A program made the translations under genes and the position numbers. A DNA stretch of 32,000 nucleotides from Breznakia sp. PF5-3 (GTDB taxonomy: Bacteria; Bacillota_I; Bacilli_A; Erysipelotrichales; Erysipelotrichaceae). The notes under the pieces are model-generated. The model was not told where the DNA came from and ran no database searches. It was given only the letters and a program-made list of their open reading frames with translations. The stretch is from NCBI RefSeq assembly GCF_029504745.1, contig NZ_JAQFIQ010000005.1:1-32000 (forward strand), in the 5' to 3' direction. Below are positions 1-32,000 of the stretch, one piece after another. The stretch's first letter is position 1. Each line of letters begins with the position of its first letter.

Positions 1-79
1 TTATAGAGGATTCACCTCTGAAGCAAGACAATTGCACTTTTTTGATAGATTATAGTTAATTTTATTTAGCTATTGACAT

Positions 80-1594
80 CTAATAGTTTGTCTTTATTAT
101 AAAACGAACACTCGTTCCTTTATTCAATTCACTTTTAATATCAATATGAATATTGTGACGATCCGCAATTTCTTTCGCTATTGCCAATCCCAAGCCACTT
201 CCATTTGCATTGTTTTCATCTTTACTTGCATAAAAGTTCTTAAAAATATTAGGCAAGATGGAAGAATCAATACCACAACCATAATCCACCACTTCAATAA
301 TCTTATCATCTTTGTCTGCACGTACATCTATTTTACTAGCAACATTAGAAAACTTGATTGCATTATCGAAAACAATCATGAACATTTGACGAATTCGTGT
401 ATAATCTGCATGAATCATCCATACCTCATTAAGTTTATTATCATAGCATATCTCAATCTCTTTCTTCTTTGCAATCTGAGTGGATGATCGTAGTGCATCC
501 TCTACAACATCAAATACATTCACTTCGTTTTTCATAATCGAATAACTCGGATTTTGTAATCGTGATAGTTCTAATAGATCATTTACCATTCGCTCTAAAT
601 GCAAACTATCTGCCAGCATCTGTTGATAATACTCCTTGCGTTTATTCTCATCTTTTATAACACCATCATTTAATGCTTCTAAAGAACCACGAATGACTGT
701 AATTGGGGTTCTTAATTCATGTGAAATATTAGAAATGAAATCTTTTCTAGATTGTTCTAATATTTCAATATTCTTGGCTGATTCATCCAATTTTAAAGCT
801 AACATATCAATATGCTTTGCCAAAGAACCTAATTCATCATTTTGTTGGATATCTGTATGTGCTTTATAATCACCTTCCGCTAACTTTTGAGTGGTTGCCT
901 CCATCTTTTTTAAAGGATAAACAAAACGCTTCGCTAAAAGAATCGACAATCCGAAAATAAATAGGATAGCCACTCCAAAACTAATCATCAACACCGTAAT
1001 TCCTGAGCGTGATAATGCCTCAATTCCAGAGACTTCACTATGCAGTAATACCGCTGCAACAACATTATTATCTTTATCATATACAGGAGCTCCTGCTGTA
1101 ATTGTAGGATCTTCTAAAAGACCACTAAAATTATCACTCGTTACACTTTCTCCAGCAAAAACATCCTCTACCATCGTCTCAGCACTATCTGGCAAATCGG
1201 CATAACTAACTTCATGTTTTCCATGTCCTACTTGAATATTTTTGGTATCTCGATCAACAACCCAAACATTTCCTAATGTTGCATCATCAACAAATCGTAT
1301 GTATGCACCATATCCATTTTGTCCATTTTGTCCATTTTGACCTTGATTATTCGCTTGTCCTTTGCCATTCCCATGTCCATGAGAAGTTGTTTCATGCTCT
1401 TTCTCACTCTCTGCAAGTTCATAAGTACTCAATGTATCTGCAATATTTTCAGCGCGCTCTTTTAAATCATTTGAACTCGTATTTGTCGTTTGCGTCGAAA
1501 ACAAGTTTAAAAATAACAATCCTACAATGATTGCAAATAACAATAATAACCCTGTAAAGTATAAAACTAATTTTCTTGTAATCTTATGTTTCAT
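80..1594 (-). CDS. Sensor histidine kinase (TM, ~170-aa extracytoplasmic domain, TM, HAMP, HisKA, HATPase_c)
   Basis: Track ORF 80..1660. H-box FISNISHELRTPIT, N-box FDNAIKF, G1 DYGCGI, G2 GSGLGLAIAKE. Two hydrophobic helices (LVLYFTGLLLLFAIIVGLLFL and VLMISFGVAILFIFGLSILLA). Start trimmed to the ATG at 1594 (MKHKITRK), which overlaps the stop of the upstream response regulator by 11 nt. Confidence 0.9.
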   Translation of the reverse strand: MKHKITRKLVLYFTGLLLLFAIIVGLLFLNLFSTQTTNTSSNDLKERAENIADTLSTYELAESEKEHETTSHGHGNGKGQANNQGQNGQNGQNGYGAYIRFVDDATLGNVWVVDRDTKNIQVGHGKHEVSYADLPDSAETMVEDVFAGESVTSDNFSGLLEDPTITAGAPVYDKDNNVVAAVLLHSEVSGIEALSRSGITVLMISFGVAILFIFGLSILLAKRFVYPLKKMEATTQKLAEGDYKAHTDIQQNDELGSLAKHIDMLALKLDESAKNIEILEQSRKDFISNISHELRTPITVIRGSLEALNDGVIKDENKRKEYYQQMLADSLHLERMVNDLLELSRLQNPSYSIMKNEVNVFDVVEDALRSSTQIAKKKEIEICYDNKLNEVWMIHADYTRIRQMFMIVFDNAIKFSNVASKIDVRADKDDKIIEVVDYGCGIDSSILPNIFKNFYASKDENNANGSGLGLAIAKEIADRHNIHIDIKSELNKGTSVRFIIKTNY

Positions 1595-2282
1595 CTGTAA
1601 CTTCCTCAAATTTATAACCAACGCCCCAAATGGTAGTGATCTTCCAATGTTTATGTTCATAACGATCGAGCTTTGCTCGTAATCGTTTTATATGCGAATC
1701 TACCGTTCTACTATCACCATAGTAATCATATCCCCAAACGCTATCAAGTAGATTATCTCGTGTAAATACCTTATTTCTATTTGTTGCAAGAAGCCATAAC
1801 AATTCAATTTCTTTTTTGGTTAGCGAAAGCTTTTCTTCCGCAATCATAACTTCATAGCTTTCTAAGTCAATTTGCAAATTATCATATTGATAATGTTTTT
1901 GATCATCCTTTGATTCAAACGTATCCATGCGTCTTAAGATAGCTCTAACCCTTGCCATTACCTCATTTGGAGAAAAAGGTTTTACAATATAATCATCAGC
2001 ACCAATATCCAATCCCATAATCTTTTCAAAATCTTCCCCTCTTGCAGTAACCATAAGAATTGGTACATTTGAAGTTTTTCGAATTTTTCGACATACTTCA
2101 AATCCATCTAATTTTGGCATCATAACATCCAACAATAGAATATCTATGTTTTCTTCATCAAATATTTGTAATGCTGCTTCCCCATCATGGGCAAGAAAAA
2201 CAGTATATCCTTCTTGTAATGCATACTCACTTAAAATAGAAGTAATTTGTTTATTATCATCGGCTATTAATATCTGTGTCAT
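1584..2282 (-). CDS. OmpR/PhoB-family response regulator (receiver plus winged-helix DNA-binding domain)
   Basis: 232 aa. Receiver motifs ILIADD and LLLDVMMPKLDG (phospho-acceptor Asp), plus KPF. C-terminal wHTH RTVDSHIKRLRAKL ... TIWGVGYKF. GGAGG on the minus strand (2290..2294) lies 7 nt before the ATG. Confidence 0.92.
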   Translation of the reverse strand: MTQILIADDNKQITSILSEYALQEGYTVFLAHDGEAALQIFDEENIDILLLDVMMPKLDGFEVCRKIRKTSNVPILMVTARGEDFEKIMGLDIGADDYIVKPFSPNEVMARVRAILRRMDTFESKDDQKHYQYDNLQIDLESYEVMIAEEKLSLTKKEIELLWLLATNRNKVFTRDNLLDSVWGYDYYGDSRTVDSHIKRLRAKLDRYEHKHWKITTIWGVGYKFEEVTDET

Positions 2283-2380
2283 AAAGAAACCTCCTACCTT
2301 GTATAAGTATATCTTTAAATCTTGTCTTTTTTATGTCCTTTAATTTGACTTTATCATAAAAATAGAAAGAAAAAAACATC

Positions 2381-2396
2381 ATTCTGTCACAATTCT
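2381..2396. promoter_or_regulatory. Candidate response-regulator box: direct repeat ATTCT-N6-ATTCT (11-bp period) at the -35 position of the Cys-repeat gene
   Basis: attctgtcacaattct sits about 10 nt upstream of a weak -10-like TATAGA (2406..2411). No good -35 hexamer is present, as expected for an activator-dependent promoter. A 5-bp repeat in AT-rich DNA can arise by chance. Confidence 0.2.
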
Positions 2397-2437
2397 ATTT
2401 TAAACTATAGATGAAGATAACAAGAGGAGGAAATTTT

Positions 2438-2959
2438 ATGAAAAGAAAAATTATGATTATTGCATGTAGTTTTGTTTTAATTACTACGTTATTCGTACTT
2501 ATCACAAACAAAACTGAAGCAGCTACTGGAAAAGGTATTATGCAACATTGGGATTCTCAAACAAAAGAAAATCTAAAACAAAAAAAGCAAAGTACAAAAG
2601 CAGTGAAATCAAATGTTGCCCCTGATACAACAGTAGACACTTCAAATCAGCCTACACAAGCTGCTTGGGTTTGTCCAAACAATTGTAATGGTGGACCTTG
2701 TTCGAATGTAGATTGTCCAAATTACACAACTGCTTGGAGTTGCCCAAATAACTGTAATGGTGGATCTTGTTCGAATGCAGATTGTCCAAATTACACAGCT
2801 ACTTGGAACTGTCCAAACAACTGTAATGGCGGTGCTTGTTCAAATGCAAATTGTCCAAACTATGTGAATTCATCACAAACACCAAATGGAGGACAACACC
2901 ATGGTAATGATCGCCATAACCAATCAAATTCAGGTCGACACAAAAGTAGACATCACTAA
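2438..2959 (+). CDS. Secreted Cys-rich repeat protein: signal peptide, Lys/Thr/Gln-rich linker, 3 x 23-aa Cys4 repeats, His-rich C-terminal tail (no family recognised)
   Basis: Track ORF 2411..2959. Start moved to the ATG at 2438, 7 nt after AGAGGAGG (2423..2430). N-terminus MKRKIMIIACSFVLITTLFVLITNKTEA/A looks like a Sec signal with an AxA-type cleavage site. Repeats are AWVCPNNCNGGPCSNVDCPNYTT / AWSCPNNCNGGSCSNADCPNYTA / TWNCPNNCNGGACSNANCPNYVN. Tail is GGQHHGNDRHNQSNSGRHKSRHH. Followed by a strong hairpin terminator. Confidence 0.8.
   Translation: MKRKIMIIACSFVLITTLFVLITNKTEAATGKGIMQHWDSQTKENLKQKKQSTKAVKSNVAPDTTVDTSNQPTQAAWVCPNNCNGGPCSNVDCPNYTTAWSCPNNCNGGSCSNADCPNYTATWNCPNNCNGGACSNANCPNYVNSSQTPNGGQHHGNDRHNQSNSGRHKSRHH
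2663..2869 (+). repeat. Three in-frame tandem 69-bp repeats (2663..2731, 2732..2800, 2801..2869)
   Basis: Hand alignment gives 61/69 identical for repeat 1 vs 2 and 51/69 for repeat 2 vs 3. Several differences are synonymous changes in conserved Cys/Asn/Gly/Ser/Tyr codons (tgt/tgc, aac/aat, ggt/ggc, tcg/tca, tac/tat). Confidence 0.95.
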
Positions 2960-2986
2960 AAAATGCCATTAAAATGGCATTTTTTC
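2960..2986. terminator. Bidirectional intrinsic terminator shared by the convergent Cys-repeat gene and metA
   Basis: aaatgccat-taaa-atggcattt is a perfect 9-10 bp stem flanked by an A-run (2958..2963) and a T-run (2980..2986). The last codons and stop of metA (2969..) lie inside the hairpin. Confidence 0.75.
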
Positions 2987-3892
2987 TAATATATCTAAAT
3001 CATATGGTGTTTGTTGGTAAACATAATTCAACCAATTGTGATAAAACAAATTCGCATGGGCACGCCATGTACAAATAGGTTCCTTACTTGCATCGTTCTC
3101 TGGGAAATAATCAAATGGAATTTGAATATCGATTCCTTTTTCTAAATCACGATGATATTCCTTTACTAAGGTATCAGCATCATACTCTAGATGTCCTAGA
3201 ATGAAGATATGCCTTGCATCTTTCGACATAACCATATTCATTCCTGAAAGCGGTGATGAGGATAAAATTTCTAATTTATCATTGGCTTTCACCTTTTCTT
3301 CATCTATTCCTGTATACCTTGATTGTGGAGTATCGAATACATCATCAAAGCCATTCATAATAAAATGATTTGATTGTACTTGTTGCGCATAAATACCAAA
3401 CAATTTTTGATCATATTGCACTTTATCAATATCATAATGATAATATAAACCTGCTTGTGCACCCCAACAAATATGTACAGTAGAGAAGATATGACGTTTA
3501 CTCCAATTCATAATCGTACAAAGTTCTTCCCAATAATCTACTTCATTAAATGTAAGATGTTCTAAAGGTGCTCCTGTAATAACCATTGCATCATAACGAT
3601 TTTCATAAATCTCATCAAAATCTAAATAGAATTTTGATAAGTGACTCATGCTTGTATGCTTTGACACGTGTGATTTCATCTTTAGAAAATCAACATCAAT
3701 CTGTAATGGTGATTTACTGATCAATCTTAATAATTGTATTTCTGTATCAATTTTATTTGGCATTAAATTTAAAATTAATAATTTGATTGGTCTTATATCT
3801 TGATGAATTGCGCGTTCGTTATCAATGGCAAAGATATTTTCCTTATCTAATACATGTTTTGCTGGAAAATCATCCAATAATTTAATTGGCAT
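2969..3892 (-). CDS. metA: Homoserine O-acyltransferase (MetA family, acetyl- or succinyl-transferring)
   Basis: 307 aa. N-terminus MPIKLLDDFPA...NIF and the active-site region VHICWGAQAGLYYHY are typical of the MetA/HTS family. The start codon lies 1 nt after the metY stop, which suggests translational coupling. Confidence 0.9.
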   Translation of the reverse strand: MPIKLLDDFPAKHVLDKENIFAIDNERAIHQDIRPIKLLILNLMPNKIDTEIQLLRLISKSPLQIDVDFLKMKSHVSKHTSMSHLSKFYLDFDEIYENRYDAMVITGAPLEHLTFNEVDYWEELCTIMNWSKRHIFSTVHICWGAQAGLYYHYDIDKVQYDQKLFGIYAQQVQSNHFIMNGFDDVFDTPQSRYTGIDEEKVKANDKLEILSSSPLSGMNMVMSKDARHIFILGHLEYDADTLVKEYHRDLEKGIDIQIPFDYFPENDASKEPICTWRAHANLFYHNWLNYVYQQTPYDLDILEKMPF

Positions 3893-3893
3893 T

Positions 3894-5168
3894 CTACGCT
3901 TCTCCCAATGCCTTAAACGCTTGTTTTAAATCAGCAAGAATATCATCAATATGTTCAATACCACATGATAGACGTACCAATCCTGGAGTAATACCACAAT
4001 CCAATAATTGCTCATCACTTAATTGACGATGCGTAGAAGTAGCTGGATGTAAAATACAAGTACGGATATCAGCAACATGTACTTCCAATGAGATTAATTT
4101 TAAATTGTCAATTAATTTAGCAGCTCTTTCTCTTCCACCTTTTACGATAAAGGAAATAACCCCACAGCATCCATTTGGTAAATACTTTTGCGCTAGTTCA
4201 TGATATGGGTCACTTTCCAAGCCTGGAAAACTAACACTTTCTATTTCATCTTGGGCTTGTAAATATTTTGCTACATCTAATGCATTTGCATAATGTTTAT
4301 CCATACGTACTGTTAATGTTTCAATACCAGCATTCAATAAGAATGCATTTTGTGGAGCTGGGGTTGAACCCAAATCACGCATCAACTGTACTCTTGCTTT
4401 GGTAATGTATGCAAGTTCTTTAAACGTTTCTACATAACTAACTCCATGATATGTTTCATCTGGTTCTACCAATCCTGGGAATTTTCCATTATCCCAATTA
4501 AATTTTCCACTATCAATAATTACTCCACCAACTTGAAGTGCATGTCCATCTAGATATTTTGTTGTACTATGAGTCACAATATCTGCACCAAATTCAAATG
4601 GACGACAGAAATATGGAGTTGGGAAAGTATTGTCGATGATAAGCGGAACATCATTGTCATGTGCCAATTTCGCAAACTTCTCAATATCCAATACCGTCAA
4701 AGCGGGATTTGCTACTGTTTCTGCAAATACGGCTTTGGTATTTTTCTTAATATATTTTTGTAATTCTTCCAATGGTAAATCTTGATCTACAAAGGTAACT
4801 TCAATGCCAAACTTTTTTAATGTATGAGCAAATAAATTTACTGTTCCACCATAAATATAAGAGGAAGAAATGAAATGATCTCCACACTCTAAAATATTTA
4901 AAATGGCTAGAAAACTTGCAGCCTGTCCTGATGATGTACACAAAGCTCCAACTCCACCTTCTAAAGCAGCAAGCTTTTGTTCTACAGCATCAACGGTTGG
5001 ATTTGCTAAACGTGTATAGAAAAAACCAGGTGCTGTTAAATCAAATAGCTGTCCTACATATTCTGTAGAATCATACTTATACGTTGTACTTTGACAAATT
5101 GGTAGAACTCTAGGCTCTCCATTTTTCGGTTTATATCCTTCATGCAATACTTTTGTTTCTAATTTCAT
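3894..5168 (-). CDS. metY: O-acetylhomoserine sulfhydrylase (PLP-dependent Cys/Met-metabolism family)
   Basis: Track ORF 3894..5210. PLP-lysine motif HSTTKYLDGH. N-terminus KLETKVLHEGY...PRVLPICQSTTY is typical of the family. Start trimmed to the ATG at 5168 (MKLETK), 8 nt after a GAGAG Shine-Dalgarno-like element. The longer ORF would run into the leader terminator. Confidence 0.88.
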   Translation of the reverse strand: MKLETKVLHEGYKPKNGEPRVLPICQSTTYKYDSTEYVGQLFDLTAPGFFYTRLANPTVDAVEQKLAALEGGVGALCTSSGQAASFLAILNILECGDHFISSSYIYGGTVNLFAHTLKKFGIEVTFVDQDLPLEELQKYIKKNTKAVFAETVANPALTVLDIEKFAKLAHDNDVPLIIDNTFPTPYFCRPFEFGADIVTHSTTKYLDGHALQVGGVIIDSGKFNWDNGKFPGLVEPDETYHGVSYVETFKELAYITKARVQLMRDLGSTPAPQNAFLLNAGIETLTVRMDKHYANALDVAKYLQAQDEIESVSFPGLESDPYHELAQKYLPNGCCGVISFIVKGGRERAAKLIDNLKLISLEVHVADIRTCILHPATSTHRQLSDEQLLDCGITPGLVRLSCGIEHIDDILADLKQAFKALGEA

Positions 5169-5192
5169 TTCCATCACTCTCTTTCTTAAAAT

Positions 5193-5445
5193 AAAAAATC
5201 TTTCATCCAAATAGGACGAAAGATCGTGGTACCACCTATATTCGTTAATATTTCACAATATCAACCTCTTCAAGTACATGTTATATACTCTATCGCTGTA
5301 ACGAGCGAACACGTCACCTTCTAACATCATATGCTCGAAGGATGCTACTCCAAGACCATCTTCTACAATACTTCCTTTATTCCTTCTCACCTGCTGGAAC
5401 TCTCTTTAAAAGTAGATATCGTATACTCTTCTTTTCACAGTATTT
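5193..5445 (-). promoter_or_regulatory. T-box riboswitch leader controlling metY-metA (probably Met-tRNA responsive)
   Basis: On the minus strand: T-box core tataGGTGGTACCACGa (5225..5240). It is immediately followed by the terminator atctttcgtcc-tattt-ggatgaaagat plus TTTTTT (5193..5224). Upstream Stem-I-like elements are tgtgaaaagaagagta (GA/K-turn plus AGAGUA-like), aaagagag (AG bulge-like) and ttcc-agcaggtgagaa-ggaa (distal loop-like). Confidence 0.8.
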
Positions 5446-5458
5446 ATATTTGCTTATC

Positions 5459-5486
5459 ATTCTATCACAATGCTAAGCGATGTCAA
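5459..5486 (-). promoter_or_regulatory. Sigma-A type promoter of the T-box/metY-metA transcript
   Basis: Minus strand reads TTGACA (5481..5486), 16 nt spacer, TAGAAT (5459..5464). Confidence 0.6.
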
Positions 5487-5508
5487 TACTTTTTTTATTT
5501 TGTTTCTA

Positions 5509-6972
5509 TTACAATACTTTATCTAATGTCTTCTCTGATACCCATACGGATACGGAACCATCATTTACAGCAAAGTCTGCACAGCCATCTTCTTCAATTT
5601 CTAAACGTTCACTGCGGTTTCCCAAACAATCCACATAAATCTCACCAACATGTTGAGCCCCTATACTCATTCGTTTGACTCCACCTTTGGCATTCGTAAC
5701 AACTAATGCGACACCAGAATCTTCATGCTCTGTATCACCAAATCTGGTAAATCCAATGATATCAGGATGATCAAAATAGTCCATCTCAGGCCCATAAGCT
5801 AAGTATTTACGTACTTTTATCAATATCTCTAACTCTTTCCCCACAGGATCGATATCTTGCTTAGGGATCCCGAATAAGTCCCCAAAGAACACACAAGGAA
5901 TACCTTCATCCTTCAACAATATCAAAGCATATGCTTGTGGTTTAAACCAACCTTCAATCCATGATTCTAAGCTTTGTCCTGGTTGCGTATCATGATTATC
6001 AACAAAGGTAGTTGCCCAGTTGTGACGTGTCTGCAATAATGTATTCTCAAAAATATTACGCATATCAAAGCGTCCATCTGAATTTGATGCATGTTGTAAA
6101 TTAAAATGTAAAGGAACATCAAACAACGACATCATACCACCACAAGAATCCAAATAATTTTCTAACTTTTCTAAATCACCATTCCAATATTCACCAACCG
6201 CAAAAATATCTTTTCCAGCTTCAGAGCGACGATTTTTCAACCACTCAATAAAAAAGGAAAAACGAATATGCTTCACCGCATCTAGTCGATATCCATCAAC
6301 CTCACTCAACGCTTGATACCAATTCCCCCAACGATTCAATTGATCAACCGTTTCTGGATTATCCATATCAAGATCAGCTCCCATTAGATAATCAAAATTA
6401 CCATTTTCATTATCTACATTTTGCTCCCACTTCTTACCTTCAAATCCATAAATAGCTTCTTTTTGTGTGAATTCATCCCAATTTACACCTTTAAAGTTCT
6501 TCCAAGTCCAAACATAGTCATTATACATTCCATGTCTTTTAGGAAACGTAAATTTTGTCCATGCCTTTATTCTTTCAATACCACTCTCTTGTTGATTACG
6601 ATTAGTATCTAAAAACCGAATTGCATCCACTTCTTCAGTTTCATCTGCGCCAATAAAATGATCAAATACAATATCTGCATAAACTTCAAGTCCAACATCG
6701 TGCAATGCACGAATGGCATGCAAATATTGATCTTTCGTTCCATACTTTGTAGGAATAGCACCCTTTTGATCAAATTCTCCTAAATCATATAAATCATAAA
6801 CACCATATCCGACATCATGAATTCCTGCTGCCCCTTTATAAGCTGGAGGTAACCAAACACCATAAAAACCCATCTCTTTAAAACGGTGGGCATTTTCGAC
6901 AATATAATTCCAATGATTTGTATCTTCTGGCAAGTACCATTCAAAACCTTGCAAGATTGTTTTGTTCTCCAT
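5509..6972 (-). CDS. Cytoplasmic alpha-amylase, glycoside hydrolase family 13
   Basis: Track ORF 5509..7053. Start trimmed to the ATG at 6972 (MENKTILQGFEWYLP), preceded by AGGAG. GH13 regions are DIVFDH, GYRLDAVKHI (nucleophile Asp), FAVGEYW (acid/base Glu) and FVDNHD. No signal peptide. Confidence 0.9.
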   Translation of the reverse strand: MENKTILQGFEWYLPEDTNHWNYIVENAHRFKEMGFYGVWLPPAYKGAAGIHDVGYGVYDLYDLGEFDQKGAIPTKYGTKDQYLHAIRALHDVGLEVYADIVFDHFIGADETEEVDAIRFLDTNRNQQESGIERIKAWTKFTFPKRHGMYNDYVWTWKNFKGVNWDEFTQKEAIYGFEGKKWEQNVDNENGNFDYLMGADLDMDNPETVDQLNRWGNWYQALSEVDGYRLDAVKHIRFSFFIEWLKNRRSEAGKDIFAVGEYWNGDLEKLENYLDSCGGMMSLFDVPLHFNLQHASNSDGRFDMRNIFENTLLQTRHNWATTFVDNHDTQPGQSLESWIEGWFKPQAYALILLKDEGIPCVFFGDLFGIPKQDIDPVGKELEILIKVRKYLAYGPEMDYFDHPDIIGFTRFGDTEHEDSGVALVVTNAKGGVKRMSIGAQHVGEIYVDCLGNRSERLEIEEDGCADFAVNDGSVSVWVSEKTLDKVL

Positions 6973-7034
6973 ATATACTCCTATATTATTTCTATTATAC
7001 GTTTTTTTCATACTCACATGCAAACAATACGCGA

Positions 7035-7067
7035 CAAAAAAAGGACCTTCCATACTTGAAAAGTCCT
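7035..7067 (-). terminator. Intrinsic terminator after hydF
   Basis: Minus strand: aggacttt-tcaagtatg-gaaggtcct (8 bp with one mismatch) followed by TTTTTTT. Located 10 nt after the hydF stop. Confidence 0.65.
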
Positions 7068-7076
7068 AAATACTTA

Positions 7077-8261
7077 CTAAATACTAATCTTATCTAATAT
7101 ATTATTTAAGTATGCTATGGTAACTCCATAGTTTGTAATCGGTACTCCATTTTGCTTAGCTTGTTGTAAACGCGATAATACATATTTCCGATTAAACATA
7201 CAAGCTCCACAATGAATAATCAAATCATAAGCTTTTAAATCTATAGGAAATTGGTTTCCACTAACTACATCAATCTGTAGCTTATCACCAACCTTATTGC
7301 GTAATAACTTAGGAATTTTCACTCTGCCGATATCTTCGCTAAGTGGTGCGTGAGTACAAGCTTCCGCTATCAATACTTTTGATGTTTCCTGTAGATTATC
7401 AATTGCTTGTGCACCTTCTATAAATGCATTTATATCCCCTTTATAAGCAGCAAACAAAATAGAAAAAGAGGTTAATTTACTAGCTTTGGGTTTTCTTTCA
7501 TAAACTTTTTTAAATACTTGTGAATCACAAATAATCAAAGCTGGATCTTTCGCTAAAGATTGTAGTGCTTCCTCCATCTTATCCATTGTACAACTTACAA
7601 CGATACTCTTTTTATCAAGCAAGTCACGAATGGTTTGTACTTGTGGTAAAATCAATCGTCCTTTTGGTGCTTGAATATCTTGAGGCATCACCAATAATAC
7701 AAGATCATCTTCTCTTACCAATGTCTTAGTAATGCTTTCCATTCCATAATCTTCAGGCAATAAGCGCAGAATTGCTTTACGAATCACTTCTACATTGTTT
7801 TCTCTCGCATTGATAACAAACAGATTCTCATGTACAAAAGATATTAGTTTTTCTTTGATTTTTTCTGGACTATTATCTTTTGTTTCATTGATTATGGTAA
7901 TAATTTTAATATTCAAATCTTTAAAATATTGATACCATTTTTTTCCTTCTTCAATATCTTCATCTGCAAATACAACGATTGCAATATCACTTTTTGCAGC
8001 TGCTAATTTTGTTTTTTCTAATCGCTTTTCCCCTAATTGGGTAGCATCTCCATAACCAGCGGTATCAATAAACACAACCGGTCCAATACCATATAATTCC
8101 ATGGGCTTATAAATAGGATCGGTAGTAGTACCTTCTTGATTAGAAACAATGGAAACTGCTTGTTTTGTAAGACCATTTAATAAGGTTGATTTCCCACTAT
8201 TCACTTTTCCAAAAATACCAATATGCAAGCGATTGGCATTGGGTGTACTTTGTAAACTCAT
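7077..8261 (-). CDS. hydF: [FeFe]-hydrogenase H-cluster maturation GTPase HydF
   Basis: 394 aa. P-loop GKVNSGKSTLLN and G3 DTAGYGD. C-terminal FeS-binding motif CTHAP ... HCGACM (CxH...HCxxC). Lies in an operon with hydE and hydG. Confidence 0.9.
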   Translation of the reverse strand: MSLQSTPNANRLHIGIFGKVNSGKSTLLNGLTKQAVSIVSNQEGTTTDPIYKPMELYGIGPVVFIDTAGYGDATQLGEKRLEKTKLAAAKSDIAIVVFADEDIEEGKKWYQYFKDLNIKIITIINETKDNSPEKIKEKLISFVHENLFVINARENNVEVIRKAILRLLPEDYGMESITKTLVREDDLVLLVMPQDIQAPKGRLILPQVQTIRDLLDKKSIVVSCTMDKMEEALQSLAKDPALIICDSQVFKKVYERKPKASKLTSFSILFAAYKGDINAFIEGAQAIDNLQETSKVLIAEACTHAPLSEDIGRVKIPKLLRNKVGDKLQIDVVSGNQFPIDLKAYDLIIHCGACMFNRKYVLSRLQQAKQNGVPITNYGVTIAYLNNILDKISI

Positions 8262-8269
8262 ACTATCAC

Positions 8270-9682
8270 CTAGAAACGGAAATCCCGTTTTCCATCATGC
8301 AACTTCTTCAAATATTCTTCTGCAATTGCTTTTACTTTCTCACTTTTAATATTTGGTATCTCTTTACGAATTACTGCTTCACCCAAAATGCGAGTAGCAT
8401 CACTTGCATAATCTTCTAGATATTCCTTCAATGTCATCAAGGCGTTTGGTTGACATATATTCGCAATTTGTCCTGACTTCACCAAAGACATAAAACGATC
8501 TCCTGTACGTCCTTCACGATAACATGCAGTACAAAAACTTGGTATATAACCTAAGGACAACAACCAATGAACAACCTCGTCAAGCGTCCTTGTATCGCTT
8601 ACATCAAATTGTGAACTATTTTCTTCTTCTTTCTCTGCATATCCTCCAACACTAGTTGAAGAACCGCCACTAATTTGAGATATTCCCAATTTCAACACAC
8701 GTTCTCTTGATTTTTGTGTTTCTCTAGTGGAAATAATCATTCCTGTATAAGGGACAGCAATTCGAATAACGGCTGTAATCTTCGCAAAAATATCATCACT
8801 AATTGCATCTTCAAAATCTTCTGGATCAATATCGTCTGCTGCCCGAATTCGAGGTACACTTATCGTGTGTGGTCCCACACCATGTACCGCCTCTAAATGC
8901 TCCGCATGCATCAACAAGCCAACAAAATCATAACGATACATATTAAGTCCAAAAAGAACTCCAATTCCTACATCATCAATCCCAGCATCCATTGCACGAT
9001 CCATCGCTTCTGTATGGTAAGCATAATCATGCTTTGGTCCAGTTGGATGTAACATTTCATAATTTTCTTTATGATATGTTTCTTGGAATAGAATATACGT
9101 CCCAATCCCTGCATCTTTTAATTTCTTATAATTTTCTACTGTCGTAGCAGCAATATTTACATTCACTCTACGAATTGCTCCATTTTTATGTTGAATCGAA
9201 TAAATGGTTTTAATACTATCAAGAACGTATTCAATTGGTGACTCAATAGGATCCTCTCCTGTTTCTAATGCTAAACGTTTATGACCCATATCTTGTAATG
9301 CAATTACTTCTTTTCGTATTTCTTCTTGGGTCAACTTCTTTCTAGCAATCGTTTTATTCTTATAGTGATATGGACAATATACACAACCATTTACACAATA
9401 ATTAGACAAATACAATGGCGCAAACATCACAATTCGATTTCCATAAAATTTTTCTTTTATCTCCATTGCCAATTCTTCAATTTGTTTGTTTTCTTCTTCT
9501 AAATCACACTCTAAAAGAACCGCTGCCTCTTTATAAGAAAGCCCTTTACATTCCTTTGCCTTATTTAAAATCTCATTGATTAATTGCTTATTTGATTTAT
9601 TTTCTTGAGCATATGCTAGGGTTGCCAAGATTTCTTTATCATCAATAAATTCTGTTGCTTTTCTAGATCCTTTGTTATACAT
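8270..9682 (-). CDS. hydG: Radical SAM tyrosine lyase HydG ([FeFe]-hydrogenase maturase)
   Basis: Track ORF 8270..9730. Radical SAM motif CVNGCVYCPY. C-terminal auxiliary cluster motif CTAC-x22-C (FCTACYREGRTGDRF...NIC). Start trimmed to the ATG at 9682 (MYNKGSRK), preceded by AAGGAGAG, giving an 8-nt overlap with the hydE stop. Confidence 0.9.
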   Translation of the reverse strand: MYNKGSRKATEFIDDKEILATLAYAQENKSNKQLINEILNKAKECKGLSYKEAAVLLECDLEEENKQIEELAMEIKEKFYGNRIVMFAPLYLSNYCVNGCVYCPYHYKNKTIARKKLTQEEIRKEVIALQDMGHKRLALETGEDPIESPIEYVLDSIKTIYSIQHKNGAIRRVNVNIAATTVENYKKLKDAGIGTYILFQETYHKENYEMLHPTGPKHDYAYHTEAMDRAMDAGIDDVGIGVLFGLNMYRYDFVGLLMHAEHLEAVHGVGPHTISVPRIRAADDIDPEDFEDAISDDIFAKITAVIRIAVPYTGMIISTRETQKSRERVLKLGISQISGGSSTSVGGYAEKEEENSSQFDVSDTRTLDEVVHWLLSLGYIPSFCTACYREGRTGDRFMSLVKSGQIANICQPNALMTLKEYLEDYASDATRILGEAVIRKEIPNIKSEKVKAIAEEYLKKLHDGKRDFRF

Positions 9683-10721
9683 CTTTCTCTCCTTTAAAAT
9701 CTCCTCTATCATAGCTAATTGTATAGCCAATTTTTTCTAATCGTTTGTTTAAACTATCCAAGGATTCCGCTGCTTCATCATCCATGCAAGCTTTATCATT
9801 GTATAATTGATATTTTTTACGCATCGTAAGTGGTGATAAATTCGGCATCACCACATTTGCACCAGCTAAAATTCCTTGATCACGTCCTGTTGGATCAATC
9901 GTTGCCAATGCCGTAGTGGAAGGAATCAATGCTTGAGGGTGCATTAAACGCATAATCGCTAATAAAATTAACGTTGTATCCATACTCCCCTTTGCTTCTT
10001 CTTTAAACGGTGTATCCTCATGTGGTAAATATGGTCCGATTCCTATCATTTCAGGTGATAATTCCTCTAAAAACTTGATATCTTCAATCAAATTTTGGGT
10101 AGTTTGTTTAGGAGAACCAACCATGATACCACTACCTGTTTGAAAGCCTATTTCCTTTAAATCTTTTAGACACTGTACTCGTGTTTGAATATGCATCCCT
10201 TCTGGATGTAAAGATGCATAATGCTTTTCATTGATGGATTCATGTCGTAATAAATACCGATTCGCTCCTGCATGAAAATATTGCTCATACGTATGCTTAT
10301 CCTTTTCTCCCATACTTAACGTAATTGCACAATCTGGATACTTATCACGAATTGTACGGATGATATCACTCATCTCATTTACACGATAGCTATCATCTTC
10401 TCCCGATTGTAAGACAAATGTTCTAAAACCTAATTGATATCCTGTTTGACAACATTCTAATACATCTTCTTTATTTAAACGATAGCGTTCAACCTTTTCA
10501 TTATCACGGCGTATCCCACAATAATAGCAATTGTTCTTACAATAGTTTGAGAACTCTATCAACCCACGAATAAAAACTTTATTACCAAAGTTTTCTTGAG
10601 CTACAGCTCTTGCTTGTTCAAACAAATATGCTTTTTCATTATCACTTAACTTCGTTAATAGATATTCATATTCATAATCTTCTAGATGTCGCTTGTTTCT
10701 TAATTTATCTATAAGTTTCAT
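9675..10721 (-). CDS. hydE: Radical SAM maturase HydE ([FeFe]-hydrogenase maturation)
   Basis: 348 aa. CX3CX2C motif CKNNCYYCGIRR. BioB-like fold signature and operon context with hydG and hydF. Confidence 0.88.
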   Translation of the reverse strand: MKLIDKLRNKRHLEDYEYEYLLTKLSDNEKAYLFEQARAVAQENFGNKVFIRGLIEFSNYCKNNCYYCGIRRDNEKVERYRLNKEDVLECCQTGYQLGFRTFVLQSGEDDSYRVNEMSDIIRTIRDKYPDCAITLSMGEKDKHTYEQYFHAGANRYLLRHESINEKHYASLHPEGMHIQTRVQCLKDLKEIGFQTGSGIMVGSPKQTTQNLIEDIKFLEELSPEMIGIGPYLPHEDTPFKEEAKGSMDTTLILLAIMRLMHPQALIPSTTALATIDPTGRDQGILAGANVVMPNLSPLTMRKKYQLYNDKACMDDEAAESLDSLNKRLEKIGYTISYDRGDFKGEKDV

Positions 10722-10728
10722 ACATTAC

Positions 10729-10974
10729 CTAAACATTCGCATATAATGTTTTTGATTTAATATGATCAAGCATTCCTAACTTTCCCGATAAGGCAGAAAT
10801 CACATCATTTGGTGCATCAATAATAATACTGATTACAGATATATTCCGCTTACGATAAGGAATTCCCATGCGTCCTACAATATATTCTCCATATGTATGT
10901 AATAATTGATTCATTGCTTCTACTGAACCACCCTTTTCAACGATGATTCCAATCTGTGCGATCCTTGTTTCCAT
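10729..10974 (-). CDS. TM1266-like small ACT/NikR-C-like protein ('putative iron-only hydrogenase system regulator' family)
   Basis: Track ORF 10729..11019. Start trimmed to the ATG at 10974 (METRIAQIGIIV), preceded by GGAGG. An 81-aa protein with IVGRMGIPYRKRNISVISIIIDAP ... LSGKLGML, and first gene of the hydE-G-F operon, matching the known family context. Family assignment is from memory of that family, not from a search. Confidence 0.7.
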   Translation of the reverse strand: METRIAQIGIIVEKGGSVEAMNQLLHTYGEYIVGRMGIPYRKRNISVISIIIDAPNDVISALSGKLGMLDHIKSKTLYANV

Positions 10975-10986
10975 ATAACCTCCAAT

Positions 10987-11058
10987 AAAAAAATCCTTGA
11001 CTACAAAAGACAAGGACAAAAAAGATTCCTCGCCTTAATACTTGGGACAGACCCTTGT
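10987..11058 (-). promoter_or_regulatory. Candidate cis-regulatory leader (attenuator or riboswitch-like) of the hyd maturation operon
   Basis: Minus strand: terminator-like hairpin tccttg-(11 nt)-caagga followed by 7 T (10987..11016), just before the RBS. The upstream segment acaaggg (11052..11058) can pair either with cccaagt (local hairpin acaaggg-tctgt-cccaagt) or with the 5' arm tccttgt of the terminator. No known riboswitch class recognised. Confidence 0.35.
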
Positions 11059-11083
11059 ACGCAGCACGATTTCTGTATTTTAT

Positions 11084-11112
11084 ATTGTACTCCTTTTTTC
11101 TAATTCTTACAA
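11084..11112 (-). promoter_or_regulatory. Probable promoter of the hyd maturation operon
   Basis: Minus strand reads TTGTAA (11107..11112), 17 nt spacer, TACAAT (11084..11089). This implies a 5' UTR of roughly 100 nt. Confidence 0.45.
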
Positions 11113-11210
11113 CCAACAAAGAAAATATGCTTTAAATTTTACTCTTTATAAAAATACAGTATAATGTAGATAAAGAAGAAAGAATACTTTCTTAGAGGAG
11201 GATGTATAGG

Positions 11211-11471
11211 ATGAAAAAACTATTAGGAATTAGTGTTGCCGTAATTGCTGCAAGTGGGATTGCAATTGCTGTTGCAGCAAAAATGGAAAAAGATAAAATC
11301 AAGCGCGAACTTCAAGAAAAGAAGCCCGACGAATTGATTAAAATTTTAAATGATGCCGCAACTGTTTTAGAATTAAAAGAAATTGCGGATATGGATGAAA
11401 GTACAAAAGAAAAATTTGAAAAAGCAAAAGCAACACTGATTGCAAAATCAGATAAAAAGGATAAAGAATAA
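11211..11471 (+). CDS. Small membrane-anchored, Lys/Glu-rich helical protein (hypothetical; loosely YtxH-like architecture)
   Basis: Track ORF 11202..11471. The ATG at 11211 (MKKLLGISVAVIAASGIAIAVAA) is better spaced from GAGGAGG (11195..11201). One N-terminal TM helix followed by a charged helical region. Has its own -10 TATAAT upstream and a strong terminator downstream. Confidence 0.6.
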   Translation: MKKLLGISVAVIAASGIAIAVAAKMEKDKIKRELQEKKPDELIKILNDAATVLELKEIADMDESTKEKFEKAKATLIAKSDKKDKE

Positions 11472-11496
11472 ACTATTTTGCTTGTATCAATAACAA

Positions 11497-11531
11497 AAAA
11501 CGAGGGCACTCATACTGAGTTTCCTCGTTTT
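11497..11531. terminator. Bidirectional intrinsic terminator (small + strand gene / ABC exporter operon)
   Basis: aaaacgagg-gc-actca-tac-tgagt-tt-cctcgtttt forms a long two-part stem flanked by an A-run and a T-run. Confidence 0.8.
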
Positions 11532-11534
11532 CTT

Positions 11535-13415
11535 TTATTCTAACTCCAAACCACCTGTATATAGTTGGTAGTATGTTCCATGCTCTTTTAATAAAGCATC
11601 ATGATCACCACGTTCAATAATTCTACCATGATCCATAACCATGATTACATTTGAATTCTTAATCGTTGATAAACGATGCGCTATAACAAATACGGTCCTG
11701 CCTTCCATCAATTTATCCATTCCTTCCTGTACAATCTTTTCTGTACGTGAATCAATGGATGATGTTGCTTCATCTAAAATCAACACTGGTGGATTGGCAA
11801 GGGCAGCCCTTGCAATCGATAGCAATTGTCGTTGTCCTTGTGAAAGTGAACTTCCATCACTCTTTAAAACAGTATGATATCCGTCTTCTAAATGTTGTAT
11901 AAATCCATGAGCATTGGCAAGCTTACTAGCAGCGATTACTTCTTCATCACTAGCATCTTCTTTCCCATAACGAATATTATCCATAATTGTTCCAGAAAAT
12001 AAATGTGTATCTTGCAATACTATTCCTAAAGAACTACGTAAATCATCTTTTTTAATTAATTTCACATCGATTCCATCATAGGTAATACTACCTTTTTGGA
12101 CATCATAGAAACGATTAATCAAATTTGTAATTGTTGTTTTCCCTGCACCGGTTGCACCAACAAATGCAATTTTTTGACCTGGTTGAGCATAAAGATTAAT
12201 ATCATGTAAAATGATTTTATCATCATTATAACCAAAGATAACATCATCAAAGCGTACATCTCCTGCCAATGGAACATAGCTTACTTCACCATTTTCACGA
12301 GGATGTTTCCACGCCCACTTTCCAGTTCGTTGTGCACTTTCCACCATCTTACCGTCTTCCATTATCGTTACATTACATAATGTGACCTTACCATCATCCA
12401 CTTCTACTGGTTCATCCATCAAAGCAAAGATACGCTCTGCACCAGCCAATGCCATAATTACAGCATTCAACTGTTGTGATATTTGAGTTACTGGCATGGT
12501 GAAGGAACGATTCAACTGTAAGAAAGACGCCAACCCTCCAAGGGTTAAGTTTCCAATTCCAGAAATTGCAAACACTCCCCCAAAAAGGGCCGTAAGCACA
12601 TAAGATATATTTCCTAAGTTTCCCATGATTGGCATCAAGATATTCGCATATTTATTCGCTTCATTTGCACTGTCAAACAGATCTTCATTAATCTTATCAA
12701 AAGCTTCTTTGGCAGCTGTTTCATGAGTAAATACTTTAATTACTTTCTGACCTTCAAACATTTCCTCAATATACCCATTCACACGTCCTAGATTCTTTTG
12801 TTGGGCATTGAAATATTTCGCACTTTGCCCTGCTATCCTCACTGTCACAAAGCGCATGATCACCACCATCACAATAACAATTGCGGTAAGTGGTAAACTA
12901 AGTACTAACATTGAAACAAAGACACTTACAACTGTAATTGCTGAAGAAATAAACTGTGGGATACTCTGTGATATCACCTGTCTTAAGGTATCTACATCAT
13001 TGGTGTATACAGACATGATATCCCCATGTGAATGCGTATCAAAATATTTAATTGGTAACTTTTCCATATGAGCAAACAATTCATCCCGAAGCTGCTTTAA
13101 ACTATTTTGGGTGATTTGGTTTAATAACCAAGAATAAATATAAGTAGCTAGTATTCCAGTTAAATAAATAACTCCCATGGTAAATAATGCATTCACCAAA
13201 CTACTAAATTCAGCATTTCCTTTCATGATTGGTAAAATATAATCATCAATCAAGCTTTTCAAAAACAAGGAACTTATTACTGAAACAATCGAACTGATGA
13301 AGATAAAAACTAAAACAAGAAATGAATATCCTTTTCGTACCGATATGATAAATTTAAGAATTCGCTTTAATGTTTTTACTCCATCATTTGGTTTTACTAC
13401 TTTATTTCTTGCCAT
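11535..13415 (-). CDS. ABC exporter subunit, fused permease/ATPase (heterodimeric multidrug-type, subunit B)
   Basis: Track ORF starts at GTG 13424. The ATG at 13415 lies 7 nt after GGGAGGT. Six-TM exporter domain, then Walker A GATGAGKTT, signature LSQGQRQLL and Walker B LILDEATSSID. The 14-nt overlap with the upstream subunit's stop suggests coupling. Confidence 0.9.
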   Translation of the reverse strand: MARNKVVKPNDGVKTLKRILKFIISVRKGYSFLVLVFIFISSIVSVISSLFLKSLIDDYILPIMKGNAEFSSLVNALFTMGVIYLTGILATYIYSWLLNQITQNSLKQLRDELFAHMEKLPIKYFDTHSHGDIMSVYTNDVDTLRQVISQSIPQFISSAITVVSVFVSMLVLSLPLTAIVIVMVVIMRFVTVRIAGQSAKYFNAQQKNLGRVNGYIEEMFEGQKVIKVFTHETAAKEAFDKINEDLFDSANEANKYANILMPIMGNLGNISYVLTALFGGVFAISGIGNLTLGGLASFLQLNRSFTMPVTQISQQLNAVIMALAGAERIFALMDEPVEVDDGKVTLCNVTIMEDGKMVESAQRTGKWAWKHPRENGEVSYVPLAGDVRFDDVIFGYNDDKIILHDINLYAQPGQKIAFVGATGAGKTTITNLINRFYDVQKGSITYDGIDVKLIKKDDLRSSLGIVLQDTHLFSGTIMDNIRYGKEDASDEEVIAASKLANAHGFIQHLEDGYHTVLKSDGSSLSQGQRQLLSIARAALANPPVLILDEATSSIDSRTEKIVQEGMDKLMEGRTVFVIAHRLSTIKNSNVIMVMDHGRIIERGDHDALLKEHGTYYQLYTGGLELE

Positions 13416-15141
13416 TATCTTCACCTCCCTTTACTTGTGTTTCATAAACATCTTGGTAAATAGGATTCGTCTTTAATAATGCTTCATGTGTTCCAATCCC
13501 ATTGATTTTTCCATCTTCTAAAACAACGATACGATCAGCATCTTCAATGGAAGAAATACGTTGTGAAATAATCAATTTTGTCGTATCTTTTAGCTTTGTT
13601 TGAAAAGCTTCACGAATAAGATAATCGGTTCTTGTATCAACCGCACTTGTAGAGTCATCTAAGATCAAAATCTTAGGCTTTCTAAGCAATGCACGGGCAA
13701 TACATAAACGTTGTTTCTGACCACCAGAAACATTGCTACCACCCTGTTCAATATAGGTATCATACCCTTGGGGAAACTTACGAATAAAATCATCCGCTTG
13801 TGCTAACTTACATGCTTCCACAAGCTCTTCATCACTGGCATTACTATTACCCCAACGAAGGTTTTCTTTAATTGTACCTGAGAATAATACATTCTTTTGT
13901 AATACCATCGATACTTCTTCACGTAAAACATTTAAGTCATATTTCGCAACACTTACTCCACCAACACATAACTCCCCACTTTCAATGTCATACAATCTAG
14001 GAATCAATTGAACAAGTGTTGTTTTACTACTTCCCGTTCCTCCTATAATACCAATGGTTTCTCCACTTTTGATATGTAAATCAATATCACGAAGACTGTA
14101 ATTTTCGTTATCTTTTCCATAAGTGAAATTTACATGATGAAAATCAATTGAACCATCCTTCACTTCCATAACTGGGTTTTCAGGATTCAATAAATCTGAT
14201 TTTTCTTCCAACACTTCACTAATTCTTCTTACGGATGCAAAAGACATTGATAACATTACAAAAATCATTGCAAGCATCATCAAAGACATCAAGATGTTCA
14301 TTGTATATGTAAACATACTCATCAATTGTCCCGTCATTAAATTGCCATCCACAATCATATTTGCACCCAACCATGAAAGCGCAATAATACAACCATACAT
14401 TGCCAATTGCATGGCTGGCATATTAAACAATAGAATGTTTTCTGCTTTTCGAAATAGTTTAAACAATGCATAAGAAGCGCGATTGAATTTTTTTGTTTCT
14501 GCTTCTTCCTTTACATATGCTTTAACCACTCTCATATTCGTAATGTTTTCTTGAATACTAGCATTTAAATCATCATACTTTGTAAATGCTTTTAAATAGA
14601 TAGGATATGATAAATATACAATTACTGCTAAGACAATTCCTAAAAATACGATTGCATATAAAAAGGTTGATGCTAAAGATGCATTAATATAAAAAGTCAT
14701 TCCCATTGCACATATCAATATTAATGGTGCCCGCACACATAGACGTAAAACCATTTGATATGCATTTTGGACATTTGTTACATCCGTCATCATTCTTGTT
14801 ACCAATCCAGCAGTCGAATACTTATCGATATTTTGAAATGAAAAATCTTGAATATTATTAAACATTGCCTTTCGCAAATTTTTCGCAAATCCTGCTGATG
14901 CATATGCTGCATACTTCCCAGACAATGCACCAAACAAAAGCGATGCAAAGGCTGCAAGACTCATCATCACACCATAAAAAATAACACTATTCATATCTCC
15001 CTTATTGACCCCTTCATCAATAATAAAAGCCATTAAAAAAGGCAATAAGATTTCTAACACAACTTCTCCAACCATAAACGTAGGAGCTAAAATCGATGCC
15101 ATCTTATATTCTTTTACTTCTTTTAAGATCCTTTTTATCAT
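13402..15141 (-). CDS. ABC exporter subunit, fused permease/ATPase (heterodimeric multidrug-type, subunit A)
   Basis: 579 aa. Walker A GGTGSSKTT, signature VSGGQKQRL, Walker B ILILDDSTSAVD. AAGGAGG RBS directly upstream of the ATG at 15141. Overlaps the marR-family gene's 3' end by 38 nt. Confidence 0.9.
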   Translation of the reverse strand: MIKRILKEVKEYKMASILAPTFMVGEVVLEILLPFLMAFIIDEGVNKGDMNSVIFYGVMMSLAAFASLLFGALSGKYAAYASAGFAKNLRKAMFNNIQDFSFQNIDKYSTAGLVTRMMTDVTNVQNAYQMVLRLCVRAPLILICAMGMTFYINASLASTFLYAIVFLGIVLAVIVYLSYPIYLKAFTKYDDLNASIQENITNMRVVKAYVKEEAETKKFNRASYALFKLFRKAENILLFNMPAMQLAMYGCIIALSWLGANMIVDGNLMTGQLMSMFTYTMNILMSLMMLAMIFVMLSMSFASVRRISEVLEEKSDLLNPENPVMEVKDGSIDFHHVNFTYGKDNENYSLRDIDLHIKSGETIGIIGGTGSSKTTLVQLIPRLYDIESGELCVGGVSVAKYDLNVLREEVSMVLQKNVLFSGTIKENLRWGNSNASDEELVEACKLAQADDFIRKFPQGYDTYIEQGGSNVSGGQKQRLCIARALLRKPKILILDDSTSAVDTRTDYLIREAFQTKLKDTTKLIISQRISSIEDADRIVVLEDGKINGIGTHEALLKTNPIYQDVYETQVKGGEDNGKK

Positions 15142-15595
15142 AAACTTCCTCCTTTGTTTTCCCTTGTCTACTGCTCACTAATAATTTGTTCAACAACTCA
15201 AACAAGGTATCTTTTTCCCTTTCACTCAGATCAACTAGCAACGTTTCATCCATTTCATCAAATTTATTTCTGAGTTCTTCTTCAAAGCCTGCTACCGTAT
15301 CATTCAACCGTATATATCTGATTCTTGCATCTTCTTTTGATGCAACACGGCGGATCAGCTGTTTTGCTTCTAAACGATTTAAAATACCAGTGAGTGTCGG
15401 ATTAGAAATGTTCATATGATCCTCTATATTTCTTTGGTTCACCAACACATTTTCCTTTTCTTTACGAATCAAATAGCGCAACACTCGTACTTGACTCATC
15501 GTCAAACCATACGAACGCAACATATTGTTTATTTTATGCTCATGTATCGTATTTAACTGTTTAATAAGCAACCCAATTTTTCGTTCTTCTTTCAT
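15104..15595 (-). CDS. MarR-family transcriptional regulator
   Basis: 163 aa. Winged-helix region LTMSQVRVLRYL ... ISNPTLTGILNRLEAKQLIRRV. First gene of the operon with the two ABC exporter subunits. Confidence 0.88.
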   Translation of the reverse strand: MKEERKIGLLIKQLNTIHEHKINNMLRSYGLTMSQVRVLRYLIRKEKENVLVNQRNIEDHMNISNPTLTGILNRLEAKQLIRRVASKEDARIRYIRLNDTVAGFEEELRNKFDEMDETLLVDLSEREKDTLFELLNKLLVSSRQGKTKEEVYDKKDLKRSKRI

Positions 15596-15630
15596 CGTTA
15601 CCTCACTTTATATATAGCACGCTATGTATT

Positions 15631-15659
15631 AGTATATGCTTTTGCATATATAATGTCAA
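15631..15659 (-). promoter_or_regulatory. Promoter of the marR-ABC operon with an embedded palindromic operator
   Basis: Minus strand reads TTGACA (15654..15659), 17 nt spacer, TATACT (15631..15636). A perfect inverted repeat TATATGC-TTTT-GCATATA (15633..15650) fills the spacer and overlaps the -10. Confidence 0.6.
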
Positions 15660-15674
15660 CCACAATAAATGATT

Positions 15675-15703
15675 AAAAAAAATGATGATTATCATCATTT
15701 TTA
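15675..15703 (-). terminator. AT-rich intrinsic terminator after the flavoprotein gene
   Basis: aaaaaaaatgatg-attat-catcattttt is a hairpin overlapping the stop codon (15701..15703), followed on the minus strand by a T-run. Confidence 0.5.
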
Positions 15704-16858
15704 CTCTATATATTTACCAGCTACATATCCACTAACAAAGGCAACTGTTATATTATAACCACCTGTAAAAGCGTTGATATCCATCACTTCTCCACAAAAG
15801 GATAAAGTGTCTATTATTTTTGATCCCATTGTCTTTGGATAAATCTCTTTTATAGATATTCCACCATTTGTGACAAATGCATTAGCAAAGCCTCTTGTCG
15901 TATATACAGACATTGGAAATTTTTTAATATTATGAACCAATGCCATCTCATCTTTCGATATAGATTTTAAATATTGAAGAAGACGTTTTGGCAAAGCGAT
16001 TGCTTCTTCTTTCCTTAGTTGCTCACTAATATCATTGTGATGTAGTGTTGGTAAGAAATCTATTTCAAGCATTACTTTATCTTCTTTCTCCAATCCTTTT
16101 AACACATAAGTACTCGCTCTTAGTGCTGCTGGACCAGAAATACCAAAATGTGTAAAGATCAAATCGTGATGAATACGTTTTTTTATCTTTCCGTTTTGTA
16201 ATACACTAAGTGTAACATCACTGAGTGACAACCCTTGTAATATCTTCTTTTGAATTACTTCATCATTAGACACCAAAGGCACTTCTGCTGGTAGTAAATC
16301 ACTAATCGTATGCCCTGCTTTTTTTGCCAAAGCATATCCAGAACCATCAGATCCTGTAGTGTGATAGGTTTTCCCACCAGTAGCAAGAATTATATGATCA
16401 TAATGATAATCTTCTTGCTCTGTATATAGTATTTGTTGCTTATAATCAACATCTAAAACCTTACTTTGAAATACAATTTTCACATGTAATGCTTTTAATT
16501 TCCTTGTTAGTGCTTTGCGAATATCTTCTGCTTTATCACTTTTCGGAAAGACCCGATGATGATCTTCTACTTTTAATGGACAATCCATTGATACAAAAAA
16601 AGATTGAATCGATGTTGCATCAAACTCTTGTAAACTACTGAATAAAAACTTTCCATTCTTCACAATATTAGCAATAAGTTCATCATGTCCTACATCTGCA
16701 GTTACATTACAGCGTCCCCCACCTGTTAGCATTAATTTTTTCCCTAGTTGTTCATTACGTTCTAGAATAGTTACCTCATAGGTAGGATGATGTGTCTTTG
16801 CAGAGATTGCCGCCATCATACCTGCTGGTCCACCACCAATTATATAGACTTTTTTCAT
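15701..16858 (-). CDS. NAD(P)/FAD-dependent oxidoreductase, HI0933/BaiN-like flavoprotein family
   Basis: Track ORF 15701..16900. Start trimmed to the ATG at 16858 (MKKVYIIGGGPAGMMAA, Rossmann GxGxxG), preceded by GAAGGAG and an extended -10 TGgTATAAT. Family motif LTGGGRCNVT. Confidence 0.85.
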   Translation of the reverse strand: MKKVYIIGGGPAGMMAAISAKTHHPTYEVTILERNEQLGKKLMLTGGGRCNVTADVGHDELIANIVKNGKFLFSSLQEFDATSIQSFFVSMDCPLKVEDHHRVFPKSDKAEDIRKALTRKLKALHVKIVFQSKVLDVDYKQQILYTEQEDYHYDHIILATGGKTYHTTGSDGSGYALAKKAGHTISDLLPAEVPLVSNDEVIQKKILQGLSLSDVTLSVLQNGKIKKRIHHDLIFTHFGISGPAALRASTYVLKGLEKEDKVMLEIDFLPTLHHNDISEQLRKEEAIALPKRLLQYLKSISKDEMALVHNIKKFPMSVYTTRGFANAFVTNGGISIKEIYPKTMGSKIIDTLSFCGEVMDINAFTGGYNITVAFVSGYVAGKYIE

Positions 16859-16887
16859 AGATTCTCCTTCTATAATATTATACCAAA

Positions 16888-16916
16888 TAAAAAATGCCAA
16901 TTAAGGCATTATTTTT
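16888..16916 (-). terminator. Intrinsic terminator after the 68-aa membrane peptide gene
   Basis: aatgcc-aattaa-ggcatt is flanked by A- and T-runs and overlaps the stop codon at 16909..16911. Confidence 0.45.
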
Positions 16917-17115
16917 CTGATACATAACTAACGATTAAAAACACAATAAATACTGGTAGTAAAATTTTAAAAACAAAACTCACTACAACTGATAATAACC
17001 AGAAAACCGTACTTATTAAAAGCACTGGAATCATAATACGTAAAATTGCTTCTATTACATACCCATCATTCCATAAATAAATCGTTTGATTAAGATAACT
17101 TTTAAAAATCCCCAT
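16909..17115 (-). CDS. Small hydrophobic protein, two predicted TM helices (hypothetical)
   Basis: 68 aa. GGAGTG lies 9 nt upstream of the ATG, which is 13 nt downstream of comEB. Hydrophobic stretches ILRIMIPVLLISTVFWLLSVVV and FKILLPVFIVFLIVSYV. Confidence 0.55.
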   Translation of the reverse strand: MGIFKSYLNQTIYLWNDGYVIEAILRIMIPVLLISTVFWLLSVVVSFVFKILLPVFIVFLIVSYVSEK

Positions 17116-17128
17116 TTTTTATTCACTC

Positions 17129-17617
17129 CTAAACATTTTCTATTTTTTCTACATTTAATTTTAGACGATATGATAATTTTTCATATTTCACACCTGCAGC
17201 TTCAAACATCTTTCTACTCGCCGCTGCTGCATCTGATTTAAAATTCTTATCATCTTCAAATACCACCCGAATAATACCACTTTGAATAATTGCTTTTGCA
17301 CATTCATTACAAGGAAATAAAGATACATATAAACTACATCCTCGTAAATCTTCGCCACTGTTTAAAATTGCATTTAACTCAGCATGAACAACAAAAGGAT
17401 ATTTTGTATTTAAATAATCACCTTCTTTACCCCAAGGAAAGACATCATCATCACATCCTTTTGGTAAGCCATTATATCCAATACCGACAACCTTTTTATC
17501 ATCTGAGACGATACAAGCACCAACTTGTGTAACAGGATCCTTTGAACGTAATGCACTTAAATGTGCCAACCCCATAAAATATTCATCCCATGTTAGTACA
17601 TCTTTTCGCTTCATCAT
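17129..17617 (-). CDS. comEB: dCMP deaminase (ComEB/cytidine-deoxycytidylate deaminase family)
   Basis: 162 aa. Zinc-binding CDA motifs HAELNA and PCNECAK. N-terminus TWDEYFMGLA is typical of dCMP deaminases. Confidence 0.9.
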   Translation of the reverse strand: MMKRKDVLTWDEYFMGLAHLSALRSKDPVTQVGACIVSDDKKVVGIGYNGLPKGCDDDVFPWGKEGDYLNTKYPFVVHAELNAILNSGEDLRGCSLYVSLFPCNECAKAIIQSGIIRVVFEDDKNFKSDAAAASRKMFEAAGVKYEKLSYRLKLNVEKIENV

Positions 17618-17623
17618 TTCCTC

Positions 17624-18874
17624 CTACTCTTCATATAGGGTTACTACCCTATCTTCAATATAGTCTGCATAACCATCCAATCCTAGATTATGAAGATGTT
17701 TTATAACTTGATAATCAGTTTTTGGAAAAAGTGGTTCTACACTATTGTTATTATACCCTAAATATCCTAGGCAACCTAGGAAAATCACAAAACAGATTGT
17801 TACATGTGGTTTATAAGCTTTCCATCGATCACTCTTAATAAAGATAAAACCTAATACTGCTCCAGCCAAAAAACCTCCAAGGTGCGCCGTCATACTAATT
17901 CCTGGCAATAAAGAAATCAATAGGTTAATCGATACAATTCGTAAAATAGAGTTACGTACTTGAGGAATCTTGATAGTACGATTTTCAAAAGCAATGACAA
18001 TCACAGCTGCCATAAGCCCATATAACCCACCAGATACTCCTACTGACATCAAATTATCCATCACAACAAAAGTAACAATATTTCCAACAATTACCGATAC
18101 AATTAAAATAATGAGATATTGTGCTTTCGTAAATACTTTCTCAATTACCTTTCCTAAGGTGTATAAAGCAATCATATTCATTAAGAGATGCGAAATATTC
18201 ATATGCAATAAACCCGCTGTAAATAATCGCCAATATTCATTGGCTGCAACAATAAACGTCTTATAATACGCGCCACAGATAATTAATGTATCATTCCAAA
18301 CATTATCACTACCCCAGCCACCTAAATAATTAGAAACACCAAATGTCAAAAAGAATATAGCAATAAAAACCGCTATTAATATTCCAGTGAACTTTGGTAC
18401 TTTATTTGCTTCTTTTTGTTGTTCATATAACCGTTTGTTTTGATGGTTTTGTAGATTTTTATTAATCCTTTTAATTTCCTCTTGTTTGTTTTCAACCTTA
18501 TGAATTGCTGATTTTAACGCTGGAAAAGTTTCTATCAAGTTTATATCTTCTGTATTTTCATTTAACAATACTTGGGTAAACTCATTTTCAGCAAACTCTG
18601 CACTCTCTTTATTCGTATTAATAATCAACACATTTCTATCACTTTCGATAAAACGATTCAAAAAAGTTTTTACTTTTTCTAAATACTCTGTTTCAAACAT
18701 CATTGAAGAAGATGCAACTGCATTGAGTCGAATGATAGGATATTGCTTGTGATCCTTATTGGTAAGCCACAAGTCCTTTTTCTGACCACTAAAGCGAATA
18801 ATATTATATTCATAGTTCTCAACTAAACAATCCATTATTTGATATAACGTCACATCTTTGTCTTGTAGTTCCAT
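17624..18874 (-). CDS. Rhomboid-family intramembrane serine protease with a ~165-aa N-terminal cytoplasmic domain
   Basis: 416 aa. Motifs HLLMNM, catalytic GVSGGLYGL (GxSG) and AHLGGFLAG (catalytic His). Multiple TM helices in the C-terminal 250 aa. Confidence 0.88.
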   Translation of the reverse strand: MELQDKDVTLYQIMDCLVENYEYNIIRFSGQKKDLWLTNKDHKQYPIIRLNAVASSSMMFETEYLEKVKTFLNRFIESDRNVLIINTNKESAEFAENEFTQVLLNENTEDINLIETFPALKSAIHKVENKQEEIKRINKNLQNHQNKRLYEQQKEANKVPKFTGILIAVFIAIFFLTFGVSNYLGGWGSDNVWNDTLIICGAYYKTFIVAANEYWRLFTAGLLHMNISHLLMNMIALYTLGKVIEKVFTKAQYLIILIVSVIVGNIVTFVVMDNLMSVGVSGGLYGLMAAVIVIAFENRTIKIPQVRNSILRIVSINLLISLLPGISMTAHLGGFLAGAVLGFIFIKSDRWKAYKPHVTICFVIFLGCLGYLGYNNNSVEPLFPKTDYQVIKHLHNLGLDGYADYIEDRVVTLYEE

Positions 18875-18880
18875 ATACGA

Positions 18881-19789
18881 TCACTCCTTCCTTAAGGTTT
18901 CTAATACTTCTTTAAATATATCCGGCATCTCTGCTTGGACTACGACCTCTTCATCTGTCACAGGATGCTTAAAACGCAATTCATAAGCATGTAGTAATTG
19001 TCCACCTGTTCGCATTGTCTTTCGATAAGCGTAGGCTTCATCACCGGCAATAGGATGCTTGATATATTGCATATGTACACGAATTTGATGTGTTCTACCA
19101 GTTTCTAGTGTACATTCAACAAACGTATAATTTTCAAATCGCTCTAATACCTTAAAATGAGTAATTGCTGGTTTGCTATTTTGCTCGCAGACACACATCT
19201 TTTTACGATCTTTTACATCTCTACCAATTGGTGCATCAATCGTTCCATAATCATGTTCTATTACCCCATGGACTAGTGCATAATATTTACGTGATACTTG
19301 CTTCTTCTGCAATTGTTCACTCAAGCTCATATGCGCTTGATCATTTTTCGCAATAATTAACAAACCACTCGTATCTTTATCAATACGATGTACAATGCCA
19401 GGACGTAAAACACCATTAATTCCACTTAAATCGTGACAATGATATAAAATTGCATTCACTAAAGTTCCTTGATAATTTCCAACTGCTGGATGTACAACCA
19501 TCCCTCTAGGTTTATTTACCACCAAAACATCTTGATCTTCATAAACAATATCAATTGGTATATCCTCTGCTTCAATCTGCAATTTACTCGCTTCAGGAAT
19601 CTCAATTGATATTTTATCTGCTATTTTTAGCTTATAATTATTTTTCACTGGTCTATCATTTACTAAAATGGCTTCTTCATTAATTAATGATTGAATCCTA
19701 CTTCTAGACATATCCAAATGATCACTTATATATTTATCAATGCGCACATCCATTTGTTCTTCTGTGACTTCAATTACTTCTTTACACAT
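18881..19789 (-). CDS. rluD: 23S rRNA pseudouridine synthase, RluA/RluD family
   Basis: 302 aa. N-terminal S4 domain ([10 protein letters not shown]...SRSRIQSLI). Catalytic motif [16 protein letters not shown]. Overlaps the lspA stop by 8 nt. Confidence 0.9.
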
Positions 19790-20264
19790 CGACTTTCACC
19801 CCGATTCCTTTTAAAAATTCATCTAAGAGCAATAATCCAATACCAATACACAAACACATATCCGCTATATTGAATACAGGAAAATCATATCCAAAAATTA
19901 TAAAATCCAAAAAATCTCTTACATATTGAAACATCAAACGATCAATAAAATTTCCTAACGTTCCAGAAATCATTAAGATGATACCAACCTTTGATAACAT
20001 CTTTTCCCCTTTTAAATTACGATAATAAAAAATCAACAAAACAAGAGCTACAATTGTAATAAGATAAAAGAAAACCATCTTTCCTTCAAATAAACTCCAT
20101 GCTGCTCCCGTATTACGAACATAGGTAATATCAAAAAAAGAAGGAATGATAGAAACTGATTCCCCTAAACGCAAGGATCCTTCAATTGCATATTTACTTA
20201 TTTGATCTAGCAACAAGCTACCTATAAAAATAATAGCTAAGATAATTTTATTTCTCTTTTTCAT
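19782..20264 (-). CDS. lspA: Lipoprotein signal peptidase II
   Basis: Track ORF 19782..20276. The ATG at 20264 (MKKRNKIIL) lies 5 nt after GAGGG. Motifs VRNTGAAWS and FNIAD (catalytic Asp residues). Four TM segments. Confidence 0.9.
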
Positions 20265-20292
20265 AATTTCCCTCATTTATTTGCATTTTAAT

Positions 20293-20320
20293 ATTATAAC
20301 ACCTTTGCTTATGTTTTCAA
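20293..20320 (-). promoter_or_regulatory. Promoter of the lspA-rluD transcription unit
   Basis: Minus strand reads TTGAAA (20315..20320), 16 nt spacer, TGtTATAAT (extended -10, TATAAT at 20293..20298). Confidence 0.6.
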
Positions 20321-20366
20321 AAATTAAGTACTTTTTATAAAGAAAAAAGCATTTCCAAAAAAGGAA

Positions 20367-21023
20367 CTACTTTTTTGTTTTTGCCAATGATTTTTTATAT
20401 GCCTCAAATTTTTTATTCTTACAAAAACTAACAAAAGCACACTGCTCACATTTTGGATTTCTTGCCGTACAATGATAACGTCCAAAAAAGATAAACAGAT
20501 GATGTGCTTTATTCCAATATGCACGATCTATTTTTCGCTTCAATTTCGTTTCAACAACTTCTACATTATCACCAAACTTAGCAAATCCTAAGCGTTTTGA
20601 TATTCGCTCTACATGTGTATCTACTGCCATAGAAGGAATATCAAACCATACCGAACGTACTACATTTGCTGTTTTTCTACCAACCCCTGGTAGACTCGTC
20701 AACGCTGAAAAAGAACTTGGTACTTTACCATCATAGGTTTCATCCAATGCTTTAGCACAAGCTTTAATATTCGCTGCCTTATTACGATATAAACCGATTC
20801 GACGAATACAATTTTCAATATCTTTTATATCGCCTTCCCCAAGTGCTTTGGGTGTAGGAAACTGCGCGAATAGATTAGGTGTTACTTTATTAACTGCTTG
20901 ATCTGTAGTCTGCGCACTTAAAATTACCGCAATGATAAGCTCATAATCATTTTTATGAACTAGTTCACACTCTGCATCCGGAAACATTGATTCCATCGTA
21001 TCCAAGATAAACTTTACATCCAT
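20367..21023 (-). CDS. nth: Endonuclease III (DNA glycosylase/AP lyase)
   Basis: 218 aa. HhH-GPD motif LPGVGRKTANVV. [4Fe-4S] motif C-x6-C-x2-C-x5-C (CTARNPKCEQCAFVSFC). Confidence 0.92.
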   Translation of the reverse strand: MDVKFILDTMESMFPDAECELVHKNDYELIIAVILSAQTTDQAVNKVTPNLFAQFPTPKALGEGDIKDIENCIRRIGLYRNKAANIKACAKALDETYDGKVPSSFSALTSLPGVGRKTANVVRSVWFDIPSMAVDTHVERISKRLGFAKFGDNVEVVETKLKRKIDRAYWNKAHHLFIFFGRYHCTARNPKCEQCAFVSFCKNKKFEAYKKSLAKTKK

Positions 21024-21568
21024 CAGCGTTTCCCCTCTTCATAGTCCTTTGCTGTTAATTGTTTTTCTTTCCAATTAATTAATATAACATCAATATAATC
21101 AAAACTACGTTTTTCATAAACAACCGCTTCACGAAGTGCATACTCAATCAATTGAAGATCATATGTAGCCATCCATTCACTAAGACGTTGCGACTCTAAA
21201 GAAGTCAAAGGACGAGCAAATTCACTCTCATATAATTCAAATAAATTTGTATATTCATTAGTGGATAATACTTCAAGATTTTCTTTTACTCGAAAGACTC
21301 CATCTAAGCAATAAATAACTTGTCGATTTTGCATCTTAATCTCTACATATCCACGATTCATCAACGAATTCAAAAGTTGATCTAAATGCATAGCTGTCAT
21401 TTTACATTGTTTTGCTGTTTGTTCTAAATCAAAATTAATATTAAATTCATTACAATAATCAATATATAATAAGATGAATGTTTCTTCAGCACTAATATCT
21501 AAAGCTGCTATTTCACTCAAAATAAAATTGCGGCGATTAAAATATGTTTTCTGATACAATGTATTCAT
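21023..21568 (-). CDS. dnaD: DnaD-domain replication initiation/membrane attachment protein
   Basis: 181 aa. C-terminal DnaD/DnaB-type region LTSLESQRLSEWM...YALREAVVYEKRSFDYIDVILINWK. Conserved dnaD-nth adjacency as in Bacillus. The stop/start overlap with nth is 1 nt. Confidence 0.75.
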   Translation of the reverse strand: MNTLYQKTYFNRRNFILSEIAALDISAEETFILLYIDYCNEFNINFDLEQTAKQCKMTAMHLDQLLNSLMNRGYVEIKMQNRQVIYCLDGVFRVKENLEVLSTNEYTNLFELYESEFARPLTSLESQRLSEWMATYDLQLIEYALREAVVYEKRSFDYIDVILINWKEKQLTAKDYEEGKR

Positions 21569-21570
21569 CT

Positions 21571-22026
21571 TTACTTGCCTCCACTATAGAATAATAACTC
21601 TAAATTTTCAAAATCATAAACTAACATATCAATATCATTTTCAAATATATATACAACACTATCATATCCATAAGAAACAACTGGTTCAATCCCGTTGAAT
21701 TCTTCATATTTAGATTGTTTTTCCTTCACTTCATCAAACTGTGCTTCCTTCTTTCCACGTGATGCAATTTTCTTACCATTTTTATCATAAATTACATATT
21801 CAGAAGATGTTTCACATGTATAAGTAACAAATTCAAAGCTATATCGATCGATACTCTCACAAGTATCCTCATCATTTCTAATCTTATCTATTACTTTTTC
21901 TTCAGCACTTTGGTTTTTTAGTACTGGCCCACTTATAAAAATTGCCATAACCCCAATCATAATCAAGAGAGTCAATAAAAGTAAAGCTAACGTTATTAAA
22001 ATTGTCTTAATATTAATCTTTTTCAT
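21571..22026 (-). CDS. Membrane-anchored extracytoplasmic protein, possibly TseB/YpmB (PepSY-like) family
   Basis: 151 aa. N-terminal TM helix ILITLALLLLTLLIMIGVMAIFI. Position just upstream of dnaD parallels the ypmB neighbourhood of Bacillus. The family call rests on context and architecture only. Confidence 0.4.
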   Translation of the reverse strand: MKKINIKTILITLALLLLTLLIMIGVMAIFISGPVLKNQSAEEKVIDKIRNDEDTCESIDRYSFEFVTYTCETSSEYVIYDKNGKKIASRGKKEAQFDEVKEKQSKYEEFNGIEPVVSYGYDSVVYIFENDIDMLVYDFENLELLFYSGGK

Positions 22027-22036
22027 ATTGTCTCCT

Positions 22037-22720
22037 TTACTTTACATCATATTTGATAAATGACTCACAAAACATTGCACTTCGCTCACTAGCTTGTATT
22101 GCATATTCCATAAAATCCATTTCACTATTGGTATGATATGCGTTGTCTGATAAAGAGCGTAGGATAATACATGGAATTTTGAAATGATTACATACAAAGG
22201 CAATTGCACCTGCCTCCATCTCACAAGCAATCACTTCTGGAAAATGATCCTTAATTGTATTTACCTGAGACATTTTGTGAACAAAGCTATCACCACTAGC
22301 AATTGCACCAACCCATATCGTATGCGTTTCTTCAGCTAAAACAGCTAAAGCCTTTTCAATCAATGTTTCATCACTATAAGATATAATACCATAGCCTTCA
22401 TCGCCATCCAATCCACTTGTATCATAATCATGTTGGATGATTTCTTTCGCTATAACCAAATCCAATACTTCTTGTGTTTCTTTTAAACCACCTGCTGTTC
22501 CAATATTGATAACATACTCAATATCAAATGTAGAAAGCAATAGCGTTGTTGTCATTGATGCATTCACTTTACCAACACCACTTAATGCTAAAACAACCTC
22601 TTGTTCACCCATTTTTCCTTTGGTAATTTTAATATTTGATACCACGCTATCTTCACAGCTTGTAAGCTTTGATTTCAAGGCATTTACTTCAATCTCCATA
22701 GCTCCTATAATTGCAATCAT
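22037..22720 (-). CDS. mtnN: 5'-methylthioadenosine/S-adenosylhomocysteine nucleosidase
   Basis: 227 aa. MIAIIGAMEIEV N-terminus, SGVGKVNA, and catalytic region ACEMEAGAIA. Confidence 0.9.
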   Translation of the reverse strand: MIAIIGAMEIEVNALKSKLTSCEDSVVSNIKITKGKMGEQEVVLALSGVGKVNASMTTTLLLSTFDIEYVINIGTAGGLKETQEVLDLVIAKEIIQHDYDTSGLDGDEGYGIISYSDETLIEKALAVLAEETHTIWVGAIASGDSFVHKMSQVNTIKDHFPEVIACEMEAGAIAFVCNHFKIPCIILRSLSDNAYHTNSEMDFMEYAIQASERSAMFCESFIKYDVK

Positions 22721-23418
22721 ACACTACCCTTTCTACAAACAAAAAAATATTTTTCGCCACTTTGAATTCCTTTTTTCTCAAAATCCGTAAATATTTCTAA
22801 ATGAAAGCCAATTGCTTCTAGCAATTGTTTTACTTCCTGAGGATCAAATACATTTTGTATATGGTTTTCATATTGTGGATTTCCTCTATCATCATAAAAA
22901 ATAAAATTATGATAAAGTTTATCCTCCTCTGAACAAATACTCCATGTATATTCTACTCCATCAACAATGCCAGCTTCATAAAATGCTTCTGAGAACTCTT
23001 CTAAGCGATCTAAAGAATGCATATCAAACATCCAAACACCTTGTTCATTTAAATGCTCATATACCGAAGTAAAGACATTTACCAAATCATCACTCTCTAG
23101 ATAATTAAGACTATCACAAAAGCATATGATTGCATCATAATGATTTGAATCATTTATCTTTGTCATATCCATTAATTGATAATCAATAAGTTTGGTAGCA
23201 TCCTTAGCTTTGGCAACTTTCAACATAGAAGCTGAAATATCACTGGCTACCATACGATATCCCGTTTTTGCCAACGCCAAGCTGATTTCTCCACTTCCAC
23301 AAGCCAATTCCATGATTGAATCACCAAGCATATGTTGCTTTACAAATTCCACATATTGCTTGGTTGCATCTTCATCTTTTACTAAGCTATCGTAGTGTTT
23401 GGCTAACACATTATACAT
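22717..23418 (-). CDS. Class I SAM-dependent methyltransferase (YqeM-like)
   Basis: Track ORF 22717..23451. The ATG at 23418 (MYNVLAKHYD) lies 5 nt after GAGGG. SAM-binding motif I is IMELACGSGE. Position after rsfS matches Bacillus yqeM. Confidence 0.8.
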   Translation of the reverse strand: MYNVLAKHYDSLVKDEDATKQYVEFVKQHMLGDSIMELACGSGEISLALAKTGYRMVASDISASMLKVAKAKDATKLIDYQLMDMTKINDSNHYDAIICFCDSLNYLESDDLVNVFTSVYEHLNEQGVWMFDMHSLDRLEEFSEAFYEAGIVDGVEYTWSICSEEDKLYHNFIFYDDRGNPQYENHIQNVFDPQEVKQLLEAIGFHLEIFTDFEKKGIQSGEKYFFVCRKGSV

Positions 23419-23755
23419 GCTGTCCCTCTTCAATCCTAGGTAAATCAGCATACAACCGCTCTAATTTATACAATTCCCTTTCTTCATCTAAGAAAATATG
23501 CACGATGATATCATCGGCATCAATCAAAATCCAACGAGAGTCTTTATTTCCTTCAAAGTGATGAATCGAATACCCATTCATCTTTAAATCATCACGAATA
23601 TTATTCGCAATAGCATATACTTGCCGCAAGTTGTCTGCATGGGTAATTACAACCCTGTCAATAAAAGGATTCAAAGCTGTGAAATCATAAATGATAACAT
23701 CTTCTCCTTTGGTTTTATTTATTGCATCAATAATTAAATCTAATTTTTTATTCAT
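23411..23755 (-). CDS. rsfS: Ribosome silencing factor RsfS
   Basis: 114 aa. Typical RsfS pattern (KGEDVIIYD ... DRVVITHADNLRQVYAIANNI ... WILIDADDIIVHIF). Conserved position after nadD/yqeK. Confidence 0.88.
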   Translation of the reverse strand: MNKKLDLIIDAINKTKGEDVIIYDFTALNPFIDRVVITHADNLRQVYAIANNIRDDLKMNGYSIHHFEGNKDSRWILIDADDIIVHIFLDEERELYKLERLYADLPRIEEGQHV

Positions 23756-24782
23756 CTAAAAACTCCTCACCATAAAATTTTTCCTGGTCTTCTTTTACTG
23801 CTTTAAATCCAGCATGAATATCTGTCAATGCGATATTCCATAATTTTTGTGTATCATAATCTCTATCTGGATCTAATTTGTCTGCGATATATAAAATTTT
23901 CGCATAGATTGCATTGCTACTTCCCAACACATGATGTTCAATCGCCTCTAATATGCGATGATCATAAATTCCTAAATGGTGCTTACATACATAACTTCCC
24001 AAAAATCCATGCCAGATACTTTCCTTGGTCTTCAACAGATTAGGTTGAAGGTGTTCGATAATCACTTTCGCATCCGCCAAAGAAAGATAGGTAAACTCTT
24101 TATTAATATCGTGATACATACCTGCTAAATATGCAATCTTTTCATCATATCCATGAACCTTAGCTAAGTTAACACAAAGCTCAGCTACTCGCATACTGTG
24201 TTGATAGCGATACTCACTCATATAATTACTTACAATTCCAGCATATATATAATTCTCACTGATATATCTTTTTACTTTTGGATTTAGATAAGTTAACTTA
24301 CCTTCACGAATTGTACTACTACTAATAGGATAAGGATTCATATGTAAAGGATGAAGTTTATAATCAGAAGTATATTTTTTTCCATCCCTTTCAAAATAAC
24401 ACAGAGATACTTCCTGTTGAAGTTTATCAATATCCTTCCACTTATCCAATTGCTCTACCTGATCTCCACCAACGATAAAGAAAAAAGCAGAATCTTTATA
24501 AAGCTTTTTCAATTTGTGAACCGTATCAATTGTATAATTTTTTCCCTTATTCGTTTTTTCAATTGTACATACTTTGAAATTACGATAAGAAGCTATTGCA
24601 AGCTTAACCATGTTCACTCGTATTTGATAATCACTGAGCACTCTTTCCTTTAATGGTGTATCGTTGCTTACAACAAACCATACCTCATCCAAATGCAATT
24701 GTCGTTTTGCTTGTTTGGCCATTTCCACATGTCCTAAGTGAATCGGATCAAAACTACCTCCCAGCAAACCAACTTTTCTCAT
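23748..24782 (-). CDS. nadD: Fusion protein: nicotinate-nucleotide adenylyltransferase (NadD) plus HD-domain YqeK-type hydrolase
   Basis: 344 aa single ORF. N-terminal half has GGSFDPIHLGHV (HxGH) and ISSSTIR (ISSTxxR). C-terminal half has HD-domain motifs RYQHSMRVAE ... GMYHDINK ... HH. No stop or frameshift between the halves. Confidence 0.85.
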   Translation of the reverse strand: MRKVGLLGGSFDPIHLGHVEMAKQAKRQLHLDEVWFVVSNDTPLKERVLSDYQIRVNMVKLAIASYRNFKVCTIEKTNKGKNYTIDTVHKLKKLYKDSAFFFIVGGDQVEQLDKWKDIDKLQQEVSLCYFERDGKKYTSDYKLHPLHMNPYPISSSTIREGKLTYLNPKVKRYISENYIYAGIVSNYMSEYRYQHSMRVAELCVNLAKVHGYDEKIAYLAGMYHDINKEFTYLSLADAKVIIEHLQPNLLKTKESIWHGFLGSYVCKHHLGIYDHRILEAIEHHVLGSSNAIYAKILYIADKLDPDRDYDTQKLWNIALTDIHAGFKAVKEDQEKFYGEEFLDE

Positions 24783-25063
24783 ACATCAATAACCTTCTTT
24801 TTACTTCTACGAAATAAAACGATTGTCTTCCCAATCAATTGTACAACTTCACTATTGGTTGCACCTGCAAGATCCAAAGCCATCTCTTTGATATTATCAT
24901 CACAGTTTTTTAATACACTAATTTTTACTAATTCATGTGCTTCTAACGCCAAATCAACGGTTTCAATCAAGTTTGCTCCCAAACCTTCTTTACCAATTTG
25001 AATAATTGCATTTAAATTTACAGCTAAACTTCTCAAATAACGTTTTTGTTTTCCACTAAGCAT
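24779..25063 (-). CDS. yhbY: YhbY/YqeI-type CRM-domain RNA-binding protein
   Basis: 94 aa. LSGKQKRYLRSLA ... IQIGKEGL ... ELVKI is typical of the family. Position between yqeH and nadD. Confidence 0.85.
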   Translation of the reverse strand: MLSGKQKRYLRSLAVNLNAIIQIGKEGLGANLIETVDLALEAHELVKISVLKNCDDNIKEMALDLAGATNSEVVQLIGKTIVLFRRSKKKVIDV

Positions 25064-26130
25064 TAAATCATCGCCTCTCTAAATAGTACATCTACATTCT
25101 TATTTACATATACATGAATATCTTTCACTTCTCCTTGGATGCAAAACCATCCTAGTCCAGCAATTACAATATCCATCTTCTTTATATTTTTAGTTGTCGT
25201 ATATTTTTTCATATCCTTATAATTAGAATCAATCGTTGGAGAAAGCATTTCCCCAAGATGTCTTTCCCATAGCTCATCCGCTTGTTCCATCTTCCCTCGA
25301 TGAATCGTTAAAGATTCACTAAAGTAACACACTACACTTACCTGTTCACAAGCTTTTAAATCCAAGCGTACATATCCACCTATCGCTAATGATTGATTAT
25401 CCTTTAACTGATATTTCTTTGGATTCAGCTGCTTAAAGAAGATTGCATCCTTTAACTGATCTTCTGGTACATATGTCAACAAGGATTTCTTGTTGACGAT
25501 TCCAGGGGTATCATAAAGAGTATAGTCATTATATAGTATTGGATTAATATCCAATGTTGTTCCTGGATGAATCGATGTAGTTAATGCTTGTTTTTGTAAC
25601 AAAGCATTTAGCAATGTACTTTTCCCTGCATTTGCATTCCCTAATAAAACAACATCACGTCCTGCTCTAAAGTGATCCATAGCAGCTTCAATTGAAGCTA
25701 CAGATTCTTCATCTTGTTTATGAAGATTTGGACACATGACAACACCTTTTACATGAATTCCATTTACTTTTAAACGATGTAAAATAAAATTTGCAATTTT
25801 ATTTGGATTTACATCTCTTGGTAATAAATCACTTTTCGTACATATTAATACGATATCTTTTCCTATCAAATGACGATTGATACCTTTGATAATACTAGAT
25901 TCAAAATCAACAACATCCACAACCCATAACACTAATGCATCTAATGCATTTACCTTTTCTAATAATGCATCGTTATCAATTCCTTGTTGCATAGATATCA
26001 TTACATCATTGTAATGTGTTAATCGAAAACAACGTTGGCAATATTCTTTTTCCATAGAAGGTGTATATCCCAACGCTTCTTTATCTTCATTTTGTAATAT
26101 CACTCCGCATCCTTTACATGTTTTACTCAT
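25063..26130 (-). CDS. yqeH: Ribosome biogenesis GTPase YqeH (circularly permuted GTPase with N-terminal zinc finger)
   Basis: 355 aa. CKGCG ... CQRC zinc finger. G4 TKSDL precedes G1 GNANAGKSTLLN and G3 DTPG, showing the permuted order. Confidence 0.9.
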   Translation of the reverse strand: MSKTCKGCGVILQNEDKEALGYTPSMEKEYCQRCFRLTHYNDVMISMQQGIDNDALLEKVNALDALVLWVVDVVDFESSIIKGINRHLIGKDIVLICTKSDLLPRDVNPNKIANFILHRLKVNGIHVKGVVMCPNLHKQDEESVASIEAAMDHFRAGRDVVLLGNANAGKSTLLNALLQKQALTTSIHPGTTLDINPILYNDYTLYDTPGIVNKKSLLTYVPEDQLKDAIFFKQLNPKKYQLKDNQSLAIGGYVRLDLKACEQVSVVCYFSESLTIHRGKMEQADELWERHLGEMLSPTIDSNYKDMKKYTTTKNIKKMDIVIAGLGWFCIQGEVKDIHVYVNKNVDVLFREAMI

Positions 26131-26647
26131 TAAAAACTCCTCTTTTTAAGATACCACGATTCTCTAACCGCTTATATATACGACGTTCAATCTTTCGGTT
26201 TATTTTTGTAGAATTCAAATCACGATCAACTAACGGACTCGTTAGAATAGCATATATTTTCATTCGTTTTGCCCCTAAAACATCAGTTAACAATTGATCA
26301 CCAATAGCCACTACATCTTCTGCTTTCATTGCATAATCTTTTAAAATTTTTCGATATGTCCACTTAATTGGTTTCTTAGCAAAACTGTAACGATGAATCC
26401 CCAGTGCTTTGGCAAACGTTTCTACACGTTCTTTATGATTGTTGCTAATTAAACAAATTTGTAATCCACTAGCAAGTACATTTTCCACAAACTGCTTTGC
26501 TTTATCACTTGGTAAGCTCATATCATGAGCAACTAAAGTATTATCAATATCACAAATAATCAATTTTTTATTCATTTTAACAAGTTTTTGAATATCAATA
26601 TCCATAAAACTTTTCACATATAAATCAGGTGTAAATAAACGAATCAT
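26123..26647 (-). CDS. yqeG: YqeG-family HAD phosphatase
   Basis: 174 aa. HAD motif I CDIDNTL and motif IV GDQLLTD. First gene of the yqe operon. Confidence 0.88.
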   Translation of the reverse strand: MIRLFTPDLYVKSFMDIDIQKLVKMNKKLIICDIDNTLVAHDMSLPSDKAKQFVENVLASGLQICLISNNHKERVETFAKALGIHRYSFAKKPIKWTYRKILKDYAMKAEDVVAIGDQLLTDVLGAKRMKIYAILTSPLVDRDLNSTKINRKIERRIYKRLENRGILKRGVFNE

Positions 26648-26680
26648 TAAGCACTCACTTTCTTATTTTTTACTGTACTA

Positions 26681-26709
26681 ATAGTACCATTTTTTAGTTA
26701 TCATATCAA
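26681..26709 (-). promoter_or_regulatory. Probable promoter of the yqeG operon
   Basis: Minus strand reads TTGATA (26704..26709), 17 nt spacer, TACTAT (26681..26686). Confidence 0.45.
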
Positions 26710-26720
26710 TTTCTTAAAGA

Positions 26721-26756
26721 CAAAAATAGAAAACCACTAAACTTTATTTAGTGGTC
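26721..26756 (-). terminator. Intrinsic terminator ending the nusA-infB-rbfA-vanZ-orf346 transcription unit
   Basis: Minus strand: accactaaa-taaag-tttagtggt (9-bp stem, 26733..26755) starts directly after the stop codon and is followed by tttctattttt. Confidence 0.7.
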
Positions 26757-27797
26757 TTATTCAAATGCCTTATAAGTTAATTCTACTGACAAATGATTAT
26801 TAATTTTATCCAATGCCTTCAAAAACTCTTCTTTATCATAAATTGCAAGATCAATATAAGAATAATTGGTACCTATTGCACCACCAATGCTCTTAGCTAT
26901 ACCATGCGGAAACAACAATTCATTTAATTTCTTTTCTAACTGTTGACGATAAAGTGCATCTGCATCAGAACCATGGTTGTTCTTATAATATAAGTATCCA
27001 AATTCACCACCATAATCATAAAATTCATGATACGTAACAAACTCATTATTTAATACTTCACTAATTAAAATCGGATGAACCGTAAAAATCATTTTCATAT
27101 CTTTACGAACTTCATCAACAATTTTTTCATCTTGCAATTGATACACTCTATAAATTGTCGTTGGATCATTATATTCTGGCCATTCTTTCTCATCTATAAT
27201 TTCTAACATTACTTCATAGAATTCTGGTAAAATTGCATAATTTCCACCCTTTTGTGCATCAATAACTTCAATATTTCCAATATATGCTTCAAGAGCACAT
27301 TCACCAATGAATAACTGCAACATATATACTGCGATTTCATTAGCTTTATTAGGATCTAAAACAGAGAAAGCATCACAATAGATTTCCACATGAAAAGATT
27401 TATTCACATCATCAATTGTATAATAAACAATAAAATCTTCTGGGTGATATTCTTGTTCTTTAATTCGCAATACCGTATGCAATGCTTTTTCACTTAATGG
27501 TGGTAAATACGCATTGATAATCCATTTGTCTGATAACGCTTTGGGTGCAAACGATTTTAATACAGCACAGATTAACTGTACGTTTTTATCTTGTCCGCTA
27601 TGGAATGTCAATTCATAAAAATCATCGCTGATTCCCACTTCTAGTGAAGAATTCGTAAATTCTTCAAAATACGTGTTTAAAATTTTAACAATCTCATTAA
27701 TCTCACCACTATTATTTTCTGCTAACGCTTTTTCTAAATTATTTTTCTCTTCTAGAAATACTTTCCAAAATCTCTTCACTTGTTTTTTGATTGACAT
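26757..27797 (-). CDS. Acidic cytoplasmic protein of unknown function (346 aa)
   Basis: Long uninterrupted ORF with an AAGGGAG RBS 5-6 nt before the ATG at 27797. No TM helix, signal peptide or catalytic motif that I recognise. Own terminator downstream. Confidence 0.7.
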   Translation of the reverse strand: MSIKKQVKRFWKVFLEEKNNLEKALAENNSGEINEIVKILNTYFEEFTNSSLEVGISDDFYELTFHSGQDKNVQLICAVLKSFAPKALSDKWIINAYLPPLSEKALHTVLRIKEQEYHPEDFIVYYTIDDVNKSFHVEIYCDAFSVLDPNKANEIAVYMLQLFIGECALEAYIGNIEVIDAQKGGNYAILPEFYEVMLEIIDEKEWPEYNDPTTIYRVYQLQDEKIVDEVRKDMKMIFTVHPILISEVLNNEFVTYHEFYDYGGEFGYLYYKNNHGSDADALYRQQLEKKLNELLFPHGIAKSIGGAIGTNYSYIDLAIYDKEEFLKALDKINNHLSVELTYKAFE

Positions 27798-28341
27798 TTT
27801 GTTCTCCCTTCTTTCGATAGATGATACAGTAGATTACATAACCAATACATCCACCAATCGTATTAAAAATCAAATCATCAATATCGGATATTCCAACATA
27901 ACACAAATACTGAACACTTTCGATTGCTAAAGATAATAAAAATGAATAACACAATACTTTTATAAAGTTTGTCGTTTTTATAAAATAATTGATACAAAGG
28001 CCAAAAGGAATAAACCAAATGATATTTCCACCAACATTATATAGCAAGAAAAGATATGCGCTTCGTGTATCTACATACAACAAATTTTCAAAAGACCATA
28101 ATAAAATGGTCAATGGTTCTAAATTGATTACCCGCGTGGTATTCATAAACAAACCCTCACGATATACCGTAACATATAGCAAGGCAATCAAATAAAAGAC
28201 AAAAATAAAGGTAACAATTTTATGTTTAAAATGCCTCCCTTTATTTTTCTTATATATATAAATGATACTAAATATAATTGTCGATAGTATTGTTGAAACA
28301 ACAATACTATTGACAACTAATTCTATAAGCCAGTTTATCAT
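27739..28341 (-). CDS. VanZ-family membrane protein
   Basis: 200 aa. Motifs NIIWFIPFG and ESVQY...D.DD...N..GG..GY are typical of VanZ-like proteins. Four or five TM helices. Begins 17 nt after the rbfA stop. Its 3' end overlaps the next gene by 59 nt. Confidence 0.8.
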   Translation of the reverse strand: MINWLIELVVNSIVVSTILSTIIFSIIYIYKKNKGRHFKHKIVTFIFVFYLIALLYVTVYREGLFMNTTRVINLEPLTILLWSFENLLYVDTRSAYLFLLYNVGGNIIWFIPFGLCINYFIKTTNFIKVLCYSFLLSLAIESVQYLCYVGISDIDDLIFNTIGGCIGYVIYCIIYRKKGEQNVNQKTSEEILESISRREK

Positions 28342-28358
28342 CTGTATACCCCCGTAAC

Positions 28359-28706
28359 TTACTTATCACGAGCGTGAATATCAGCGATAATTTTATCGAT
28401 TCGATCTCCTTTTTCAAGCGTGTCATCCAATAAGAAGACTAACTCTGGAACTTTGCGCATCGTTAATTTTTTAGATAATTCACTACGAATAAATCCTTTT
28501 GAACGATTTAAAGCTTTCATTCCCGCTTCTTTACGAGAATCTCTTCCCAAAAAAGATACATATACTTTTGCTACTGATAAATCATTTGTAACAACACAAT
28601 CCATTACTGTGATGAATCCAATTTTTGGATCCTTCACAGCTCTTGTTATGATTTCAGAAATATTCCTACGAATCAATTCTGCAACTTTTTCATTCTTTAA
28701 ACCCAT
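28359..28706 (-). CDS. rbfA: Ribosome-binding factor A
   Basis: 115 aa. RVAELIRRNISEII ... DPKIGFITV ... V..DLSVAKVYVS is typical of RbfA. Position after infB. Confidence 0.92.
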   Translation of the reverse strand: MGLKNEKVAELIRRNISEIITRAVKDPKIGFITVMDCVVTNDLSVAKVYVSFLGRDSRKEAGMKALNRSKGFIRSELSKKLTMRKVPELVFLLDDTLEKGDRIDKIIADIHARDK

Positions 28707-28710
28707 GTGA

Positions 28711-30537
28711 TTACTCCACTTCTACTTGTTGATCTTCAAATGCTTCAATTAAATCTCCTTCTTTAATATCATTAAAGTTTTCAATTGTGATACCACATTC
28801 GTATCCATTACTAACTTCTTTGGCATCATCTTTAAAACGTTTTAAAGATCCAAGTTTTCCTTCATAGACAACGATTCCATCACGGATTAAACGAACTCCA
28901 CAGTCTCGTTTAATAACACCATCACTAACCATACAACCAGCAATAGTTCCAATCTTACTAACCTTGTAAGTTTCACGAACTTCTGCTTGTCCAATGATAA
29001 CCTCTTCATATACAGGTGCCAACATACCTTTCATAGCATGTTCCATTTCTTCAATCGCTTTATAAATAATGTTATGAAGACGAATATCTACGCCTTCTTC
29101 CTCTGCTTTTTTACGCACAGCAGCATTTGGGCGTACATTAAATCCATATACAACTGCATTGGATGCACTCGCTAACATAATATCTGATTCACTAATTGCT
29201 CCAGCAGTAGAACGAATTACATTCACCTTTACTCCTTGTACTTCGATCTTTTCAAGTGATGCTTTTAAAGCTTCTGCACTACCTTGTACATCTGCTTTTA
29301 CAATCACATTGATACTTTGAATGTCACCTTCCTCGATTTGACGAGCAAGGTCATCCAAACTAAGAGCTGATGAAGCATTACGCTCTTCTTCAACACGAAC
29401 ATTTAAACGTGCTTCTGCAATTTGTCTTGCTTTCTTTTCTGAATCAAATGCTTTAAACACATCTCCAGCAACAGGAACACTATTTAACCCAATAATTTCT
29501 ACTGGTGTTGATGGACCTGCCGTTTTGATTTCTTTTCCTATATCATCTGTCATTTTTCTTACTCTACCAAAAGCGGTACCAACAACAATAGCATCTGATG
29601 CATGTAATGTCCCATTTTCAATAAGTAAGGTTGCAACTGCTCCACGACCCTTATCAAGTTTCGCTTCAATTACGGTTCCAACTCCATTTTTATGAGGATT
29701 TGCTTTTAAATCTGCAACTTCGGCAACAACTAAAACATTTTCTAATAGGTCTTCAACGCCTTCTCCTGTTTTTGCACTTACAGGAACAAAGATCGTATCT
29801 CCACCCCATTCTTCTGGCATACATCCATTATCACTCATCTCACTCATTACGCGCTCAGGATTTGCACCTTCTTTGTCCATCTTGTTGATAGCTACAATAA
29901 TTGGTACACCTGCTGCCTTCGCATGGTCGATTGCTTCTTTTGTTTGTGGCATTACACCATCATCTGCTGCAACAACGATAATAGTTACATCAGTAACTTT
30001 TGCACCACGAGCACGCATAGCCGTAAATGCCTCATGTCCTGGTGTATCTAAGAAGGTAACCTTTTTACCTTTGACCTCGATTTGATACGCACCGATATGT
30101 TGTGTAATTCCACCAAATTCACCTTCTGTGACTTTTGTTTTACGAATTGTATCCAAAAGTGTTGTTTTCCCATGGTCAACATGTCCCATGATAGTAACAA
30201 CAGGTGGACGGCTTTCCAATTGTTTTGGATCATCTTCTTCTTCAATTTCTTCAAAATTGAACTCTTCAACAATATTTTCTTTATGAACTTCAATACCAAA
30301 CTCCATACCTACAAGTTCAATATTTTCATCATCCAATACGGTATTGATGGTTGCCATATTTCCCAATAAAAAGAGAAACTTAATAATTTCAGAAGATTGT
30401 TTGTGCATTAGCTTAGCCAATTCACCAACTGTAACCTGTCCAGAATATGTTATCTCTGTAACTGCTTCTTCTACTTTTTTTGGCGTATACTCTCTTTTCG
30501 TATTCTTGTTATTGCGTCTTTGTCTTGTTTTTGCCAT
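28711..30537 (-). CDS. infB: Translation initiation factor IF-2 (short N-terminal form)
   Basis: 608 aa. GTPase motifs [20 protein letters not shown] and NKMD. Full C-terminal domains present. Confidence 0.95.
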
Positions 30538-30545
30538 ATCCTCAC

Positions 30546-30842
30546 CTAACCTTTCAAATTAATCTTTATTTTATTCGCAAAGCCATCATCTAATATTCCA
30601 ACTGCTTTCACATTAAATTTACCAATCGCTTTGCTTAACACCTCGCTACTTTCTATAAAACCATATGCTATTTGATAATATTTACACTTATCTTCTAGTT
30701 TCTTTTTTGTATTTGCTGAAGCATCTTCAGCAATCAAAACAAACTTACACTTCCTCGCTCGAATATCTTTCATGATTGTTTCACCTATAGAAATATTTCT
30801 AGAAGCTGCTGCCAACCCTAAGATACCTACAAGTTTATTCAT
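30546..30842 (-). CDS. ylxQ: L7Ae-family RNA-binding protein YlxQ
   Basis: 98 aa. Family pattern [14 protein letters not shown] ... [15 protein letters not shown]. Position between ylxR and infB. Confidence 0.85.
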
Positions 30843-31092
30843 TAATCAACTTCCTCAATTCATCATAAATAGAATCTTCTACTTTCACATTCAAAGCACG
30901 ATCCAAAATCTTTTTCTTTTGTGCCAAATCAACAGCTTCATTGCTTTTCTTTAAATAAGCACCTCTACCATTAGCCTTACCACTCAAATCAACAATGACA
31001 TCCTTTTCTGGTGTTCTAACCACACGAATCAATTCCTTTTTAGGTAATTGCTCTTGGGTTGCAACACATTTTCGTAAAGGTATTTTTCTCAA
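30835..31092 (-). CDS. ylxR: YlxR (RnpM) DUF448 RNA-binding protein
   Basis: 85 aa. PLRKCVATQEQLPKKELIRVV ... GRGAYL is typical of the family. Position after nusA. Confidence 0.88.
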   Translation of the reverse strand: MRKIPLRKCVATQEQLPKKELIRVVRTPEKDVIVDLSGKANGRGAYLKKSNEAVDLAQKKKILDRALNVKVEDSIYDELRKLINE

Positions 31093-31107
31093 AATGATAC
31101 CTCTTTT

Positions 31108-32000
31108 CTATTCCTCATCATAAAATTCATCATATTCATCAAAATCAATATCATCATTGATCCATGCTTTTTCTTTTTCAGCAGCTTCTGCTGCAGCAAT
31201 TTCCGCCAATTCTTCTTCTGTATAAATTGGTTTCAATTCATAATCACGTTCGTTTGGATCATGTGTTGGTTGAGGTTGTGTATCTTCATAGATTGCATCG
31301 TTATCATCTTGCTTCTTATATTTCTTCTTCACTTTTGCCTTTGGTGTTTCTTCTTTCTTCGCACCAGCAATATCTTCAAATTTAGAAACATAAGCACGTT
31401 TTTCTTCAATATCGATACCCTTTGCTTTTTTCTCTTTTGCTAAACGAGCAGCTTTTTCAAGTTCATCTTCTTCTTTTGGTACTTCTACTTTTTCTACTTT
31501 CTTTGGTTTTGGTTGGGCTTTTTCTTTCGCAACCTCCACCGTTTCTTCCACAACAACTTTCTCTTTGTTTGTCTCAACAGGAGTAGTTGTTTCTGGTTGG
31601 AATTCTTCTTCAATGAACTCTTCACTCAACAATTCATCACTGAATTCTTGTTGTGCTTCTTGTTTGCTTAACTCATCAAAAATATCTTTTTGTGCACGTG
31701 CACGTTCTTGTTCTTTTGCTTCTGCCATCTTAAGTGCTTCTTGTTCAGCAATTGCTTTCCAATCAATTCCCATTGTTTCTGCATCACTAACCGATTTAAT
31801 ATCAATCGTATTATTTGTAAGTTTCACTGCAAGTCTAGCATTTTTTCCTTTTTTCCCAATTGCCAAAGATAATTGATCATCATTTACAATAACCATCAAT
31901 CCGCGTTTGGCTTCATTTGGAATAACAGCTAAAATTTCTGCTGGAGCTAATGCATTCTTAATAAGTTCTCCTACATCTTCACTCCATTCAAAAATATCAA
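31108..32000 (-). CDS. nusA: Transcription termination/antitermination factor NusA, 3' part (gene continues beyond the window edge), with a ~215-aa charged C-terminal extension
   Basis: The track ORF begins at an internal Met (31899), but the frame stays open to 32000. KH-domain GxxG motif LAIGKKGKNARLAVKLT. Followed by a long Glu/Lys-rich tail ending WINDDIDFDEYDEFYDEE. Confidence 0.9.
   Translation of the reverse strand, partial: DIFEWSEDVGELIKNALAPAEILAVIPNEAKRGLMVIVNDDQLSLAIGKKGKNARLAVKLTNNTIDIKSVSDAETMGIDWKAIAEQEALKMAEAKEQERARAQKDIFDELSKQEAQQEFSDELLSEEFIEEEFQPETTTPVETNKEKVVVEETVEVAKEKAQPKPKKVEKVEVPKEEDELEKAARLAKEKKAKGIDIEEKRAYVSKFEDIAGAKKEETPKAKVKKKYKKQDDNDAIYEDTQPQPTHDPNERDYELKPIYTEEELAEIAAAEAAEKEKAWINDDIDFDEYDEFYDEE

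Follow-up and report, generated by a model that had tools for sequence, protein, structure and literature searches.

Introduction

The cpxP gene is divergent from cpxRA and is among the most strongly induced members of the Cpx regulon, and its product inhibits CpxA via the periplasmic domain (PMC6737893). ZraP requires zinc for its activity and represses its own system in a zinc-dependent manner (PMC10848872). We checked the layout of this second system in MG1655, where zraP is divergent from zraSR. SilE is small, exported, and intrinsically disordered, with ligand residues spread along its chain (PMC5008109). Cysteine exclusion has been published for aerobic Firmicutes (PMC2823432).

Here, we analyzed a stretch of 32,000 nt from Breznakia sp. 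PF5-3 (the window), which carries a small gene with the divergent layout of the CpxP/Spy/ZraP type. Breznakia is an insect-gut anaerobe. The gene is real and encodes a small secreted Cys/His-rich protein without a named family, and we place this product (the window protein) in a broader group, without a name, of small secreted Cys/Gly/Asn/His-rich partners of a regulator-kinase module.

Results

A small Cys- and His-rich protein with predicted Sec export

The window protein is identical over its 173 aa to the NCBI product MDF9824102.1 (Breznakia sp. PF5-3, "hypothetical protein"). Its gene is laid out as a monocistronic unit with its own ribosome-binding site and terminator (Table 1), and the terminator hairpin has a fold energy of -12.2 kcal/mol (z = -5.0), a stability reached by 0 of 200 shuffles. 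The N-terminus comprises (i) an n-region, MKRK; (ii) a 19-residue hydrophobic core, residues 5-23 having a GRAVY of 2.69; and (iii) T-E-A|A at residues 26-29, and an equivalent AxA-type N-terminus is present in all positional counterparts. These export features predict that the protein leaves the cell via the Sec pathway. A lipoprotein assignment, based on I-I-A-C at residues 7-10, was ruled out; the Cys in question is just 5 residues inside the hydrophobic core, and homologs lack it.

The linker aligns colinearly with those of the homologs at two Breznakia-like loci, L009 and L098, whose tails are Asn/His-rich and of the same character as the window-protein tail. Two residue counts of the preliminary description needed correction. 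Its 12 cysteines hold for the mature protein, the precursor having 13 with one inside the signal peptide, and its seven His in the 23-aa tail became six upon recounting, the seventh being residue 37. The 12 cysteines make up 12/145 mature residues overall and 12/69 within the repeats. Such a number had been called unusual for a low-GC Gram-positive organism, which is correct in general but has to be narrowed, since cysteine exclusion concerns aerobic Firmicutes and Breznakia is an anaerobe.

The mature protein has only 16 hydrophobic residues out of 145 (GRAVY, -1.21). The single-sequence AlphaFold model is uninformative, with a mean pLDDT of 45.8 (∼35 across the repeats), and, outside the signal peptide, shows only a short helix at residues 38-45. 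Because hydrophobic residues are few and pLDDT is low, any fold of this protein must have metal or disulfide cross-links. The mature protein is described as small, basic, and largely disordered, with a mass of about 15.5 kDa.

Table 1. Features of the small gene and the adjacent two-component operon, given as positions in the window.
Feature	Position	Strand	Basis or remark
Sensor histidine kinase, 504 aa: TM, extracytoplasmic PDC-like domain, TM, HAMP, HisKA, HATPase	80..1594	-	Pfam
Disordered low-complexity insert in kinase sensor domain, aa 67-93 (…HGHGNGKGQANNQGQNGQNGQNG…)	1316..1396	-	pLDDT below 50, residues 67-93
OmpR-family response regulator, divergently transcribed	1584..2282	-	Pfam Response_reg and Trans_reg_C
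Second conserved element CTTGTCTTTTTTATGTCC (reverse complement GGACATAAAAAAGACAAG), located downstream of the extended -10 of the regulator operon	2321..2338	+	Box-anchored intergenic alignment
21-nt direct-repeat box TGTGACAGAATGATGTTTTTT, presumed response-regulator binding site, common to both divergent promoters	2371..2391	-	Conserved across loci
-10-like hexamer TAAACT, presumed small-gene promoter	2401..2406	+	9 nt downstream of box; inferred
Ribosome-binding site AGGAGG	2425..2430	+	Sequence; 7 nt before ATG
Small secreted-protein CDS, 173 aa	2438..2959	+	ORF list and sequence; stop codon 2957-2959
Predicted signal peptide, aa 1-28 (MKRK, hydrophobic core, TEA|A)	2438..2521	+	Sequence features
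Polar K/Q/T/S-rich linker, aa 29-76	2522..2665	+	Translation; AlphaFold pLDDT below 50 except short helix 38-45
Cys4 unit 1: WVCPNNCNGGPCSNVDCPNYTTA	2666..2734	+	aa 77-99
Cys4 unit 2: WSCPNNCNGGSCSNADCPNYTAT	2735..2803	+	aa 100-122
Cys4 unit 3: WNCPNNCNGGACSNANCPNYVNS	2804..2872	+	aa 123-145
His-rich basic tail GGQHHGNDRHNQSNSGRHKSRHH	2888..2956	+	6 His in 23 aa
Bidirectional intrinsic terminator hairpin, shared with the convergent metA	2958..2985	.	12-bp stem, A-tract and T-tract

Purifying selection on the Cys4 motif

The open reading frame, its translation, and Tandem Repeats Finder (period 69, 3.0 copies, 86% matches, score 293 at 2653-2859) agree on three tandem 23-aa Cys4 units, as first described, in a protein whose export is read from the sequence features above. 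All three units follow the pattern W-x-C-P-N-N-C-N-G-G-x-C-S-N-x-x-C-P-N-Y, with the spacing C-x3-C-x4-C-x4-C. Sixteen of the 23 positions per unit are invariant, and synonymous variation occurs in 8 of those 16 codons. The DNA identities between unit pairs are 60/69, 51/69, and 51/69; the earlier hand count of 51/69 is thereby reproduced, while that of 61/69 is lowered by one.

To evaluate selection, the observed number of substitutions was placed randomly, and survival of all 16 invariant residues was scored. For units 1/2, 0.025% of the trials kept all 16; for units 1/3 and for units 2/3, none of 200,000 did. Because random placement almost never keeps these residues, we conclude that purifying selection acts on the motif and that the repeats are no slippage artifact, which bears out their initial interpretation. 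The sole amino-acid change in the SRA allele, S to P, falls at a variable x position of unit 2.

Searches for a family

The window protein and its repeat region alone yielded only noise against Pfam and NCBIfam, the 173-aa protein returning only SPRR2 and DNA_gyraseB in hmmscan at E ≤ 1. A PDB sequence search with the window protein, the repeat profile A2, and two counterparts gave nothing significant; an Evasin-1 match (E = 0.12) was attributed to chance. The absence of a named family is thus upheld by Pfam, NCBIfam, and the PDB, and a confident match to a characterized domain was looked for and not found. Known Cys-rich classes were also compared. The protein does not fit the metallothioneins, as its only spacings are C-x3-C and C-x4-C, a Sec signal is present, and Pfam gives no match. 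Nor does it fit zinc ribbon or rubredoxin knuckles, as it has no CxxC and no Pfam or PDB match, the nearest resemblance being C-P-x-x-C-x-G-G. Fe-S cluster binding, suggested by the C...C-P ending, was ruled out because the signal is of the Sec and not the Tat type, and a resemblance to EGF or thrombospondin-like domains has no profile match behind it. A RiPP precursor likewise disagrees with the Sec-type N-terminus, the monocistronic gene, and the lack of an adjacent maturase; the closest radical-SAM genes, at a distance of 5-8 kb, clear the equivalog cut-offs of HydG (922 bits) and HydE (562 bits).

A word-indexed search of 5.8 billion proteins recovered the window protein alone. A 99%-identical copy in SRR29082279 is the sole clear match across these and a further 1.84 billion proteins, and the protein is known from four Breznakia assemblies and only one SRA contig beyond them. 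Exhaustive phmmer against the 1.84 billion representatives returned only an environmental protein, P0008, and two spurious repeats; it missed the true homologs L009 and L098, which were found through synteny only. P0008 contains tandem 23-aa units (CPEDCAEAVCGNSRCDAGETTLN; C-x3-C-x4-C-x4-C-x8) with the period and Cys spacing of the window units and, in an ungapped comparison spanning three units, reaches 34-38% identity and matches every one of the 12 Cys. Its E-value is 1.7e-4 (1.84 billion proteins), and unrelated LRR/junk repeats reached 2.9e-4 in the same search. While C-P-x-[DN]-C and C-[GS]-[ND]-x-x-C are common to P0008 and the window units, the CGDGxC...CPxDC proteins (P0008 and P0011-P0013) have acidic GE(T) linkers in place of PNY..W and, unlike the window gene, lack a two-component context. 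Neither a family model nor a structure was found for their repeat, and a profile of window and P0008 units returned three short CGDGxC/CPxDC fragments and zero bridge sequences.

An OmpR-type regulator and a WalK-like kinase beside the gene

The best NCBIfam match of the divergent regulator is YycF (YycF/WalR-like), below cut-off, and its score against the heavy-metal regulator subfamily is 173.6 bits (cut-off, 279). Its partner kinase has >3,000 relatives at E ≤ 1e-30, and the best 120 listed are nearly all full-length, with 43-52% identity; full-length orthologs with 44-52% identity are spread across Firmicutes. A fold search with the kinase sensor model matched WalK and generic PDC/Cache domains and found no CusS-like or other metal-sensor fold. 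The regulator falling below the heavy-metal cut-off and the WalK/PDC-like sensor were both counted against a metal reading of the locus. Neither the divergent two-component partnership nor the wider set of secreted proteins figured in the preliminary description.

Across all orthologs, the sensor-domain insert of the kinase is hypervariable and rich in G/M/H/N/Q. Met/His/Gly-rich examples are GMGMGMGMGGMYMQ and GHGHGKG, and the L018 insert is Cys-rich (ECGSGMRCGNGVGCGSGNGARCGMGG). Insert and partner-tail compositions co-vary (P = 0.002, n = 9), a relationship confounded by genomic GC content and locus relatedness. When metagenomes were scanned with the kinase alignment, the patterns were generic HisKA ones, and only about 10 of the 80 loci were true orthologs. 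Exact kinase peptide patterns, applied to genome contigs, returned unrelated kinases only.

A conserved box between divergent genes

The 21-nt box has one match in the 32 kb, compared with 0.11 expected by chance. Every scored locus with the small gene (10/10) contains it in the same orientation, with 0-2 mismatches and at a distance of 105-167 nt upstream from the regulator ATG, and L098 is an eleventh small-gene locus with the box; in loci without the small gene, it has at least 4 mismatches (3/3). At the same 9-nt spacing as the presumed small-gene hexamer of the window, the anchored alignment, read by eye, places the -10-like hexamers TATACT (L098 and L009), TATAGT (L015), and TATTAT (L017); a generic promoter scan did not call the TAAACT hexamer at 2401..2406. 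On the regulator side, 13-16 nt separate the box from a TGnTAnnAT element. The second conserved element was seen in the window, L098, L013, and L017 and, in weaker form, in L009, L014, and L015.

Small-gene counterparts at orthologous loci

Of 14 informative orthologous loci, 11 have a gene for a small secreted protein that points directly away from the regulator gene (the window, L009, L098, L011, L016, L013, L014, L015, L017, L019, and L020). These 11 count as nine distinct lineages because L011/L016 and L019/L020 are near-duplicates. The flanking genes are completely different from locus to locus. The counterpart proteins have 118-191 aa and a signal peptide; one of their clusters has 1,108 member sequences, and another occurs on about 250 contigs. 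The window protein shares the defining traits of the proposed set: it is encoded divergently from the regulator with the 21-nt box between the two genes, and it has a signal peptide, a Cys motif of the C-[DN]-G-x-G or C-x4-C-P-(x)-Y type, and a low-complexity tail of Gly/Asn/His/Met.

The window and L009 proteins align colinearly over their full length (BLASTP, E = 3e-7). L009 and L098 each contain one unit, C-N-G-S-G-N-C-[ND]-G-[VI]-N-C-Q-S-x-x-C-P-Y, followed by an Asn/His tail; the first loop is C-x5-C in these closest true homologs versus C-x3-C in the window protein. The concern, raised at the outset, that the cysteines might not be conserved in homologs is answered by this pair, which keeps all four unit Cys. 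Looser motif sharing with the window protein extends to L014, L013, L017, L011, and L019, and the motifs common to the counterparts more widely are CDGTG, CPxxC[DN]G, and [DE]CP[NFY]Y, followed by Gly/Asn/His/Met-rich tails. Three counterparts pass the 25-bit threshold of DUF2680 (PF10925), namely L013 (36.9 bits), L015 (26.6 bits), and L017 (31.5 bits). After the DUF2680 helices, L013 and L017 have C-D-G-T-G and L015 has C-T-A-N-G, and a Gly/Asn tail follows in all three. Moreover, LT/MT-x-x-Q motifs occur in L019/L020, L013, L015, and L017.

The copy number of the Cys unit is evolutionarily labile. Near-identical Frisingicoccus alleles contain either one or two 12-aa CDGTGNPDCPxx units, which parallels the one versus three units of the Breznakia clade. 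The number of cysteines varies as well, the last 60 residues of L013 and of L017 containing one Cys each, compared with 12 in the mature window protein. Because Cys number is unconserved across the wider set, Cys chemistry cannot be the universal function of the module. At the Frisingicoccus locus, a gene for a permease of the ZIP family overlaps the stop codon of the kinase gene. L010, a syntenic relative, has an intact two-component system, but decay has left only a 39-codon remnant of its small gene; the small protein is therefore dispensable for kinase function.

Discussion

A proposed third component of a regulator-kinase module

We propose that the window protein is the third component of a conserved Firmicute module with an OmpR-type regulator and a WalK-like HAMP kinase, and we put the chances that the full mechanism outlined here is correct at about even. 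By analogy with CpxP and ZraP, its most likely role would be that of a fast-evolving, envelope-side target or helper of the two-component system. The phosphorylated regulator would bind the 21-nt direct-repeat box between the back-to-back promoters and would thereby drive the small gene as well as its own operon. Once exported, the small protein would remain close to the membrane or wall, where its three Cys4 units and His-rich tail could bind a thiophilic or borderline ion (Zn, Cu, Ni, Co, or Cd), with the thiols presumably kept reduced by the anoxic gut. Ion binding of this kind might buffer the stimulus, and the protein probably feeds back on the extracytoplasmic domain of the kinase, as CpxP does on CpxA and ZraP on ZraS.

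The divergent two-component context narrows the three options offered in the preliminary description. Metal binding would be the most plausible of them; a glycan- or ligand-binding knot is without support; and a peptide precursor is unlikely. We infer that the window protein probably binds metal through thiolates and imidazoles. Hints of metal at these loci are the ZIP permease of Frisingicoccus, the Met/His/Gly-rich kinase inserts, and the ZraP-style tail. The window contains no metal transporter gene, and an obvious metal gene, the ZIP permease, was found at only one of the loci examined. A more specific reading, which we hold tentatively and consider rather improbable, is that the Cys4 unit is an undescribed extracytoplasmic metal-binding mini-domain and that the secreted protein and the disordered kinase insert are a co-evolving sensing pair that shares, competes for, or is bridged by one ion. 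If this were true, signal perception throughout a widespread two-component family of Firmicutes would operate via a hypervariable disordered loop and a matching secreted decoy, and not via a folded ligand pocket.

Alternative explanations

The cross-links that any fold of the units must have could instead be two disulfides per unit, giving a rigid rod or mini-knot that binds the cell wall, a glycan, or a host/insect-gut ligand, with the two-component system incidental or only regulatory. The even number of Cys (four in each unit), their fixed spacing, and the conserved Trp and Tyr, which could pack between units, agree with this, as do the tandem 23-aa units of P0008 with exactly the same Cys spacing and period and the related CGDGxC...CPxDC motif in further short proteins of secreted appearance, for which a structural role is plausible. 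We nevertheless judge it unlikely, given that Breznakia lives anaerobically in the gut, that the window shows no evident Dsb-type oxidase, that the P0008 link is at noise level (1.7e-4 beside a clearly spurious 2.9e-4), and that C-x5-C in place of C-x3-C in the closest true homologs is hard to square with a rigid knot. Moreover, neither a structural template nor a family was found, and the strict two-component association and the His-rich tail would be left unexplained. The same thiols might also serve an extracytoplasmic thiol/redox or electrophile co-sensor or scavenger, in which oxidation of the Cys4 units by quinones, or by O2 or H2O2 at the gut wall, alters the interaction with the kinase sensor and so reports envelope redox stress. 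Insect guts have steep oxygen gradients, exposed Cys are dense in a protein without a hydrophobic core, and the kinase inserts of orthologs are rich in oxidizable Met or, in L018, in Cys. Many counterparts, however, have only 1-3 Cys and no Met-rich tail, and no thioredoxin-like or Msr gene occurs in the operons examined, which makes this quite an unlikely explanation, albeit one that sequence alone cannot separate from metal binding.

Near-identical tandem units after a secretion signal, beside a two-component system, superficially resemble multi-copy pheromone precursors, and proteolysis might free the units for sensing by the neighboring kinase in an autoinducer loop. We regard such a signaling-peptide precursor as very unlikely because unit number and sequence vary freely among relatives, which at the same locus have one unit, different Gly-rich sequences, or DUF2680 helices, and because the kinase has a single WalK-type PDC-like domain and not a polytopic peptide-receptor architecture. 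In addition, no conserved cleavage sites lie between the units, no dedicated protease or exporter is adjacent, and the radical-SAM genes of the window are bona fide HydE and HydG. Least credible of all is a near-neutral, fast-evolving, lineage-specific orphan without a specific function, whose repeat expansion is tolerated junk. Its low-complexity sequence, the decay of the gene in L010, and the occurrence of the exact protein on only one SRA contig beyond four Breznakia assemblies could be read in this way; the strong purifying selection that has acted on the 16 motif residues since duplication, and the retention of position, signal peptide, Cys unit, and operator box in relatives, argue against it.

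On its own, the Breznakia protein is a lineage-restricted curiosity, but it points to a conserved, apparently unstudied three-gene Firmicute module that reaches abundant human-gut Lachnospiraceae. The WalK-like kinase of this module, whose disordered sensor insert is hypervariable, has as its partner a fast-evolving secreted protein similar to the insert in composition. Should the preferred reading, a CpxP/ZraP-like accessory protein of this module, be true, it would provide (i) the first functional assignment for DUF2680 and several "hypothetical" secreted proteins; (ii) a new accessory-protein paradigm for Gram-positive envelope/metal stress signaling; and (iii) a compact Cys4 repeat of quickly evolving copy number, tractable for extracellular thiolate-metal chemistry in anaerobes.

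Comparison with known systems

SilE/PcoE-type proteins are part of metal-resistance loci under two-component control. These metal "sponges" are small exported disordered proteins, as is the window protein; SilE, however, uses His and Met ligands and no Cys, has no sequence similarity to the window protein, and belongs to Gram-negative resistance operons with efflux pumps. DUF2680 (PF10925, YckD-like) does not match the window protein, in which the polar linker fills that region. Its function is not addressed in the titles and abstracts of the literature mentioning DUF2680, and nothing functional was found in the literature on DUF2680, YckD, and DUF5320.

The profiles of the CpxP/Spy/ZraP superfamily (LTXXQ, PF07813; Metal_resist, PF13801) do not match the window protein, which has no LTXXQ motif; in the same hmmscan, E. 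coli ZraP matched Metal_resist at 4.8e-23. E. coli ZraP combines a signal peptide with a C-terminal tail that is rich in Gly and contains Cys, His, and Met (GAGMGMGYGGCGGGGHMGMGHW), a style matched by the tails of the Firmicute counterparts. The helical LTxxQ body of ZraP is entirely missing from the window protein, and ZraR is of the NtrC/sigma-54 type, as opposed to the OmpR-type regulator of the window. Homology to ZraP was dropped upon hhalign comparison of the DUF2680-type counterparts with ZraP. Because only the signal peptides align, the ZraP/CpxP parallel is one of analogy and not of homology.

The window protein differs from CpxP in lacking any sequence or profile similarity and a helical hairpin, in being built from Cys4 repeats, and in belonging to a Gram-positive host without a periplasm. 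Their genes are nevertheless arranged alike: both encode a small exported protein directly upstream of, and divergent from, an OmpR-type regulator/HAMP-kinase operon in the order regulator-then-kinase. CpxP has its regulator site in the shared intergenic region, ranks among the strongest members of its regulon, and damps its kinase through the extracytoplasmic domain, and the same logic is proposed here for the window module.

The Cys4-repeat gene and its product

The small gene is intact in the window, carries an AGGAGG ribosome-binding site 7 nt 5′ of its ATG, and encodes a 173-aa product. An in-frame ATG at 2411 would lengthen the mechanical ORF to 182 aa; we retained 2438 as the start, because the extension itself holds the ribosome-binding site of 2438 and has none of its own. 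Directly 3′ of the stop codon, a 12-bp hairpin between A- and T-tracts (−12.2 kcal/mol, z = −5.0) is common to the small gene and the convergent metA. The product is identical to NCBI MDF9824102.1 ("hypothetical protein", Breznakia sp. PF5-3), and the same 173-aa protein recurs in three more accessions from Breznakia (Erysipelotrichaceae). The predicted mature protein (145 aa from A29, pI 8.5, GRAVY −1.21) has 16 hydrophobic residues, N, Q, S, T, G, and P make up 57% of it, and it lacks a hydrophobic core. A single-sequence AlphaFold model was uninformative (pLDDT ∼35 across the repeats).

Tandem Repeats Finder detected a period of 69 nt in 3.0 copies (86% matches), and residues 77–145 translate as three 23-aa units, W-x-CPNNCNGG-x-CSN-xx-CPNY-xxx. 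Together with the ORF, these results bear out the three-unit Cys4 array of the preliminary description, in which two counts needed correction: a DNA identity between units is 60/69 instead of 61/69, and the tail holds six His instead of seven. A 13th Cys falls within the predicted signal peptide. All three units agree at 16 of the 23 residues, and eight of the codons for these vary synonymously. When the observed number of substitutions was placed at random in pairwise comparisons, all 16 residues were kept in 0.025% of trials for units 1/2; for units 1/3 and 2/3, no trial out of 200,000 kept them all. Since random substitutions almost never spare these residues, the repeat is under purifying selection, as had been proposed from its synonymous changes, which speaks against the disfavored reading of the protein as a near-neutral orphan.

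The protein had no match in Pfam, NCBIfam, or PDB sequences, and a search of 5.8 billion proteins returned nothing beyond the protein itself, including a single copy, 99% identical, carried by a 2.2-kb contig of SRR29082279 (4 nucleotide differences in 801 nt; the sole amino acid change is at a variable x position). Scanning 1.84 billion cluster representatives exhaustively with HMMER added one weak match, the environmental protein P0008 (E = 1.7e-4), whose tandem 23-aa units, CPEDCAEAVCGNSRCDAGETTLN, have exactly the period and Cys spacing of the small protein. Because clearly unrelated repeats reach 2.9e-4 in the same scan, we regard this link as a resemblance to an unnamed CGDGxC...CPxDC motif, and kinship as unproven. 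P0008 matched no Pfam or NCBIfam family; its gene adjoins a Peptidase_S74 gene. The small protein is unannotated, confined to a narrow Breznakia clade, and in no named family.

Features of the window and of the compared loci
Feature	Locus	Coordinates	Strand	Remarks
Kinase	window	80..1594	−	HAMP/HisKA/HATPase; regulator partner
Kinase insert, residues 67–93	window	1316-1396	−	HGHGNGKGQANNQGQNGQNGQNG; disordered, pLDDT below 50
Response regulator	window	1584..2282	−	OmpR-type; divergent from small gene
Second conserved element	window	2321-2338	+	consensus ACAYAAAAAAGACAA; reverse complement in window GGACATAAAAAAGACAAG; anchored intergenic alignment
Direct-repeat box, 21 nt	window	2371-2391	−	TRTGDCARAANNRTGTYTTTT; sole occurrence in the 32-kb window
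−10-like hexamer	window	2401-2406		TAAACT; 9 nt from box, small-gene side; read from anchored alignment
Upstream extension, rejected	window	2411-2437	+	no ribosome-binding site
Small gene	window	2438..2959	+	exported Cys4-repeat protein
T-box leader	window	5209-5447	−	RF00230, 108 bits, E = 2.6e-23
Alpha-amylase gene	window	5509-7053		adjoins hydrogenase maturation set
[FeFe]-hydrogenase maturation set	window	7077-10721	−	hydF, hydG (922 bits), hydE (562 bits); full set
P0008 gene	L008	2801-4405		JGI 3300017527; 534 aa, membrane-anchored, five or six units
Small-gene remnant and degenerate box	L010	3929-4321		39 codons, MKKIIFIICVILAFVIITQKQHHAYPLNVETFSENASLN
DUF5320 gene	L013	5138-5410	+	MPRRDGTGPMGQGAMTGRGKGIC...; directly 3′ of kinase
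ZIP-family permease gene	L014	5000-5779	+	Frisingicoccus; begins at kinase gene's last base
Kinase with Cys-rich insert	L018	1486-3054	+	ECGSGMRCGNGVGCGSGNGARCGMGG
IS110-family transposase gene	L101	8699-9943		Breznakia sp. GCA_029504775.1; beyond window position 1, directly 3′ of kinase, contig end

A small secreted gene divergent from a two-component system

The kinase has 3,082 relatives at E ≤ 1e-30, of which the best 120 are nearly all full-length with 43–52% identity; those listed come from Lachnospiraceae, Sedimentibacter, Trichococcus, a Breznakia MAG, and other Firmicutes. Among 14 informative orthologous two-component loci, 11 (the window, L009, L098, L011, L016, L013, L014, L015, L017, L019, and L020) have, directly divergent from the regulator, a 118–191-aa gene whose product has a signal peptide; as L011/L016 and L019/L020 are near-duplicates, these represent nine distinct lineages. 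The genes around the module are wholly different between loci, which indicates that the trio moves as a unit.

Judged by their sequences, the small proteins are highly diverse and follow a common plan. Two Breznakia-like relatives, L009 at 155 aa and L098 at 153 aa, share the layout of the window protein: a signal peptide and a polar linker precede the Cys4 region, which has one unit only, (D/N)CNGSGNC(N/D)G(V/I)NCQSxxCPY, and an Asn/His tail follows. BLASTP aligned the window protein with L009 colinearly from end to end (E = 3e-7), and all four cysteines are kept in the common pattern C-x(3,5)-C-[ND]-G-x-x-C-x-[SN]-x-x-C-P-x(0,1)-Y. In Frisingicoccus (L014), the protein reads ...NCPSVCDGTGNPDCPVSCDGTGNPDCPNPGSGNGNGYGCGSGQGNGHHGGG..., and near-identical alleles differ in having one or two 12-aa CDGTGNPDCPxx units, so that change in Cys-unit copy number is a recurring trait of the small genes. 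The L013, L015, and L017 proteins score above the DUF2680 threshold, and their DUF2680 region is followed by C-D-G-T-G (C-T-A-N-G in L015) and Gly/Asn/Met tails. The human-gut pair L019/L020, from a cluster of 1,108 sequences, combines LT/MT-x-x-Q helices with a His/Cys tail whose last residues are ...DECPFY. Every source annotates all of these counterparts as hypothetical or DUF2680, and we found no literature on DUF2680 function.

The small gene is absent at three orthologous loci (L010, L018, and L021). The syntenic L010 shares the gene order metB-metA-gap-regulator-kinase with the window, and it retains no more than a remnant aligning at the same start, along with a degenerate, partly palindromic box. 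Because the regulator and kinase are kept beside this remnant, the small gene is labile and dispensable for the kinase.

As for neighboring genes, the operon of O-acetylhomoserine sulfhydrylase and metA, convergent with the Cys-repeat gene, has the T-box leader upstream of it. At L013, the DUF5320 gene is followed by genes for NifX-like and MinD/ParA-type Fe-S ATPase proteins; the DUF5320 protein has the DGTG motif and Gly/Met-rich style of the secreted partners, without a signal peptide, and our literature search found no function for DUF5320.

An operator-like box between the divergent genes

The single box in the window compares with 0.11 matches expected by chance. With 0–2 mismatches and constant orientation, it occurs in 10/10 scored loci having the small gene, 105–167 nt upstream of the regulator ATG, whereas the three loci lacking the gene show at least four mismatches; L098, found after scoring, also has it. 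The consensus was built from seven loci with the small gene, and L017, L019, L020, and L098 confirm it independently. When intergenic regions were anchored on the box, spacing proved constant: −10-like hexamers elsewhere (TATACT, TATAGT, and TATTAT) share the 9-nt distance, and toward the regulator an extended −10, TGnTAnnAT, is read at a distance of 13–16 nt. Such geometry is expected of two back-to-back promoters served by an OmpR/PhoB-type activator, as in pho-box promoters, and by this analogy the box may serve both promoters. At most loci, the ACAYAAAAAAGACAA element sits between the extended −10 of the regulator operon and its start codon.

A hypervariable insert in the kinase sensor

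An AlphaFold model of kinase residues 1–236 (18 orthologues in the alignment, mean pLDDT 73.5) comprises TM1, a long helix, a PDC/PAS-like alpha/beta domain, and TM2. Among PDB folds, the model is closest to WalK (9a5d_A, TMq 0.61; also 4ywz and 7dud), and generic Cache/PDC sensors rank next; the best NCBIfam matches, WalK and YycF, each far under cut-off, are consistent with a WalK-like fold. The disordered insert of this extracytoplasmic PDC-like domain is hypervariable and Gly/Met/His/Asn-rich in every orthologue (columns ∼60–140 of the kinase alignment A3); in Sedimentibacter, for instance, it reads GMGMGMGMGGMYMQ, and in Frisingicoccus GHGHGKGAGSG. At L018, without a divergent small gene or box, the insert is Cys-rich, as if, in this single case, the Cys motif had been incorporated into the sensor. 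Across nine pairs, the insert and the last 60 residues of its partner are correlated in composition (mean centered cosine 0.40, permutation P 0.002), a hint only, because much of the signal could stem from common descent of the loci and from genomic GC content.

Possible chemistry of the small protein

Metal binding is our best-supported guess: twelve thiolates and six tail imidazoles would bind Zn, Cu, Ni, Co, or Cd in an anoxic habitat. In its favor, a protein without a hydrophobic core can be ordered only through cross-links, the kinase inserts are Met/His-rich, and the Frisingicoccus ZIP permease gene, the sole explicit metal gene in the modules seen, is translationally coupled to that of the kinase. 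On the other side, this transporter occurs at one locus only, Cys number differs widely across the wider small-protein set, the regulator lies outside the heavy-metal subfamily, and the modeled sensor fold resembles WalK and not a known metal sensor.

Rival readings would make the protein a disulfide-knotted structural or binding module, or an envelope thiol/redox co-sensor. A multi-copy peptide-pheromone precursor is disfavored by the kinase architecture, by the absence of processing/export genes, and by units that vary freely in both number and sequence; the radical-SAM genes of the window are genuine HydE and HydG.

Comparison with known systems

The module, on which we found no literature, is a more valuable finding than the protein: it is widespread in gut Firmicutes, and in it a hypervariable disordered sensor insert is matched by a secreted protein. 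Extracytoplasmic accessory proteins divergent from their own two-component system, which the small protein resembles most, are well known in Proteobacteria. The cpxP-cpxRA locus has the same layout: the gene of a small exported protein diverges from an operon in which the regulator precedes the kinase, and a regulator site lies between the two. CpxP ranks with the most strongly induced members of the regulon, and it damps CpxA via its periplasmic domain (PMC6737893). The divergent zraP-zraSR layout also matches, and the ZraP C-terminus, GAGMGMGYGGCGGGGHMGMGHW, is strikingly similar to the tails of the Firmicute counterparts; profile comparison aligns the signal peptides alone, so that the ZraP/CpxP parallel is one of analogy. 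Because the layout matches both systems, we propose that the Breznakia protein is the main output and an accessory component of its two-component system.
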